DNA of 63,866 nucleotides, the filler included, from Licmophora abbreviata (lineage: Eukaryota), in assembly GCA_900291995.1 (NCBI GenBank). It is 12 parts of 12 records of this genome, joined end to end, with 100 filler letters (N's around TTAATTAATTAA, not from the genome) between each part and the next. Parts side by side here need not be neighbours in the genome. Positions count along the whole stretch, not along the records: positions 16,258 to 22,111 come from OLMU01000820.1; positions 22,212 to 24,133 come from OLMU01000821.1; 10 more parts are not named here. One strand, given 5' to 3'. Position numbers and translations under genes: made by a program. Below, piece after piece: positions 1-63,866 of this stretch. Positions within the stretch are counted from its first letter, which is position 1. Every line of letters begins with the position of its first letter. The notes beneath the pieces were generated by a model, which was not told the origin of the DNA, made no database searches, and saw nothing but the letters and a program-made list of their open reading frames with translations.

Positions 1-64
1 AAGTTTTTTTTATCGAGCGGCGACCGCAACAAAAGCCACACTACGAGTACCCCGGAAAGATGAC

Positions 65-2014
65 GTGTCGGACTCCGCCGATTCGGAATTCTTTCCCGCC
101 TCACAAAGTATGTGTGAAATGCCGAGAACCATGACGCCGAAGTCCGAAACACAGACTCCGCCGGCCCTCTCAGCAGCCGACGCCTGCAGTGACTTGGAGA
201 GTGGAGTGCCTCCGATAGTATCCTTGCCATCGACGGATGACGAAACCAGTGTCATCGTCATTGAAAATGAAGAGACCTCGGTAGTACCAGACAACGACGG
301 CGACCACGCCCAAATTGACAGTCCATCGACAGCGGATGACTCATTCCTGGCAACACTGCAGAGTGGTTTCGATCGGGATATGGACGACCTAAACAGCAGC
401 GGAGAGGGGCAACTGCCTCCTACTCGATCGGTGACTCCACGAACCGTTGGTCTGTCTGGCGCTTTGAAGCAGGTCCGTGAGGAAACTTCCGAACATGGCA
501 GTGCAGAACCCACGAGTATGACACGTCCCGAGCATCCTAGCCACGTTCACGTTACCTTTGTTGAGGAGGATGCGATTCAAAAAAGAAGTGTCCAGAAGAA
601 TGGAAGTGTTAAAGATTCAGCAAGTAGTTTGCACCCTTCACTGTCACACGAAGAAAAGCTGAAGAAGCGAAAGAGCTGGTTGCCGTTCGATGTGGACAAG
701 AATGCTCTTCACTTCGGTGTACGGATTTCAGCTGTCTTGACTGTCAGTTCTCTATTTGTTTTGGCACAGCCACCGGATACACAAGCGTATCCTCAGGGTT
801 TGTGGGTGTTCATTTCCGCCTTGATTGTATCGTGGTTCCCGTCGCTCGATGCAGCTGAAGTTGTCGAGAAAACGTTTCAGCGAGTCCTGGGGACGATCAT
901 TGGGGCTTGTCTCGGTATCGGGGTTGGGTTTATCTCGATTACTTTGCCAGATTTCACGTCGCAAGCAATTTTTATAGGTGCCTGCATCACAATCATCTCC
1001 TTTCTCTATGCCTTTGTGACGATTCAGTTCAAGACGTCCATTTTTGGAAAGTACATGTATGCGTCGCTGCTGTGTCTCTTGACATTTGGTATCGCCGTGT
1101 TGCCATTTTACACACACGATCACCCCAAATGGAAGAATGGTGTCTTTCGAGTTATCAATGTCATTGTCGGCTGTATAATTGGAGGTGTCGGTGCACTGTT
1201 GTTGTGGCCGCGGTCGACGAAAGGGATGCTGCGCGACAAGATACAGGCGCAAGTCCAACTTGCTGGGGAGTCGTCGGCGGCCGTTCTGGCGTATGCCGCC
1301 GACACGTTTCGGCGAAGCTACAGCGACAGAAGGTCAGTGGTGATTCCAGCTTCGTATCTTTCTATGCGTCGGTTCGTGAATAGCGGAAATTATCCCAACA
1401 GTGATGGTGATGATCAATTGAATTTTGAGGTGCACAAGACCTATAACAAGGCACTTGAAGAATGGAGGGGTGTGAATGCCGTCTTCCCACTGGCCAAGTG
1501 GGACCCATTTCTTCGTCTGTGTGGAAATCATGAGCAGGATTCCAAATATCGAGAAGATGTGGCATTGACCTTGGCCCGAGCGCTCCGTATCCAGACGACC
1601 GTCGTGATTCTGGACGGGCTTGTGCGCAACGACCCATCCAGCCACTTCACGAGCAAGCAACTGGAGCTCATCATGCATATCGGTACGCTCATCAAGACAA
1701 TGCTGGATCTTGTATCTAATGAAGACCAAAGGGAAGCTGCATCCGAGGCCCTCCTGGACAAAGTCGACGATGTTCGTGGCCTAGTTGTTCAGCAAGCATC
1801 TGAGGTGCTCGAGACTGCAAGGACGCACAGGCGGCTCTTCAGCGGTAGCGCGGGCAAAGAAGACTACAAGATTCGACTTGGGCAGCTCGACACCAACATG
1901 CCTCTTTGTATCCGATCCGACGACAAAGTTGCGCTTTTGTTTGTGCAGCTTGTTGAACATTTGATAATTCGGTCACTTCGCCTCTACTTCATCTGGCGAC
2001 AGATCGAAAGTTGA
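65..2014 (+). CDS. ALMT/FUSC-like (aromatic acid exporter superfamily) membrane transporter
   Basis: Disordered N-terminus followed by about 6 TM helices with family motifs (W...SALIV, 'KTFQRVLGTIIGA', 'LLTFGIAVL', 'FRVINVIVGCIIG...LLWP') and a C-terminal 'AKWDP' (WEP-like). Start uncertain; first in-frame ATG about 110. Confidence 0.75.
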   Translation: MSDSADSEFFPASQSMCEMPRTMTPKSETQTPPALSAADACSDLESGVPPIVSLPSTDDETSVIVIENEETSVVPDNDGDHAQIDSPSTADDSFLATLQSGFDRDMDDLNSSGEGQLPPTRSVTPRTVGLSGALKQVREETSEHGSAEPTSMTRPEHPSHVHVTFVEEDAIQKRSVQKNGSVKDSASSLHPSLSHEEKLKKRKSWLPFDVDKNALHFGVRISAVLTVSSLFVLAQPPDTQAYPQGLWVFISALIVSWFPSLDAAEVVEKTFQRVLGTIIGACLGIGVGFISITLPDFTSQAIFIGACITIISFLYAFVTIQFKTSIFGKYMYASLLCLLTFGIAVLPFYTHDHPKWKNGVFRVINVIVGCIIGGVGALLLWPRSTKGMLRDKIQAQVQLAGESSAAVLAYAADTFRRSYSDRRSVVIPASYLSMRRFVNSGNYPNSDGDDQLNFEVHKTYNKALEEWRGVNAVFPLAKWDPFLRLCGNHEQDSKYREDVALTLARALRIQTTVVILDGLVRNDPSSHFTSKQLELIMHIGTLIKTMLDLVSNEDQREAASEALLDKVDDVRGLVVQQASEVLETARTHRRLFSGSAGKEDYKIRLGQLDTNMPLCIRSDDKVALLFVQLVEHLIIRSLRLYFIWRQIES

Positions 2015-2141
2015 CGAGTGATCTACATGGCCTTGGTCGCTTTGACGGACGACGAGGCTTACACATACTGTATTACATTTAAAAAAGATTTGTTGCACAA
2101 TACTGGATGTCTACTTTTTCGGAAGTTCTAATAGATCGATC

Positions 2142-3575
2142 CTATATTCTATCGTGGCATACCAGTCGCTCTAGAAACATTCTTCGGGCAGCATCGGTCA
2201 AAATTTCGTCCAGCGCCAGGTCTTCCATCATTACCTTGGCCTGCTTCTCATCGAGGTATTCGTTTGCCACCCAGCTTGCTTTGCGAATGCCCGCTGCGCC
2301 CAGCCTGTTCACCTCTTGACCATCGTTACGCTTATGTTGCCCAATATGAGGTCTGACACGATGGGTTAAATCGGAAAGGTCATGAAAACCCAGCACATTC
2401 TCTACTAGCGGTCCGGCATAGCCAAGCCACTCCATTGCCAAAACGAGATGAAACTTGGCTACAGTGTCCAGCGCAACGCCCATCATCTCTCCTCGTTTGT
2501 CACCAAACTCATCTTCTTCAAAGACTTTCTTGAGGCCTACTCTGGTCGCATCCACAAACGTCTCTGTATACACATTGTACAAGTCCGTTCGTTTCTTCCA
2601 CCATTCCGTAACGTTCTTAATCTTACATCCACGGTCTTCGATACACTCGAATCGAAATTGCGACAGAGCTCGGTCTAGCGGCCGTCGAAACGACGTACAA
2701 AACACCGCCGGCAAGTCCAAGTGCCGATGCGCAAAATTGTCCCACTCGTTTCCGGCGATGCGATAGCCAGATTCCTTCATACGTTTCGTGATATTGGCAT
2801 TGTCCCAGTGATGTAGATATCCAGCTCCTTTGCGCTTACTCCACTCCATGTCGGGCATGCAGTAGTACTGTGGAACGGCCTTCTTGGGAAGATTTTTCTC
2901 GGCCAGACTGCAAAAGTTGGTGCCACCTGCCTTGCGCAAATGCTGAAAGACAATGAAGTTTTCGCCCCTTCGGAAGTCGTGTACCTTGGCAAAGTCTCGC
3001 TGGTCGGGAAGTGTGATTCGCTCTGTGGGCTTTGGGCACGGAAAAAAGTTTTGGACAAGCGACAAATTCAAGACGCCTTGTTGTTTGGATTCAGTGTCGA
3101 CAAGAGCTTCTTCAAATCGTCGCACGCCAAAAGGGTCAATCTCCTCGAGCGTTTGTAAGATCTCTTCTGTGGGCAATGAGGCTAGCAGCATAGCGTAATC
3201 CTTCCATCCCTCGAACGATCGACCGTCGTTGTGAACTGCGGCATATGTCTTCTTCTTTGGAGGGGGTGCGTTGGCTTTCGTCTTGTGCCTTGCGACTGGA
3301 GCGTCCGGTACCTTGAGGTGTATGACCTGATACTTTTCTTCATTCATGTTGTGATTCTTCAGAACGTAAAAGTTTAGCAGGATGGTGCTCAGAAGGACAA
3401 GAAGTGGCACCAGCATGAGCAAGAGCTTTGTTGGACCGCAACGTGGTGCTTGGGACGATGCTGACTGCCCCAATCGACGGATAGGACTCGACGATGGACC
3501 TTTTCTTGTCTCCACATGGCCATTATACTGTCTTTGCATTCTACCCCCTTGTCCTCTTGCGTCTACGGCGAGCAT
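2142..3575 (-). CDS. Type II membrane (Golgi-type) sulfotransferase-like protein
   Basis: Single N-terminal TM anchor, 5'-PSB-like motif 'FQHLRKAGGT' and 3'-PB-like motif 'SFRRPLDRALSQF'. Confidence 0.7.
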   Translation of the reverse strand: MLAVDARGQGGRMQRQYNGHVETRKGPSSSPIRRLGQSASSQAPRCGPTKLLLMLVPLLVLLSTILLNFYVLKNHNMNEEKYQVIHLKVPDAPVARHKTKANAPPPKKKTYAAVHNDGRSFEGWKDYAMLLASLPTEEILQTLEEIDPFGVRRFEEALVDTESKQQGVLNLSLVQNFFPCPKPTERITLPDQRDFAKVHDFRRGENFIVFQHLRKAGGTNFCSLAEKNLPKKAVPQYYCMPDMEWSKRKGAGYLHHWDNANITKRMKESGYRIAGNEWDNFAHRHLDLPAVFCTSFRRPLDRALSQFRFECIEDRGCKIKNVTEWWKKRTDLYNVYTETFVDATRVGLKKVFEEDEFGDKRGEMMGVALDTVAKFHLVLAMEWLGYAGPLVENVLGFHDLSDLTHRVRPHIGQHKRNDGQEVNRLGAAGIRKASWVANEYLDEKQAKVMMEDLALDEILTDAARRMFLERLVCHDRI

Positions 3576-3952
3576 CGTCTCGTCATTCTCGCCCCCTGCT
3601 GCTGTGTCTTGACGCCGCCGATTGCAGAGTCAGTCCGAGACAGCAGTATTTTATATTTTATCATCTTCAATCTCTTTTCCGTGAGGTCTGTCTGCCACTC
3701 CTGACCGCCTTACAACATGAGTTGATCCGAGAGCGTCTGCATGTCTCTCCGTGTCCTATTCTTGGCGCGCGCCAGTCAATCCTCGTAGGCATTCGTGTTC
3801 GATGTTTTCATAAGTGTCATTGGGGTATGTGTCTTAGACCATAACGAATACGTAAATTTCTTGCCAGTCCCTCGCCGAACCAAAAAGTGTGCTAGCTCGT
3901 CATCGATTTGACGGACGGCAACGAAACGCAGGACTGTCCACACGACGGCACG

Positions 3953-4656
3953 ATGGAGTATGATTCTTGTCCTGCTATTGCACCCTTCCTGGGGTACATG
4001 GGAGTAGCGGCTTCAATTATATTTGCCAGTGAGTATTCTGAAATTCCAGTGAAATTAGTCCACGGAATGATTCACTTTCGACCATTCAGTCTTTCACCCT
4101 CGAACTGACTCGCTCACGCCCTGTGTCGTTTTCTCGCTCTGTCATTTTCTCGTTAGATGTCGGTGCTGCACACGGAACGGCGCGAGCAGGGGTCGGTATC
4201 ATGAAATCAGGTATCAAGAGTCCAGAGCTCGTTTGGCGGAACCTCATCCCTGTCGTCATGGCCGGCGTCAATGGTATTTACGGTCTCATTACCGCCATCA
4301 TTCTGATTGGTAGTATTGCAGGCCCCGCAGACGGTGGGGCATACACATACTCACTCTATACCGGCGCAGCACACCTTGCTGCCGGTCTGTGTTGCGGATT
4401 AAGCGGTTTGGGATCGGGTATGTGCATTGGCATTGCCGGTGATGCAGCGGTACAAGCGTGTGGGACGTGGTCGGAATCTACCAAAAAGGTCGTCACTCGA
4501 GGTGGACGCGGTGGCGCAAGGAAGAAGAAGGCAGGTGGAGGAGATAAGCTATTTGTCAGTATGGTGCTGATTCAGGTCTTTGCGGGCAATGTGGCCCTGT
4601 ACGGTCTGATTGCATCCATCCTCTTGAGTCAACAGGTCTTTTACTGTGGCGAGTAA
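3953..4656 (+). CDS. V-type ATPase proteolipid (subunit c) paralog, atypical, 2 exons (3953-4028, 4157-4656)
   Basis: Splicing the GTGAGT...TTAG intron 4029-4156 restores 'APFLGYMGVAASIIFANVGAAHGTA'. Also 'PVVMAG..GIYGLI', 'HLAAGLCCGLSGL' and 'LYGLIA'. The TM4 Glu is absent. Confidence 0.85.
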
Positions 4657-4861
4657 GAGTTGTGTGATGGCTGTCGAGAGGGAACACCTGAGATTTCCCT
4701 CTTGTGCATAGAGCAGCAATGTGCAGCGCAGTATTCTAGACATGTTATATCTGATGACACTGCAGTCCTGTGAGTTACTAGTTTTATTATGCTCTCGGAA
4801 GTGCGAGAGCACCGCAGACGGAAGTCGCTGCCATGCAGCAAAGTGAATATACCTTCATAGT

Positions 4862-6147
4862 CTACGCCGTATGATGATGCGGTTCGTGTGCGCTGAGCGT
4901 AACACCGTCTTCGAAGCGAACCGTTCGGAAGTGAAAGTCCGGTGAAAGCACATCCCACCNNNNNNNNNNNNNNNNNNNNNNNNNNNNNNNNNNNNNNNNN
5001 NNNTTAATTAATTAANNNNNNNNNNNNNNNNNNNNNNNNNNNNNNNNNNNNNNNNNNNNCCTGCGATATAGTCAAGGGCACCACCGAAACGCCTTTCATT
5101 TGAGCAACGCACTCGCATCAACAGAATATTCGGCGGAACACAACAACGACTCCTAGCTAGAGACTCACATTTAAATTCGCACATGGGCGTGACGCGCCGC
5201 GACGCAGCGAAAAGCGCCTCTCCGCGATCATTGGCACCCGACGGCTCGATCAAGTGATCGAACGCCAAAGTCTGCACGAGTTGTTGCACTTCGTCGAGAC
5301 TCAGTTTGACGCGACTCACTTTGGCTTGCACAATCTTTTCGTTGATTTCCGCAACGGTTGCGCCGCGGCCATCATTAATCCGACGCACACAGTGCATCAG
5401 GAATGTTCGCAAGTCGCCAATAAACTGGTGATCGAACTCGAGCTCAGTGTACCATGGTCCACCGGTCAGTTCCTTGGCTGGTGTGAGATTGTAAAGCATA
5501 TAGAGCTTCTTGGCCTTGGCCGTGACAGATTTGACCGGCTTGATAAGGTGGCGACTCTCAAGTGCCTAAGAGCATTAGATGTACGAGCAGAGCAAAGTTA
5601 GATCAGCCAATCAACAGATCTTCCTGTGTCACAGTACTTCTCATACCTTGAGTATCCGATTGAGCTGCTGCTGGGGGATCCCCGTCGAGGACCGAATGTC
5701 TTTAGTCCAGATACCCTTGTCTTCACTTTTTGCCACAACTTGGTAGACCATGCGAGCGGAGACGTCCAATCCATCAAATTTCTCCGCCATCTCATTGCTA
5801 ACGAGCGTATAGAACAGCTCGTCGCCAACCTTGCTCATCACGAGACGTGACTGATGCATGAGTTCGTTGATTATGGGAACGAGCTGGACGTACTCTTGCT
5901 CGGGAAATTTCGCCTTGAGGGTACTATTCGAAACTCCTCCTTCAAAGTCTGGTTCAGAGCACAGCTGAATAAAGCGCCCTTTGAGTCGCTGCTGTTCAAA
6001 GTAGTCATCTCTCGGCGGTGGCGCATCAGGATCTGATTTCACGAAGACGCGGGAAGCTCCCGGCACAATGGAAGAGGTTGCGCGGCTGCGTTTGCGGCCT
6101 GTTGATGCTGGCGCCACTGTGGGTGGACGTTTTCGTACTGGGGGCAT
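4862..6147 (-). CDS. RPC34: RNA polymerase III subunit RPC34/RPC6, 3 exons (6147-5647, 5565-5169, last exon ending 4862 across the N gap)
   Basis: 'VYQVV...KGIWTKDIR', 'KLYMLYNLTPAKELTGGPWY'. Canonical GT-AG introns. The exon phase continues correctly across the gap (CEFK-W-WDVLSPDF...HHHTA*). Confidence 0.85.
4960..5059. other. Artificial 100-nt scaffold linker (N44-TTAATTAATTAA-N44). Identical linkers at 9499, 16158, 22112, 24134, 27650, 32468, 33893, 41062, 48731 and 62638.
   Basis: Identical length and an all-frame-stop core in all 11 gaps. Confidence 0.98.
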
Positions 6148-6529
6148 TTTGGACCTGTTCAACTGAAGAGATGCATGTGTCTTAGAGTCGCCATCGTCAA
6201 GTAGAAAAAGTATGTTCTGTTCTTGCGTGTGATGGTCGGCGGTCGGCGAGGCGCAACGCGGGGCCGCGCCTGGTGGATTCCGAGTTCCATTCACACGTCA
6301 TTCTTTCTTGACGAAACTTCCTGTCACCCGAACAAAGGTATGATAGCTAAGGTGCTAATGGTCGACTCGTATTCGGTATGGGTTGTTGAAAGATTTCTTT
6401 TTAGCTAGATGCGAACAGTCTACAGAATAGTCTGTGATCAATGATAGCGTAATCGCTCTCGCGCATGCCCGTGCCGGGGCAGTCTTGGATTTGCCTAGAC
6501 ATAGCAACCCACTTGCAACGATAGTATGG

Positions 6530-9277
6530 TTACGGAAACGGCAAGCGTTTGCCCTTGTCGATTCCATGGCTTCCAAACACCAGCGGCTTGTACTCGTCAT
6601 CCTTCTCCATTAAAGCTGAATTCTCAAAACGCTTCAACATGCCGCTCTTGCCTTGTATGCGAGCATAGGTGATGTCGCATATTTTGTCACTGTTGAATAC
6701 ACGCCAGTGTTGACCAAAGTACTGGCGATGGAAAGGTACAATGTCGCGGTGGTCCACAAAATTGACGAAGGCGTAGCCTCGGTTGCACCTGTTCTTGAAG
6801 TCGATGGGAAGATAGAAGAAGTCGATCTTTCCTGGACCGTGTCCGTTCTCGGCGAGTTCGGACAGCAGCATGTGCTGGGTATACTTATTGGGGATGTTGC
6901 GAATCATCAAGGACGTTCGAATGTCGTCACCGGTCTCTACGGACGATATATCGAGCATCAAGTGGCGATTGTCCTTTTCTTCGACGCTTGCGACGCGCCG
7001 AGGTGAGACGCCCAAAGCAGGATTGTTTGCACTTCCGCTTGATATGCTCAAATCCGTCGGACGGACGTGCGCATAGTAGGGGACCGCCGATGGGTTGGCA
7101 CCAGGCGGATACTGTGGACGTGTGGGTTGATGTGACACAACGCTACCTGGATGATGAAACGAATGCGGTGCGGGTGCTGCATGCTGCCAGTAGTGCACCG
7201 CATGTCCCTGATTGGGTACCGGCGCAACGTGAACGCCTTGTCCCGGGGGCGGAAGACCGTGTGATATGTACGTCGCGCGGGGAGGGACTTGCATGGTGTG
7301 CTGCTGAGCCACGGTCTGCAAGTTGGCGTCGACCTGTGGGTGTGCAGGATGATAGGAGGCGTGGTTCACGACCATATACGAGTACCTACCGTCTGGGCCC
7401 AGTACAAGCTGAGTCGTCGGTTGAGCGGTCTGTGAGCGATTGGAGCTGCTTGTATCGTCCAGTGAACCTGGCCCGGCTCCCGGCAACGAGTACTGAGCAT
7501 ATCCCGGCTGGGCCTCGGGAGCGGCGACAGCAGGAGACGACGAGGTCGAAGATGGCGAACGCATACCACCGAGGTGTATGCCTGGTGCCGTCGAGGTAGA
7601 GCCAGAAGACGGCATGGACTCATGTCCGATATCTGATGGATGTCTCCCAGCGGCGATAGCCTGACGCCATCTCCCAATCAAGGCAAGCAACTCACGCCCT
7701 CGCCTTCGCACGGCTGGAGACCGCGTTCCGACCTCAACAATTAAATCAGACCCCCATGGCTGGGTACTCTCCAACTCCATCAAGGCCTGTCGTGCGTCTT
7801 GAACGTTGTGGAATTCCGCGATATACCCCGTGCTCCCGTAGGCAGGAGTTTGCTTTCTCAGAGATCGCACTGCCCCATAAGAGGACAGTACGGACGACAA
7901 AATCTCTTCGCCCACTCCGGGTGGGACTTCCGACAAGTGAAGGATACTCTCGTCGTTCGCGGACGACGCATTCAGTGGAACGCAGTACTGAACTCTGATG
8001 TCATCCGCTGGACGATCAGGTGTTGCAAGTCGTTTCAGACAAGACTGTAGCTCCAGAGCGGCGTACTGAGAACTGCGTATATCAAAATAGCAGACAAAAA
8101 TGATGCCGTAGTCTGAAAAATCTGAACGAAATGTCTCCAGTACACCGAATGCCTCGCACGTGGATCTGATGTCGGGAATATACAAGGATGACGAGCGGAG
8201 AATAACCAGTGCCCGGCTCGGCTCCGGGCCGCCCGCGTCCCAAACGAATGGAAGCAGCTCAGACTCGGACCGAAGCTGAGATATATCCAAGGGACGAGAA
8301 GCCGCCCCTGACCCACCCGAGAATGGAGAAGAACGACGTGCCTCCTCTTCTACCGACAATCGTTGCATATCATGCTCCAGCTCATAGTTTGACGGCTGCG
8401 ATAGTGGTGTTCCCGACGTCGCTGGCAAACCTACAAGCTCACCGCGTGGCGCCGACCGTCGGCGGCCCCTGCCTCCGGGCTCCATGACGGTTAGTCCAAG
8501 GTCCTTCGGCGGCAGATTCCGATCGCGAGCAAAGGTATCAAGCGGACGTTCTTCCAGACCGGAAAGTACCGGTGCAACCGGAAAATTCAATGTAGGGCTT
8601 GCTCCGCTGCTTGATTCATCCCTTCCGGTACTACTAGCAGGCTCAGGAGACGACAGAGATCCCTCAACATGCCCAGAACCGACAGCCCCGAAGTGAGATC
8701 GCGAGGGTTTCCCAATCAGCCTCGATGCCGCATGCCGCGATTGCCGTGTATAGCTCAAGTCTCGGCACGCATCAAACGTCTCGTCTACCAATCGTTGCTG
8801 TCCCTCGGGCGATACGTCGCGAGCTTTCTGCTGTTCGCTTGTGGAGTCGTCCATGGACTCCACTAATCCTGTTCCCAAAACCGCCGCCAGATTCGTGAAA
8901 CTCGTAGTCCTTTTGTTATTGTTTCCGTATAGTTGAGGTCCAGTCGTGGCGGTTGATTCCGGTGATTCGTTCCAGAGATATTGATTCACTTTGTGGGTTC
9001 GTTCGAAGATTGGCGGGACGACGTTAAAGCCCGGTGGAGGCGGCGCTGAAAGTGCCCCCGACGTCGACGTCCGAGCGGTGTGACCATGATGGGCCGCCAG
9101 TTCTTCTTGCGTCACGGCCGACGACGAACTCGCCACATCCAAACGAGCTGCAAGGGGGTACAAAGACTCGGGCTTGAGCGTGACACGATTGTTCCCTGTT
9201 GTAGTTATATGACTGGCGTTACTCTCGTGGGGTCCCTCGCCATCGTTTGATGTGCTCCTCCTTCCCATACTCGACAT
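6530..9277 (-). CDS. MEI2: MEI2-like RNA-binding protein (3 RRMs)
   Basis: Diagnostic RRM3 'RTSLMIRNIPNKYTQ...IDFFYLPIDFKNRCNRGYAFVNF...YARIQGK', plus two upstream RRMs ('FVCYFDIR', 'AEFHNVQDA'). Confidence 0.92.
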   Translation of the reverse strand: MSSMGRRSTSNDGEGPHESNASHITTTGNNRVTLKPESLYPLAARLDVASSSSAVTQEELAAHHGHTARTSTSGALSAPPPPGFNVVPPIFERTHKVNQYLWNESPESTATTGPQLYGNNNKRTTSFTNLAAVLGTGLVESMDDSTSEQQKARDVSPEGQQRLVDETFDACRDLSYTRQSRHAASRLIGKPSRSHFGAVGSGHVEGSLSSPEPASSTGRDESSSGASPTLNFPVAPVLSGLEERPLDTFARDRNLPPKDLGLTVMEPGGRGRRRSAPRGELVGLPATSGTPLSQPSNYELEHDMQRLSVEEEARRSSPFSGGSGAASRPLDISQLRSESELLPFVWDAGGPEPSRALVILRSSSLYIPDIRSTCEAFGVLETFRSDFSDYGIIFVCYFDIRSSQYAALELQSCLKRLATPDRPADDIRVQYCVPLNASSANDESILHLSEVPPGVGEEILSSVLSSYGAVRSLRKQTPAYGSTGYIAEFHNVQDARQALMELESTQPWGSDLIVEVGTRSPAVRRRGRELLALIGRWRQAIAAGRHPSDIGHESMPSSGSTSTAPGIHLGGMRSPSSTSSSPAVAAPEAQPGYAQYSLPGAGPGSLDDTSSSNRSQTAQPTTQLVLGPDGRYSYMVVNHASYHPAHPQVDANLQTVAQQHTMQVPPRATYISHGLPPPGQGVHVAPVPNQGHAVHYWQHAAPAPHSFHHPGSVVSHQPTRPQYPPGANPSAVPYYAHVRPTDLSISSGSANNPALGVSPRRVASVEEKDNRHLMLDISSVETGDDIRTSLMIRNIPNKYTQHMLLSELAENGHGPGKIDFFYLPIDFKNRCNRGYAFVNFVDHRDIVPFHRQYFGQHWRVFNSDKICDITYARIQGKSGMLKRFENSALMEKDDEYKPLVFGSHGIDKGKRLPFP

Positions 9278-9789
9278 TTAGATGCAATCAACCAAAATTG
9301 TAAGAATAAAATTGTGTCGCGGGTGAATCAGGCTCGAACAAAGATATAGCTCCGGCATCACCATCGTCAAAGCTGGGAACTCTGAACTTTCACAGATTGT
9401 GTGGTCATCACACGCCTCTGTCAGAAGTTCAGCGAAGAACCTCTCGTCTGTCACACAAGACACATACCAAGTAACACGCATGCTTCGTTACCATAGATNN
9501 NNNNNNNNNNNNNNNNNNNNNNNNNNNNNNNNNNNNNNNNNNTTAATTAATTAANNNNNNNNNNNNNNNNNNNNNNNNNNNNNNNNNNNNNNNNNNNNTA
9601 CCAAGTAACACGCATGCTTCGTTACCATAGATGCATTTATGGCTGAATGTATTTTCATAAATAGGATTATCCTTAGAAGTGACATTTCGGAGTCATTCTT
9701 TTCTCCTCTCACACGCGCGATTCCAAACAATGAAAAATACAACTGGACGATGATGACAGCGGCTGTCTATTTGGGAACCCTTGAACACC

Positions 9790-11640
9790 ATGAAGGATTC
9801 ACCCTTCAACACGCGTGCGTTTGTAGTAGGGGTGAATGAAGAATGGCCAAAAGATCGCAGTCGAATAGGAGATGTCGCTCTTTACGAAGCATTTCGACGA
9901 CGCGCCAAACTTGACGACAGTGATGAAGACACGGCAGCAACCTTTGTGCAAGACAAGCAAGCGACGGCACTACACACACAGCAGGAACTAGAAGATTTTC
10001 TTCGGAATGCTAAGACTCAACAGTACTCTGACGAAAAGATTCGTTTCTTCTTCTATTTTGGTGGACATGGGCTCGAAGGGCGGTTCTGCATGCATGGCGA
10101 TTCGAAATGGTATCACAAGCAAGTTGTCGAGACAATCGAGGAGTTTCTTGGCGAAGGCGACGAAGTGTGGCTGCTACTAGACTGCTGCTTTTCTGGCGGC
10201 TTCTATAAGGCCATCAGCGATGATGCCAGCTGCCGTTCTAGAAACCGTCCCGCGTACGTCTGCATCATGTCGACCGAACCAGACGCAGGCGCGGGGCCCG
10301 ATTGGACTCTGACACAGTGCTGGCTACAAGCAATGAGCGGCGACGTGGACATGGATCAATCCACCGATCTGACCACATCTCAGGTTCTTGCTTACATGTC
10401 CGAACAAATTGCACGAGTGAAGCAGGATCTTCTGACTGCTTATGTCGAGGGTGTCGACTGCGAATCTAGACCATTCCCCTTCGCGGCCAGTATAAACGAA
10501 AAGACGGAGTCAACGAGCTTGCGTGAGGCCACCGGCAATAACGCTATGGCACGTCGGAAGCAACACGCATCGCGAGATACAACGAATTATCCGCCCTGTG
10601 CCATTGGTGATTCTTTATTTGCCAAGTGGCGTGGCGGTCATCCCGCCGAAGACGCGCCGTACGAACTTCCTCTCTGGTTTCGCGCCAGTGTCATTGCGCT
10701 GCCTAATGCGAATACATCAATGTATGTCGAGTTTTGGGACCCCATAACATCTCATCGATGGCGCGATCACGTCTCCGTGAAGAATGTGTTGGATGGGGTA
10801 GACGGATTCAGCTATTGGCATTACTGCTATACGCCATCGGAAATTACAGTGGTGCACTGTGCCTTGGCCAAGCACTTGGGATATCTTGATTATTCATTGC
10901 CGACGGGGACGAATATTGTGGCGGCGTATAGATGGAATGGCGAGTATTATCGAGCCACGATTGTGTCAGATCGCTCGTTTCCGTGGAAAGTGTTGTTGGA
11001 CGAACAGAGTCTATTGCGGAGTGCGGGACCACATGTTCCACTCCGTTGGCACCGCAGCGGAAAATACTCCATTGTGCCCATGGGTCGCTGTAGAATCTCG
11101 AAGATAGATGGTGATGCTGGCGTTGCTCTTACTTCAGAATACAGTGCCTGTCCGTCTTCTCCACATCCAGTCGAATCTGCGACCGTGGTGCCGACCGCGC
11201 CCAACGGCGATATTCTACCTACGGAACAAGCGTCTCCGTCGTCTCCACAGCCAGTCAAATCTAAGAACGTGGTCTGGACTGTACCAAACGTTACTCCGGA
11301 GCCTGTCGCGCGGCCGTTGCCAAGACAAGCCGGATCCGCGACTTCGACGACGCCCGACCTAGCTCTTATGAACAGCTTTCATTCGTGTGGGAAGGTTCTT
11401 CGGTGTGCGAAAAAGCTCTTTGGATCGTCGGAGTTGTGCTGCTTCTGGGCAGACTCGCACGAATGGTTTGCCGCGAGGCCAGCTACGTTGGAGGATGGGG
11501 AACAGGATCTCATATCGACCCATGTTTACTACAAGGAGAAAGGTGAGTACTGCATTATCCAATGGGAAGTAGACGACACTGTGTCTTGCCTTCCCAAACG
11601 ATTCATTCGACGGAGAGACCTTCAAAATAGGACCGCTTAG
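9790..11640 (+). CDS. Caspase-like (clan CD, C14/metacaspase-type) peptidase with three C-terminal Tudor/Agenet-like domains
   Basis: His-Cys dyad motifs 'FFYFGGHG' and 'LLLDCCFSGG'. Three segments match the Tudor-like pattern G..v.a.w...w(y/f).A.(v/i). Single ORF with no intron. Confidence 0.7.
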   Translation: MKDSPFNTRAFVVGVNEEWPKDRSRIGDVALYEAFRRRAKLDDSDEDTAATFVQDKQATALHTQQELEDFLRNAKTQQYSDEKIRFFFYFGGHGLEGRFCMHGDSKWYHKQVVETIEEFLGEGDEVWLLLDCCFSGGFYKAISDDASCRSRNRPAYVCIMSTEPDAGAGPDWTLTQCWLQAMSGDVDMDQSTDLTTSQVLAYMSEQIARVKQDLLTAYVEGVDCESRPFPFAASINEKTESTSLREATGNNAMARRKQHASRDTTNYPPCAIGDSLFAKWRGGHPAEDAPYELPLWFRASVIALPNANTSMYVEFWDPITSHRWRDHVSVKNVLDGVDGFSYWHYCYTPSEITVVHCALAKHLGYLDYSLPTGTNIVAAYRWNGEYYRATIVSDRSFPWKVLLDEQSLLRSAGPHVPLRWHRSGKYSIVPMGRCRISKIDGDAGVALTSEYSACPSSPHPVESATVVPTAPNGDILPTEQASPSSPQPVKSKNVVWTVPNVTPEPVARPLPRQAGSATSTTPDLALMNSFHSCGKVLRCAKKLFGSSELCCFWADSHEWFAARPATLEDGEQDLISTHVYYKEKGEYCIIQWEVDDTVSCLPKRFIRRRDLQNRTA

Positions 11641-11702
11641 TGATCTCTCCCTAAATTCATTCACAACCATGTAGATAAAAGGCACTTAGAGCTCGTCAAA
11701 GA

Positions 11703-13480
11703 TTATGGGTATCTTGCTGCTCTTCGCGCAGGGACACCGTGGTCTCGCATATGCTGCTTCACAGACTCAATCGCGACCTCTTTCCTGTGGAACATACCCG
11801 CAGCAAGAGCAGCCTGCACATTCGTCTCCGAAAACACATCCGTGAAATGAACCTCTTTTCCAGCACCGCTACTGGCAATCACAGGGATAGTAACGGCACC
11901 TGACACAGCTTTCATGAGTGCAATATCGAAACCATTGCCCTGCCCATCCATGTCGATGCAGTTCAACATAATCTCCCCGGCACCCAGCTTCTCAGACGCC
12001 TTGGCCAAAGTCACTGCACAAATATTTCTTGCCTCGCGACCTCCCTTCACGGTACACTGGTACCAGCACAGTCGTTCGCCATTCGGTCCAGTCTGGTCGT
12101 CATCTAGCTCCACCACTGCATGTTTCGGGTCCGCTTCCTCTTTTGATTTGACGTACACGCGCTTCGGATCGATCGATATCACGACCGCTTGAACGCCATA
12201 CACTCGAGATATCGTCTCAATTGAAGTTGTTCCAGTTTTGATACCTGTGTTGATCAGCGCTTCTGCCGCGTGAACGGCGTCACTGCCGATACTCACCTTG
12301 TCCGCACCGGCACGAAAATAGCGTGCCGCGACCTCCAATGCAGAGTACGTCGTTCCCGACGCTTCGTCCTTGTAACTACGAATGCCTCCCCCCACAGTCA
12401 ATGGAACAAATATACTTCGGGATGCCTGTTCCAAGACCTGCAACATTGGCATGTCTTCCAGTACACCTTGCCGAAAGCTTGTGATGTTGAGAAATGCAAT
12501 CTCGTCCGCTCCCTCCGTGTAGTATCGACTTGCGAGAGCAACGGGCTTGCCCAAATTACGAACACCACCGCGCCCAGAGAGCACACCCTCTTTTTCATTT
12601 TCGCGCACATCATATTGATCACCCTTCGTAACAACTAGATCGCCGTGGTCATTCGTGCGAACATCAAGAGCTACGACAACACGCTTAACGAGCTCCGTCG
12701 TGGCTGCTGGGTCAGGTTTTAGCGGCTTGGTCTTTGCGAGTGCATCGTTTTCGACAGCCTTATGGCGGAATTGTGAGTAAATTAGAGCAAATGAGATGAA
12801 AGCTGAAAGACGCATATGATGCAGCTGTCGCGACCATATATTACGTACCTCTAGAAAGCCTTTGATGGTGTGGAGGCCAGTGTTGCCACTCTTCTCTGGG
12901 TGGAACTGAGTCGCTACAACGCATCCCCGTTGCACAGCACTGATGAAGGGCTGGCCACCGTATGTGGTACTGGTCAAAATCCATTCGCGATTCTCCTCCG
13001 CTATGGGAGCATAGTAAGAATGGACAAAGTATGCGTCTTCTTGATCCGAGATATACTTCAACGCTGGGCTTTCTTGGTGAAGGATTCGTCCGTTCCAACC
13101 AATGTGGGGCACCGCCATCTTCGTTTCGTCAAATTTGATCACTTGCCCGGGATGACACCAAGTCCAGGAATCGCATCCTGACCCTCTCCATGCTCTTCTG
13201 ACGACTCGAAAAGGGTCTGCATCCCGAGACAGATACCGAGAAACGGGCGATCGTGGTTAGAAAGATACCGACGAAGAGGTTCTTCGTATCCTTCCTTCTT
13301 GAGCACAGACATGGCAGACCCGTAAGACCCAACTCCAGGAAAGACCAGGACCTTGGCAGTGTCAATCTGGGAAGGATCAGTGATGTCCTCAATCTCGTAT
13401 CCGTTCGCGAGGATGGCGTTTCGAACCGAGCGCACATTTCCCGCTCCATAGTCAAGAAGCGAAACTTTGAATGACGCCAT
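11703..13480 (-). CDS. HIS7: Bifunctional imidazole glycerol phosphate synthase HisH-HisF, with intron 12759-12848 and an apparent 1-nt frameshift at about 13141
   Basis: Glutaminase motifs '[10 protein letters not shown]', 'GICLGMQ', 'YFVHSY', 'QFHPEKS'. Cyclase motifs '[22 protein letters not shown]', 'VPLTVGGGI', 'IASSGAG'. Confidence 0.95.
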
Positions 13481-13972
13481 GCTATTCTTTGGTCTCGAAT
13501 CAGGTACCCAAACTCTTTGATACTACAGGACTGACGATCGCCTTACAGATGCAAGGATGACAGTGATGAATGAGACCTAATAGTCAGAAACGTGATGGTT
13601 GCCATCGGATCTTCCCGCCAAGAAACCTGGACCGTTCATTTCGCGCGTGTTCTCAATCGAGCAAACCGTGCGGTTCGCAGATTCATTCCATTCACGCGGG
13701 GTTCAAAGTGCTCGAACGTCTCGCGAATATTCCTTCCGCCGCCCATTCAATGCACTTTTGAGAGGCTACTTGTACTCGTTACCTCTTCCTCTATCGTAGT
13801 ATTAATGCAGCAAGCTACGTTCACCGTGCAATACGAAAACTAACTATCTACCAATCTACTAGAGATCGCTGTCTCTCAGACGAACACTCAATGATTGCGT
13901 CGTGGGCTTTTTCATTCGGTACAGCGACATGTTGCGTGGTAAGTTAAACATCAAACTCCTTCGTCCAGAAAA

Positions 13973-16498
13973 TTACTTGAACGCGGCGACCTTTCTGGTC
14001 TTCACAATGATACCAGCGACAGAGGCAAGCTTGTAGAAAAGCGCAATCCCGAGAAGAATACCAATATCTTGGGCATACGTGTCCTCCGAATCAATAACAG
14101 GGAACACCCTGGAAAGACCATCCAAGATGTCAGTTCCATCGGTGCTGTCCACACAAACCGCCTGGTTCAAAGATTGCTCACTGCCTGGGGTGCAGCTGAA
14201 GAGTAGTGATGGAAGATGGGTGCGTGAGCTCACTCGCGTTCATTCGTCAGACGAGGGAAAGCCAAAGCCCACACAAGCATCGGCACAACATACCTATCCC
14301 AATTATCAATCTCTGTGAAGAGAACGTAGTTGAAACTCCTCACGTAGTACGAGTAAGGCATGATGTAGTAGAACAGTTTGAATGGCCAGTACAAATCGTC
14401 GAGGGCAATCAAGAAGCCTCCAAACAAAAATCCAGCGAACCAAACATTCATGAACTGAAGCATACCAAGGATCGGATCGTCGAACCAAACCGCGAGGCAT
14501 TCAGCAATACATTCAAACGTGTAGATCGTAACCGACCACAGCAGTGTCAACAGACCGAAGGCAGATCCTGGGTACTTCTGAACGACAAAACCAGGGATTC
14601 CAAGAGCGAAAAGAGAAAAGATGTACATAATGGGGAGGACGAGTATGGTCTTCGCAAGGACGTAGCTCGCAGCCGTCACCATTCCATTCTTGGTTTCGCG
14701 CTGAATACTCTTGAACTCGTCGTTGAGAGCATAGACGGCAACAACACCCACTACAACAAAGAAGAGCAAGGAATGTGGTAAGATCCCTGCCTACACACAC
14801 AAAATGCATAGAGACAAGGGAGCCAAACGCTTACTGTTCGTTGGGACTCCGATGAACCAAATAATGAGCCACAACTTGTTGGTCGTTTGAGCCTGCTTGC
14901 TGTCACGCGCGTACCAGTACACGAAGGAAAACACCAAGTTGGACGCGAGGAAGATAGCGCAACGGCCAAGATACAAGATCGGGTCGCGGATGATGAGCGT
15001 CGCGTGACGACGGAACATGATCTGCATCTCGTTGAGAAGACTCGTTCCTTCAATGTCGACCACTCCTTCTTGCTCGTCATCTTCACCAGTGAAGCCCTTC
15101 TTTCCGTGCGAGGAAGCAAGAGCCTCGGGCTTCTTTTCTTCCCAAGTGTTCAAGATCTTGTCGACTTCCTCGCCCGTGGAAAAGTCAGCATTGACCAGAT
15201 CAAGAAAGTGCTCAGCGGGGTTCATGGCCGGGGGCAGCGGGTATCCGATACTCTCAAAGTAGGGAGAAGCCTCTTCTACATTACCGGAGAACGCCTCACG
15301 GCCCTTGGACATGATCATGACCTGGTCAAAACCATTGTACACCTTGGTGGAGGGCTGATGGATGGTACAGAACACGATGAGACGCTCGTCCTTGGCGACA
15401 CGGATGATCTCTTGCATGATGTTAGAGGCCGCGGCAGCATCGAGTCCACTCGTCGGTTCATCAAGGAAGAGAAGGGTCGGCTGCTTCAACAAGGCAACAG
15501 CGATCGAGAGACGGCGCTTCTGACCTCCGCTCAAACGGGCGCAGCGCGTGTCGGCACAGCTGTCCATGCCCATCTTGGCGATGATCTCGTCAACAATGGC
15601 GGCGATGTCGCCCTTGGAAGCCACCTCGTATAGCTGAGCACAGTACGTGAGTGTCTCGCGGGTCGTAAGGTAAGGCCAATGCTTGTCTTGCTGCTTGACA
15701 ACTGATTTGATATATAGCGAGAATATGATGAGCAGAGCGAAACGACAAAAACAGATTGCGGAAACAGATAGTGACTGTGTACCTACCAAAGCAATGCTTT
15801 TTGAAGATCTTGTCCGTCATGGGCACACCGTTCAGCGTGACTTGTCCAGTAGGGGTGCCATAGAAGGCGTCAAGCGTCAGGGCGCTGATCAGAGTGGTCT
15901 AGGGAACAAAAGAGTGGGGGGCCGACAAGAAAAAGTAAGCAAATGACAAGTCTCTCTTTCTGTCGTGTACGACGGACTGGGTATTCCCAAACCGTAATTT
16001 CAGCAACGTACCTTTCCGGCACCACTGGGTCCCATGACCGCCAACACGTCTATATAAAAGGGACAAGCGGACAAGGAAAAAGATCCGAGGGGGGTGTCAG
16101 ATGGTTTCGAGCTACTGTGCAGTCATACAATCCCGAGGCGAAAGAGAACTCCTCGGCNNNNNNNNNNNNNNNNNNNNNNNNNNNNNNNNNNNNNNNNNNN
16201 NTTAATTAATTAANNNNNNNNNNNNNNNNNNNNNNNNNNNNNNNNNNNNNNNNNNNNAAACCCAAAGGCCCTCTTTGAACTTACGTCCCCACTTGACCGT
16301 TCCACTAACGTCTGTAAGGATGTTCTTCTTGTTGTCTTTCTTTCCAACGATAAAGTTGATATCCTTGAAGCGCAGGACGGAGGATTCCATCCCGCTGCTG
16401 TGCGCGGAGTGCAGGCGCTTGCTTTGGGACGTGTTGAGCTTGTCTTCGTCATTGGCTTCTTCCATCTCCACCGCGGGGTCCTCCTTCGTGCTGGTCAT
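13973..16498 (-). CDS. ABCG (White-type) half transporter, multi-exon, spanning the gap at 16158-16257
   Basis: Walker A 'MGPSGAGK' (about 16035-16012), signature 'LSGGQKRRLSIA', 'LFLDEPTSGLD', 'CTIHQPS', 'NPAEHFLD' and a C-terminal TM domain. GT-AG introns. Confidence 0.9.
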
Positions 16499-17008
16499 GG
16501 TCTACTATACGAGTAAGTCTCACGAGAAGATCACAGAGATCAGCCTACAACGACGATACTCTCGATGCTGTTGGCGGCAAAAAGTGAGAGGCATCATCCA
16601 TGTCACATTCTGGCGCAGTTAGAGCCTTACGTACATTTCCTACCGGTGTCCACGTTGGGGCCTTTCTCCGGATCTGTGCCGGATTTGAACCTCGAAATTG
16701 TTCTTCGAACAGCGTTCGTTCTGCTCGTACGTCATCACATTTTGTCACATGTCCGCTCTTGCGCCAATAGGCTTGCATGCCATCTGCTATTCCACAAGAA
16801 AGGAATAGGAACCTAGTATATACAGTAGGTACGCTTTGTTGGCCTTATCATACTACGATAAGCTGCAGAGATGGGTTTATAGCTTTTCTCAGTCATTTCC
16901 TGTACGACGTAGTGTAACTGTAACTCTACTAGTTAGTACATCGTAGCTCACAAAGGCTAGCTAGCTCAAGTACGTGTGTGGTTCGACACTCGCTTCCACA
17001 ATCGCTCT

Positions 17009-18565
17009 TCATTCGTCGCTCTCATCAGCGTCTAGTTCTGGTCTCCATTCTGCAGGCATGCCATGAAATGCCATATTGTTGTACACATCTCGTAGGAACT
17101 TCTTCGAGTCTGTAAGCTCATCGCTTTCCAGGAGCTCCACCAGTCTCCAAGCTTGGACATTCAGTGGGATTTCTGGTTTCTCTCGTGCACCAACGCCTTC
17201 CTTCCACAATGACTCGACGACGCGGTGAATATAAGCTGTCGATCGACCGCCTACAAGCCAGCACCAACCATCGACGCTTTCCAGCTGTTCCAATCTGTAC
17301 GACCCGAAAGGCATGTCAGGATCGTCTTCCAACGCTTCGATTTCGCCCTCCAAGGGCAGAGGGAACTCGGTAGTAATGACAATTGTGCCAGGTTTGCATT
17401 GCCAGCCAATGGATTTACTTATAGCGGCCATCATGTCGCTTGACATGCAGCTCGAAAACACAAACACCAAGTCAGCATCGCCATAGTATGTGTACGGATC
17501 TTCAAACGAGCCACAGGTGAATTCGACGGGTGCCAGTCGAAGCTCCTCGTTCATGCCGTCGGTGCGGGGCAAAACGTATCCAACGTTTGCTTCTTCATCA
17601 TCCATTACTGCTTCTTCGTCGCTGAGAGCAATCGAATCCTCTACAGACTGTTCTTCAACACCGTCCTCGTCAGGGGCGTCGCACCCTGCCCATTCGTTCG
17701 GGTCCGAGGACTCGACGCTCTCGCCACCGAACTCCCCTCGAAGTTCATCTAGCCAGTCATGGTCCCGTACTTTCGCAGCTCCAAACGGCCTCCAAATTGT
17801 ATCTACGTCATCGCTTTCTTCCGCTTGTGAAGTATGGTCGCCGCATTCTTCGCTAGAAGCAGGCTGCGTTTCATCGTGTCGCCGAACACACTTGTCACGT
17901 ATCTCAACAGCTAGGTCATGGATCGAGGGAAGAACCTCCACGCCCCGGACAAGTTTCCACTGATGCAAAGCAGCTGCTGCCAAAACAAGTCTTCCCGTTC
18001 CTGATCCAATATCACAAAATACCTTATCCTTGTTCCAGTTCAATATCTTCTCTGTAACATCGCCGAACGAATTATAGTGTTCGACCGCACGGTCTAGCAA
18101 TGTCGCAAAGAAGTATAGATCAAACTCGCCGTAGGTAAAATGTTTAGGTGGATCCCGACCGCTGTTCACGTAGGGCCAGTATCCATCGGTTCGACTCGCC
18201 GCATTGCGTTTCTCCAAGTCTTCGGGAGGAAACAGTTTGTTCAAACCGTCAAGGACCGAGGCGTATCGAACGCCTGAGAGCGACTCTTGGTTGGGGTCCG
18301 CATTCGGGTCTTCTATCGGAATAGGATGACGTTCCTCGCTGAGTTTGTTCTCGTTAAGGGTGGATGTAAATGTGTGTCGACCTAAGGCTTTCCTTCCCCA
18401 TCCTGATGGCTGTCGCGTCTTCGCTGCCAGGTCTGGAGTTGCAACTGTGACGGTTCCTTGGCGCCAAAAGCGCGACGACGGAGCGACAAACGCATCGACA
18501 ACCCATTGTATCAGTAGATATAGGAGGATCAGAAGGTATGCCCGAGGGAGTGAGGCACGTGTCAT
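17009..18565 (-). CDS. SAM-dependent methyltransferase (DOT1-like fold), predicted plastid-targeted
   Basis: 'FTYGEF', 'FCDIGSGTGRLV', 'RGVEVL', 'ADLVFVFSSC'. Signal peptide ending 'VDA-FVAP' (ASAFAP-type). Confidence 0.7.
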   Translation of the reverse strand: MTRASLPRAYLLILLYLLIQWVVDAFVAPSSRFWRQGTVTVATPDLAAKTRQPSGWGRKALGRHTFTSTLNENKLSEERHPIPIEDPNADPNQESLSGVRYASVLDGLNKLFPPEDLEKRNAASRTDGYWPYVNSGRDPPKHFTYGEFDLYFFATLLDRAVEHYNSFGDVTEKILNWNKDKVFCDIGSGTGRLVLAAAALHQWKLVRGVEVLPSIHDLAVEIRDKCVRRHDETQPASSEECGDHTSQAEESDDVDTIWRPFGAAKVRDHDWLDELRGEFGGESVESSDPNEWAGCDAPDEDGVEEQSVEDSIALSDEEAVMDDEEANVGYVLPRTDGMNEELRLAPVEFTCGSFEDPYTYYGDADLVFVFSSCMSSDMMAAISKSIGWQCKPGTIVITTEFPLPLEGEIEALEDDPDMPFGSYRLEQLESVDGWCWLVGGRSTAYIHRVVESLWKEGVGAREKPEIPLNVQAWRLVELLESDELTDSKKFLRDVYNNMAFHGMPAEWRPELDADESDE

Positions 18566-19587
18566 TGCGGAGAGAAACCCATGTTCACAACTTCGATTGC
18601 ACGACGACGATGAAGACGCTTAGACAATGAACACGACGAGTTGAGTTGCGATGAATCTGCGACCAACCAAAACTTCATAACCTGATCACCGCCTTATTAT
18701 CAACCAAAGTTCGAAGTCAAACGTCTTAGCTCAGCGCTTATGTACTAGCATCCCATCAGTCTAATTGGCCCAGGTCGCGTTTCTCATACAGTACTTCATC
18801 AGCCACACTGATCAGCATCATCGCAATAAGGCGCGCGTGAAATGCAGTTTGAAACGAAACGAGCTTGTACCGGTACGACTTACAGACGTCGCCAAATCTT
18901 CGCCGGGGGAGGGCGGCCGAAATCGGCTCTCGATCGGCAAAGGTTAGACTAGTGGCAATCGTACGAAGTCCTGGAGGCATGCTTTGTACCCTGACTGGTC
19001 TCTGTACAATTAAGACCTTCCTGTATGTAGCTAGCTACATCGAGTAGCTTGCTCTGGCTAGTAGAGAAAGTCGAGTTCTACGAGCTAGTACTAGTCGCTG
19101 CTACCCTAGTCTAGAGCCACTCACTCCCTAAAAGTTGCTACAGTAGCACTGATCTCGACCAAATCGCCAAGGTACGGTACGTTCCTCTCGTTGCATATTG
19201 AATATACCACTAAAGTGGCTAGAGATGCATCGTGATAGGGACGAGTTTTCCGGTGGCCGAATGTCCGGACCGCAAGAGTGATAGGATCAACGATATAACG
19301 AATGCAAAACCCCGCGCTCGTATCGAGCAAAAATATTTTGAAACAACACGTAAGAAGCGTATCTTTGTGCATAGAACGCCAGAAAATACATCAGAACTTC
19401 AACTCCAACGTACGTCACCATACGTCCCCTCACTTTCAGCGAAGGCAAGGAGGTGACTCCGGAAGCGAGACGATCCATCGGTTGTCACATCACATCGCGT
19501 TCTCGTACAACGGTCATCGTTCGCCATCACCAGGAAGCTAATTTTGGCGTCCCTGAGTTTCTCGTGGGATTTCCTTGTGTGGACAAG

Positions 19588-22500
19588 ATGAAATTGCGAC
19601 TCTGCGGTGCCGTAATCTTGCTCTCCGCTACGAGCGGCGCGTCCTTTTCTTTCCAACAACAACTCCCACAAAGCTCTACAGCATCGCCAGCCCCATTAGC
19701 CACCAAATTCATATTTCCTGAAGATGTTCTGCCTCCTGATCGGGCTGAGAGTACTCTACTTATCGGAAAGAGGGAAGATTTGCAATTCTTCGACATTGAA
19801 AATGAACTTGAATTAGACGTTGGACGGGAGACGAGGGATGCGCTGCTGGACAGCATGGGACGCACCGGCACAGGATCGACATCGACCCTGGTAGGGGCTC
19901 ACAGTCTCATGATCTGCGCTGTGCCCGATGAAGTGTCTCGAAATAATCACCCTCTTTCGGTCCACTCAATCACGGAAGCGATCGCCAAATTACCCGAAGG
20001 ATCCTGCCGACTTGTCTTTTGCGGACGTGACATGGAAGAGCATTGTCGTTCTCTGACATCGGCTGCTGCCAAGGCATTTCCCGTTTACTCACAAAAAACC
20101 ACAAATGACGCGTTTAAGGAGCGCTACGTTCATGTCTCCTTCTTGAATGAAATGGGCAGGCCTGTTGAAGCCGACTTTGAGTACTTGCAGGCGGTCGTAG
20201 AAGGCGTGCAGCTCGCAACCCGACTCGTCGACATGCCATCTGAAGAGCTCACCACTACAGACTATGCCGAGGAATGTAAGAATATCGCCTCAGAGCTCGG
20301 TGTCCCTTATATGGAGATCGTAGGGGAAGACGTGAATGTTCAGGGCTATGGCGGACTGTATGGTGTGGGCAAAGGCGGCTTGAGCCCTCCGCGCCTCGTC
20401 GTTCTCGACTACACTCCGCAATCGGGAGTCTACAAAGAAAGCATTGCCTTGGTTGGAAACCGCATCGTCTACGACACGCCTGAGGCGGGTGATCAATTCA
20501 TGGATCGATCCAAAACTGGCGTACCAGTGATGAAACACGGCATGGGCGGGTCTGCCGATCTACTCATGGCCTTCTATAGTGCCGTCAGACTCGGTGCGAC
20601 CAAGAGGATCGTTCTAGTTCTTGGCCTGGCAGAAAATGCCGTTGTTGGACCTAACGCCCTAAAAAAGGACGACATTCTTAAGATGTATTCCGGAAAGAGC
20701 GTTGAGGTGAGCAATCTGGAAGCCGACGGAGGACTTGTCTTGGCAGACGCCGTTGCATATGCGACGAAACACATCGAAGGTCTCGATCTCGTCATCGACA
20801 TGGCTACGCTGACCGATTCTCAGCTCATGACAACTGGCAAAAAGCACGCGGGAATTCTTGCTAGCTCAAAACAAGTGGAAGTGAGAGCAACGGACGCAGG
20901 CATGCGCTCTGGGGACTTGGTCTTTCCCATGCTGTACGCACCGGAGATGCTCAAGAAAGAATTCGACAGCAGAGTTGCGGATATGAAGAATTCCCCGAGT
21001 GATCGGTACAACGCGCAGTGCTCCTGCGCAGGCCATTTTATTGAGTCTCATTTGGACGAGCGATACAGAGGAGAATGGCTTCATATTGATATGGCTGGGC
21101 CAGCTTGGAAAGAGGAGAGAGGGACTGGATTCGGCGTCAGCTTGATCCTCTCCTTGCTCGACGTGGAATCAAATAGGATCCCAGGAAATCTGCCAGCGCG
21201 CTCGGTACCAGGAGGATTCGGTGCACAGCCAATGCCAGGACCATTCGGGGCACCATCAGGTGCCAGAGACCGACCTCCCATCGCCGGCGATGTCTCTGCG
21301 CCGTTCTTCCGTCGCCCCTTGGGAAACGAGCCAATTCCTCCGCCGCCGGCATTCTTCGAACGCCCTGTGGGCAATGATCCCGGTCCACCGCCATTTTACG
21401 ACCGTCCCATTGACGTACCTTCCAAAGTAATTGAAGGTCAAGAGAGAGAATTCGCGCCGAGGCTTGCCGATACACTCGCGGAGGTTTTCATCCTTGTTGA
21501 CGACGGTGAGCCCCAATATACCGGAATGTCGGGCTCCGAATTTGATAGTAGGATGAATAAGTTTCGAGCGTTCGGTGGCCCTGGAGCGCCCGGAGGCAGA
21601 GACTTCCGATCCGGCATATCGCGTTCCGACTTCACTGATCGAGTGGCTAGGGAAGGCGCCCGATGGGGAGCGGACGACTACCGGTTCGGTGGTCCTCCTC
21701 CGCGCGATTTCGACAATCGTATGGGCAGAGATAATCGTATGGGTAGGGAAGGGGACAGGTTTGGGCCCGGCGACTTTCAGTTCGATAGCCCACCACGCAC
21801 CGACCTCGATGATCGCATGTCAAAGTTTCTAGGAAATCAAGCACGAAGGAACGCTGGCGAAATCACTGACACGGGAGGACTCAACGCGGGAGCAAGAGAA
21901 CGACCGCCTTCCCCCGACTTCAATGATCGCTCGGGTGATTGGGAAGGAAATATGGCTGGATTCGCGCGTGACAGGAGTGGCTTGGGTGGTTCTCGCGACG
22001 GTGATGGCATGGGCGAGGTTGGTCGCTCTCCGCTGAATGCTGATCTCATGGCTGGAGGCAATGCCGCTGATCGGCGTATGGGGGACCCTGGTGGCTCTCC
22101 ACCGAACGCTGNNNNNNNNNNNNNNNNNNNNNNNNNNNNNNNNNNNNNNNNNNNNTTAATTAATTAANNNNNNNNNNNNNNNNNNNNNNNNNNNNNNNNN
22201 NNNNNNNNNNNCGTGATGATCGGAGCATGAGAGACCCTGGTGGCTTTCCGCCGAACGATGGCCGTATGGGCGGGCCTCGTGACGATCGGGGCATGAGGGA
22301 TCCCGGTGGCCGTATGGGCGGGCCTCGTGACGATCGGGGCATGAGGGATCCCGGTGGCTTTCCGCCAAACGATGGCCGTATGGGTGGACCTCGTGACGAT
22401 CGGGGCATGAGGGACCCCGGGGGCTTTCCGCCAAACGGCGGCCGTATGGGTGGGCCTCGTGACGATCGGGGCATGAGGGATCCCGGGGGCTTTCCTCAGA

Positions 22501-22856
22501 ACGGTGGTCGCATGGGTGGGCCTCGCGACGATCGAGGCATGGGGAATCAGGGACCAAGGCTGAGAGACAATAGGTTCGAGCTTCCGCCGCCTGACTTTGA
22601 CGAGCGACCTCCTGTACTGCCGACTGTACAGGACACTAAAATTGTGGGGGTGTTCACAAGCTACGAAGCAGCCAAGCTGGGAGCAGAGGAGTATGTCTCC
22701 AATATGTTCCGAATGCGTGACATGAGAATGCTGGAGCGTGTCAACTGGTTCGGCGATGGTTGGTTCCATCAGGAGCCGGACCGCAGTCGCCCAAATCAGC
22801 GAGTGCGCATGAGGAAGATGGAGCTGGATCGGGTCAGCCTCGACGGGCGGTTGTGA
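19588..22856 (+). CDS. M17 leucyl-aminopeptidase (NPEPL1-like) pseudoenzyme with signal peptide and long repetitive low-complexity tail; spans the gap at 22112-22211
   Basis: NPEPL1-like motifs 'VSRNNHP', 'GYGGLYGVGK', 'LAENA', 'DMATLT', 'VADMKNS..DR.NAQCSCAG', 'WLHIDMA', 'GTGFGV'. Metal ligands are substituted. The same repeat type lies on both sides of the gap. Confidence 0.8.
22213..22541 (+). repeat. Coding tandem repeat, 66-bp unit (MRDPGGFPPNDGRMGGPRDDRG), about 5 copies with one truncated; more copies probably collapsed in the gap
   Basis: Visible directly in both DNA and translation. Confidence 0.9.
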
Positions 22857-23327
22857 AGAACCGGCTAGCGTATGGTGGCGTTCTTGTCTAGATGCAGTAC
22901 CTTTTTTAACAATCTTGACAGTTGCATGTTATTATCGTGGTCTTCGTCGCTCGAGCGATTTTTCGATGCCCATTTCGCCGATCCGATAGACACTAGTAAG
23001 GAGCTCGTATCATAGCCTCCCAAGTGCAAACTCACGACTATTGACATGCCCATACTGGTTTCTTGTATGATACGAAGTACGCAACGTGAAAGAATCGTTC
23101 TATACAAAGTTTCATGGACCGGTCAAAACTACTGTAGTCGCCACCACAAAATTGACCTGGATGTTCCAAAACGCAAGAGCAAGTAGTCGTCGCGTATCCT
23201 ACTGCGTTGCTAGAACAGAAATGAGTCGATACAATTGTCCGAAAGAAGTACACGCCCATGTACCCTACGGTTCTACCAAGAAATGAAGAGGTCGTCGCCC
23301 TTCCCCGAGCAACAGCCAGCGCAATAC

Positions 23328-23934
23328 TTATTTGGGGATCTTGTCCTCCGGGTCTATACACCGTACGTGAGCAACGAGTGAGAGACGGCTTCAGTCGAGC
23401 TTAATTCTTGCACACGTGAAGATGCAAGTCTTGATTCATTGTTGTGTATCGTACTTACAGTCAAACGCCGACGTGATACCTAGAATGCGGTAGGCTTCCT
23501 TGTTGTCCATCCCACGCTTCTTGGTGAGATAGGACTTGCAGGTGAATACGTTGTCGGTCCATCGATTCGCCGCTTCCTTGACAAGCTTGAGTTCTTTCTC
23601 CAGGTCCGCCAAGGCCTGCGGATCATTCTCCTTGAGCGTTTCGAGTTCTTCTTCCAATGCACGACGGTCCTTGGAAAGTTCCGCGAGCCGCGCGAGCTTG
23701 GCGACGCGGTCGTCGCCTTCGTCATCTTCACGGCCCCTCTTGGCGTCGGCGAGCTTGGACTCGGCGTCGGAGACTCGCGTCTTGAGAGCTTCAATGGAAG
23801 CGAGGGTGTGCTCGTGTTGAATCTGCAGGAGGCGATCCTTCTTGGCAGGGAAGGACCAGAAGTAGTTGGATCCGCCAATCTTTTCCTTGTCGACGAGTCC
23901 GTCGTCCACGAGAGAGCTGTTGACGTCGATGATG
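23328..23934 (-). CDS. MND1: Meiotic nuclear division protein 1, 5'-partial (exons 23934-23459, 23353-23328)
   Basis: 'LVDDGLVDKEKIGGSNYFWSFP', coiled coil, 'NDP', 'AANRWTDNVF'. Splicing gives the C-terminus 'AFDYPEDKIPK*'. Confidence 0.9.
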
Positions 23935-25204
23935 CTGAATGTGAAGGTAGGTGAGAGCAGAGGAAGAGGCGTGGTGTTAGAAACCCCGTATCGTGAATGG
24001 TGAAAGAAGTGCCAAGCGAGTGGATGACATAGTGAACATCATCGATCCGTATCATGTGTCATTGGTGACCTGTCGTGCACGACTAGAGACGCAGAGAGAA
24101 TATCTTGCATGGATTCTGACGACTGCACTCACGNNNNNNNNNNNNNNNNNNNNNNNNNNNNNNNNNNNNNNNNNNNNTTAATTAATTAANNNNNNNNNNN
24201 NNNNNNNNNNNNNNNNNNNNNNNNNNNNNNNNNTACTACGTATACTTGATAACTGCACGAGCAACAGTATCGTACTCGTACAGCTGTAGCCTGCCCTCCA
24301 CCAAATCTGCACCATGTGATAGACCTGGAGTACTCTACTACCTGAAATGCATACGGCCGTTTCATGCTTGCACATCTGCAATAAAGTGTACTGATGTCAA
24401 CACTACCTATCAGCCGGCTCATCATGGGATTGTAGACTTGACTCTCTAGTAGAGACGAGCCAGGTCGTGTGCTACCTCGCTCCTTGTAGCTAGTAGCTAC
24501 CACATACCTCGATAGGCGACGCAATGTTCGTGTTGTCAGAGTGCAGCCGATACAGAACACACTACAACTGTCGATCGCAGTGCTCATGGTGCCGAAAGAT
24601 GTCACACCTTCCTCTGCCTCTGCCTGAGACTCCGAAGGCCGACCACGACCACACTGTTCCGCACCCAGCTCCATCATAGCTTCTTGTACGCATGACATCG
24701 CATGGTCGGTCGTCTGATGTCATCGTAGCCTTTCTCTCTCTCTAATCACCAGCTATAAAGATGCTTCTAGTAGACGGTTTAGGTAAAACTATCAGTACCG
24801 GTACCATGGTTGGCGTTGAGGTTTTTAAAAAAGGAAACTCAATATCGGTACTTCACCAAGAGCGAAACTGGAAAATTCACCTCTAGTCTACCTGGTATGG
24901 TTCTCTATGAGGTACCGATACCGGTACCGGTATGGTTATGAATTCGTACGGAGCGTAGGATGGTATTTAGCTCTGTGATAAGACCCAGGTTCAGGTACCG
25001 GACTAACGACAATCCCGGTACCAGGTATAATGTCGTACCTTGTACCTGGTAAAAGGTACAGAGAAGCTACCAGGTAGGGTAAACTCCTCAGTGAATGAAG
25101 CAATGCACATTCCACCATTGTTACAGCATACCTACACAGAAACAAAAACCAGAAAACTAATTTAGGCAGCTACCGTGCAAGCATAGTCTACTCCCGTACA
25201 CATG

Positions 25205-26059
25205 CTACTCGTCGTACGGTTCTGTGGGCATGTTCGATAGCTTGTGAATCAATCGAATGGCGGGACTGTCACGTTGCATACTCGCAACCTCGAACACGTC
25301 ATCCATTCCGAGCCACTGAAGTGGGCGTATTAGGTTCATGTCTGTGAATCGACGTAAATCATCAATATCATAGTCCGGCACTAGGATGAGCGACCCCGTG
25401 TCAGCCTCGTCCGTTCGACTGAGTTCTGCAAGTTCATTCCAACAAATGGAGAAAAGCGAGTCAAAATTCTCAATAGATCCCCCCGAATTGTTCTTTACCA
25501 CATGAAACCTCGAAACAACGAGCATCCTTCTACCTTCCTCTAGGAAGTGCAGGTCGAGTTCGTCTTCCTGTGTTTCTTCGTTTACAGGAATATCAATCAA
25601 CGATTGCTGCACGGAGTCCAGGAAAGCCGCAAGAACCGACCGGTCGCAATCGTCAGTTGGAATGCCTTGCAGTCGTTTCCACGGCGCGGTTGATTCCGTA
25701 AATTCAATCTCATCTCCATGCGACCCGCCTAGAAAACTCATAGCCGGTGCGTTCGAACTCGTGGCCATTGATCGAAACAGAGGCGACCATTCGTCGTTGG
25801 CGGTAAAGAATTCTTGCATGGCACCCTCAGAGTCAATTAAATCCCGAATAATGTTAGTCTCATACGTCTTGTCGGTAATGCTTCCAGCACCGAATCCCTT
25901 GCCTCCATCCCGATCGCTGCCTCTGCTAGCGGACGACTTCTTCGCAGTCAAGCGAGTGGTCGACGTGCCAGCGATGAGCGACCAACCATCGGGCGAAACG
26001 ACAAAGCCCAGCGTTCCTGTTGCTAGACAGAACGATGCAAGAACAAAAAATTTAGTCAT
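25205..26059 (-). CDS. Hypothetical protein, predicted plastid-targeted
   Basis: 284-aa ORF with signal peptide followed by 'G-FVVSP', an S/T/R-rich transit peptide and a 'GKGFG' motif typical of algal plastid proteins. Confidence 0.6.
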   Translation of the reverse strand: MTKFFVLASFCLATGTLGFVVSPDGWSLIAGTSTTRLTAKKSSASRGSDRDGGKGFGAGSITDKTYETNIIRDLIDSEGAMQEFFTANDEWSPLFRSMATSSNAPAMSFLGGSHGDEIEFTESTAPWKRLQGIPTDDCDRSVLAAFLDSVQQSLIDIPVNEETQEDELDLHFLEEGRRMLVVSRFHVVKNNSGGSIENFDSLFSICWNELAELSRTDEADTGSLILVPDYDIDDLRRFTDMNLIRPLQWLGMDDVFEVASMQRDSPAIRLIHKLSNMPTEPYDE

Positions 26060-26414
26060 TTTACTTCTTCTGGCGATCGCAAGCTACTGGAATGACACGG
26101 TGGGTGCATCAATGGCAGCACAAAGAGGGTGGGGTGAGAGCGTCTCTTTGGAGTCTCAGAGGCACACGCATCACAGCCACGCGTCACGCAGATTACAGAT
26201 TAGCACACCTGGATTAGCATCACAGAGGACGATGAGTCGTGCGTGTGAGGTGGCATTGAGTCACGATCCGTTGCTAGTCCTGCTCATACGAGTGGCTAAT
26301 AGAGTATCGTGTCGTGTCTGTCTTCTACCAATGGAGCTTTCAACCTGCTGACGAAGTAAGCTCTAACTTGCTACTCTACTAGGTGGCTATGTTGTCGTGG
26401 CTTTGTTTCACAGC

Positions 26415-27341
26415 CTATTGCAAATTTGCATCGTCACCATTGACAAATAGAAGAATACCGTGTTCTTTCAGGTCAAACTGGCCCCTATCGAACGACCCGT
26501 CTTCGATTGCCTTGACAAAGTTCCCGAAGCTCTTTCCGATAGACGAGCGTATCCACGCCTGCTCGTCGTCGACGGGACAAATACCGTGAGCGCAGCCTTC
26601 GTCGGTAAAGACGCAATGCGACGGAGGGTTGTGAAAGAAGCGAGCATCATTCCGAATGGCGTATAGTACACGCTTGTCCTTTTCGCTGGCTTCATATGCA
26701 GCCTTGGCAGCCTTGTCTACCGAAACCAAGCAGGTTGTCTTAACGAAGCCCCAGTACATGCCTGGTATTGATACCTGACAGTAGGAATCCACTCGGTACG
26801 GATCCAAGCCGAAGAGCCCAGACGGCTCAAAGTCATAGAGAGTAGAGCCTTTTTTCGTCTTTAGAGCCCCCATGGCAGCGCATCCCCCGGACGAGTGTCC
26901 TCCGACAATGAATCCGTGCGTTGGCATTGTGTCACACACAGGAACAATATCCGTGAATCGATTTACAATCTCATTGGCAAGCCGGGCAAACCTGATGCTA
27001 TTTTGCTTGGTGAACCACCTTCCTGGAGAAGCATCTACTATCACCACAACGATCGAAGAATCCGCCTCGAGAATGGCACCCGAGACTTTGTCGTAGTCAC
27101 CAACCGTCATGCAGGTCCCGACGCCCAAAATCAAGACGGCGCGACAGCACTCTCCGTTGTGACGATCGTCGCCGTCGTCATAGTGGTAGCGAATCCTTCC
27201 AGCCGGAATCGTCACTGTCTCGCTTTGCACCACCATTGAGACAGCATCCGTACCTGTATCGGATTGTTCAGGAATTGAAGTGGTGCGTCTTATACCGGTG
27301 ATATTGCATCGCCTCCCCGCCATCAACCCATCATCCATCAT
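26415..27341 (-). CDS. Alpha/beta hydrolase, chlorophyllase-like
   Basis: Nucleophile elbow 'VGGHSSGG', acid motif 'LFGLDP' and His motif 'SHCVFTD', in the order seen in chlorophyllases (GHSxGG / LDP / H). Confidence 0.55.
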   Translation of the reverse strand: MMDDGLMAGRRCNITGIRRTTSIPEQSDTGTDAVSMVVQSETVTIPAGRIRYHYDDGDDRHNGECCRAVLILGVGTCMTVGDYDKVSGAILEADSSIVVVIVDASPGRWFTKQNSIRFARLANEIVNRFTDIVPVCDTMPTHGFIVGGHSSGGCAAMGALKTKKGSTLYDFEPSGLFGLDPYRVDSYCQVSIPGMYWGFVKTTCLVSVDKAAKAAYEASEKDKRVLYAIRNDARFFHNPPSHCVFTDEGCAHGICPVDDEQAWIRSSIGKSFGNFVKAIEDGSFDRGQFDLKEHGILLFVNGDDANLQ

Positions 27342-27644
27342 CAGTGTTCAAACTCTCGTCCTCGCACGCGCGACGACGAGGCATCAAAATATCTCCAGTC
27401 CGTGCGTCACACCTATAGTCCTGCCGTGAAACTTTCAGAACGAGCTCTTCATCATGAAACACTTCTTCACAGACTTCGTACCAAGTCGTGGATTTTGTTC
27501 GCGGAGCTCATCGCGCGTCGCCAAAATGCCGCTCACACGAATTGTGTTTGATATCCACGACGGCGGTAAAACAAGACTTTGTCCCATTGCGCCGATTGAA
27601 GGCTCCAGGGCAAACTACATACCTTAACGAAACGCATTCCGATC

Positions 27645-28606
27645 ATGTTNNNNNNNNNNNNNNNNNNNNNNNNNNNNNNNNNNNNNNNNNNNNTTAATTA
27701 ATTAANNNNNNNNNNNNNNNNNNNNNNNNNNNNNNNNNNNNNNNNNNNNTGCGAGACATTGCCTGTATGCTCAACGAGGACCCGCCCCGGGAGGAAAAGG
27801 CCAAGATTCGCGCCGAGGCTTTGATTCGTGAGGACAATGCCGTCGAAGCATATGAAATTTTGCAGCTCGAGTGTGAATTGCTCTCGGAACGAATCAAGTT
27901 GCTGGAAGTCAGTCGCGAATGTCCTCCTGATCTAGTCTCGTGTGTTGCGACCATCATGTGGGCCAGCGATCGAGTCGACATTAAGGAACTTGGAATGATT
28001 CGCAAGCAGTTTCGTGCCAAATATGGCAAGGACTTTGAGGCAAACGCCATCAACAATGTTGGTGGAGTGTTGAATGAGCGAGTGGTATCGAAGCTGTCGG
28101 TGCAGCCTCCTGCGGCGTACCTGGTGCAGACGTATCTGGAACGAATTTGTGAGCAGTACGAGGTTAGCTGGTCACCCAAGGTTGCTGTCACAGCCTCGGG
28201 CATGGCGGAGCCCATGGCTGCTCCTGTTGGCTACAGCGTACAAGTCGCTGGAGGAACTGGACTGGGAGAAGTTCAAGCCGAACAGATGCAGATTCAGACG
28301 GGCGAGGCATCATCTCCGTCCGCAGAGGACAAGTCTCAACCTCCGACTCCTGTCGTCAACGCGACGCCCTACGTACCATCTGCGGACGACAACCATGACT
28401 TTGCGGAGGTAGATATCTTTGTTCCGCCACCTCCGTCTGTTCCTCCGATGGCACCATCAGCACAAGTCAAGCGCGACGACGATGATCATGGCGACGAAGG
28501 CGGAGACGATACCGCAGCGACAAACGGTAGTAGTGGCGGCGACAGCAGTGCCATGGGTTCGTCGTACGCTGATCTGGCGGCACGCTTTGACAAACTAAAA
28601 AAGTAG
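27645..28606 (+). CDS. IST1: IST1 (ESCRT-III-associated, regulator of Vps4), N-terminal part hidden in the gap
   Basis: 'EKAKIRAEALIRED..EAYEIL.L.CELL..R', 'KELGMIRKQFRAKYGK.F', 'VN.RVV.KLS..PP' and a C-terminal MIM1-like 'DLAARFDKLKK'. An ATG sits just before the gap at 27645. Confidence 0.88.
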
Positions 28607-28681
28607 GGTACACATGGTGACTTTATAGCCGTGTCGAATATAGCGACTCTACTCGTACATCGTACACGCCGTGCCAATGTA

Positions 28682-30938
28682 CTACCGAGGGGGGCGAGAG
28701 GCCGGAATCTTGGAGCGCTGCCTCTGCTGTGCCTCCTTTTGTCGCTGAGCTGCTTTCTGGGCGCTCCTTGCCTTGACTTCTCGATAGAAGCTTTCGTACT
28801 TACGAAGCGCAGCGTCCTTCTTCCTGCTTTCCTCTTTTTCCTTCTTGAGGTCCGCAGTCAACTTGCGAATCAGCTGCTCTTGGCGTTGAATCTGATCCGC
28901 CACTGATGCAGTTTGCACAAAGTTGCTGCAGAGAGTCGAGAGGTCAGCGGGGTGTCAGCGAGCTAAATGGCAGAACGTCACCATACGTGAACCAGCCACG
29001 GCACTTACCTCGTCGCTACAGGATTGGATTGGCCTTCTTCACGTTGCGGGTAGTCCTTGCGGAACTGCTCCAACGCCGACTTCAAGGCCTCGAACCGCTT
29101 TCCATACGACTTTTGGAAGCGTCGCATTTCTTCCCTCGCTGTCTTTGCTTCGTTCCGTGCTGCCTCAGCGCTTTCCACTTCTCGAAGCAGAGTTGCATTC
29201 TCCTCGCTTACAAGGCGAAGAGAATCCAACAGGCGCATTAACTGTTTCGTATCTGCGGGCTGGCTGTCTGCGGCAGGGAGAACAATCCTGCTTGAACCCA
29301 TGTTGACAAACGACGAAGCCAGCATCTGAGATGCAGATGCTGCACTCTGATTGCCCCACCAGCTAGATTCAAGGCCAGAAGGTGCTGCTGCATTTCGTTG
29401 TTGTGCAGTGGGCGATACGTGAGATGTTGGAGGGGAAACGTTTGCTCGTCCGACGGGAGCAACAGAGGAAGCATCCAATATATTTTGTACTCGGTTGGCT
29501 CTGGCGCGCTGACCGGACGTTCCGGATCCAGAAGTGGGGCGGGGGTTACTGCCGATTCCCGATGCCCACAGCGACGATGATGCTGCGCTGGGCGATTGAC
29601 CAGGAGGGACGACGCAGAAGCTCCCATCTTCCATTGTCGATTGCTTCATTCGACTCTGGGTTCGAGCACCCAGGGACATAATGGAATTGCCCATCTCGAG
29701 AGCCATATCCATATCGCGGAGCTCGCGTTCCAACGCCATCCTATGTACAGAGCAATCGCAAATTAGCGAATTTCAGTCACAATGGCACAGCGGAGAACAT
29801 GAACGCTTGCAAGCGTATTCACGTACATTTCATCTACTGGATTCTGAGATAAAACGCCCGAATCGCTGTGATCCGAAATAGGCGCCGATGTGTTGTCCTC
29901 TGGCTTAGACTTCTGAGGTACACCCGACGATGACGATGATGCTGATGCTCTCCCAAGAAACATGGAGTCGGAAATATCTGCCTCGTTCTGGGAGGAAAGC
30001 GCCCCGCGGACTGTAGCACGCAAACGTTCCTTGTGGGATAGTGCCGATGCAGTTGCATCACCCCCCGAGTTTTCATTCTTTTGAGGAATCCCCTCTGGAT
30101 ATTGCTTCAGGAAACGTTTCAGTGCCAGCGCCGACCTTGCCTGTGTCTGACTTAGCAGTAGCAATGATTCAAACAAAGATCCTAGTGCACGGGTAAAATC
30201 ATCAGTTAGTGTGCGATTCTCAGAGCTGCATACACGATGTCTATATGCGCACACGAATACACACCGCTCTCCAGTCACCAGAACGTACCATCCTTCTCTC
30301 GAACCGTAATGGCTGCTTCACGAAAGGTCTTGGCGGCTTTCGTATGCGCAGTCAGAGCTGTTCTTAGGTCTCCCTTTCGTTTGGCCTCAAAAGCACGATG
30401 GGCTGCCCCATTTGCTTCCTCGCACTGTGACTGTTTGGAATATGTGAGTACGATCCATCCATGTTACGAGAAAATCCAAGAGTTCTCACTTTCTACTTAC
30501 CACAATCGCCTCACCGTTGTTGGATTGCGTGTCTCCGCTCAGCAAGATAGCGAGAACATCTCCACGAGGGACATCTTGATCGGGGGCTGGATCCCGTCCA
30601 TCCAAGAGCACATCAACTTCATCGGCGTCGGCGGCTGTGACGTACGTGAAATCCACCATATCCTCATCATCGGCATCCAATCGAGAAGTGTGCTGGTTCT
30701 TACCACCAGAGGATGTGACGACAGAAGCAGGGATGCGCGATTGGCCTTGATGCGACGCTGGAAACGCCGTGAGTGCGTCGTAGCGTGGATCTGGATAGAT
30801 ACCGCTGCTGTACTCGGAACCGTCGACGGGCAGCAAACTTCCTTCAGAGGACGCTGTTATTAAGGATGACGTATGTGACTGGTGTAGCGAGTTCGAAGTA
30901 TCCCGATCTGGCGAGTCTACCGCAAAGGGAAGATCCAT
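28682..30938 (-). CDS. Multi-exon protein with MIT-like helical bundle and C-terminal coiled coils (possibly NRBF2/Atg38-like)
   Basis: About 5 exons linked by GT-AG introns. 'AHRAFEAKRKGDLRTALTAHTKAAKTFREAA...ESLLLL' resembles an MIT domain. Coiled coil 'LLDSLRLVSEENATLLREVE'. Confidence 0.5.
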
Positions 30939-31915
30939 GTTTGGTCGTATTCCGAAGCGAACTGTAGGAAATGGCGGATCTGAGTCGGGCGATCGAAATT
31001 GGTTCTTTTTCCCCGGACGACTGGTTCTCACCGGATCATGTGCACCGTGAAACTTCTATTGTCCATTCAGAACGTGCTACGATTGCTAATGTCCTCTAGG
31101 CTCTTCCTTTCGCGACGTAGATGGGTTAGCTATGGCGGCGCGACATGATGGTCACAGTGGCGAAAGCATGTCGTGTGTCGTCCGCTCCCTCGCGGTGTCC
31201 AGTTCGCCGACGAGTTTGATGTCGAAGCACGGATGACGGACTGACTGGTCTTCTCCTGAAAAAAGTTGATGGGACAGGAAAAAGTTGCGCCCGTTCTCCA
31301 AGCCAGGGGTCGTGTTTGTTTTTTTTCCGTTGGAGGGCTGGCAGGAATACATCCCCTTCTTTGGGTGATACTGAAATCGGAGTATCCCAAGCAACAGTGA
31401 CTTTACTTAAGACGTGTCTGGATTGACTACTATATGTACCAAACTCATCGTTTTAATTGCGGAGATACATAAATATGTATTTGTGCCTGTGGTACTCTCA
31501 AGAAGACGAGCGATAGGAATTGGGGGACGCAAACATTTGAATCAGACCTGGCAACGAGCCAGGAGCGCCAGAAGCGCTCATCTGTGAACATGAGGATAAC
31601 GGTACATACGAAAAAAGTCGTGAGGTGTTGAGAGGATTTCAGATTGGACACATGTCACATTTAAACTTGTTTGTACGATAGAAGGTGCGTATCCTTGTTC
31701 ATGAAACGTTGTCTGCAGTGAGCGGAGCTGCGAACCATGACTGTGATGTGGCCCTGGGGTGCTGTGTGACGTGTTTGGCGGTTGGCTTGTACAGAAACGC
31801 TGGTCTTCGTCGTCACTCACGCACTGATTCTGTGAATGTATGTGTCATCACGCCAATGTACTTCTACCCCACAGTCGAGTTCAAGTCACCGTTTGACAGT
31901 AGAAGCCACACAAAA

Positions 31916-33809
31916 ATGACACGATCACTATCAGCAGTCGCAGTCTTACTACTTTCGACGCTTGCTGCACTCGGGAACCAAGTGGAAGAGGTGAGATTCG
32001 ACAGAGCCTTGCCGTTCTCCGAACGCAATGACAGGACAACCCCTGATGCATTCACTCACACGATACTTTCTTTACGTCTTGCTGGAAAGAGCGACCTCCT
32101 CAATTCCATCCGATGCCACATTCTGGCCGATGCCACACGCTTCGACAACGGCGACGATGACCTTGCTTATAAGTGCATTCCTCAACGAGACGACGGGAGT
32201 CTGATGCCTCTCCAGTTTCGGGTCGCCGATGAGCTGGTCCAGGGACACGAGGAACGAGTCTTGAACGGGCGCGCCTACGCGGTGTACACGAACTCATACC
32301 TACAAGAACGTCAAGACATGCCGGATGACCTAGTTACATCTCCCGATTCGAAACTCATCTTTCTGGACGATGTTTTGGAACGCCGGAGCCTCAGGGTAAA
32401 AAGGACTGGCACGAGTACGGTGTTTATTGCTCGAGTCGTTGCAAGGGACTCCTCTCCCATACACAGTNNNNNNNNNNNNNNNNNNNNNNNNNNNNNNNNN
32501 NNNNNNNNNNNTTAATTAATTAANNNNNNNNNNNNNNNNNNNNNNNNNNNNNNNNNNNNNNNNNNNNTTTGGAGGAGACGGCGAGTCACCGGAAGTACGC
32601 AACTTGGCCACCGTCTTCCGTGACTGCTCCTTTGGAGCATTCAACATGGTACCGGCAACTGGATCCGGTGTCGTCGGCGGCGTTGGCGATCTGGTTATCA
32701 ACCGCAAGATCGGTGACAGTCTCGATGACACACTACTCAACGTTCTGTCCACAAGCCTTGAGGAACAATATGATACCGGCGGCTTTGACCACCACGTCTA
32801 CGTCATTCCGAAAGGCACCGGTGGATGGTCTGCAGGAGCCTTCATTGGTGGCTACCAATCCTATTTCAATGACTTTCATATTTCCTTTGTGAGCTCCCAA
32901 GTTCACGAGCTGGCACACAACTTGGGCATGGGGCATTCTAGTGTCGCGGGGGCTACGGGCCAGTACAAAGACTACGAGGATCAGTCGGGCTTTGTAAGTG
33001 CAGATTGTCCACGCCGAACTTCACAGCTATACTATTTCATTTGCCTTGTGCTAACAAATTGTATCCTTGCCCCTCTCATACCACTGCAGATGGGATTCTC
33101 CTACAACGAAATAAATTATCCTCGAATGTGCTTCAATGGGATGAAGAACTGGCAATTTGGGTGGTACAATGCACGAAGTAAAGATCTTAATCTACGAGTT
33201 GATGGCGCCTTTGTCGGCAGACTGAACGCCTTTGTCGACTTCGACAATACATTCTCTGGCGACTACGTTCTGCTCAAGTACGGTGAGAATCACATTCAGT
33301 ACAACAGCAAGAAGGGCATCAACTCTGAAACAAACGAAGCCCAGAACCAAGTTGCCGTAACAGTGGGGTCAGGCGCCGAGGTTTCATATCGTGTCGCTGA
33401 ACTCAGCACGAGCAGACGAACCTATTCCATGAACGGTCCGGACGGGCGAGCCATCATTGAAATCTGCGAATACAATATGAATCGTGACTTCTATCGCGTC
33501 AGCATATACCTCAAAGACGTACAGAGATCTGCTTGCAACGACAACGACACAGGAACTTCAACTACATTCACCAACAATGAAGACTGTGGCTTAGCAGACT
33601 ACGCCTTCTGTACTGATCCTACCGAATGCTGCTCAGGGAAATGCTCTCAGCGAGATAGCCCTGATCCATACAAGAGCGTTTGTGGGAAATCCCCATCTTC
33701 GTTTGGAGTGCCCGGTACGGGAGATCGTGGCAGAGACAACAATGGACGTGGGGGCGGAAATGGCGCCGCACGTGGTGGCGGTGGGCGCAGCGGATTCCTT
33801 CGGGGTTGA
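31916..33809 (+). CDS. Secreted zinc metalloprotease, peptidase M11 (gametolysin) family; spans the gap; intron 32994-33089
   Basis: Signal peptide, pro-region ending 'RRSL', zinc motif 'HELAHNLGMGHS', 'YEDQSGF|MG' Met-turn, 'CFNGMKNWQFGW' and a small Cys-rich C-terminal module. Confidence 0.85.
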
Positions 33810-34036
33810 TAGGGGCGCTACTATAACTTTCGCCCTGTGATTTGTCGCAAGGCCAACGCACTGCGGAGTTCGACGCTTGTTCACAACACTACNNNNNNNN
33901 NNNNNNNNNNNNNNNNNNNNNNNNNNNNNNNNNNNNTTAATTAATTAANNNNNNNNNNNNNNNNNNNNNNNNNNNNNNNNNNNNNNNNNNNNCTGCGGAG
34001 TTCGACGCTTGTTCACAACACTACCGTACTATAAAC

Positions 34037-36165
34037 CTAGGATGTAGCTACTTCCAACCACCCAAAAGAGGTTCTTTCGTCGTCGCCATCGTATATCACA
34101 TTGTCGAGCTGCAAGTCTTCGACGCGTCCAGGTGCAGAGCTGCTCTCTTTTCCGTCGCTGTTTGAGTTGCGTTTCTGGCGACGTCGCTTCGGTAGTTTCG
34201 TAATCAGACCTTCGTTAATTGCTTCCAGCACCGTGTTGCACTGAATCCAATCCATTCCGTTGGTCCGTCGAAAAGTTGTGCCCTGTTGCGAGTCCTTTCG
34301 ACCTCCCTTCGGTCGTGGAGTCACGACGCGAGAGAATCCCATGCGACTGGCTTCTTGAATTCGTTTCTCAATTGCCGGAACCGGTCGAAGCTCCCCGAGG
34401 AGTCCGACTTCCCCGACAAAGGCTGTGTCAGCACGGACAGGAATGCAGACAAAGCTGCTCACCAATGAAACAGCCACTGCCAGATCGGATGCGCCTCCCT
34501 CTTGCGCACCTTGGTCGAGACGCATATGCCCAACAACGTTGATGTACACATCCTGTTTGGAAAAGAACATGCCACAGCGCTTCTGCAACACTCCCAGTAG
34601 CAGTAACAGGCGCGAATACGAGATCCCATTGGCTATCCGACGACCGTAACCACTTCCGGCTGAGCTAGCAGGAGTCACGAGTGCTTGAACTTCTACCGTC
34701 ATCGCACGGAGTCCCTCCAGTACCAGTGCGATCGAACAGCCTTCCGAGTCCTCATATTCTATACGGTTCGACAGAAAGAGTGATGAAGGATCCGAAACAG
34801 GGCATAGACGCCCTGATGTCATTTCATAAACCCCAACTTCATCGGCAGACCCAAAACGATTCTTCGCAGCGCGCAGCATTCGTAGGTTGACGCCACCAAT
34901 CGTGCTCATGTCGCCACCTTCGAGGTAGAGGACGCAGTCAACCATGTGCTCCACAGTTCGAGGCCCAGCAACATCGCCGCTCTTGGTCACGTGGCCCACG
35001 AGAATATTGGGATTCCCGTAGACTTGGCGAGGCGCAAAAAGAGTGCAACGCATTCTCTCACTTGTGTAACCCCGCCGGCGGCTGAAGCTCCTCCCGCATC
35101 ACAAACCATCGTTTGAATCGAGTCAATGACAAGCAGCGCAGGCGGTTTGGCCTCTTGACCCGGAATCACCTCTGCCATCTTGAATGGCTGCTGAAACGAG
35201 TCGACAATTTGATCGGCTAACGTATCCACGTGCGTTTCGCTCAACAGCCACAGTTCGGACGCAGATATGCCCAGTCGCCCTGCTCTTGCTGCAATCTGGT
35301 CTGAGTTTTCCTCTCCCGACACGTACCAAACTTGTCCAAGGGATCGCGATGCGTCAGAAGTCTCCGCGAGTCCCATCCCGATGCCGCGGGTGGGTGCTGA
35401 TAACGATGCAAGGCTTCCTGCCGTCTGCAGCAGCAGTGTGCTCTTGCCGACGCCTGGATCGCCGCCCAACAGCGTGAGTGATCCTGCCATGATGCCTCCC
35501 CCCAGTACGGTATTGAGCTCATCGTCGTCTGGTACTCGTATTCGTTTTTCACACCGTATGCTATCGTAGGACGCATCGCCGTTGCTACCAGCGGGTTCAA
35601 TTGCCTTGTAGACGTCAGTGACACGAACCGGCCGGTTTCCATACGCGTCAAAGTCCAAGACTTCTCCGTTGATGGAAGGTGTCGCTCCATCTAACCACGA
35701 GCTAGCTTGACGTGACGCCGATCCAAAGGTAGGTCTCCCTGCGGTCTTTTGTTTCCCGGATGATTCCTCTCGACCGACTTGAAACTTTTGTAGCGTGTTC
35801 CATTCGCGACAGGTGGGACATCTCCCCATCCACTTGACAAATTCGCTTCCGCAATTCGTACAGACGTGAACACAGGTGGACCCTGTACCGGACGTACCCA
35901 TTGCCTTGCGTTGAGAGGGTGCTGAGCGGCCTCGATTCAGTCCGTACGACACGGATGTCTTGGGAGGGACGAAATTGGAGGTGTCCACCGAAGGAGGCTC
36001 GTCGTCGTCGTCGTCGAAATCGTCGTCCGCTTCGCCGTTGTCAAGCTCTGTCATGTAGCTTCGTCCAAGAATCCTCTTTTGATAATTTCTCGATCGTTTC
36101 AGCTGTCCATGAGCTGTGGACGAAAAAAGTTGAAGAGATCGATTTCGATCGAAACAAGGTCCCAA
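34037..36165 (-). CDS. radA: DNA repair protein RadA/Sms (organelle-type), apparent 1-nt frameshift at about 35002; start uncertain
   Basis: C4 zinc finger 'CTNCG..FVKWMGRCPTCREWNT', Walker A 'GDPGVGKSTLLLQ', 'YVSGEE', 'IDSIQT', 'KNRFG' and a Lon-like C-terminus 'GEVGLLGELR'. Confidence 0.93.
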
Positions 36166-36668
36166 ATCCGATTACTGGGGTAGGAAGGAGCGCCACTAAG
36201 GCGAAGCTACAATATTGTGAGAGGCAAAACCGGCTCATTCGAATTCGGGATTTCGTCTCCCTCGAGTTGCTATTCCGTAAGCGGTCAATCCCATTCATTC
36301 TTTGGCATGAGGAGGATTCCATCTCGACTGCACAGGCGACCCGATAAATTGGCAGGACAGCCCCGAACGAAGAGCACCAGCCGGTCCTTTTTTCTGTCAT
36401 GGCGCCATCTGCTTCACGAGACCGAAAGCGCCGCCGCGCCAATTTATTTTTTCGGGTGTCAGCAAGACGTCAGATGAGCCTTCCACGTGGAGGTACACCC
36501 GCCCCCGGGACGATCCTTTTCGTCGGGCGCGCGCAAAATCATTCTCGTTCTGCCGGTACTGTCGCGTGGCACCATGATGGAATGTTGATGTCAACGACGG
36601 TTGCTCACATCGCGACCGCATTGCACTTTCCCACACAAAGGATGCGACGCTGCTCCGTCCCTCTGTCA

Positions 36669-38445
36669 ATGAACTCGCTTCTTGTCTTGCTCATCGCCTT
36701 CCTGTGGATCGCAACGGCATCAGTGACGACGCCGCAGGCCGGCACAGCGCTTCGAAACGGTGCCGGAGATGCTCCAAGTTTGAAGACTCCTTTTATTGGA
36801 GAGTCTGCCTTGGTGGATAAAGAGACTGGTAGAATCTTCTGGAAGGGGGGCTCGAGGACATCCCTGTCAGAAAGTATAGCACCGCTCATGGGCGAACTAG
36901 GGCTCCGCCATGTCCGCGCAACAGCACTCAGCTCTCTCTTGCTACTGGCGGGTGTTTCCAATCTCGTCGCCTGGCTTCGACAGCAGCTCGAGGCCTCTTC
37001 ATGGGGATCGGTCGATTCGTGGCAAGTCAAGACACTCTTGTTTTCCTTAAACTGGACAATTTTGAGAATACCGAAAATGGGCAGTGGCTTCGTCGCTGTC
37101 GGCTGCCTGTTGTACCTCTTGGAATCGAACGGGTGCAGTACGAGGCGGTATCTGACCAATGCCATGTCCAGTCCAGAAGAGCTAGAAGAGTATATTGAGA
37201 GTTTGAGGGAGGCTCCACCCGTAGTTACTTGGAAGGTTCGGTGCTTTCATTACGAACGACGGAAATGGTTGTCAATATTGATGTTTGGGTCCATATGGAG
37301 TCGCATCTTTCGAGATCGACACCCGTCGTCGACTGGGACCTCGCCATCTCTCTTGACGAAAAAAGTAGTGACTCACCATGCTTCTGGGAACTACACCTTT
37401 AACAGGTACGATGAGAGTCTCTGCTTTTGTGTCGTCGGTCTTTTGTTCGTTGCGCGCTCACTCACCACGACCCCAACGTCTGTCCACTCCAATACTCTAT
37501 CAGCTTTCAAGACTGTACCGTCGTTGGTGTTTGGAAGCGAGCCGAGTCAACAAGCGTCACCCTCGCACCCTTTACTAAGATTGTTCTGTCGAAACTATTA
37601 GTCTTATCCAATGCCAAGGCACGCGAGGACTACTTTAAGCAGCAAAGTGACTTTGTCACCCAGGAAGGACAAGCGGACGAGTATGCCGAGTTCTCCACCA
37701 ATATTCATGGTACGTATGTCGCATATATTCTGCATCAATCGGGAGGATTCGCATCTTGGTAAATTCCGAACGTTGCTCTCACCTTGACAGTGTCTCCTTT
37801 CCAACAGTCGACGGGTTCCAGTCTAGAACACTAGCGGTGCGGCCTGTGGAAGGCCAGCAATCTGCTAAGCTGTTTCGACTCAATCTTTTCTGGCTTTTCA
37901 CCTTCCTTGGGCTCACTGTTCCGTTCCGCGTGTGGTTCGCACGGCACTGCGACGAACTCCGAGTCACGGTCGCCAAAGAAACGTCAGCGAGCAAGTCATC
38001 GAAGAGCTGGTTTAAGTGGAGTAGCAAATCAGAGGACTCTCCCATGGAGGGATTTAAACGTGTGATGCAAGAGCTGGCTTTATATACTAGCGTTGAAGAG
38101 CGAGGGAAACCGATCAACAGTGTAGCACAAGAGCTGATGAATGACATTGAAGTTTCGGCGGCTTCTGCTGTGGAATTGAACGATTCGGATGCAATGGTGA
38201 CGAACGCAACGATGACGAGCCCGATGACGACGAGCGAAAGAAATCCAGAAGCAACGACGGTGGACGCTTTCGAAGGCGTATCGATATCAAACAATACGAC
38301 CTGCATTGTCCCTTCTAATATTTCCGATGTTAAGACGGAGCTGCTTGCTGCCCCTGAGGCCGAGACAGACGAGAACGCGACAGCTGCTGCAGCTGAGATC
38401 GCTACAGCCGAGCAAAGTGGTCCGCAAGACCATCCACCATACTAA
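36669..38445 (+). CDS. TMEM151-like membrane protein, 3 exons
   Basis: 'YLLES..CSTRRYL', 'LREAPPVVTWKVRCFHYE', 'KVVTHHA', 'FWLFTFLGLTVPFR'. Introns at about 37405-37503 and 37710-37807. Confidence 0.6.
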
Positions 38446-38645
38446 TAAGCTAGATCTTAGATCTGAAAGGCTATAAGCCATGCCCCTCTCTGGGATATAC
38501 TGCGCCCGTCGCCGCGAGTAGAGGAGAGATTAGATTCAAGAGAGCTCGCAGTTTTGACCTCGCCGCGCGCAACTTCAACTTGGTATCTTTCATCTTTCTC
38601 GAAGTCTTCTTCACTTTTTTCCACGTGTCAATAGTTGTTGCAACC

Positions 38646-39856
38646 ATGACGACGATCTATCGCTCCTCTGCATTTCTTGTTTGCGCCGCCGCGTGTCTTG
38701 TTTCACGCGGTGGGGATGCGTTTACCACGCTGTCGCGAAGACCGGCGGCGACGAGAGTTAGCAATTTGCGAGCCGCAAGCCCTCGCGCAAGCAGAACGAC
38801 GCTTTCCATGTCGGCGGGAAACGGTGGCGTCGTCATCACGGGAGCAGCAGGAGGGGTTGGGTTCGCCTATGCTGGTGAGTTTGACTGGCCCTTGAACGTG
38901 CAGAATGAACGCTCAGCCAAATCTAACGCTATACTAATTTTTCAGGCGAGTTCATGGACCGCGGATACGAAGTCGTCATCTGCGACGTGAGAGACTGTTC
39001 GGCAGCTGCTGAGGCCTTGCAATCTCGCCATCCTAATGGGAAGGTGTTCCATACCAAGTGCGATGTCTCTGATAGTACGAGTGTGGAGAAATTAGGAAGA
39101 TTTTCCCAGAGCAATCTCGGAACCATTGAATACTGGATCAACAACGCTGGAGTGAACGGAGGTCGACGCGCTCTCCGTGATGTTCCTGTGAGTCAAGTGG
39201 AGCTCGTTGTCAAAGTCAACCTTCTAGGAACTCTCTTGGGTACGAAGGTGGCTATGGATATAATGGCGGAACAGGTACGGGCTCAATTGAATTTCGCTGT
39301 CGTTCTCAAAAATCTGCGCTAGAGACGACCGCTCACCCTCGCTTCTCTGCCTCTTCCCTAGACGGGTGTCACGGGTCACATCTTCAACACTGTAGGCAGC
39401 GGCGTCAAAGGCGGTGGTACACCTGGATATGCAACATATGGAGCCACGAAGCGTGGGCTACCTCAGCTGACTGCCAGTCTTGTAAAAGAGCTGGACGAGG
39501 GTGTACAGGGATACGACAAGACGGATACCGCTGGTACGATCCAAGTGCACAGTTTGTCCCCGGGAATGGTCTTTACAAAACTCTTGTTGGATGATTCGAC
39601 ACCCGAACTTCGCAAGTTTCCATTTGGAGTGTTGGCAGCTCAGCCTGAAGAGGTTGCCGCAGACTTGGTCCCAAAGATGCTGCAGGTGAAGTCGAATGGG
39701 GAAAGTGCTGAGTTTCTCACAACGGACCGTATCTTAACAAAGTTCTTTGAGCGGTTTGTACTTCAAAAGAAGTCTGAATACATTGACGACGATGGAAATG
39801 TCATCAAGACGCCTGGGGAACAGTACGATGAGACAGGTGTTCGAGCACTCTATTAA
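38646..39856 (+). CDS. Plastid-targeted short-chain dehydrogenase, chlorophyll(ide) b reductase NOL/NYC1-like, 3 exons
   Basis: 'VVITGAAGGVGFAYAGEF', 'WINNAG', 'GHIFN', catalytic 'YGATKR', 'VHSLSPGMV.T.LL'. Signal peptide ending 'GDA-FTT'. Confidence 0.78.
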
Positions 39857-39932
39857 CTACAATCTGCTATATGATACCGATGCTCCTGTTAGCTCCCGTG
39901 CCAATGCTTCCGACATAACCAGCACTAATATC

Positions 39933-41061
39933 TTACGCAAACAGGGTAAACAGCTGTATTACTCCAACAATAGCTCCCAGAATGCCTCCCAGAGCAATCA
40001 ATGTAATTTCGTCTTCTTCAAATGCGGGGTGCAGTACACCTTCAAATTCGGGCGCCGGCAGTTCCTGCATCTTTGTGCGAATGGTTTCCTCCATGGCGAG
40101 CGCCTCTTGAGAATACTTGTACGATTGGTCGATAATAGTCGGCATCTCTTCGACCACTCTGGTTGCTATTGTCTCCTTCATTTCGGCAAACTTGTCGGCT
40201 CCCATGGCGGCAATCGCCAGCGGCTTGACTTCCCGCAGGAACTTCTCCGTGAATAGCAACGTGTGCGCACGCAGCATGGCGAAAAAGTTACTGGATAGCG
40301 GACCATCAAAGATGGATTCCCATATCGCCTTTATGTGGAGAATTTCGACACAGACAACACGCGCGAATGTTTCAGCCACTTCGTTCTGTCGTTTCAAGAA
40401 AATGCCCTGCATGGTAAAGCAACCAATCTTCTTGGGCTCCAAAGGAGCAAAAATAATTTTCAGAGCAAGATAGTTGGTAATCCAGCCAACCAGGAAACCG
40501 GCAACTGGCATAATCCAGCTGCCATTGTAGACGAACCAGATTCCCATCTGAATGCATCCAAAAAAGAATCCAAAGTAGAAACCAGATCGTCGAATAAAGA
40601 TGAATTCTTTGTCACCACACTCCTGAAAGATCTTGTTGACGAGCGGTTTGTTGGCAACGCACGCCTCCACCGTCATATGCTTGATATCCACAACATCTTC
40701 GACATGTTCCTGCATATCCAACATGAACCCGGTTAGAAACTCATTACTCTCTTGGTCCGTCATGACAATGATATCATCCTTGACTTCTTGCGGAAGATTG
40801 TCCCATGCCGTCGGCATGTACTCTGTGGCAACTTCAGTTACAATCTTGTCCATGAGCAGTAGTACGCCATCTTCCATCTCTTCGCTGAATCGAACAGGGT
40901 CCAACCGTTGAAAGATCTCTTTGATGTGGAAGAGTCGTGTGGTCATGAGATCGAAGGTAATTCCGGCCATCTTGCGAGCCTTGGTCGGAATGATGCCTTG
41001 CCATCCTATAATGCCCCACGGTTCCTCTTTTAGCCGAAAGAGCTCAATCCCCCAAAACTCA
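39933..41061 (-). CDS. DUF445-family membrane protein, 5'-partial
   Basis: Duplicated motifs 'GWQGIIPTKARKMA' and 'GWITNYLALKIIFAP...QGIFLKRQ', with C-terminal 'FEGVLHPAFEEDE..LI.LGG.LG..VG..Q'. Confidence 0.8.
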
Positions 41062-41673
41062 NNNNNNNNNNNNNNNNNNNNNNNNNNNNNNNNNNNNNNN
41101 NNNNNTTAATTAATTAANNNNNNNNNNNNNNNNNNNNNNNNNNNNNNNNNNNNNNNNNNNNACTCGCTATTTCTTTTGGAGTCAGGATTCGATCCGATTG
41201 CTACGCTTGTCCGTCTACAACGACAAGATGCTTGCCTGACGTAGATATCGCTGATGCGGTGTGTTGTGTCGCCCTTCTGCTCGCCGCGGCGTCTTGGCTT
41301 CATCTCGACACATGGTCGTCGCTCGTCGTCTCCCAAAATCGACTGCGCGCACATCTAATCCACAAACGCGCGAGCATTCTCACTGGATTATCGCGTAACC
41401 CGGAGGCGCAATGCTTGACAGACTGCCATCCCGGGAGCTTTCTGCGCCCGCGACATTATCAGAATGACCGTCAGCGCCGGGCGAACCTCGCGCGGCGTCT
41501 CAAATCACACAGCATGCAATCACGGGGGTCGCTTGAAAAGGTTGTTGAGCAAAATCAATCACGCATTGAACATTCTCTAGCTCTCATCACACAACAACAG
41601 ACTGTGTGCACGCCATTCAACGACCCCGCTGCACTATACAACTTCATAGACCACAACAAACGATCACACGACG

Positions 41674-42246
41674 ATGAACAGCACGCCATCCGCATCGATC
41701 GAAGAGTTAGAAGCCTCCTTGACTGCACACGCCCACGTCGTCGAACCAAATTGTGTTGCATTCCTCGCAGACGAGATGGGACAATCGGGAAAACTTGCTT
41801 TTCCGACTTCTTCTTCTAGTAATTGTAAGAAGGCCTCAATCCAGAGCAGTATCTTCAGCGTCAAGTCTTCTATCTTCAAAAGCTTGGTTGCCTTTGTCGA
41901 TTCCGCTGAAGCTGAAGTGCGGGCGAGCGAGCAAGACCGGAGGGATCACTTGATGTGCCAACTCGCGATTGCGCAGCAGCAGAGAGTCACCAAGGAGGCC
42001 GAGCGACTGACGAACCCAGAGTGTTGTAAGAAGGAATTCCGACAACTCAAGGAGGAAATGAAGCAGACCGGGATGGTGACTAATTCTGGGCATCAAGCAG
42101 TGATTAGCACACTGCTACACGATCGCACGACGAGAAGGCTGTCCATGCCAGCGACCGATGAGGAGAGGGACAGCGAGCGAGTGAATGCGGTACGTCGAAA
42201 CACAGAGCCTACTCCGTCGAAAGAAGTCTCATGGGAGTTCGTCTGA
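41674..42246 (+). CDS. Hypothetical protein
   Basis: 190-aa ATG-initiated ORF with helical character and no recognised motif. Confidence 0.4.
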   Translation: MNSTPSASIEELEASLTAHAHVVEPNCVAFLADEMGQSGKLAFPTSSSSNCKKASIQSSIFSVKSSIFKSLVAFVDSAEAEVRASEQDRRDHLMCQLAIAQQQRVTKEAERLTNPECCKKEFRQLKEEMKQTGMVTNSGHQAVISTLLHDRTTRRLSMPATDEERDSERVNAVRRNTEPTPSKEVSWEFV

Positions 42247-42645
42247 AAGTCAGGCAAGCCAACTTGATACTGTGTAAGAGTACACGAAAATGTATGAGAA
42301 AAAAAGCGCACTACTACTTTCAATCAGCTCATCTCCGATAGACGCACAAGTAATACATTCAATTTTTGGCTTCAGCATATGTGCATAGTCTATAAGAGCG
42401 CAGGTCATACCCTCTCGATTCGAGGGTGGAGTTATCCCTTCTAGAAAGCTAATCAGTAGCCTTCGCGATAATTCCGCCGCTAAATTATCACACTGTTACT
42501 CTTGGGTCAAGATCTAGTCGGAACGGTGTTCTTGCTGACGCCGCCGATGCCTGATCGTATTCACATTATCCTAGTCACCAATCATACTCGTACACGGATC
42601 CCGCACCAGCCAAATCGTACTTTGCGTCTCTACAACAGTCCTCTT

Positions 42646-42987
42646 CTACGCCGTTACTTCACTACCACTACTACCATCAGTAGTGCTACTCTTGACCATC
42701 AATAATGCTTCTGCCGACTCCACCAAGTGCTGAATCCGATATTCCTGTTTGGCACACTTCTTCTTGAGTTCGGCATTTTCCTTTTGCAGCGCTGTGAGCT
42801 CCTTGGTACTACTCGCACCAATGGTAGTATTGTTAGTACTGCTTGTACCGTCGTTGACGACGAGCATGGCACTGCGAATTTCTCGCAACGTAAGCAGCAT
42901 GTCCATTTGAGCTTTTTGCACAGCCTCCTTTGTTGCGTCAAAGTGAGACCCAATCTCGAGGGCCTCGATTCGCTGCTGCAAGTCCAC
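42646..42987 (-). CDS. Small coiled-coil hypothetical protein
   Basis: Heptad pattern 'LTALQKENAELKKKCAKQEYRIQHL'. Start uncertain. Confidence 0.5.
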   Translation of the reverse strand: MDLQQRIEALEIGSHFDATKEAVQKAQMDMLLTLREIRSAMLVVNDGTSSTNNTTIGASSTKELTALQKENAELKKKCAKQEYRIQHLVESAEALLMVKSSTTDGSSGSEVTA

Positions 42988-43472
42988 CAGTGTCGTGGTC
43001 GATTGTGGATCGTTCTGATGAAAGGGGGAAAGATATCAAATAAGGAAGAGCTGGATGAGTCCATTTTCAATTTTACGAGATGAAATAAGAAACCACAAAG
43101 AAACAGTCGCGTTGCTTGTCATCGTCACACAGCCATGTTGGTATCGAAGGACAGCTATCCACATCATTCGTCGATCCCCTATTTTCATCAATGAATTACA
43201 AAGCCACACCGTGACGGATACTTCTATCACTCTAGTCTACGTACCGTCATGTTGTTCAATACGGAGTACACGATGCACGCGGGGCTCTCCTATGAGACGA
43301 TGAGTGACTACAGAGGAGCGACGACGCCGGCGACGAGTGATGTAATAAGGTACTCGTAGTGAGTGTAGGTGTGAGTCGAGTCGAGTGAGTCAAGGCATCA
43401 CTCATCTCGATCGCCGCCCACACACATTCCGATTGCAATTTAGTCTAGTAAAGGCCACACACACCATCCACC

Positions 43473-45058
43473 ATGATGATCCGCCGCTTGCTGCTTTCGA
43501 CGACAGCGTTGCGACCCAGAGACTGCCAACGCGCATCTTCTGTCGCGCTGCGCTTGGTTCACAGTGATGACGACACTGACGACAACACTGTCACCAATAC
43601 TGACGATGCTGATAATGCTGATAATTCAACCCAAACAAAGGAGAAGCGAAAGAAAAGGGAAAAGTTCAAAATAAGGCGCGATCTCCTGTTGGATGCGACA
43701 GGACGGGAAGTCTTCACTCCCGAGGTCGACATGGATCTGTGCGTCACCGAAAATCCGCTTTCTCAAGATCTGCAGCGCGTGGTGGAGGAGCACGTCAACA
43801 TCGCCTGCTTTGATCACCCCTTACCGCACAGTCGTCACATTGTTCGCCACTGGAAGCTCGACAGCCGGAAAAGCTTGAAGCCGAGAAAGAAGAAGGCACT
43901 CCAAACGAAGTTTACAATCACGCCCTTTGTACTCATCGGCGCCTACCAGGAGCTTTTGGAACGCGTTGAAAACCTGAAACCGAGAACTGAAGACGGACTC
44001 TTGGCCAAACAGAATATCCAAGACGCACAGATTTTGTTCAGTTGGTTTGCTACTGTATCGAAAAAAATTGACCCTATTGAGGCCGAACATTTCCGATTCC
44101 AAAAGGTCAAGTTGCCTGACAAACCACATACCGCCTGCAAGCCACTCATGGTGCAGGAGCTGATGGCCATGTTTGCTCGTCCTCTGCTTTCTCCTTACCT
44201 GCCGGAACATGCCTGGTGTCTCAATAACACCCCGCACCTTCCGGGGATCGAAGCAGTGGAAGCGCTTGCACGAAGCGTGGATCATGACACCAGGAGACAC
44301 GCGTTCATGTTTTGGAATCTTGGGGTAGAGGGCGATGTAGTACTTGGGCCTCTACACGTCAAGATGATTGTGAATATGATGAAGCCATACGTTCCGCAAT
44401 GGTGGGTTGAAAATCTATTCAAGCTCTATACTTTTAACAAGGGATCCAATAAGACTTGGACTATCACGCGAGACGAATGCAGTAGCCTTCCAGCGGTCTT
44501 GGTCGACATTCTATTGTTACGCTTGGACTTTTCTGAAGTCCTCGAGAAACACCCTTTGTGGGAGAAAATGAGTCAGCTTATTAAAAGTGACAAGAAGAAG
44601 CACAACCTCGGGGTGATTAAACCTCGACAGTTGCCCAAGAAAATTGACGAGTCTGCTGACCTCGACTATCATCGTCTGGGGCCTGTCATTGCCGTTGCTT
44701 TCCGGGGCCCCGAAAAGCTTCGAGAGAAATTCCAACGAGCGGTCGAGCTCGAACTCAAGTCCGGCCTACTCTTTGACAAACGGTTCATCGACAACAAAGT
44801 CTTCTCTTTCAAGCCACCACAGGGCAAAAAAAGAAAAAAGACTTAGCGAAAGAAGCGGAATATGCTTTGAAGTACATGGTGCACCAGAAGACGTATGACA
44901 TTGCTGCGGCAGGAACGAAGCCAACCAGGAATCGAGCTCGCACGCTCCTCCAGGAAGAAGGACGTCAACTTGTCGAGGCACAGAAGCTCCACAAACCCTC
45001 AGGAGCTAAAGCCCACAGTAAAAGAGCGCCGAAGAAGTCCGGCGGCCTCGCTAGCTAG
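43473..45058 (+). CDS. Hypothetical protein with mitochondrial-presequence-like N-terminus; probably extends to 45058 through a frameshifted A-run at 44826-44839
   Basis: 457-aa ORF starting 'MMIRRLLLSTTALRPR'. Adding one A continues the reading as 'KKDLAKEAEYALKYMVHQK...GGLAS*'. Confidence 0.55.
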
Positions 45059-45073
45059 AAAGTAGAAGCAAGA

Positions 45074-45988
45074 TTAGGTCACTGATGATTTGACTATCGT
45101 TTCACTCGTCGCTAGAGCGCTGTCCAGGAGTTCGTTGTGAATACAGCTATATTTTGAGCCGCGAGGCCATTCCCGCATGCATCTTTCAGCAACGTGAATA
45201 GATTGTCGGTTCGATCCATCCAACTGCCTCTCGACTGAGCCTTCATCGTCAGCCACAAGTAGGTCGTCTTGAAGTGTCTCTAGCACAGACTGTGCGAGTC
45301 GCTGCTTTCGATACAGTTCCGTCGCCAAACAAGAATAGATTTCTTGCGCAGTGTCGGCCCGTGAAAGCAAAGCATTCAAGGACGACCTGCTCCGGTCCAC
45401 GCTATCCATAGATTGAGAACATTCTGTCATTTCCATCGCGTGCATCATTATTTCTTCAAGTCGCCTTCCCAAAGTTTCTTGGGCTTGCGCAAGCGATGAG
45501 AGCAGCATCCGAACACCTCCCATCATCTTCTCGTGCTGCAGCAGATCGTGCGAAAGCGCCATATGCACGTCCTCTGATGTAAGCTTCGCAGAAGTAGAGC
45601 GATATCCACAGTTAGTCCAGGTCTGAGTGACTTGCTGTCGTTGATTCTTTTCTAGGTATCGACTCTCCGCCGAGATTCGATTCCGCAGGTTCGCGATCGA
45701 GCCAACAACATCATTGAGGTTGTCGTCCACCTCGAGCCAGTCGCGCTGCAACGTCCCCTGAAAGGCTCCGTAAATATTCCAGTATTTGCGTTCCAGCTTC
45801 TTGAATAGTAGCTGTTCAGAGGACGCCACATTGGGGGCAGGGGACACCGTAGTGGCCCTTCCGGCGGGGATGGATGGACTAGTGCCCCTAGTTGACTTCT
45901 TTTTCTTGCTTCCTGAATTTCCAGCACCGGAAATCATGAAGTCAGCAAAGGCCTGTCGCATCGCTTCATCATTGGAAGGGTCAGTCAT
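45074..45988 (-). CDS. Hypothetical helical protein
   Basis: 304-aa ORF with AAA-ATG start context and coiled-coil character. Confidence 0.6.
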   Translation of the reverse strand: MTDPSNDEAMRQAFADFMISGAGNSGSKKKKSTRGTSPSIPAGRATTVSPAPNVASSEQLLFKKLERKYWNIYGAFQGTLQRDWLEVDDNLNDVVGSIANLRNRISAESRYLEKNQRQQVTQTWTNCGYRSTSAKLTSEDVHMALSHDLLQHEKMMGGVRMLLSSLAQAQETLGRRLEEIMMHAMEMTECSQSMDSVDRSRSSLNALLSRADTAQEIYSCLATELYRKQRLAQSVLETLQDDLLVADDEGSVERQLDGSNRQSIHVAERCMREWPRGSKYSCIHNELLDSALATSETIVKSSVT

Positions 45989-46003
45989 TTTGCTTGTAGC
46001 TAT

Positions 46004-46279
46004 TTATTTGTCTTGGAGCTGCTTCTTTCGAAAGTCACGCTGTAGCTGTTCCTGCGATGCGAGTACAGCTTCCGGCTTTTCTTGGGAAAACAAGTCGTGG
46101 CCGCGCTTTTCGTTCTTGTTAGTGAAAAAGACTGGCACCGCGCAAGCACCAACCACAAAAGCTGTAGCCACGAAAACCTGAACGCGAGGACCCCCCGGAA
46201 TTTTCTTGACTGTGGTGAGAGCATCACGATGACAAGAGCGCGCGAAAGTGAGTTTGAATTGTGGAGGAGCATAACCCAT
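46004..46279 (-). CDS. Small single-pass membrane protein
   Basis: 91 aa with ACA-ATG start, one TM helix (VQVFVATAFVVGACAVPVFF) and a charged C-terminus 'GHDLFSQEKPE'. Confidence 0.6.
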   Translation of the reverse strand: MGYAPPQFKLTFARSCHRDALTTVKKIPGGPRVQVFVATAFVVGACAVPVFFTNKNEKRGHDLFSQEKPEAVLASQEQLQRDFRKKQLQDK

Positions 46280-46657
46280 TGTTCGGTTGCGTCCTGACGC
46301 AGCGGCGTATTTTGTTGGTTCCAGATGCCATTGTACTGAGCGTTGCGGCGTTCACCTCTTACAAAAAGGAGGCTGAACCTCTTCTCACTTACTCAAGGCT
46401 TCCAGCTTCATCTCAAAGGCGTTGCTGGGGATGATCGATTTGATACGTTGACTGTAATTTGTGTGATGCTGTTCGCCTTGTTCCGACTTTGTGTGTGTGG
46501 CTGATTAGACGAGGCGGCGGTGAAGGACAGACTTTCGCTCGCTTTTTGGATCGAATTTCTCCGAGACTTACTTTTTTGCCATCAATCCGAATCGAATAGA
46601 GAGAATCCAAGCTCACTTTTTATCTCGCCATGGCGAAATAAACCCAGCGACGCCATC

Positions 46658-47014
46658 ATGAATACACCGTCGCCTACAACAGTTACCCAAGTACGAGAGC
46701 GCCAATGGATGTATCTTGGCCCCATCATGGCAGCACCGCTCGCGCATATCGCTGTCACCTTCTATCGAGACGCGCAGACCCCTCGGCAGAAGCAATTCAT
46801 ATTGGGAGTTGGTGTTCTCGGATCAACGGTCGCTACACTTGGCATGCGCATGTACTTGATGTGGCATGCAGGCTATCCTGGCAATAACGATCTAGGTGGA
46901 CAGCCCGACATTGCCCGAACGAGGATATTTCAGGTTAATGAGGAAGAGAAACGTGCCATTCAAAACCCGAGTGCCCAAGAGGTTGTGCGACGAGCATTTC
47001 GAGGATTTGGATAG
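46658..47014 (+). CDS. Small two-TM hypothetical protein
   Basis: 118-aa ORF with two hydrophobic segments, ending 'RAFRGFG'. Confidence 0.55.
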   Translation: MNTPSPTTVTQVRERQWMYLGPIMAAPLAHIAVTFYRDAQTPRQKQFILGVGVLGSTVATLGMRMYLMWHAGYPGNNDLGGQPDIARTRIFQVNEEEKRAIQNPSAQEVVRRAFRGFG

Positions 47015-47528
47015 GGGATTAACGCACTTAATAGGAAGAGCTAGAAAACTTAGGCATGAAACCGAACTAGAGCTATGATGAAATTAGTCTCGGGGGCTTG
47101 TCGAAATGGAAACTTATTTGACCTCGCAACGGCGAGTCTGACTCTTGTCGGATCGCCAACGATCCGATTGATGCGTACTGTTGGATCGCACGGTCGTCTA
47201 CTTGTCTCCTCCTTGGATATGTTATCGAGTCATAGAGAGGCAGAGAATGAGCATCGGCCGTCACCACGGGACACAGAAGCATTCGATGAACTTGTCCAGT
47301 GAAGTGACGTTGGCCCAACAGATCGCGCCCATCGCCATGGGAAAGCGCAATTGATCAATAATGCCGTGAAGCATGTAACAGGTGGGAACAGAGACGAATC
47401 ACTGATCTTTGTCGGCAGCGGTGGATCAAGATACAGCGTTGGAGGATGACAAGCACGAACGCGTGTGTGCTGACGTAGAGGTGTGTCGTTTCATTGAACA
47501 CAAGAGACAATGTTGTTTGCGTCACCGG

Positions 47529-48730
47529 TCACGAGGTCGTCAAGGCAAAATTGAAGAATTTTGGCTCATCTTCAAGGTTCCTTGTTAGTGACACGTTAAG
47601 GTAGACCTTCTGCTCAGCGTCAAAAGAAAAGCAATGCGTACAAGCGTTAGTACCGTGTCACAACGACAACAACGATCTAGCCATCAAATCACACGGCTTA
47701 CCGCATCGCCCTTTTTTGATACGAGGCCGCTCCAGTAGAGCGGTGGCTTCGAGACATCTCCGTCTTCCATCTCGTTGGCCTTCCGTTTAGTCCCCACCGA
47801 TGCCGCGACTTCCTTCTTGAGCATACCCCCCATTGCTTGAAAGACTTCTTCGTTGCCATGAACCAAATCAAAAAGCGTCTTTGTCAAGAGTACCTGTCGT
47901 GAACACCCAAACATAGTCAGCAGCTCCATATTGCAGTCGAGAATGCGTCCGTCAAGCGACGAAACACCAAGCGCTGCCGAGCATTGATCAAAGACAAGTC
48001 GGTAGTCCAGCCCCTTCACTAGTAGCATCTCGGCATCATTGCCGACGTTCCCGTCCGAGCTGGACTCAGCCACATCCGGAGGAGTCTGCCCATTGTTGAC
48101 CATTTCGCCTGTCAGTTTGATCGTTTCAATGAGTTTTCGATGCTCGGCGTCCAGCATGATGGCTCTTGTCTGAAGTTGCTTGATGTAATCCGAAGTACAA
48201 ACAAGAATGGAGAACTTGTTCGGCTTGAATGGTATATTCGATTCCGTCAAGAGGCTTCGAAGTTCCTTGATCTGTTGAGAGATTTGGAAGGATCGTTGTT
48301 GCTCCCGAATATTGCGTTCATATTTCGTTTTTGTTCAGCCGTCATGGTAGACCAGTCCTCAGTTTGCTTCGGGTCTTTTAGAAATGCCTTGGCGGGAGCC
48401 ACCGAAGAAGCGGCGGAATTGTTGGATGCAACCGTGGTCGAGGCGGAGACAACTGATGGGACACTAAAGGCATTCGCCGATGGAAGATTCGTTGTTGTCG
48501 CGCTAGAAGTATCGACCGGTCCAGGAGCCAGGGTCGGCAGCGCAGCAGTTGCAGCAGACAAGGGCGCCAAGGGCTGCAGGAGCGGTTGGGTCGCGGAACT
48601 TGCTGGAAGAGGTACAGCCGGGGCCGCGGCCACGCCGGCTCCCCCAAAGAAGAATTGTTGGGGCTGCTGCGGCAATGCTCTCGCCGATTCCGAAGAGTGA
48701 CCAGTCAGAGATGCAGTTGTAAGGCCGGCT
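47529..48730 (-). CDS. bHLH-PAS transcription factor (diatom bHLH1 type), 5'-partial; intron 47610-47701; apparent 1-nt frameshift at about 48324
   Basis: With one A restored: 'YERNIREQQRSFQISQQIKELRSLL...FKPNKFSIL...YIKQLQ'. PAS segment 'GLDYRLVF...SLDGRILDCN'. Last exon 'PKFFNFALT'. Confidence 0.85.
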
Positions 48731-48954
48731 NNNNNNNNNNNNNNNNNNNNNNNNNNNNNNNNNNNNNNNNNNNNTTAATTAATTAANNNNNNNNNNNNNN
48801 NNNNNNNNNNNNNNNNNNNNNNNNNNNNNNGGCTTGGGAGTACTTACTATTACAGTTGAAGTCGCAGCGACTTTTGCCATTTGGTTTAGTGCAATCCCGT
48901 GCACAAAAGAAACTCCTCGACTAGTGGGTGTTCACAGCGAAATGCGAAGCGACC

Positions 48955-50515
48955 ATGACAGAAACAAACAATCGACGACCGCCAATACCGCAGGCTACCA
49001 TGCCCAAACCATCGACCAGGAATGTTCAGAATATGCTAAACTTCATGTCGGATCCGAGCAGGAGTCCGACGGGAAGCGATGTGGCGACCATGGACGACGC
49101 CCAATTTAGTGCCTCTCTTGATGCCTTGCTGGAGACATGCGGCCGCAGTTCTCCTTCTGCCTTTGGGGGATCCGCGATTCAACCTGCCACAAAGACAGCC
49201 GAAGAGAAAGTGTCTTCAGTCTCTGCAACAGGATTCCCTTCCGGGTCAATAGCGCCCTCTCTTCCGGGACAAGCCGTGACGACGACCTCTCTATCCCGAA
49301 GTCACGCTCTACAGGCAGAGTCATCGTCTACCTCGTCTTCCTTTCCATGCCCCCAGACAGTCATGTTTCCGACCCAGAAATCCATGGTGGGAGCTCCACT
49401 AGGACCTTCTCCCCTGACGAAGAGACTTTCTTTCTCTTTTGACCCAACAAGCATGCCAGCTCGTCCCATGGTCGCTTCCAGTCCTGTCCCGTCCACTGTC
49501 AGTTCCATTACCACGGAAAGCCGGGGCCCGTTTACCTCTACTACTGGAAAGCGGATGCGTGTCGACTCTGCCATGGAAGTGTCGGAAAACGAGGGAGAAC
49601 GGAATCGACGACGCATTGATCGGAACGTGCGAGAGCAGCAGCGCTCTCATCGAATCTCCGAACAGGTTGCGTCCTTGCGTGAAGTCCTTGCTCAGTCAGA
49701 CGTGAAGTTCAAACCAGACAAGTATTCGACTTTAGTAAGTGCTGTCGCCTACATCAAACAGCTTCAAGATCGCTCTACAATGCTGGATGCAGAACACAAG
49801 CAGCTACTGACGACGATTGAAAAGACGAGCGAAATCACCAATAGTGCGTACTTCCAAGCTTCGACGACGAGCGGCACGTCTGCGACGCAGGTATCGTATG
49901 ACCTGATGAGTGACGAAGCCGCCAACACAGAAGACGACTTTGCTGTCTTTGTCAAGGGTCTGGATTACAAGAGTGTCTTTGAACAGAACTCCGTGGCCAT
50001 GGCGGTGGCTAGTATTGACGGACGCTTCCTCGACTGCAATGCTGAGTTCGAACAACTTGCTGGCTTGTCACGTGAGGAGCTACTACCCGGCGAGGCAACT
50101 GCCAAGACTCTAAGACCAGATGCTGCACCATCGCCGAGTGCTCCGGCGGTTCTGCCAACCAGAAACTTGTCTCTGTTCAATCTCTTGTCAAGGCAGGATA
50201 TGGAAGAAGTATTCTCAGCCATGAGTCAAATGATACAGAAGACAAACCGGCAAGGGGATGCTTTGCCGCAGGATGCGGACCAGCAAGAAGATTACTGGAC
50301 AGGGGTTGTGAAACAAGGGAGTGAAAATAATCAACAGCAGGTGCGTGATTGTATGGCCTTTCGAATGTTAGTTTATCTGTTCCGCACACGGAATTCCTAA
50401 ACTGACACTGCGCTATCTCGAACTCTTGTCACAGCTGACCATGATTGTAACGCTAGTTCGAAGCCCACGAGGTCGACCCAAGTTCTTCAACGTCGCCTTG
50501 ACGCCGCTAACATGA
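48955..50515 (+). CDS. bHLH-PAS transcription factor (diatom bHLH1 type); intron 50341-50434
   Basis: 'DRNVREQQRSHRISEQVASLREVL...FKPDKYSTL...YIKQLQ', PAS 'GLDYKSVF...SIDGRFLDCN', last exon 'PKFFNVALT'. Confidence 0.88.
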
Positions 50516-50892
50516 ACGACTCGGTCGAGCGGTTCTTGAAGACAAGCGTCAAAGAACCATCCCTCCTCCAAGTACATGCGAACACTTCAAGTTCAATAAT
50601 TCTTTATCTATTTAGTTCCAATACACTGCTATGCAGTCGCGACGGTTCATCAAGAGTCAGCCGTTGACGCCAACTGGAATCTACAAGTGCAACTTTTTTC
50701 ATGTGGCCTGGTCGACCGACGCTGGTACGTCGGACCAATGCATGTCCTCTTGGGCATACAATAATGATGTGCGAACCTCCGTCGGACAAGATTGTCTACC
50801 TGCCCTCCTGCAACGAGAAACGTAGGACTCATCTATTCCGTACCTACTAGTTGATTTGTTGCTATGTTGTTTTGCATAATCAAACTAGTAGA

Positions 50893-52372
50893 TTACTTGC
50901 CAAATCGACGGCGTCGACTGGAATATGCTCGTATGATGGTGAGAAGATCTTCCCTTTCGACCTCTGGCCACTGCTTGGAGAGAAAGATCATTTCCGAGTA
51001 CGCCAACTGCCATAACAGAAAGTTACTCAGTCGATACTCGCCAGACGTTCGAATGACCAAGTCCGGATCTGGACAGTGGCATGTAAGCAATCGGTCGGTA
51101 ATATGTTGTTCGGTAATAGAGTCGGGTTGGATCGTTCGGGCGGCAGCCTCAGACGCCAAGTCTCGACAAGCATTGACGATCTCGCCCCGACTTCCGTAGC
51201 TCAGACATATGTTCATCAAAAGTCCACCTTCGCAGTGTTTCGTTTCGTCGACCATACGCTTCAGCGCGACTTTGACATGCGCTGGAATCTACAGTGAGGA
51301 GGAGGCGAGCAGCGAGGTGGAGCGCACGTCGCATGCACGTATTGTAAGTTCGGAATGGATGCGATGAACAAGATGCACAGTAATTCTAGTTAGGCGTACC
51401 ATATCTGTCTCGGACGACAGCACGTGCAATCGAATGTTCCGCTGTATTGCTTCTACACGAAGCTCATCACAGTAAGTGCAAAAGAGAGCCATGAGCGATG
51501 CCACCTCAGCCGGGTCCCGGTTCCAATTTTCGGTGGAAAAGGCGTACACTGTCAGTATCTGTATCCCTTCCGCAATGCACCACTTGGAAAAGTCCACGAG
51601 CGTACGAGATCCGTCCCAGTGTCCCTTGACGCAAAGAATCGAGAGCCGTGAGTCAGACCATAGTAGTGTTCCATGCTTACGAGACTGCAGATCTCACCTT
51701 CGTAGCGTCTCCGTATCTGGATTTCCCGTATCGCCGATTCCCATCCATAATGACAGCAATATGTTTGGGAACGGTAGCGATATCGACACCGCTTTCGGGC
51801 TGCGAATTCATATCACTTTTCAGTTCCTGTCTCACCCGATCTTCCTTCTGCGTCATGAGGGCTTCGTCACTACCGGTAGTAGCAAAGAAGAAAATGTATA
51901 TCTGACTCCACATTGAATGAAAAATAAAGAATAGATGCGATTCCATCCCGAAGCTAGAACCACCAGAAATGCCATCCTTGTTTTTCTGTCGCAGTGTCGT
52001 CTGGGATCTTTCCCACCGTCGTCCCATCAACACGCCGGCTGCCAATCCAATGACGAGCGGCGCCAGCATGAGGAAGACGGGAGCAGCTCCGTAGCTCCGA
52101 ATGATCTTATAGAAGAGAGATCTTATCCAGAGAAGTACCAAGCGAGCGAGAGGCGGACTTGAGCAAGAATCCGACTCGATCCAGCGCACACATTGGTTGC
52201 TGCTGGTGTTGTCGTAGCTGAATGACTCGGGCGGCGAAAGAGAAGAGAAAGGGGCGTCTTTTCTCTCGCATGAAGTAGACAGCATAATCTGAGAGACACG
52301 ATAGACTCGTGTCTGCCAGGAGGACTCCTCCAGAGTCCCTGGGACGGGAAACGCGACGTCGTCGTTCATCAT
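50893..52372 (-). CDS. cis-prenyltransferase (UPP synthase/DHDDS family), 3 exons, N-terminal TM region
   Basis: 'HIAVIMDGNRR', 'GHWDG', 'TVYAFSTENWNR', 'SYGSRGEI', 'PDLVIRTSGEYRLSNFLLWQ', C-terminal 'RRFGK'. Start uncertain. Confidence 0.92.
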
Positions 52373-52712
52373 CGTCGTCGTCACCACCAATGACTTTGGC
52401 GACCGAGCCGTCCATTTTCAATTTTGAATTTCGACGAAAACAATAACTCAGGTGTGTCGACGGACAGACTGCACTTTGAACTTGGAGCTTTTTGTTGCAA
52501 TGTCTCTCGCCCAAGAAATGTCCTGATGATTCTAAAAGAGTCATTATGACTATGGCATAAGCAAATCGAACCCTACAGAATTGTGTAAAATATGCTCAAA
52601 CTACGCTCACACTTTCTGAAAAGCCCACAGTCGCAACAACTCCGCCACTCGCTCGCGCGACTACAGCATTGCCTGTCGTCGCAGTCCCGTTCTACAAGAA
52701 GAGAAGGACAAC

Positions 52713-53662
52713 ATGATTGGCCCTGATAACAGCAACAGCTATGCAAAACGAAAGTCATTGTCAGACGATGTCATCATGATGAGTTGCGATGACGACGTCG
52801 ACGACGATGTCGATTCGGTCGTGGACGTGGACATGTGCAACAACGATCTCGACATGGCTCCATCGGCAACCAAGACTGTACGGTTCGCACCTGAGTCAGA
52901 AGTACTTTGCTACATAGAAACGTTGGAAGAGATCACGGATGAGCATCGCAGTGAGCTTTGGTGGCAAAAGGAAGAATACGAAGAATGCAAAGATGCGGCA
53001 CGGAACATGTGTCGCGATGTCCGTCGGATGGGAGATTCAGGCGCCGGTCTCAGTGATGCAATAGACAGAGCGTCCATGATGGCATCATCGGGTCTTGATC
53101 TGGATGTAATTCACAGCAATCAAGTTCTTACGCCAAACAAGGTACGTGCGAGCGTGTGAGGTGTGGAATGCCGTTCGCATGTTCGTACCTCTTGATGTGC
53201 TCAAATTCACTTTGTCTGCTCTGCTGCTCTGCTCATGTTCTACAGGGACTGATCAAGTGGTGCCGCTCACTTGAAGGGCGCAGGGGACTGGAACGTTGGT
53301 CGTGTAAGATCCATGGGCTGGTCCGAAGCAAACTTGTGGGCGAAGTGAAGCATGCCATCTTGCTGGAACAGGCGCGACAGTTCCTTTCACATGAACGAGA
53401 TTATGAAACGCTAGCGCGCATTGCCGAAGCGGCTTCAAGAAAGAACAGAGCTTTTGCCGCTCTGCTGGGTCAGGCCGATGCACTTGCCGTCGAAGAGCGC
53501 CAGACATCCCAAATACCGAGGCCGCCAACAGTGGCGCAAGGTCCGTTACAGAAGTCGCTACGATCTCGGCCTGCACCGAAAAGTGAGCATCCTGAACACG
53601 ATACGATGATGGAGGACGGGGAGGATCATTCAGTGCCACTCATCCTACTAGACTCAATATGA
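52713..53662 (+). CDS. Hypothetical protein of the diatom-expanded 'V.F...W..RGLE' type, 2 exons
   Basis: 'TVRFA', 'ELWWQKEEY', 'RRGLERW', 'ILLEQARQ', 'A..LG..DA'. GT-AG intron at about 53142-53245. Confidence 0.55.
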
Positions 53663-54000
53663 CGCAGTGCTATTAAGGCCGAACCATGCTTTGACGACTA
53701 GCTAGAACAAGTTAGAGTGTATCTTCGAAGTGTCCAACCGAACCGCTCATCGCTTCTGCTAGGTGTAGTCTGTAACAATCATCAGTCGTTCGTGCCAGGC
53801 ATCTCATTGAAGAGTCATCATTAGATTGGTCACAGCATTCATACATAGACGCTTTGATGAGTATCAGACCGGACTGCCACCCAAAAAAATTAAAAAATGA
53901 GGTCTGTCCGGTGCCTCTTCTTTCCCCTTTGCGCACCCATGCCATATTTTTTTCACGTGTTGACCATGCTCATGACGATGGTAACGCCGCTTGAGGGGAC

Positions 54001-57000
54001 ATGTGCTCACAGCAGCCCGGACAACGCTCGGTTATGTCGACAAGTAGTCAAGATTTTTCTGTACTAACAGGCAAGATCGTACACTGTTTAGAGCTGACAA
54101 GTGCATCGAGCGACTGGTCGGGATCGCGAAAGCGTCGCCGCGATGAAAACATCAGAAAAGGACCGCGTTCGTCAACGTCGGACGTCAAACCTTGCGAGGA
54201 TGGGTCGTCCTCAGCACGAGCCGCGGGGTTCTTCTTTCTACCTGCTGACAAACACCAGGCCAACGAGTATCTGCTCATTGTTCCTCAGTGTCTTCTCAAG
54301 ACCGTCTGCGATGCCACACGATACCATTCCAAAGTGCAGATTACAGATTACGACAGAAAAGAATTCAGTGATTCACCCCGGTCCGTTTCTTTGCTTTACA
54401 TTCATCCCGGTGGCTTGTCTGTCGCTACCAATACCGACGAGCAATCTGATGCGAGATCACCCACTTTTAGAGCCTCGATGTTTTCTCTTTCGTATCTGAA
54501 ACAGGCCGAGCTTTCCAAGGCGAACGATCGTTGCCGGATACGCAAGTCGCGAGGACCGACGGAGAAGGGTAAGGAATGCTATACGTTCCATGCTACTGTT
54601 GATGCAATCTCCCCTATAATTGCAGCTGTTCCATCCGACCCCTTTGCATTACTGGAACTTTATGAGCCGGGAGACACCGCGGCGCCAAACTCTTGCGTGG
54701 TGGTGCTCAAGGGTGCAAATGCGCTGATGTGCCATGCCGGGATTCAACCCGGCGATCACATTACGTTTCGAAATGTACGCCGGCAGAGATGGCACGTTCC
54801 TTCCTCGTTTTCTAAGAAGGGGTTGGCATACATGGAGCAGCGAACGCCTAACCATGTGTTTGTGGTTTCGGACTGTCGATGTATTGATTGGGAGGTCGAC
54901 GACTCTGAAAAGATGCCGCCTCTGCCGTCGACGGTGGTTCCCCTGTCGTCCATACAAGGACTCGTTCGATCCATTCATACAAAGCCTCTCGGTCCCAATG
55001 GCGCATCTGTGATTCATGCGGTAGAAGTTGTACTTTCGAAAGTGAACCAATCCGGATCGACATGCTTGTTGTACACCACGCACTTTCCCATGTCGCCAAA
55101 CCTTACCTTTGGTCTGACGAAAGGGGCTGTTGTACGTGCCGTGAATATCCATGCCTTGTCGTTCACTAGTGTTGCCCTTCATGGCGCTGCGTTTGGAGCT
55201 TGTCTCCGTTCCAGCATTACGGTCGTATCAACACACATGAACAGTGATGTGCAAATCTCTTGTCAGCTGTCAGCGCCATTTGCTTTTTCCAAGGCGAGGC
55301 AGTCTTATGAGCGATACGAGTTGCAATCCTGTTTGGCGACTTGTCGTGTAGCATCGAAAGACATGGCTCTAGGTGATATGGTGGGTGTTAAAGTTCCGTC
55401 CGACAATGAATTGGAGGAAATGATCTGGAAGCTTGTTTCGTCTCAAGAACGAATCGACGATCAGCTTCCTCGCTCGTCTACATTGACAGCCAGCAAACGA
55501 AAGTCTAAGAGAGATCCATACCTGGAATTCTTTGACCATCCATGTGCCATAGACTGGGAACGGCTCGAGGATGATGTTGGATGCGACATGTCAAAACACA
55601 GTGGCAAGACGATGAGATTCACGGTAGCGAGTTTGAGCGAATTGCGCCACGCTAGCTATTTGGCTATGCATCGCGAGCTTGTGGGCTCATCGACGGCTGA
55701 AACGGGGAGTAGGTTTTTTTCCTCTGATTATCAGGCAGGGTGGACTGCCTCGATCCAGCTTTCTCCAGGCGAGCTACTGAAAGCGGTGAGAGATGCTAGA
55801 CATGGTCCTATGGAAGGGGATTTTGATGCGGGTCTATTCCGCCTTTTCACTGTGGGCGCTGTCACGTCCGTCGACAAGAACTTCAGTCCGTCGATGCTGT
55901 CCGACGCTTCCTCTTGTTTGCCCCTCTCAATCGTCAGCAATAGTGTGGCCGATTCTTTCGATTTTATTATCAAGAGCGATGTAGTGGTGGTCGATATCGA
56001 CTCTTCCATTATTTCTTGTCTTTGCGTCGGAAAAACGAGTGGCACTCTCAATGAGGACGGCTCCGTTGCAGGGTCGCTCGAACCCCATCTCGTTCAGTTG
56101 CCTTCGTTATTGTCGCATATCGACGAACGCAGTCAAAGTGGATCTTGTTCCCTTCTTGCGTGTGGCGGCTTCCTGTTCGTACTTTCTGTCCACTTGGTCT
56201 ATGCAACTGGGCATGTAATGAAGGATGCTGGGGACTCTCCGACGAAGATTCGAGAAATTATCCACAGTGGTGTCGCCCCGCAGATGTCATCGAAGCTGCA
56301 GGATGTCTACTCTTGCCTTGGTAGAGAAACGCAGCTCGCACGAGAGGATGCGTTCGTTGGTTTACTGACACGGCAGCGCTACCGATTCAAGAAGCTACGC
56401 AATGGCTCATTCCTTGGATGCACCCTCACTCTTAGCCACTTTCCGATACCACCAGGAGCGTGCAGTCTCCAAAACATCAGGTGCAGTATTGACACAGCAG
56501 AGCTGTCGTCGCTGCAGTCGATCGAGTTGAAGCTTGAGGTAGATGTGGAGAAGAAGAGGTTGGAGGTCATGCGCAAGAGTCTCCTGGAAGTGTTGGGTGG
56601 GAGCACGGGATACACAGCGTTGGACGAGCAAGTGAATCTGGCCACAGCGTGGTGGGAGATTGCGGATTCTTCGGTAACATCACTTATAGTTTCAACAGGC
56701 TACGACGATGTCAGACACAATGCCGAAGGTGCCGAGTCCTACTACTACGTACCTGTCCTATCGGTTCCGGCTTCGGCGATAGAGCACGGAAACTTCGGCT
56801 ATATACGCTTCCGATGCGGTGTTGACAAGCTTTCTTCGAGACTGGTGCAAGTAACGGAAACACGAAACCCCATGGGCAGTTCCAAGGTGGCCTCGTCGCC
56901 TGCGGATGGTGCATCGGCAACTCGCTTTGTTTCGGTCGGAGGTCGAAAGGTCCTTCCTGGTGCGCTCGATCACAACACGTCCAGAAAGATATTTTCATCC

Positions 57001-58170
57001 TACAAGGTCCAATCCCATGTTGTGGGCGAGCTGCGATCGATTCCCCCGTTTGCATCGTCGGGAGTACCGTCATTAACGCTGGCGAACTTGCATTGGCGCA
57101 TCTGCTCGGACGTGAGAAATCGAACCCAAACCGCTCTGGCCCCTTCCATGGTTCAATGCATTCGACATGCTCGTTTGTTGTCCATCTCCTTTTGTCGGGC
57201 ACACGTACAATGCAGTCGTTGCTTTGAGCCGCTTGTCCACCGTCGTCAGAGCAACGATCATGTCGGCATTGCGATCCGCAAGAAGACGTCGTCAGCGTCG
57301 TCCATGTACGAGGACACTGGTCCTTCGTTTTGGCATCTGCCGCTTCCGATTCCGGGTCTTGAGGCATCATCTACAGCATCGTTCGACCCCCGAAACAAAG
57401 CGGTCCAGTACGGCCCTGCTCTTCGTCCATCATCGGCCTCAAGAGTCCTAATCTGTCCCAATGACTGTCCGCTTGATTGTGCCGAAGTGAAATGGGAATG
57501 CAGTGGTGTCCTCGACGATGGTACAGGTCAAGCGAGAGTGTACGCCGAACGGGAGGTCGCACTCGCCTTGTTGGGACCTAGTTTAAATGCAACTGCCATT
57601 GCAGAGGGCGCCTGGCTCGTTGGCAACGACGAGGGTAGTGAGCGAGGAGGTATCGTATTTCAAAAGTCCATACCTCCCAAGCAGTCGTTGCGCTATGCTG
57701 TCTTGGAGGCTCAGGCGTCTGTGGCTGGTCGTCGTCGACGATATCGCCACCGTTATCATCCTTCAAGTGATGATGGAAATGAGAATGGCAGTGAATCGAG
57801 AGAACATGAAGATGTTGTCTGGAATTTACTGTCCGTGGAAGATCGGGCCGAATATGCCATGCAGCATCATTGTCGGCATTCATCGGAACCTGGTCGTCTA
57901 CTGGACTTTGTGGTACGATGCAAGCCTCTATCGATGCCATCAACGACGACGACCGCAGTAGGATCGTCCAGCGGCAGCAGCAATGCGTTTCATTTGAACC
58001 GTACGCAATTGGAAATGGCAATGCCAGCGACCAAGCCGTACTTGGCGGCCGAGACGATGAAGGTTCCTACATACACCCTCCCGCCCCTCAAGCTGAACTT
58101 GGTGGACTGCTCCAGCAGTGTAGCGACAAATGAGGAGTTGACGAATGATCTCATACGAGCGTTGCGATAA
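54001..58170 (+). CDS. Large multi-OB-fold protein, probable CST complex subunit CTC1
   Basis: 1389 aa with OB-like segments ('GIQPGDHITFRNV', 'LYTTHF...GLTKGAVVRAVNIH') and a C-terminal RPA70C/CTC1-type OB fold with zinc ribbon ('CSRC'...'CPNDC'...'VLDDGTGQARV'). Confidence 0.6.
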   Translation: MCSQQPGQRSVMSTSSQDFSVLTGKIVHCLELTSASSDWSGSRKRRRDENIRKGPRSSTSDVKPCEDGSSSARAAGFFFLPADKHQANEYLLIVPQCLLKTVCDATRYHSKVQITDYDRKEFSDSPRSVSLLYIHPGGLSVATNTDEQSDARSPTFRASMFSLSYLKQAELSKANDRCRIRKSRGPTEKGKECYTFHATVDAISPIIAAVPSDPFALLELYEPGDTAAPNSCVVVLKGANALMCHAGIQPGDHITFRNVRRQRWHVPSSFSKKGLAYMEQRTPNHVFVVSDCRCIDWEVDDSEKMPPLPSTVVPLSSIQGLVRSIHTKPLGPNGASVIHAVEVVLSKVNQSGSTCLLYTTHFPMSPNLTFGLTKGAVVRAVNIHALSFTSVALHGAAFGACLRSSITVVSTHMNSDVQISCQLSAPFAFSKARQSYERYELQSCLATCRVASKDMALGDMVGVKVPSDNELEEMIWKLVSSQERIDDQLPRSSTLTASKRKSKRDPYLEFFDHPCAIDWERLEDDVGCDMSKHSGKTMRFTVASLSELRHASYLAMHRELVGSSTAETGSRFFSSDYQAGWTASIQLSPGELLKAVRDARHGPMEGDFDAGLFRLFTVGAVTSVDKNFSPSMLSDASSCLPLSIVSNSVADSFDFIIKSDVVVVDIDSSIISCLCVGKTSGTLNEDGSVAGSLEPHLVQLPSLLSHIDERSQSGSCSLLACGGFLFVLSVHLVYATGHVMKDAGDSPTKIREIIHSGVAPQMSSKLQDVYSCLGRETQLAREDAFVGLLTRQRYRFKKLRNGSFLGCTLTLSHFPIPPGACSLQNIRCSIDTAELSSLQSIELKLEVDVEKKRLEVMRKSLLEVLGGSTGYTALDEQVNLATAWWEIADSSVTSLIVSTGYDDVRHNAEGAESYYYVPVLSVPASAIEHGNFGYIRFRCGVDKLSSRLVQVTETRNPMGSSKVASSPADGASATRFVSVGGRKVLPGALDHNTSRKIFSSYKVQSHVVGELRSIPPFASSGVPSLTLANLHWRICSDVRNRTQTALAPSMVQCIRHARLLSISFCRAHVQCSRCFEPLVHRRQSNDHVGIAIRKKTSSASSMYEDTGPSFWHLPLPIPGLEASSTASFDPRNKAVQYGPALRPSSASRVLICPNDCPLDCAEVKWECSGVLDDGTGQARVYAEREVALALLGPSLNATAIAEGAWLVGNDEGSERGGIVFQKSIPPKQSLRYAVLEAQASVAGRRRRYRHRYHPSSDDGNENGSESREHEDVVWNLLSVEDRAEYAMQHHCRHSSEPGRLLDFVVRCKPLSMPSTTTTAVGSSSGSSNAFHLNRTQLEMAMPATKPYLAAETMKVPTYTLPPLKLNLVDCSSSVATNEELTNDLIRALR

Positions 58171-58318
58171 TGCGCCTATTGAATGGTGCTAATTTGGCAC
58201 GCAGTGCAGCTAGAACATTCTATCATAATTTCCTAGATATTCTAGCGGGCGTGACCTGTCCTTGCTCCAAACGTTCAACACTGTTCTCTCTCCCTGGTTG
58301 TGACTGCACTTCAGTCTT

Positions 58319-58842
58319 CTAGTCCTTGTTGACAATGCCCTTGAAGGAATCGTAGGCCTTGAACTTGACACGCTCCGTTTGCGGAATGACAATGCTCTTT
58401 CCCGTGGACGGAACGCGGCCCGCTCGTGCCTGGGACGTGCGGGAGAAGAAGGTTCCAAAGCTCGCGATTCGAACGCTACGCTTTTGTGCGACAGCCTGAA
58501 GAAGAGAGCCAAAGCAGGAGAGTATCGTGAGATCGTGTGTGCCGTATGATGTCGTATATCGTATTTACATGACTGCGCTATGAAGCCAGGTATGATACAG
58601 TATAGAGTACTAGTGCGCGCAGGACGACTCCTAGACGCACGTACCTCGACGATGGTATCGAGGACAGTATTCATAATGCGAGCAGACTCGGCAACGGAGA
58701 GATCATGCTGTTCGGCAATGATCTTGGAGAGGTCGGCCTTGGTCAGAGTGGTACTCGTGGCGTCCTCGGCCTTTGTCGCAAGCCAGCGACCGCGCAGCGT
58801 CGGAATTCGACGAACAAGAGCTTTCGAAGTCAAGTGCAGCAT
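58319..58842 (-). CDS. Bacterial-type histone-like DNA-binding protein HU/IHF with mitochondrial-like presequence (exons 58842-58645, 58495-58319)
   Basis: The spliced product reads 'LTKADLSKIIA...VLDTIVEAVAQKRSVRIASFGTF...ARAGRVPSTGKSIVIP...VKFKA'. Confidence 0.88.
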
Positions 58843-59097
58843 CGTACTGGAGTGTAGAGTCTTTTGGTTCTGTACTTCTCGGGTTAAGCCTATGACAGTC
58901 CTCTCGCGGATGTGGGATGTCGTTGTTGTCGTTGTTCTGTTGTTAAGATGTCGTCATTGCTCTTCCGCGCCAGCTTTTTCTACCTGGATGCCAGTAACGG
59001 ATCTACGCCAGGATACCTTTTCAGCAGAATTCTCTTGCTGCGAACACCATCCGAAAATAGGCACAGCTTTCTCAGTTTTCAGTTTTCAGTCGAGCGT

Positions 59098-59128
59098 GAC
59101 GACGACGACGACGACGACGATGATGATG
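59098..59128. repeat. (GAC)n/(GAT)n microsatellite in the divergent HU-GEX1 intergenic region
   Basis: gacgacgacgacgacgacgacgatgatgatg. Confidence 0.85.
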
Positions 59129-59289
59129 TGTGTTACTAAGTAGATTAAACGACGCGACGTGCCCCAACAGTCCATTCTCGTCACGCTGCGATCCTGAACC
59201 TGAACCAGCACAACGTTCCTTTCAACACGACGATTGATTGAGGATTCGCTGCTTCTCTCGTCTCTAGTGTTGCATCCTCGGTTCACTGC

Positions 59290-61320
59290 ATGCAGATATA
59301 TCTTAGATGGATGGGTGCCTTTTTGTTGTTCATGAAGTTGCTCATCGGGTCTCTGATCCTGTTACTATTTACACCAACTTCTGCTGCTTCTGCTGCTGAA
59401 TGGACCTCATACAACAATCTTCATTCGTCTTCCGAGTCATCAGCGTCCTTTGTTGTCCTTCGAAATGTCTCGCCCGAGTGTTGGATGGACGCCGTCAATC
59501 TTGTCGTCGTCGACTTGCACAATGATCACAACAATCATCGCGACACTTCCAGACACACCCCTACCGACGCCTCCTCCCTTGGACCATCGCTTTGCTCTGC
59601 GATGACGTTGGATCAACAAAAAGCATTGGCTCTCGAACTAGCACGATGTCATGTGTCGGATCTGTCGAGACCGCTCTTTGTCACTGCTGCTACTGATGGG
59701 GACAACCACGACAACAACAACGATCCTCTTGGACATGACTGCAACACACCTGCGTACTACTGGACGCTTGATTCGGCTTCTTCTTCGAAAACATCCACAG
59801 ACACATTGTACGTGTGTTTGTCGAGACTCTCCGACGCTGGGATGCAGTCGTATACTCATTTCTTCACCTACGTGCATCAGATATGCACCCGATTGACACA
59901 AGAAGCATTGTTGTACCACCAGGAACAAAGTACGGTGCGGTTGCAGCAAACGTCAAGAGCTACGACGCGACACCTCGAGGCCATGCTGCAGCAACAGCAT
60001 GAGTGGAATGTACAACAAGAAGAGCGAGAGCGTCATTTGGATAGACAGCATTCGGATGTACTGTGGAAACTTCAGCGACAGGGCCATTTGGTGGAAGAGC
60101 AAGCGGCGCAAATAAGGGAGCAGCACGACTCGATGCGAGACTTGCAACAGCAACTTTTGACGAGTGCGGGAGAAAGGGAACAGGCCATGTCCAATCAGTA
60201 TCAAGTGTGGATGGAGGAGCAGAAAGAACAGCAATCCAAACACGAGGCTGAGTGGAGTAAGCATGCTCGAGAAATGCTTAATTTGTCCAGGACAGTTGAT
60301 GAAACGGCGTCCAAAATGAAGCCGTTGCTTGGACTGGATACGATTGTCTCCATGGCAACCGTCGGAGTCACGTGGTTTACATCGGTCTTTTACTTTTTGG
60401 GTGCCATGAATGCCATCTGGCTTTTGACGTCGTCGAAACGACACGGCTGGACGCGACGGTACATGTTTCGACTCATCCTCCTCGAAGTGTCATTGGAATT
60501 CTTGATGCATTGGATGGTGACTGAGGGACTGCTTATGGATCATCATCGAGCAGAAGGGATCAAGTCACTTCGCTCTTGGACATTTCGGCTCGAGTCCGGA
60601 TTGTACATGCTTGGATGGCTCTTGCCGTTGTTCTTTGGCTCCTGTCGGAGTCCTGATACCAGAGACAAAACGGCGAACAGCCATGGTGAAATGCAACGCT
60701 TGCGCTGCCTTGTGGAAGAGACGATGACGAAACAGGAAGCACTGCAAAAGGAGAGAGAGCGGCGCCTGGTGAACCTATTGCAACAGCAACAACAAGCTTC
60801 GGGGTGGCAGTCACCAGTCGTTGCGGTTCATCAACCACATTGCCCGTCAAACATTCTGCCTCTCCCACCCGGACATTCTCCTATGCAGTCGCTGCAGGCT
60901 TTGCCGGGGAGCGACATGATAAGCTCGATGCAGTGGCCGGCTTCCCCTGCACACGAGCCAACACCTCAAGCGCCGCCCAGCGTGCGCGCACCTCATCGGC
61001 ATCGCACGCCGATTGGCGAGATCATTCCGCCCATTGAATTGATATCGGGTTCATTCAATCACACCGTCACTCCCGATGAAGGATGGAATCTCCTCGAAGT
61101 GGCAGACTCAGACATGAATACCGCACTCGAACTCGATGCTGCGCTCGAGACCCATGCGATGTGTCATGTGTCGCCTCTTGTTTGTCCGGAGGAACCGATT
61201 CCGAAGAAACGAAGCCGCGACGATCGTGAGGACGATTGCAAGGACGATTGTTCAGATTCTACAAAAAGTGCAGATTCGGACTGCTCCGAACCGAGTCTCA
61301 AAAAGATCAAGACGGCTTGA
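59290..61320 (+). CDS. GEX1: GEX1/KAR5/Brambleberry-family nuclear envelope fusion protein
   Basis: Signal peptide, Cys-rich domain 'CW.DA...C..M...Q..LALELARCH....RP...C...CLSRL....YTHFF..V..IC..L', then a coiled coil, about 3 TM helices and a disordered tail. Confidence 0.8.
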   Translation: MQIYLRWMGAFLLFMKLLIGSLILLLFTPTSAASAAEWTSYNNLHSSSESSASFVVLRNVSPECWMDAVNLVVVDLHNDHNNHRDTSRHTPTDASSLGPSLCSAMTLDQQKALALELARCHVSDLSRPLFVTAATDGDNHDNNNDPLGHDCNTPAYYWTLDSASSSKTSTDTLYVCLSRLSDAGMQSYTHFFTYVHQICTRLTQEALLYHQEQSTVRLQQTSRATTRHLEAMLQQQHEWNVQQEERERHLDRQHSDVLWKLQRQGHLVEEQAAQIREQHDSMRDLQQQLLTSAGEREQAMSNQYQVWMEEQKEQQSKHEAEWSKHAREMLNLSRTVDETASKMKPLLGLDTIVSMATVGVTWFTSVFYFLGAMNAIWLLTSSKRHGWTRRYMFRLILLEVSLEFLMHWMVTEGLLMDHHRAEGIKSLRSWTFRLESGLYMLGWLLPLFFGSCRSPDTRDKTANSHGEMQRLRCLVEETMTKQEALQKERERRLVNLLQQQQQASGWQSPVVAVHQPHCPSNILPLPPGHSPMQSLQALPGSDMISSMQWPASPAHEPTPQAPPSVRAPHRHRTPIGEIIPPIELISGSFNHTVTPDEGWNLLEVADSDMNTALELDAALETHAMCHVSPLVCPEEPIPKKRSRDDREDDCKDDCSDSTKSADSDCSEPSLKKIKTA

Positions 61321-61540
61321 GCACTTTGTCATCCCCGTGATGGTGGTGTCGTCATGGCGCGATTATCTTTGCGAACGTTTGGTTCTCGTATACGACACAA
61401 AGCTCATGGCTGCCTCTTGTACGCGTGATGTGTGCTTCGACCATGGCATTCTTACCCCATGATTTCTAGTACAACAATAGACATGTCCAAGATTAATAAA
61501 TCGATGTATGTGACTTTGTACAATATGTTAAAGAGGCAGA

Positions 61541-62248
61541 CTACGCCACCTGGGTTTCTGCATCGCGAACCAACGTCGTGGGTGCGCGACCAAAATCAGG
61601 TGGGAGGTCGTCCAAGGTCAAACCGGTCGTTCCAATAGCTGCGATGGCTTTGATGAAGGTATTATGATGAATGGCATGGTGACAAGCAAATCCCATCTCT
61701 CGCTCAAGGGTGCTGTGGAGTGGAAGTTCGTGCACGCTTTGCTCAGTCGTGCTCGGCAGAGTAAAGTATGCGGTCAAACGCCTCTTTCCGTCCAGAGTGC
61801 ATGAGTCGTTTTCTTCCTGACAACTGACACAGACACCATCGAAGATGTCTTGAATGAAGAGGGCTCGGTCTCGAGCTTCACACACGTCCTTTTCACAGAA
61901 AGTTCCCCTCTCGCGCACGTCGTAATGCAAGTCAATGAGTTTGTCGTTATCTCGAACCGTCCGAAGCCCGTCGAGAGCTACCTTTTCAAGGTGGTCGAGA
62001 GAGTGGCGAACCTGCTGGCCAACCGTGGTTCCCAGGCAGTTGGCCCGGAAGATCTTGTTGGCACCTTCGACGCTCTTTCTCTTGATAAGTGAGTCAATTA
62101 CGGAGACGACACGGGAGAGAACTTTCGAATTTGCCTGGCACAGTGCCGGTAGTACACACTGCGTGGAAGTCGCGCTGGTCAGTGTTCTAGCAAGTATAGA
62201 GGGGTTGACGCGGATGGACAATCTAAGAAGAGATGTTCGCGCAAACAT
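61541..62248 (-). CDS. DinB/YfiT-like metal-binding protein with mitochondrial-like presequence
   Basis: 'TVGQQVRHSLDH', 'HYDVRERG', 'STLEREMGFACHHAIHH', 'DFGRAPTT'. Confidence 0.75.
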   Translation of the reverse strand: MFARTSLLRLSIRVNPSILARTLTSATSTQCVLPALCQANSKVLSRVVSVIDSLIKRKSVEGANKIFRANCLGTTVGQQVRHSLDHLEKVALDGLRTVRDNDKLIDLHYDVRERGTFCEKDVCEARDRALFIQDIFDGVCVSCQEENDSCTLDGKRRLTAYFTLPSTTEQSVHELPLHSTLEREMGFACHHAIHHNTFIKAIAAIGTTGLTLDDLPPDFGRAPTTLVRDAETQVA

Positions 62249-62769
62249 GATGCTGATAGGATGAGATGATAGATGATAGGCCCTTTTCGAAAGAAGGTGG
62301 AAAATCAAGGGTCAAGGGGGCGAATCCATGCAAACAGTCGACGCAACGATTTGATGAGCATGATACGTCTATCCATGAGAACATGGAGAACTCACTTCAC
62401 CATTCAGTCCAAACTCACCTTGCCTTTTGTGAGCAGAATCGAGAAGAGTGAAGGATGCGATCATAACTTGCCTGCTCGTGTCCAGGTCGATGCGAACTCG
62501 AGTGTCAGTAGAGGTGATTGCCCGAGAGAGGCCTCTGTGAAACGGCGGACATCGCCCGGCGCGCGCTCAAGACTCCACCAACCTTAGCCCTAATCGTGTG
62601 ACCTCACATCGCGTCAAACTCAATGCGACTTCACAGANNNNNNNNNNNNNNNNNNNNNNNNNNNNNNNNNNNNNNNNNNNNTTAATTAATTAANNNNNNN
62701 NNNNNNNNNNNNNNNNNNNNNNNNNNNNNNNNNNNNNCTTGCTTCCCTTTTCTGTCGCCCAGAGTACAA

Positions 62770-63327
62770 ATGGTGTTTTACGAATGTGTCCTGACTGCGA
62801 AGAACACAGCGCGTGAGTACAGGGGACTATCGTCGATCCTGATGATTTTCTTCGCTTGTCTTGTTCTAGACAAGTATTCTACTGTCACCTCATCGATACC
62901 CTTTTGCACTTTCCTTTCTATTATCACAGCCTTCGGCTCACTGACGAGCTTGATGAAGGAAGCTTCGCGCAAGATTGTGAGCGGCGGCGGCATCGTACGC
63001 AGCATCCAGAACCACGGCATTCGCGATTTGCCGCATCGCTTTCGCGCCAAATTCGCAGATCGCTACGGCAATCGCTATTATGAAAAGGGCAGGTTCATTA
63101 GCGTCTATTACGATGCCAGTCCGAAGACGATGCGACAGGTGGAGAGTCTTTTGACAATGAATGAGGAGGTTTTGCGCAATACGCATCTCAAGCCGAGGAA
63201 CAAGTTGTGGTACGTCAATATTGCGCGAGAAGATAAGAATCCGTATATTCGCAAAGTTATAGAAATGGAGAGACAAGAGGCGCGTGCTGCTGTGCAAGAG
63301 AACGAAGGAGCAGGCGAGTCGAGTTGA
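62770..63327 (+). CDS. MRPS6: Mitochondrial ribosomal protein S6 (bS6m); in-frame intron 62813-62929
   Basis: 'MVFYE', 'GGIVRSIQNHGIRDLPHR', 'G.FISVYYDASP', 'EEVLR'. GTGAGT...CAG intron. Confidence 0.85.
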   Translation: MVFYECVLTAKNTAREYRGLSSILMIFFACLVLDKYSTVTSSIPFCTFLSIITAFGSLTSLMKEASRKIVSGGGIVRSIQNHGIRDLPHRFRAKFADRYGNRYYEKGRFISVYYDASPKTMRQVESLLTMNEEVLRNTHLKPRNKLWYVNIAREDKNPYIRKVIEMERQEARAAVQENEGAGESS

Positions 63328-63866
63328 GCATCTGGGTGTTAGTACTTTGACAAGTAGCTACAGCTCTGTAGCCGCGTCGTAAATATTATAGTAGGATACG
63401 CTGGAAGGCTCTTAGACTACTTGTAGAAGTTTATCTAGTGAGAATCACATCGTTTGCTTGCAATAGATCGGCATGCAAGATAAGCCCATTGAACTTGTTC
63501 TAGTTTAGCGACCACGTGTATTTGGCTAAGGTGTTTGTTCAGAAAAGGGTGTACTAATACAGGTACGACAGACACATTTGCGACAAGCTAGCCTATAACG
63601 ATTCTATCGCGCTGCGAAAGGCAGGACGCAGCATCTACTAGTACAGACTGTAGATTGTTGGGAACTAGCCTTCTACGTAGAGACTATCTAATATCGCGCA
63701 AGATCACTATCTTGGAAATGAGGGCAGTATCGATAATCGATAGGGTTCTTTAGTCGAGGGAGTCACGGTCGATCGCGCGCACACACACGATGAGAGTGAG
63801 TAATGCGTCACAAAATTCAAAATTCGTCCAAAATCGAAGTTTGGATTGTGGATGCCATTAGCCTCA

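Follow-up and report, generated by a model that had tools for sequence, protein, structure and literature searches.

The window, by which we mean the whole 63,866-nucleotide stretch of Licmophora abbreviata DNA that was analyzed, carries a V-ATPase subunit-c paralog gene at 3953-4656, running from ATG to TAA in two exons with 191 codons and no internal stops. Exon 2 matches PF00137 with an E value of 1.6e-23, so its likeness to subunit c is not due to chance. The features of the gene are listed below; clades A and B are the two branches of Glu-less proteolipids described in a later section.

3953..4028, + strand: exon 1, coding for residues 1-25 and carrying one further base; the N-terminus, on the luminal side, has the conserved Cys6, and the first half of TM1 follows (tblastn with the full-length homolog P0013 matches 3959-4030)
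4029..4156, + strand: phase-1 GT..AG intron of 128 nt inside TM1; the break is at the same place in many related loci
4157..4656, + strand: exon 2, the remainder of TM1, TM2 to TM4, and the luminal tail with Cys189; stop TAA
4264..4281, + strand: TM2 residues Gly62 (position of the c'' Glu), Asn64 (gained in clade A; in the register of Enterococcus hirae Gln65), and Tyr67 (yeast Y66)
4414..4416, + strand: TM3 Ser112, common to clades A and B, Ala in canonical c; in the modeled subunit-subunit seam
4465..4542, + strand: Lys/Arg/Gly-rich cytosolic TM3-TM4 insert, 24 residues beyond canonical c; DNA matched by sequencing runs X1 and X4
4573..4575, + strand: TM4 Gln165
4585..4590, + strand: Gly169 (GGC), replacing the proton-carrying Glu, followed by Asn170

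Gene structure and local context

Alignment by phmmer with the citrus and yeast c subunits places Gly169 on the essential Glu (yeast E137) with TM4 ungapped. In TM2, Gly62 is at the c'' Glu position and Asn64 lies in the same helix, while Gln165 and Asn170 are both within TM4. The TM3-TM4 loop is 29 residues long compared with five in canonical c, measured alike. The initial annotation had described a TM4 Glu-to-Gly change at 4585, a TM2 without a c''-type Glu, polar Gln and Asn residues in both helices, a basic K/R/G-rich TM3-TM4 insertion, and an intact ORF and intron, and all of these stand. Judged by its sequence and by those of its homologs, the gene is real and is a variant of V-ATPase subunit c that has lost the Glu.

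Four public sequencing runs match 3841-4572 piecewise with only two differences, both of them intronic, and the loop DNA is confirmed by runs from two studies (X1 and X4). Base 4585 is outside these matches, so the Gly169 codon rests on the window sequence together with the homologs. Run X7 matches upstream DNA only. No splice joint was seen in the contigs of the four runs matched within 3841-4572, and the public-run search listed no RNA run containing the window copy.

The gene sits on a contig piece that ends at 4959, and because spacers (N44-stop word-N44) occupy 4960-5059 and ten more sites, genes across spacers are not linked. Upstream are an ALMT/FUSC-like transporter gene (2-2011, +) and a 495-residue ORF without a Pfam match (2142-3629, -); past the spacer are genes for RNA polymerase III Rpc34 (5008-6297, -) and an RRM_2 (Mei2-like) protein (6530-9277, -). 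No second proteolipid is present in the whole window, and V-ATPase families were found neither among the 37 long window ORFs scanned nor among the four neighbor genes. A synteny search with the two upstream ORFs gave no match in 41 related metagenome loci.

Glu-less clades, ancestry, and selection

We classify the Glu-less proteins as a family, with the window gene in one branch, A, and a second branch, B. For clade A, the query was aligned with the best 120 of 1097 matches to exon 2, and Gly169, Gln165, Asn170, Asn64, and Ser112 are each present in 121/121 rows; the conservation of the Glu-to-Gly change and of both Asn residues, which the initial annotation had suggested checking across diatom proteolipids, is thus complete in these rows. 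The clade A loop has a median length of 31 residues (range, 21 to 82; 120 of the 121 rows measured), varies in both sequence and length, and is usually basic, with a median net charge of +4. The named members are from Fistulifera, Ditylum, Helicotheca, Aulacoseira, Licmophora, Fragilaria, Arcocellulus, Extubocellulus, and Minutocellus, several of them transcriptome derived and with the loop retained.

More looped proteolipids were found in a profile-free scan of representatives, and one of these was used as the query for clade B. Among the best 120 of its 3161 matches, the same Gln and Asn are present in all 120, the Glu site is Gly in 64 and Ser in 56, the Asn64 position is Leu in 119 and Met in one, and the loop is nearly invariant and neutral. 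Named members include Fistulifera, Seminavis, Fragilariopsis, Attheya, Odontella, and Triparma retinervis. A divergent clade A locus is that of Parmales sp. scaly parma, whose matches (best 120 of 2057) include Triparma strigata, T. columacea (two), T. laevis, and Phaeodactylum tricornutum; this search yielded 56 new proteins, and after subtraction of 11 fused nematode/dinoflagellate models the Gln/Gly/Asn set is present in 45/45. Among the matches listed, all named A or B members are diatoms or Parmales, the sister algae of diatoms, which bear silica plates. Paralogs also occur within single species, with A and B in Fistulifera solaris and two A types each in Fragilaria crotonensis and Triparma columacea.

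Counts of Asp and Glu in 163 full-length Glu-less proteins are zero for the TM4 window, one for TM2, and five for TM1, and the acid in TM3 is an Asp at the cytosolic end that is present in canonical c as well. A relocated membrane carboxylate is rejected on these counts across the TM windows. An ESM Atlas search returned PF00137 clusters only, and a search for viral copies gave 27 pattern matches, none of which was confirmed.

We note several further aspects of these loci. Two clade A copies lie in tandem on one contig (L019:281-972 and 1614-2283), and in the low-GC loci L038:4840-5632, L040, and L041 a divergent clade A gene is split by three introns. Clades A, B, and C and the diatom type of canonical c all conserve Cys residues near both luminal ends (window 3968-3970 and 4645-4647), and it is possible that this pair forms a disulfide.

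The tree was built from 52 rows (54 minus two that are chimeric or truncated) after the columns of the loop and the traits had been taken out, and its root is placed only among ordinary c. A, B, and a third group, C, each form a clade, and A and B are joined with support of 98/97, or 98/92 after removal of three more shared columns. As A and B form one clade and both are present in diatoms and Parmales, the Glu was probably lost once, before the diatom-Parmales split, with subsequent duplication into A and B. The tree labels Astrosyne and Cyclophora, and the name Pseudo-nitzschia, are what we take to be the completions of partial names.

Clade C (P0325, P0169, P0170, P0171, and P0216), which we take to be diatom from shared motifs, keeps the TM4 Glu and has an acidic insert of 34 to 44 residues in the same loop; its members have two Trp residues in TM1 and a loop charge opposite to that of clade A. 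The haptophyte Prymnesium parvum codes for a protein (KAL1525071, P0242) in which Ser occupies the Glu site, a Gln stands four residues earlier, and the insert is short and basic. It lies apart from A and B in the best tree, but joining it to them is not rejected (p-AU 0.285), so that it may reflect either convergence or a shared origin. A different arrangement is seen in P0185, a fused proteolipid of 485 residues whose TM2-type and TM4-type helices both have a Glu and which has a long insert between TM3 and TM4.

The loop has a pyrimidine share of 0.32 compared with 0.80 at the 3' end of the true intron, is kept in transcriptome-derived diatom homologs, and is retained in 13/41 loci without the TM1 intron. 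That the loop is an unspliced intron is rejected: in-frame GT/GC..AG pairs are present, but their acceptors are purine rich and the transcript-derived proteins keep the loop. The gene models P0474 (P. tricornutum XP_002184835) and P0349 (F. cylindrus) are without the loop; the locus L029:21-533, noted alongside, has the same flanking protein sequence as P0474 and reads through the loop in frame. In public gene models of this kind, the loop may have been deleted as a false intron.

All four Gly codons are used at the Glu site (14/13/10/5) in the 42 sites from the 41 metagenome loci and the window, which, as these loci were picked by motif patterns, is evidence of codon freedom and not of unbiased conservation. 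Between the window and the other 27 of 28 distinct coding stretches, pS is 0.70 to 0.96 and pN is 0.08 to 0.26 with the loop excluded. Among the 14 closest pairs, the eight that are diverged and unsaturated have dN/dS values of 0.013 to 0.051, and one near-identical pair, with very few changes, has a value of 0.35. The family is under strong purifying selection. The initial annotation had named a species-specific or decaying copy as the outcome that would overturn it, and this is not what is seen, as homologs are present in many species with pN far below pS; expression, which it had also raised, is supported for the homologs by their presence in transcriptome assemblies.

Databases label the A and B proteins as ordinary proteolipid subunits, which, with the absence of the loop from some gene models, makes them easy to overlook. 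Diatom V-ATPase evolution was reportedly surveyed by Bussard and Lopez in 2014. That survey and Yee et al. (New Phytol. 225:2411) are outside the literature searched, in which no description of a Glu-less family was found. Term searches of 10.1101/2022.05.26.493626, PMC3478156, PMC5501833, PMC10328945, and PMC13659343 turned up nothing relevant to Glu-less proteolipids, and PMC13403384 mentions the K02155 orthogroup with no paralog detail, its supplement being a genome list.

Predicted structure and comparison with known rotor subunits

The AlphaFold models, one for a full-length homolog (pLDDT 82) and one for window exon 2 (pLDDT 85), both have four helices with V-ATPase c as the best match, and the PF00137 double hairpin with four TM helices is recovered. 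The modeled fold compares to yeast c with a Z score of 16.2 and an rmsd of 1.8 Å over 133 residues, and the modeled TM3 helix continues into the insert. The best PDB match is citrus c (E 1e-29), and the family shares with eukaryotic c subunits (Vma3, ATP6V0C, and VHA-c) the four-helix double hairpin, the Gly-rich packing motifs, Met60, and Tyr67. It differs from them in having Gly (Ser in part of clade B) for the Glu, in the invariant Gln165, Asn170, and Ser112 together with Asn64 in clade A, and in the 24-residue cytosolic insert. Subunit c'' (Vma16 and ATP6V0B) and the fungal c' (Vma11) are likewise paralogous ring subunits, and in the yeast 8:1:1 ring c'' and c' are present in one copy each at set positions (PMC4838861). 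Both of these keep a functional Glu whereas the window protein has none, and by sequence the window protein resembles c (E 1e-29) far more than c'' (best E 5.5e-11).

Gln165 lies a helical turn toward the cytosol from the lost Glu, on the same face by helical period. Asn64, three residues before the conserved Tyr, is in the register of the E. hirae Na+ ligand Gln65, this register being taken from published numbering and the start of a structural alignment; a plasmid search for a bacterial K subunit for direct alignment gave no match. The E. hirae NtpK (2BL2) and Acetobacterium woodii (4BEM) rotors resemble the window protein in fold (Z scores of 13.3 and 12.6) and in the amide at the Gln65 position, but they have a Glu per four helices and the full Na+ ligand set, in contrast to the window protein without a carboxylate. 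Rings with fewer ion sites than hairpins have precedent among Na+ rotors. The window protein has neither the last-helix Glu nor the mid-helix Gln/Glu in the helix before that mark a Na+ rotor, and in place of the first-hairpin motif [STQ][STQ]xxY it reads Val-Asn-x-x-Tyr, in which the Tyr is kept and the Asn is polar, but the Val departs from the motif.

A four-copy model of the homolog P0013, folded with no supplied alignment, scores 0.60 against 0.00 for the best control, although this may reflect likeness to solved c-rings; contact agreement is 93% or more and partner pLDDT is 77 or more. The mark used for the ring score is reached by 21/30 solved pairs and 0/23 single chains (17/29 and 0/30 for eukaryotes). 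In the seam of this model, the Asn170 and Ser112 equivalents lie against TM1/TM2 of the neighboring subunit, including the Gly62 equivalent, and the equivalents of Gln165, Gly169, and Asn64 are not among the listed seam residues, although contact is still possible. The polar gains would thus fall at both ancestral ion-site positions, one intrasubunit and one intersubunit. In the models, the protein retains the c fold and contacts of the ring type, a result that may come from the solved structures.

Ductin, the mediatophore, and the yeast c-ring pore offer a further parallel, with the ring as a pore or docking unit via cytosolic loops (PMC4838861). The proteins of these systems are said to be all but identical to ordinary c, and what they do physiologically is disputed, whereas the family described here consists of dedicated Glu-less genes under their own selection.

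Possible functions of a Glu-less proteolipid

Each proteolipid is known to carry protons on a single Glu that comes to meet the Arg in subunit a (PMC7541076, PMC10352029, and PMC9280200). Having no membrane Glu, the window protein cannot carry protons by this known mechanism, and the earlier inference of a subunit-c paralog unable to do so is upheld by the lack of a membrane carboxylate and by Gly169 in 121/121 rows (query and best 120 of 1097). We regard it as a real and selected proton-blind proteolipid derived from subunit c.

Our preferred reading, tentative and with a probability of about 0.4, is that it is a position-specific subunit of a specialized ring that does not pump. The Glu-less proteolipid would still pack at a fixed position of a c-type ring, with Asn170 and Ser112 in the subunit seam setting the identity of its neighbors, and with Gln165, Gly169, and Asn64 forming a neutral, amide-lined surface in place of the acid site. 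The long cytosolic loop would serve for docking or blocking at the site normally occupied by subunit d and the subunit a N-terminus. Such a ring would combine A with clade B, and perhaps with the looped, Glu-bearing C and ordinary c, and, without pumping protons, would serve an endomembrane as a specialized scaffold or gated pore derived from Vo; that this membrane is the silica deposition vesicle (SDV) would be a guess.

The yeast V-ATPase is tightly coupled, which argues that a Glu-less ring would not pump. At least two Glu-less paralogs per genome, whose newly gained polar residues are invariant and which have the insert in common, suggest an ordered specialized ring over a stray inhibitor, and the occurrence of two or more Glu-less clades in both diatoms and Parmales likewise favors a dedicated heteromeric ring over a lone inhibitor. 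The cytosolic loops of c bind subunit d (PMC9280200), and bare yeast c-rings form pores and dimerize via these loops (PMC4838861). We note, however, that in clade C a comparable insert is found together with the Glu, so that an insert need not stop rotation, which counts against a non-pumping ring.

It is possible, if doubtful, that the protein instead provides blank rotor positions that lower the H+/ATP ratio below 10/3 and so support a steeper gradient, with Gln165 and Asn64 letting the blank slide past the Arg of subunit a. The amides at the old acid site are invariant (121/121 rows, query and best 120 of 1097), ring contacts are retained in the model, and clade C provides looped subunits able to keep the Glu, all of which are consistent with blank positions in a pumping ring. 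Rings with reduced sites, however, still retain one acid per four helices, and loss of a single c' or c'' Glu reportedly kills the yeast pump, as Hirata is said to have found in 1997. Simulated removal of yeast c'' E108 cut a rotation barrier by about 40% (PMC7541076), but each ring Glu is called essential (PMC10352029 and PMC7541076).

We consider it rather unlikely that the protein enters ordinary c-rings and stalls them, or chaperones their assembly, and so adjusts how many pumps are active. A ring with tight coupling would be expected to stall on a subunit that has no Glu, and the insert is located where subunit d and the subunit a N-terminus bind, but a simple poison would need neither at least two distinct paralogs with invariant new polar residues nor the nearly invariant loop of clade B.

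Rotary carriage of a solute that is polar but neutral, silicic acid for example, which would be held in the Gly cavity by Gln/Asn/Ser/Tyr and moved by V1, is improbable. The same low standing applies to a second rotor ring in diatoms and Parmales, built from looped A, B, and C subunits, in which neutral pockets and the V-ATPase motor would move or gate silicic acid into the SDV. We know of no precedent for a rotary carrier of a neutral solute, clade B is without Asn64, a haptophyte Glu-less copy exists, and the window-type protein is not found in the SDV proteome. These points are set against the clustering of polar gains at the two ancestral ion sites, the use of Gln motifs by silicon transporters, and the restriction of named A and B members, among the matches listed, to diatoms and Parmales, both silicifiers. 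The SDV Si importer is itself stated to be unknown (PMC9894196).

The initial annotation had linked the gene to the silica vesicle. The haptophyte copy counts against this link, as does the clade A copy in P. tricornutum (XP_002184835), a species that silicifies little. V-ATPase is present in the SDV (PMC9894196), and the part of the link that stands is that the named A/B range matches the silicifying lineages (PMC10328945). The valve-SDV proteome of Thalassiosira pseudonana (PMC9894196 supplements), however, lists one proteolipid of 16.9 kDa, which is of canonical size and too small for A or B, although c'' is absent from the same proteome, pointing to low sensitivity; further V-type genes are in the sin1 cluster of that study, given by IDs only. 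A silica-vesicle role thus fits the named range, has no direct support, and is a guess.

A change of cation specificity, to Na+ or another ion, as the initial annotation had suggested, is very improbable. Asn64 is at the position of the E. hirae Na+ ligand Gln65, which is aliphatic in H+ enzymes (PMC2359735), but the principal Glu ligand is gone and no membrane carboxylate replaces it, TM3 is without a mid-helix Gln, the next position is Val, and the published Na+ motifs are absent. A pseudogene, an assembly error, or a misaligned Glu can be effectively dismissed, since despite the lack of a read over the codon or a listed RNA run for the window copy, the four Gly codons over 42 sites, the pS of 0.70 to 0.96 against a pN of 0.08 to 0.26, the transcriptome homologs, and the ungapped TM4 reject these at the family level.

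The ring Glu is treated as indispensable in rotary pumps, and here is a natural family that is without it and is kept under strong selection. Diatoms are dated to about 200 million years (PMC10328945), and a Glu probably lost before the diatom-Parmales split, with strong selection since, implies a function that is not the textbook one. The P. tricornutum copy XP_002184835 is amenable to knockout or tagging, and a proton-blind subunit would provide a genetic handle on the disputed question of whether Vo rings have any jobs beyond proton pumping.

Follow-up and report, generated by a model that had tools for sequence, protein, structure and literature searches.

Can a member of the M17 leucyl aminopeptidase family give up its two-metal active site and remain a protein of another kind? 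This question is raised by a gene which starts at position 19588 in 63,866 nt of DNA from Licmophora abbreviata (assembly GCA_900291995.1). The whole stretch, termed the window here, was put together from 12 short contigs with 11 artificial linkers between them. An earlier note on this DNA had described the gene as a conserved, inactive M17 paralog with a newly gained signal peptide, which might serve as a scaffold.

Identity and fold of the M17 look-alike

The translated gene product, in the following called the M17 look-alike, matches PF00883 with 239.5 bits (cut-off 25, E 7e-71) over residues 209-520, corresponding to profile positions 2-309 of 310. For the M17 N-domain, PF18295, the score is 19.5 bits and stays below the cut-off of 27. 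The best solved relative by sequence is PDB 5ntf (E 2.7e-74). An AF2 model was obtained with pLDDT 83.8 and pTM 0.86; its segments of low confidence are the presequence (residues 1-31), the catalytic loop (297-315, pLDDT <50) and the stretches 463-472 and 505-507. When this model was used in Foldseek, T. brucei LAP 5nsk came out on top (E 2e-39, TM 0.78, 524 columns), and the model superposes on solved M17 chains throughout the two-domain architecture. The predicted structure shows that the M17 fold is kept.

The nearest homologs are 120 diatom NPEPL1-like M17 proteins, which are 41-57% identical over about 90% of the M17 part. They represent the 120 best full-length relatives from a search over 462-1472 residues and were aligned by MAFFT. 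In a tree of 121 rows the look-alike nests among these diatom proteins, within a well-supported clade of 16 rows. Its end branch is 0.82, compared with a median of 0.15, and belongs to the four longest in the tree. The Pfam, PDB and homolog matches support a gene of the NPEPL1 / TriTryp acidic LAP / C. elegans LAP-1 type, and the earlier assignment to M17 was borne out. In the whole window, tblastn with an active homolog as query found no M17 gene besides the look-alike.

Loss of the active site

As an enzyme, an M17 leucyl aminopeptidase is characterized by seven residues. We take these to be five metal ligands (K, D, D, D and E), the catalytic K and the R that holds the bicarbonate, at bovine positions 250, 255, 273, 332, 334, 262 and 336, respectively. 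Seven active-site residues and their metal-binding or catalytic roles are given in the available part of PMC3078892. All 120 homologs keep VGK, YDTGGL..K, MK.D and N.DAEGR, i.e. the complete set. In the look-alike, six of the seven are changed: K to N291, K to R307, D to G318, D to E378, E to D380 and R to G382. The sole residue left is D296.

The codons read as first reported, with AAC at 20458-20460 leading to VGNR, GGC at 20539-20541 to MKHGMGG and positions 20713-20736 to NLEADGGL. These three altered motifs, absent from all 120 homologs, lie amid intact fold motifs. Alignment and PF00883 match together confirm that metal and catalytic residues were replaced while the motifs of the fold stayed. 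Further changes came to light beyond the earlier note: a four-residue insert in the catalytic loop (298-301), the exchange of the second lysine for arginine and the preservation of carboxylates by D to E and E to D. The same loop carries DQ in place of GG, and the TLTGA motif is altered too (G410D/A411S). Altogether, the look-alike breaks 18 of 92 columns that are at least 98% identical, whereas each homolog tested likewise breaks at most four (median 0). Judged by these residues, peptide cleavage by the M17 mechanism has very probably been lost.

One may object that it could still be an enzyme with a remodelled site, in which E378, D380, D296, N291 and the loop residues E299, D302 and D306 form another metal site or provide another hydrolytic or binding chemistry. 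Carboxylates do remain at three positions (D296, E378, D380), the insert and its neighbours bring E and D beside the lost ligands, arginine rather than a neutral residue took the place of the second lysine, and the pocket motifs MATLT and NAQ.SCAG are partly kept. Yet two ligands of the tight site are gone, by Lys to Asn and by Asp to Gly, which has no side chain, and the bicarbonate-holding Arg has become Gly (residue roles according to the available part of PMC3078892). Moreover, the loop around the insert is modelled with pLDDT <50, the DQ and G410D/A411S replacements alter the substrate pocket, and the arrangement is seen in no relative, hence nothing indicates that a new site was selected. 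We consider a remodelled enzyme very unlikely.

Presequence and possible targeting

The N-terminus consists of M-K-L-R, a hydrophobic core and G-A-S, followed by F-S-F; the hydrophobic signal and adjoining AS-FSF previously described can thus be read directly in the translation. A crude Kyte-Doolittle check gave a 9-residue maximum of 2.58. According to the available part of PMC4329603, diatom presequences have F, W, Y or L at position +1 of the cleavage site after small residues. If cleavage is assumed between G-A-S and F-S-F, the look-alike has F at this position, as in ASAFAP-type sites. Inspection by eye of the 20 residues after F yielded six S/T, no acidic and no basic residue, K40 being the first basic one. 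The same source describes a net positive charge as required for plastid import, and the transit-like stretch lacking a basic residue before K40 speaks against plastid targeting of the look-alike. We infer that the protein may enter the ER and the plastid route.

By a crude rule, a hydrophobic core followed by a site of the A-x-A|F type is present in 37 of the 115 active homologs starting with M. Therefore, the presequence of the look-alike is inherited, and the suggestion that a signal peptide had been gained has to be given up.

A separate observation concerns the active enzymes. In a crude screen, 18 of the 45 proteins with a hydrophobic presequence (the look-alike is counted among the 45) possess a Met near the mature start. 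Such a second Met, together with presequences of plastid type, hints at dual targeting of the active diatom NPEPL1-like enzyme. In contrast to those diatom homologs, the look-alike lacks it.

A long C-terminal tail

The gene had been thought to end at 21170. Its frame remains open beyond this position up to the contig linker at 22112 and resumes behind it until a TGA stop at 22854-22856, which adds more than 520 residues; this length, as well as that of the repeat array, is a lower bound, since the artificial linker at 22112-22211 interrupts the array. The homologs stop with ..APGF, and none of the 120 has more than 16 residues past the M17 domain. The M17 body runs into the tail without a break in the frame. 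In the tail this frame has 0 stops in 313 codons, compared with 23 and 4 in the other forward frames, and none of 20000 shuffles was stop-free. The repeats are under selection in this frame; among four full units, 15 nucleotide columns vary, 12 of them at third codon positions and each of these 12 synonymously (hand count, binomial p 2.9e-4). The features are compiled in Table 1.

Table 1. Features of the M17 look-alike gene and its tail; positions refer to the window
Feature	Position	Strand	Basis
Signal-peptide-like N-terminus, residues 1-19 (basic start, hydrophobic core, G-A-S)	19588..19644	+	Translation; Kyte-Doolittle maximum 2.58
Transit-peptide-like stretch, residues 20-39, begins with F, 6/20 S/T, no acidic residue, no basic residue before K40	19645..19704	+	By eye; rules from PMC4329603 (available part)
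M17 N-terminal domain, about residues 40-195	19705..20172	+	PF18295 19.5 bits (cut-off 27), confident AF2 model, full-length Foldseek match to 5nsk (TM 0.78)
M17 catalytic-domain homolog, about residues 196-527, degenerate active site	20173..21168	+	PF00883 E 7e-71; PDB 5ntf E 2.7e-74
Active-site segment: N291 (20458), insert 298-301 (20479-20490), R307 (20506), G318 (20539), E378 (20719), D380 (20725), G382 (20731)	20458..20733	+	Homolog alignment; AF2 pLDDT <50 at 297-315
Pro/Gly-rich linker, residues 528-630, three F-F/Y-x-R-P-type motifs	21169..21477	+	Homologs end ..APGF about here
Segment like first strand and E-P-Q..G motif of DUF7336-like family, residues 631-647	21478..21528	+	HMM of 10 members, positions 46-62, E 0.021, 1.8 bits (weak)
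Low-complexity R/G/D/P/F-rich stretch, five [DE][FL]xxR motifs, to contig end	21529..22111	+	Composition, stop-free frame
Artificial linker, 100 nt (44 N, TTAATTAATTAA, 44 N), between two contigs	22112..22211	.	11 such linkers in the 12-contig window
Tandem 66-nt (22-residue) repeats, same frame: four full units, one of 16 residues, one degenerate	22212..22545	+	TRF period 66, 3.7 copies, 89% matches
Rest of DUF7336-like domain (strand, helix, W..G.W motif, last strand) and TGA 22854-22856	22605..22856	+	HMM positions 66-160, E 1.5e-22

With phmmer, the end domain was related to ten small proteins (P0128-P0137, E 1e-8 to 1e-3) among 1.84 billion representatives. Conversely, tblastn with P0128 recovers the end domain (1.5e-12), and the last 81 residues match an HMM of P0128-P0137 with E 1.5e-22, so the kinship is clear. 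PF24024 (DUF7336) scores 13.6 bits on the end domain (E 0.059), which is below its cut-off of 25; it touches seven of the 11 sequences scanned, with the look-alike's own among them (best E 4.8e-5). Each of the ten relatives stands alone as a protein of 77-285 residues, in which the first loop is short. In the look-alike, by contrast, the domain ends an M17 protein and its first loop, made up of R/G/D/P/M-rich repeats, apparently exceeds 400 residues. Several of the relatives have basic, nuclear-localisation-like N-termini, which speaks against a plastid or secretory location. When proteins of 500-2000 residues were searched with the alignment of the end domain, no fused form appeared at E <=0.01 (weak evidence).

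As to the fold of the end domain, an AF2 model of its relative P0128 (pLDDT 77.9) gave nothing better than E 1.1 in Foldseek against PDB. VIA-align wide reached a best Z of 4.5 with no chain at Z >=5, and no fold was assigned. In the protein atlas the best score for the end domain was 0.82 to eukaryotic clusters, below the level that counts. A literature search found no paper naming DUF7336.

Independent support for the sequence

Small contigs at least 99% identical to the look-alike were found in four public runs of three studies and bear the same letters. The replacements are therefore not assembly errors; reads showing them to be errors had been named in the earlier note as a possible refutation. 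A contig of run X1 over 20362-20516 has 0 differences and one of run X4 over 20538-20861 has three, none of them listed at the motif codons. Taken together, the other-run contigs differ at three positions in 1209 nt of M17 coding sequence versus five in 225 nt upstream (Fisher p 0.003); for run X3 alone the figures are 0/302 and 5/152, respectively (p 0.004). Two polymorphisms are listed, of which K360N is non-synonymous and leads toward the residue usual in the family. No other-run contig was found over 19676-19769, 20259-20361 or 21180-22100, hence none over the junction between M17 part and tail or over the tail.

Could the odd residues, or the joining of M17 body and tail, stem from mis-assembly or chimeric contigs? 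The window is a series of short contigs with artificial linkers, one of which lies inside the tail. The motif codons, in contrast, are unchanged in the X1 and X4 contigs, a single contig carries the M17 body together with the first 314 residues of the tail in one reading frame, and repeats of the same type, frame and orientation occur on both sides of the linker. An artefact is scarcely credible to us. Against a single tail it has to be said that its halves lie on two contigs across the artificial linker and that the match of residues 631-647 is weak (E 0.021).

Conservation and mode of evolution

None of the replacements was found in the 120 full-length homologs, in four aligned short fragments or in one metagenome locus. 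The fragments derive from a search with six matches, of which the two weakest (34-36% identity) were left out of the alignment. Six peptide patterns yielded 79 pattern matches in metagenome contigs and one relative, at 57% identity. This is an intron-bearing active gene which ends ..APGF; the gene next to it downstream is unrelated and oppositely oriented. None of the relatives from these searches is an ortholog of the dead copy. The search for orthologs with the same substitutions, as proposed before, thus came out empty, and the term "conserved pseudoenzyme" used in the earlier note is not supported, as no relative in any of these searches has even one replacement. The look-alike is probably a non-enzymatic offshoot of one lineage and not a widely conserved pseudoenzyme. 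A literature search found no paper linking NPEPL1 with diatoms; for diatom M17, leucine aminopeptidase and plastids, none of the matches listed dealt with diatom M17 by title or abstract.

Its restriction to one lineage, the long end branch, the 18 broken columns that are otherwise nearly invariant and the non-synonymous polymorphism would all suit a young pseudogene, the M17 part of which died recently and is drifting, with the frame still open for lack of time. There is also an in-frame Met just past the M17 body, and the tail might be made from an internal Met at about residue 547. The distribution of the changes points in the other direction. In the columns conserved to at least 98%, the look-alike mismatches in 18 of 99, against 0-4 per 100 in the three active homologs with the longest branches. 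In the other conservation bins its values (0.23, 0.52 and 0.70) resemble those of the same three homologs (0.23-0.29, 0.51-0.59 and 0.76-0.81). The mismatch rises from 0.18 to 0.70 with column variability, a slope which drift would flatten. All three lineage-specific indels are in frame and their number is within the range of six active homologs. There are 0 stops in the 527 codons of the M17 part, while a rough hand model lets one expect about three after 0.05 neutral changes per nucleotide, more beyond that and about 17 after 0.27. Charge is kept by the exchanges D to E and E to D, the coding pieces are less variable than the 225 nt upstream, and M17 body, linker and end domain share one stop-free frame.

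Since only the most conserved columns are heavily broken, stops and frameshifts are absent and the repeats vary mostly synonymously, the look-alike does not resemble the result of long neutral decay. The substitution pattern favours a protein which kept its fold and selectively abandoned its active site, and is still compatible with a recent inactivation, up to about 0.05 changes per nucleotide. We regard the young pseudogene as unlikely, but as an alternative to be taken seriously.

A proposed explanation

The best explanation in our opinion, to which as a whole we assign an even chance, is a diatom-type plastid NPEPL1-like M17 protein that turned non-catalytic, kept its fold and was fused to a disordered tail and end domain with a scaffold-like role. 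The gene would be a nuclear gene of a diatom-type alga, descended from a plastid-targeted diatom NPEPL1-like M17 aminopeptidase. In its lineage the two-metal active site would have been given up and the M17 fold kept. The product would be a single polypeptide of more than 1050 residues, in which an N-terminal signal peptide and its ASAF-type site precede the dead M17 body; a Pro-rich linker then leads to the DUF7336-like domain, the first loop of which would have grown into the long R/G/D/P/M-rich repeat region. Finally, the M17 body may act as a self-associating non-catalytic platform which presents several copies of the disordered tail and end domain. By analogy, its role could be scaffolding or binding, as has been proposed for the sperm S-LAPs of Drosophila. 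Besides the points on targeting and tail given above, the failure to find an ortholog with the same changes and the one non-synonymous polymorphism among the two listed count against this explanation.

With regard to self-association, complex prediction with three copies of residues 196-527 gave a score of 0.62 (best control 0.01), a pass which may reflect memory of solved M17 hexamers. Of 30 proteins solved as one-chain pairs, 21 reached the mark used, as against 0 of 23 solved single chains; our prediction, unlike this calibration, was made with three copies, and it did not draw on the alignment. Between the runs at least 59% of contacts are shared, with partner pLDDT of at least 82. In the Plasmodium M17 enzyme, mutations of metal ligands impaired hexamer formation, according to the available part of PMC7948507. 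Because such mutants assemble poorly, the assumption of a hexamer is less safe for the look-alike than the earlier note stated.

A bolder version makes the dead M17 body an oligomerisation hub carrying up to six sticker-rich disordered tails, with repeated [D/E]-F-x-x-R and R-D-D-R-G-M-R-D-P-G-G motifs, and their end domains; this multivalent assembly would build a condensate or matrix in the plastid or periplastidial route. We give it a slim chance. For the idea of a pyrenoid linker, no evidence came up in either direction. If true, a retired enzyme would have become the driver or a client of a biomolecular condensate or structural matrix. In a protist, it would then parallel the S-LAP paracrystal of sperm, reached via fusion of an enzyme with a disordered region.

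Comparison with known systems

New structural or regulatory proteins are known to arise from members of enzyme families that have lost activity, and for M17 there is one studied case, the insect sperm S-LAPs. The look-alike would be a second, independent dead M17, in a photosynthetic protist. Should it be expressed and assembled, it would offer a simple system for the re-use of an oligomeric enzyme as a multivalent scaffold. We rate the case as of moderate weight because it consists of one gene in one fragmentary assembly, for which no ortholog was found.

Closest are the diatom NPEPL1-like M17 proteins (JGI "probable aminopeptidase NPEPL1") of Seminavis, Amphora, Pseudo-nitzschia, Cylindrotheca, Thalassiosira and Skeletonema, which share the two-domain fold and many of which have a signal peptide with an ASAF-type presequence. 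They differ in that all 120 have the seven active-site residues and no tail, compared with six residues changed, a loop insert and a tail of more than 520 residues in the look-alike. Among solved structures, the acidic LAPs of Trypanosoma and Leishmania (5ntf, 5nth, 5nsk, 4efd) and C. elegans LAP-1 (2hb6) come closest by sequence (E 2.7e-74 to 3.7e-69) and by fold (TM 0.77-0.79). These are active, metal-binding enzymes, and their K, D, D, E and R face N291, G318, E378, D380 and G382 of the look-alike.

The Drosophila S-LAPs (cluster I) resemble the look-alike as M17 homologs with replaced cation ligands and catalytic residues (PMC3078892, available part). As far as the available parts of PMC3078892 and PMC6388916 go, these residues were lost under purifying selection and a non-enzymatic structural role was proposed; the precedent of inactive, structural sperm M17 proteins invoked in the earlier note is thus in print. 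The S-LAPs are animal, testis-specific, multi-copy proteins, conserved across species and seen in proteomes, whereas the look-alike is a single gene of one lineage, for which no ortholog was found. They also belong to another M17 subfamily, more than 40% similar to bovine lens LAP, and the available text of PMC3078892 describes no repeat tail for them. The twist of the look-alike lies in a dead body of hexamer type, to which a long repeat tail and a small domain appear to be attached.

An M17 body with a degenerate active site

The protein encoded from 19588 (+) matches Pfam PF00883 over residues 209–520 (E 7e-71), and among solved structures it comes closest to the acidic M17 aminopeptidases of Trypanosoma and Leishmania and to C. 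elegans LAP-1 (E 2.7e-74 to 3.7e-69). For comparison the 120 best database homologs were aligned, which are 41–57% identical to it; those with a named source are all diatoms, and many carry the JGI label 'probable aminopeptidase NPEPL1'. The motifs VGK, YDTGGL..K, MK.D and N.DAEGR are kept in all 120. In the window protein the altered codons reported in the earlier note were confirmed (AAC at 20458, GGC at 20539 and NLEADGGL at 20713–20736): the first Lys has become N, a 4-residue insert stands directly after the retained Asp, GG is changed to DQ, the second Lys to R and the second Asp to G, and in the last motif D is replaced by E, E by D and R by G. Measured against the seven M17 active-site residues described in PMC3078892, six are replaced, two of these by carboxylate swaps. 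Furthermore, of the 92 columns in which the homologs reach 98% identity or more, 18 are broken, mostly within or beside the active-site motifs (residues 291–318, 375–382 and 410–411); the same test on each homolog gave at most four broken columns, with a median of zero.

By homology and fold the protein belongs to M17; it does not carry the active site that defines an M17 enzyme. Since two tight-site ligands and the bicarbonate-holding Arg are gone and the catalytic-Lys loop is altered, the canonical aminopeptidase chemistry has, judged from sequence, very likely been lost. The surviving and the newly inserted carboxylates could serve a remodelled enzyme, a reading which we consider improbable.

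No public sequencing run contains half of the words of the stretch; four runs from three studies contain small contigs that match it with an identity of at least 99%. One contig covers 20362–20516, including N291 and the insert, with no differences, and another covers 20538–20861, including G318 and NLEADGG; it differs at three positions, and no difference is listed at the motif codons. Two variants are listed, one synonymous, in T407, the other K360N. The latter is a G to T change at 20667 in one contig of run X4, and N is the residue of nearly all active homologs at this position. The motif changes are not read errors, for independent contigs carry these codons unchanged, and an assembly artefact appears very improbable.

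Constraint or decay

In the most conserved column class the window protein has mismatches at 18 of 99 positions, versus 0–4 of 100 in those three active homologs that have the longest branches. Its mismatch rates in the remaining classes (0.23, 0.52 and 0.70) are at the level of these three, and they climb steeply with column variability; neutral drift would be expected to give a flattened profile, the opposite of the one found. Its three lineage-specific indels are all in frame, a count within the range of six active homologs. There is no stop in 527 codons, where a rough model predicts about 3 at 0.05 and about 17 at 0.27 neutral changes per nucleotide. The matching contigs differ at 3 of 1209 coding versus 5 of 225 upstream nucleotides (p 0.003; in a single run 0 of 302 versus 5 of 152, p 0.004), which is a weak hint of constraint only, because these contigs are of low depth. 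A young pseudogene, having recently lost all function, is the alternative here, which we regard as rather unlikely but not negligible. AF2 models the protein with confidence (pLDDT 83.8, pTM 0.86) except for the presequence, the catalytic loop 297–315 and residues 463–472 and 505–507, and the model superposes on the T. brucei LAP with a TM of 0.78. Taken together, the mismatch profile, the indels, the absence of stops, the contig differences and the model therefore suggest that the fold has been retained and the active site given up.

Lineage of the gene

A conserved pseudoenzyme, as had been proposed, was not recovered: no replacement is shared with any of the 120 full-length homologs, with the four of six short fragments that were aligned, or with one related metagenome locus, an intron-bearing active gene. 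A quick maximum-likelihood tree of 121 rows places the window protein inside the diatom family, within a 16-row clade that is well supported, on an end branch of 0.82 (median 0.15). This position, the long branch and the lack of shared replacements characterise it as an apparently fast-evolving, lineage-specific offshoot. A second M17 copy was not found within the window. In the nearest metagenome relative, locus L001 (50–2106, +), the active copy lies in at least four ORF pieces, presumably split by introns; unlike this, the M17 part of the window gene runs through a single frame without interruption. The gene could conceivably have arisen by retrocopy.

Presequence

The N-terminus shows a basic start, a hydrophobic core, G-A-S and then F. 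As in the proposed plastid-type bipartite presequence, this F agrees with the ASAFAP rule of F, W, Y or L after the cleavage site (PMC4329603), which is a putative site here. Of the 20 positions of the transit-like stretch six are S/T and none is acidic; because no basic residue precedes K40, stromal import is uncertain, and it is safer to predict only that the protein enters the ER route. The signal peptide had also been thought to be gained. By a crude rule the same build occurs in 37 of the 115 active homologs starting with M, many of which read ASAF, ATAF or SSAF, and by this comparison it is inherited.

Many active diatom NPEPL1-like proteins (P0003, P0007, P0031/P0026, P0030, P0036 and others) combine a plastid-type presequence with a second Met where the mature domain begins, and some database entries begin at this Met. 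A crude screen counted a Met near the mature start in 18 of 45 sequences with a hydrophobic presequence, the window protein being among the 45 and without such a Met. From their sequences, the active proteins look dually targeted by alternative initiation.

Repeat tail and end domain

All 120 homologs end at most 16 residues beyond the domain, usually with ..APGF. In the window protein V-P-G-G-F stands at this place and the frame, opened by the ATG at 19588, continues; there is no stop at 21170, where the gene had been taken to end, and the frame is open through 22111. The 314 residues after the M17 body have a composition rich in G, P, R, D and F, and their frame contains no stop, against 23 and 4 in its two forward alternatives (none of 20000 shuffles was stop-free). 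At 22212, past the artificial linker that begins after 22111, the same kind of repeat resumes in frame as 22-residue tandem units (TRF period 66), and the frame runs to a TGA at 22854–22856. By hand count four full units have 15 variable nucleotide columns, of which three change a residue; since the other 12 are third-position and all synonymous (binomial p 2.9e-4), it is in this frame that the repeats are read and under selection.

A search with the final 109 residues among 1.84 billion representatives gave ten small proteins (77–285 residues), with E 1e-8 to 1e-3. Seven of the 11 sequences scanned, the window's included, touch Pfam DUF7336 (best 4.8e-5), the window's own score of 13.6 bits being below the cut-off. 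An HMM of the ten relatives matches the end at positions 66–160 (E 1.5e-22) and, weakly, the far-upstream residues 631–647 at the preceding positions 46–62 (E 0.021). The motif [DE][FL]xxR, which lies in the first loop of the small-protein family, occurs in five copies between the two domain pieces and in a further one just before the second strand. We infer a DUF7336-like domain in which internal duplication would have enlarged the first loop beyond 400 residues. Structure comparisons with a model of the relative P0128 assigned no fold to the end domain, and a weak search found no fused M17-DUF7336 form elsewhere.

P0136, another of these small relatives, begins with a stretch that closely resembles the histone H3 N-terminal tail. 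The N-termini of several others are K/R-rich and resemble nuclear-localisation signals, and together these features hint at a nuclear role of the free-standing family. Such relatives sit oddly with the signal-peptide fusion of the window protein.

Other features of the window

Twelve short contigs of about 1.3–8.7 kb, joined in a row, make up the window. Its linkers are identical at 11 sites (4960–62737), each with a 12-nt all-frame stop sequence between the N runs, and gene models spanning a linker, the M17-tail gene included, are provisional. Further ORFs with eukaryotic domains encode Ist1, bHLH-PAS, Mei2-type RRM, HisF/HisH and a RadA-like protein. The RadA/Sms-like gene appears as two overlapping ORFs, which suggests an intron or frameshift near 35000. 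The two long ORFs antisense to the repeat array most likely arise from the low complexity of the repeats and do not represent genes. The divergent neighbour, with its weak DOT1-type match, shares a 1-kb upstream region with the M17 gene; its middle part is acidic, and its N-terminus reads as a hydrophobic signal, V-D-A and then F-V-A-P, a textbook ASAFAP-type site.

Coordinates of features in the window
Feature	Position	Strand	Length	Remarks
Artificial linker	22112–22211 (begins after 22111)		100 nt	44 N, TTAATTAATTAA, 44 N
bHLH-PAS protein	48955–50397	+		HLH E 6e-9, PAS_8 E 2e-6
RadA/Sms-like gene	34040–36054	-		zinc ribbon, AAA_25, Lon_C/ChlI; ORFs 34990–36054 and 34040–35053
Divergent neighbour of the M17 gene	17009–18565	-	518 residues	weak DOT1-type methyltransferase match, E 8.7e-7
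Antisense ORFs	22160–22769	-	104 and 201 residues

Possible working and known systems

We think that the M17 body may have been retained as a self-associating platform which would bear the tails. Complex prediction with three copies of residues 196–527 scored 0.62 versus 0.01 for the best control (at least 59% of contacts agreeing between runs, partner pLDDT at least 82), and the mark for a pass was attained by 21 of 30 proteins whose solved structures are one-chain pairs and by none of 23 solved as single chains. Because M17 hexamers have been solved, the predictor may have passed the protein on family structures already known to it, and Plasmodium M17 metal-ligand mutants assemble poorly (PMC7948507); oligomerisation of the window protein is therefore a tentative prediction.

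If the protein works at all, its mode of action would be closest to that of the Drosophila S-LAPs (PMC3078892, PMC6388916). It differs from them in belonging to another subfamily and another kingdom, and in its fusion to a disordered tail.

Follow-up and report, generated by a model that had tools for sequence, protein, structure and literature searches.

The gene described here seems to encode a chloroplast-directed structural protein of a new sort, made up of a putative plastid leader, a dead M17 peptidase fold, a proline-rich linker and, at the end, a small folded domain with an expanded first loop (Table 1). The gene lies in a 63,866-nucleotide stretch of DNA from Licmophora abbreviata (the window) and is known from one species only. 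In the best reading it is intronless and encodes at least 1,060 aa, visible as two open frames: the left one, of 841 aa, begins with an ATG at 19588 and is cut by the contig end at 22111, and the right one, of 214 aa, begins at 22212 and closes with a stop at 22854-22856. Our favoured explanation, which we find plausible while holding it with somewhat less than even confidence, is that a plastid pseudo-peptidase may now serve as a structural scaffold, much like the Drosophila S-LAPs.

Table 1. Features of the gene, with positions counted along the window
Feature	Position	Strand	Basis or details
Signal-peptide-like leader, aa 1-19	19588..19644	+	Hydrophobic core, 9-residue mean up to 2.6
Transit-peptide-like segment, aa 20-44	19645..19719	+	Phe start; cleavage after aa 19 (by eye)
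M17 (NPEPL1-like) aminopeptidase fold, aa 38-526	19699..21165	+	Pfam Peptidase_M17, AlphaFold, paralogue
Altered active site	20458..20733	+	K291N, K307R, D318G, D378E, E380D, R382G; D296 kept
Pro-rich linker, aa 527-631	21166..21480	+	22.9% Pro; three F(F/Y).RP motifs
First beta-strand of terminal domain, aa 632-643	21481..21516	+	Left of gap; family motif profile
Left loop insert, aa 644-841	21517..22111	+	Five (D/E)(F/L).(D/E/S/N)R motifs, then two degenerate 22-aa units
Scaffolding pad	22112..22211	.	Fixed 100 nt joining contigs C820 and C821
22-aa tandem array	22212..22544	+	Full units at 22227, 22341, 22407, 22473; 16-aa unit at 22293
Loop end, then beta2, helix and beta3 of terminal domain	22545..22856	+	Family HMM; stop at 22854-22856

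The M17 part retains its fold. Pfam Peptidase_M17 (PF00883) matches aa 209-520 (E 7e-71; 239.5 bits against a cut-off of 25), and the AlphaFold model keeps the fold with 289 residues at pLDDT of at least 90, its loops 298-315 and 461-473 being poorly predicted; the nearest structure is apo TbLAP-A, 5nsk (Foldseek E 1e-39). The active site is another matter. We take the seven metal-binding and catalytic residues to be those given by the bovine numbering, 250-336; at these positions the protein reads N, D, R, G, E, D and G where the active enzyme has K, D, K, D, D, E and R. The spacing of these sites agrees with K288/K300/D311/R374 of trypanosome LAP-A (PMC5557676). All seven residues are intact in each of 112 homologues, none of which shares any of the six changes, so that the first-pass annotation's view of a dead peptidase is upheld at the level of sequence. 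The changes are also concentrated: 6 of 7 catalytic sites differ but just 10 of the 86 remaining invariant columns do (Fisher p 7e-5), and many of those 10 flank the active site. Codons 291, 296, 307 and 382 are identical in the environmental contigs that cover them.

The same genome carries an intact M17 paralogue (G000:C488) with 66-70% identity to the gene, whereas the best database homologue, among the top 8,000 candidates scored, has 59%. That search, restricted to proteins of at least 462 aa, gave at least 111 near-length hits at E 1e-100 or better among those candidates. In a careful tree of 23 rows, including 21 of the 111 database hits from the nearest clades and outgroups, the gene and its paralogue are sisters (support 100/98) with branches of 0.68 and 0.093, respectively; a quick tree of 53 rows agrees on this placement, and in both the nearest named homologues come from the pennate diatoms Amphora and Seminavis. 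The gene is a lineage-specific duplicate of the NPEPL1-like M17 aminopeptidase of its own genome. Comparison of the two paralogues gives a dN of 0.23 and a dS of 2.4 (Nei-Gojobori, near saturation), with 56% of 177 four-fold sites differing (about 1.05 after hand correction); from these values the pairwise dN/dS is about 0.1-0.2. On the branch leading to the gene it is about 0.17-0.39 by hand arithmetic, assuming that 88% of the amino acid change and half of the synonymous change fell there. All 841 codons of the left frame stay open despite near-saturated synonymous sites. These figures point to a maintained pseudo-enzyme under purifying selection, not a decaying gene.

A dead paralogue could act as a regulatory pseudo-subunit, forming mixed oligomers with the active enzyme and damping its activity or using the tail to tether it to a site. 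The closeness of the two sequences, the plastid-type leaders on both and the bias of invariant-column changes towards the active site, by which the interfaces may have been kept, all fit such a role. However, co-assembly alone would not explain a selected repeat region of more than 300 aa, the sevenfold faster evolution may have changed the interfaces and the two poorly predicted loops also count against it; we consider a regulatory role rather unlikely. Whether the M17 part is a hexamer is itself uncertain because the metal ligands are lost. Metal-ligand mutants of Plasmodium M17 are impaired in hexamer formation (PMC7948507), whereas trypanosome LAP-A without metal is still hexameric in crystals (PMC5557676).

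The protein ends in a domain with relatives of its own. With the C-terminal 103 aa as query, a search brought up 10 weak relatives (E 9e-9 to 9e-4), all of them stand-alone unnamed proteins of 77-285 aa (eukaryotic family P0004-P0013), and the complete ones all bear an N-terminal strand motif that the query lacks. A profile of this motif, built without the window sequence, scores 20.0 bits at aa 632-643, to the left of the gap, where true members score 5.9-36.6 (leave-one-out, 10 members). None of 5,000 shuffles reached that score; it is the best of 86,990 six-frame positions in the window (next 12.4), and nothing comes within 8 bits of it among 57,290 positions of M17 homologues. A whole-family HMM places its positions 1-16 best on the same strand, weakly (E 0.052 alone), and its positions 20-108 on the right side (E 1.5e-20), and AlphaFold predicts a strand at aa 635-638. 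Together with the strand motif, the domain carries an LP..QDT.I.G core, a helix, a DW..EGW motif and the last strand; in a model of relative P0004 (pLDDT 79), strands span 2-9, 31-37 and 90-97, a helix spans 40-54, and the loop after the first strand is of low confidence. DUF7336 (PF24024) scores 13.8 bits here and 23.6 in the best relative, against a gathering cut-off of 25, and matches 8 of 11 members of the family alignment, all below that cut-off. Structure comparison gave a best Z of 4.1 and no Foldseek row at E 0.001, the weak rows including DUF7336 phage proteins at E 0.018 or worse; no solved structure was found among the sequence relatives. We assign the domain to a small unnamed eukaryotic family that appears DUF7336-like.

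This assignment changes how the tail must be drawn. The short terminal domain noticed at first pass is real and has relatives, but it begins 580 nt to the left of the gap. With the first strand on the left side of the gap, the remainder on the right and degenerate repeats already beginning on the left, most of the tail is a loop, with at least 333 visible aa against about 5-34 aa for the first loop in relatives. The free repeat arms first envisaged are therefore abandoned: the repeats sit inside the terminal-domain loop, pinned at both ends. The domain, single copy in its own genome, has a net charge of +2 with 11 Arg and 6 Met, compared with -9 to -21 in eight full-length relatives. Its Arg/Met-rich composition matches that of the loop. 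The repeats may even derive from the domain's own loop motif, which is only suggestive: the best score falls at aa 648 (9.9 bits), with runners-up of 9.1 and 8.1.

After the M17 part there are 529 visible residues (315 left of the gap, 214 right), in line with the more than 500 first counted, but about 95 of them belong to the folded domain and about 435 are of low complexity. Whereas R, G, D, P, M and F together account for 31% of the M17 part, the reported richness in these residues is clear, at 58% in the linker, 64% in the left insert and 90% in the right insert. A PPPF(F/Y).RP motif had been proposed; its exact form occurs once (aa 600), and it is the looser form listed in Table 1 that recurs (aa 573, 589 and 603). 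The D(F/L)D.RM motif is present in exact form twice (aa 707 and 739), and its looser version, (D/E)(F/L).(D/E/S/N)R, five times in the left tail and once in the right. None of 20,000 shuffles reached either looser pattern, the patterns having been picked after viewing the sequence. The five left motifs are spaced 26-38 aa apart, and three fall on predicted short helices.

In place of the roughly five repeat copies first estimated, the right side holds four full units, one 16-aa unit and a 5-aa partial, and the left side two degenerate units at aa 799-840; TRF gives the array a period of 66, with 3.7 copies at 89%. Among the four full units, 13 of 15 variable bases fall at codon position 3, and the variable codons comprise 11 synonymous and 2 non-synonymous; in the other two forward frames 0-1 changes are silent, against 13. 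With synonymous changes so far in excess, the repeat is evidently selected as protein. The pattern has five matches at the locus and, elsewhere in the genome, one two-mismatch match in a bacterial-looking contig.

Several properties suggest that the loop is disordered. The fold index is negative for aa 641-841 and for most of the right-hand side, and the repeat region contains 2-5% Ile/Leu/Val/Cys; the tail's low pLDDT is weak evidence of disorder because the AlphaFold model was run without an alignment there. Phe makes up 4-7% of the loop, and the array has no Tyr or Trp. The insert mixes its charges more evenly than its shuffles do, which does not favour self-association through charge blocks. 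The array itself is 20% Arg, 17% Asp, 29% Gly, 15% Pro and 10% Met. Such Arg/Gly-rich repeats might bind nucleic acid, making the product a plastid nucleoid or RNA-granule protein, and M17 proteins do moonlight in DNA recombination and kinetoplast division (PMC7948507, PMC5557676). However, the sequence contains no RGG motif and the array is nearly neutral (net +3 in 111 aa), with Asp offsetting its Arg, so we judge nucleic acid binding highly improbable.

All of this presumes one gene, and we think it very probable that a single protein is encoded across the gap, on three grounds: the domain is split, degenerate repeats set in before the gap is reached, and contig order is real at other pads. 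The pad consists of 44 N, TTAATTAATTAA and 44 N and occurs in 11 copies in the window; the assembly is fragmented, at 29 Mb. Repeat units do lie on both sides, as first described, but the break between them is this fixed pad and not a measured length; from the repeat register, the hidden sequence would span an integral number of units and a further 17 nt. At 2 of the 10 other pads the flanking contigs overlap by 32-34 nt, so the contig order is real at those two. The last 43 aa of the left contig align to the array with a score of 87, which none of 5,000 shuffles reached (top shuffle 85), and the DNA of these degenerate units is alike to the array over 126 nt. The tail also appears to be coding, as originally supposed: the array varies synonymously, and an intron would remove conserved domain residues. 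The intron reading was rejected on these grounds, its best acceptor (22630) deleting the conserved LP..Q.

An artefact, in which scaffolding has joined unrelated genes, the insert is spliced out or the gene is a pseudogene, would account for an unspanned gap and for a missing orthologue. Twelve short pieces from contigs of four public runs were compared with positions 19300-22111 and 11 were near-identical; none reaches the contig end, and these runs yielded no read or contig spanning the gap. One of the environmental runs could be the source sample itself. No environmental contig covers 21163-21509, and the M17-to-linker junction is therefore known from the assembly alone. No RNA dataset is listed as carrying the gene, and RNA evidence was not found. 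Against an artefact stand the domain split over the gap, the repeat that starts to its left, the overlaps at other pads, the open left frame at near-saturated synonymous divergence and a left insert that is kept open in just 9 of 20,000 shuffles, and we regard this explanation as very unlikely.

The start of the protein bears on its destination. Position 19588 is the sole in-frame ATG within 19375-19600, and two environmental runs lack 1 nt at 19447, which suggests that the open stretch upstream of this ATG is non-coding. The 25 residues of aa 20-44 include no acidic residue, one basic residue and six Ser/Thr. Published criteria for diatom plastid presequences call for a signal peptide and, after it, an acid-free segment that starts with Phe (PMC4329603). 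By inspection the leader is of this plastid type, which agrees with the organellar destination proposed at first pass. By a crude rule, 27 of 56 homologues with long N termini (111 examined) have such a leader, and the start of the paralogue, cut by a contig end, looks similarly plastid-type; since both show the same pattern, the leader was probably inherited. The signal-peptide-like start could also mark a secretory-pathway protein of the ER, periplastid space, silica vesicle, wall or mucilage, with the repeat as a spacer or adhesive. Low-complexity repeats are common among diatom wall proteins. Yet silica proteins are Lys/Ser-rich, unlike the linker and insert here, which have 64 Arg and 3 Lys, and the transit-like segment is Phe-led and free of acidic residues. 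Low-confidence plastid predictions carry a specificity of 0.82 (PMC4329603), which lends the secretory route some weight; overall we hold it to be quite unlikely.

Neither a dead site nor a long tail was found in the 111 database homologues, and all 112 homologues lack the C-terminal extension of at least 529 aa. Near-length and longer-protein database searches and metagenome scans found no orthologue; the sole longer-protein hit, a tandem double M17, is not one. Metagenome scanning with the terminal domain gave none among 195 candidates; a scan with the family alignment gave 3 of 61, each of them a stand-alone protein. No terminal-domain relative among those found is fused to M17, neither left-tail nor terminal-domain searches of the genome recovered any gene but this one, and the ESM Atlas offered leads below 0.9 only, to unnamed ascomycete clusters. 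We found no description of a comparable protein in the open-access literature, and supplementary pyrenoid proteome tables could hold an unremarked relative. Structural proteins derived from dead M17 enzymes and linkers made of repeats are each known; that search turned up no combination of the two with a loop-expanded split domain.

How might such a protein arise and work? Most likely, a peptidase duplicate was fused to the genome's only gene of a small domain family. The protein would be imported into the plastid stroma, where its M17 folds might oligomerize, as a trimer or hexamer, into an inert hub. The terminal domain would fold by taking in strand 1, closing the repeat region into a loop, whose Arg/Met/Phe motifs and short helices could make many weak contacts with one another or with a stromal partner. 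The protein could then work as a structural matrix or condensate scaffold. Support for a structural scaffold comes from the dead site, the kept fold, the selected repeat, the split domain, the plastid-type leader and the S-Lap precedent; it is weakened by the missing orthologue, the lack of a gap-spanning read, the possible loss of the oligomer and the few aromatics in the loop. In a further version, which we think unlikely, the split domain could fold within or between chains and so cross-link hubs; its boldest form would be the pyrenoid linker of a lineage without PYCO1.

The gene is of interest on several counts. First, Rubisco condensation in diatoms beyond Phaeodactylum is an open question, and linkers cannot be found by homology; a putatively plastid-directed protein, its repeats under selection and borne on a hub of enzyme origin, offers a concrete candidate. 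Second, if the structural reading is true, M17 peptidases would have been converted into structural proteins for a second time, independently. Finally, it is a clear case of a repeat region growing within a domain loop.

As the diatom's own Rubisco linker, the protein would bind Form ID Rubisco through spaced helical motifs while the hub multiplies valency in the pyrenoid. Descriptions of EPYC1, CsLinker, PYCO1 and PPAP28 (PMC10288592, PMC13655443, PMC10927497, bioRxiv 2023.10.26.564148) present lineage-restricted linkers without shared sequence. The protein resembles them in being lineage-restricted, with a putative plastid-type leader and predicted disordered repeats bearing short motifs, six of them spaced and three on predicted helices. 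The fragmented genome also contains no exact match to the PYCO1 sticker-coding sequence. Unlike those linkers as described, it has a large folded hub and repeats closed in a loop, and the EPYC1, PYCO1 and PPAP28 sticker motifs have no match in the visible tail, which does not exclude a linker role because linkers converge. Its spacing of 22-38 aa (a period of 22 in the array, 26-38 between left motifs) is shorter than the approximately 50-60 aa between stickers in the linkers so described, PPAP28 being a published exception. The visible mature chain is acidic (net -27), whereas PYCO1 is basic (pI 10.03), and the main text of a T. pseudonana pyrenoid study names no peptidase. On balance a Rubisco linker is distinctly unlikely.

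The nearest structures, TbLAP-A (5nsk) and C. elegans LAP1 (2hb6), are NPEPL1-like/LAP-A M17 enzymes (PF00883) with the same two-domain fold; the present protein differs from them in its altered catalytic residues and in a C-terminal extension of at least 529 aa. At its other end, the terminal domain shares with the DUF7336/P0004-P0013 family the strand-loop-strand-helix-strand order and the conserved motifs, but those proteins are acidic and stand alone, whereas the domain here is basic, fused and interrupted by its long loop. The closest precedent for the whole is Drosophila S-Lap1-8, inactive duplicated M17 proteins that serve as structural material in sperm mitochondria, S-Lap6 differing at six metal or catalytic residues (PMC6388916). 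Like the S-Laps as depicted there, the protein appears to be a duplicated M17 with altered metal and catalytic residues and a fold kept under selection. Unlike them, it is a single-copy protein with a plastid-type leader, looped repeats and an extra domain, and it has an independent diatom NPEPL1-like origin: in a tree without S-LAP sequences it is sister to its own paralogue, with no sign of descent from the insect proteins.

None of the Mnd1, Ist1 and ABC transporter genes near the M17 repeat gene (catalytically dead by sequence) showed functional clustering with it. Alongside them are a divergent neighbour and two open frames.

Neighbours of the dead-M17 repeat gene (window positions)
Feature	Position	Strand	Remarks
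ABC transporter	14791-16500	-	ordinary neighbour
Divergent neighbour	17009-18565	-	plastid-type leader; match to a DOT1-like methyltransferase, weak (E 9e-7) and above the cut-off
Mnd1	23436-23960	-	ordinary neighbour
Open frame, 282 aa	25205-26053	-	plastid-type leader; no Pfam match
Open frame, 307 aa	26415-27338	-	no Pfam match
Ist1	27752-28606	+	ordinary neighbour

Bipartite leaders of the plastid type are present on many of the NPEPL1-like aminopeptidases of diatoms (by a crude rule, 27 of the 56 with long N-termini among homologues P0051-P0160), and a 1,023-aa protein from Achlya hypogyna (P0003) contains a tandem pair of M17 units.

At two of the 100-nt filler pads between contigs, 9499-9598 and 33893-33992, the flanks overlap by 34 and 32 nt, respectively, and therefore no sequence is hidden behind either. 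The Licmophora abbreviata assembly also includes bacterial-looking contigs, C2794, C3853 and C5019 (stretches L003, L006 and L015), on which prokaryote-type genes are densely packed.

The small terminal domain belongs to an unnamed eukaryotic family, members of which can carry it twice in tandem within a single protein, with acidic or Gly-rich spacers between the copies (P0005, P0161). Stand-alone members (P0010, P0013, L016:2301-2753 and L018:340-786) begin with IDL(T/C) motifs, which we take to be SUMO-interaction-signal-like, and with basic KRQK/KRAR clusters, presumably resembling nuclear-localization signals; these features hint that the family that donated the domain is nuclear. Two further members, P0012 and P0049, open with a stretch of approximately 18 residues that we take to resemble the N-terminal tail of histone H3, and which is possibly a histone mimic.
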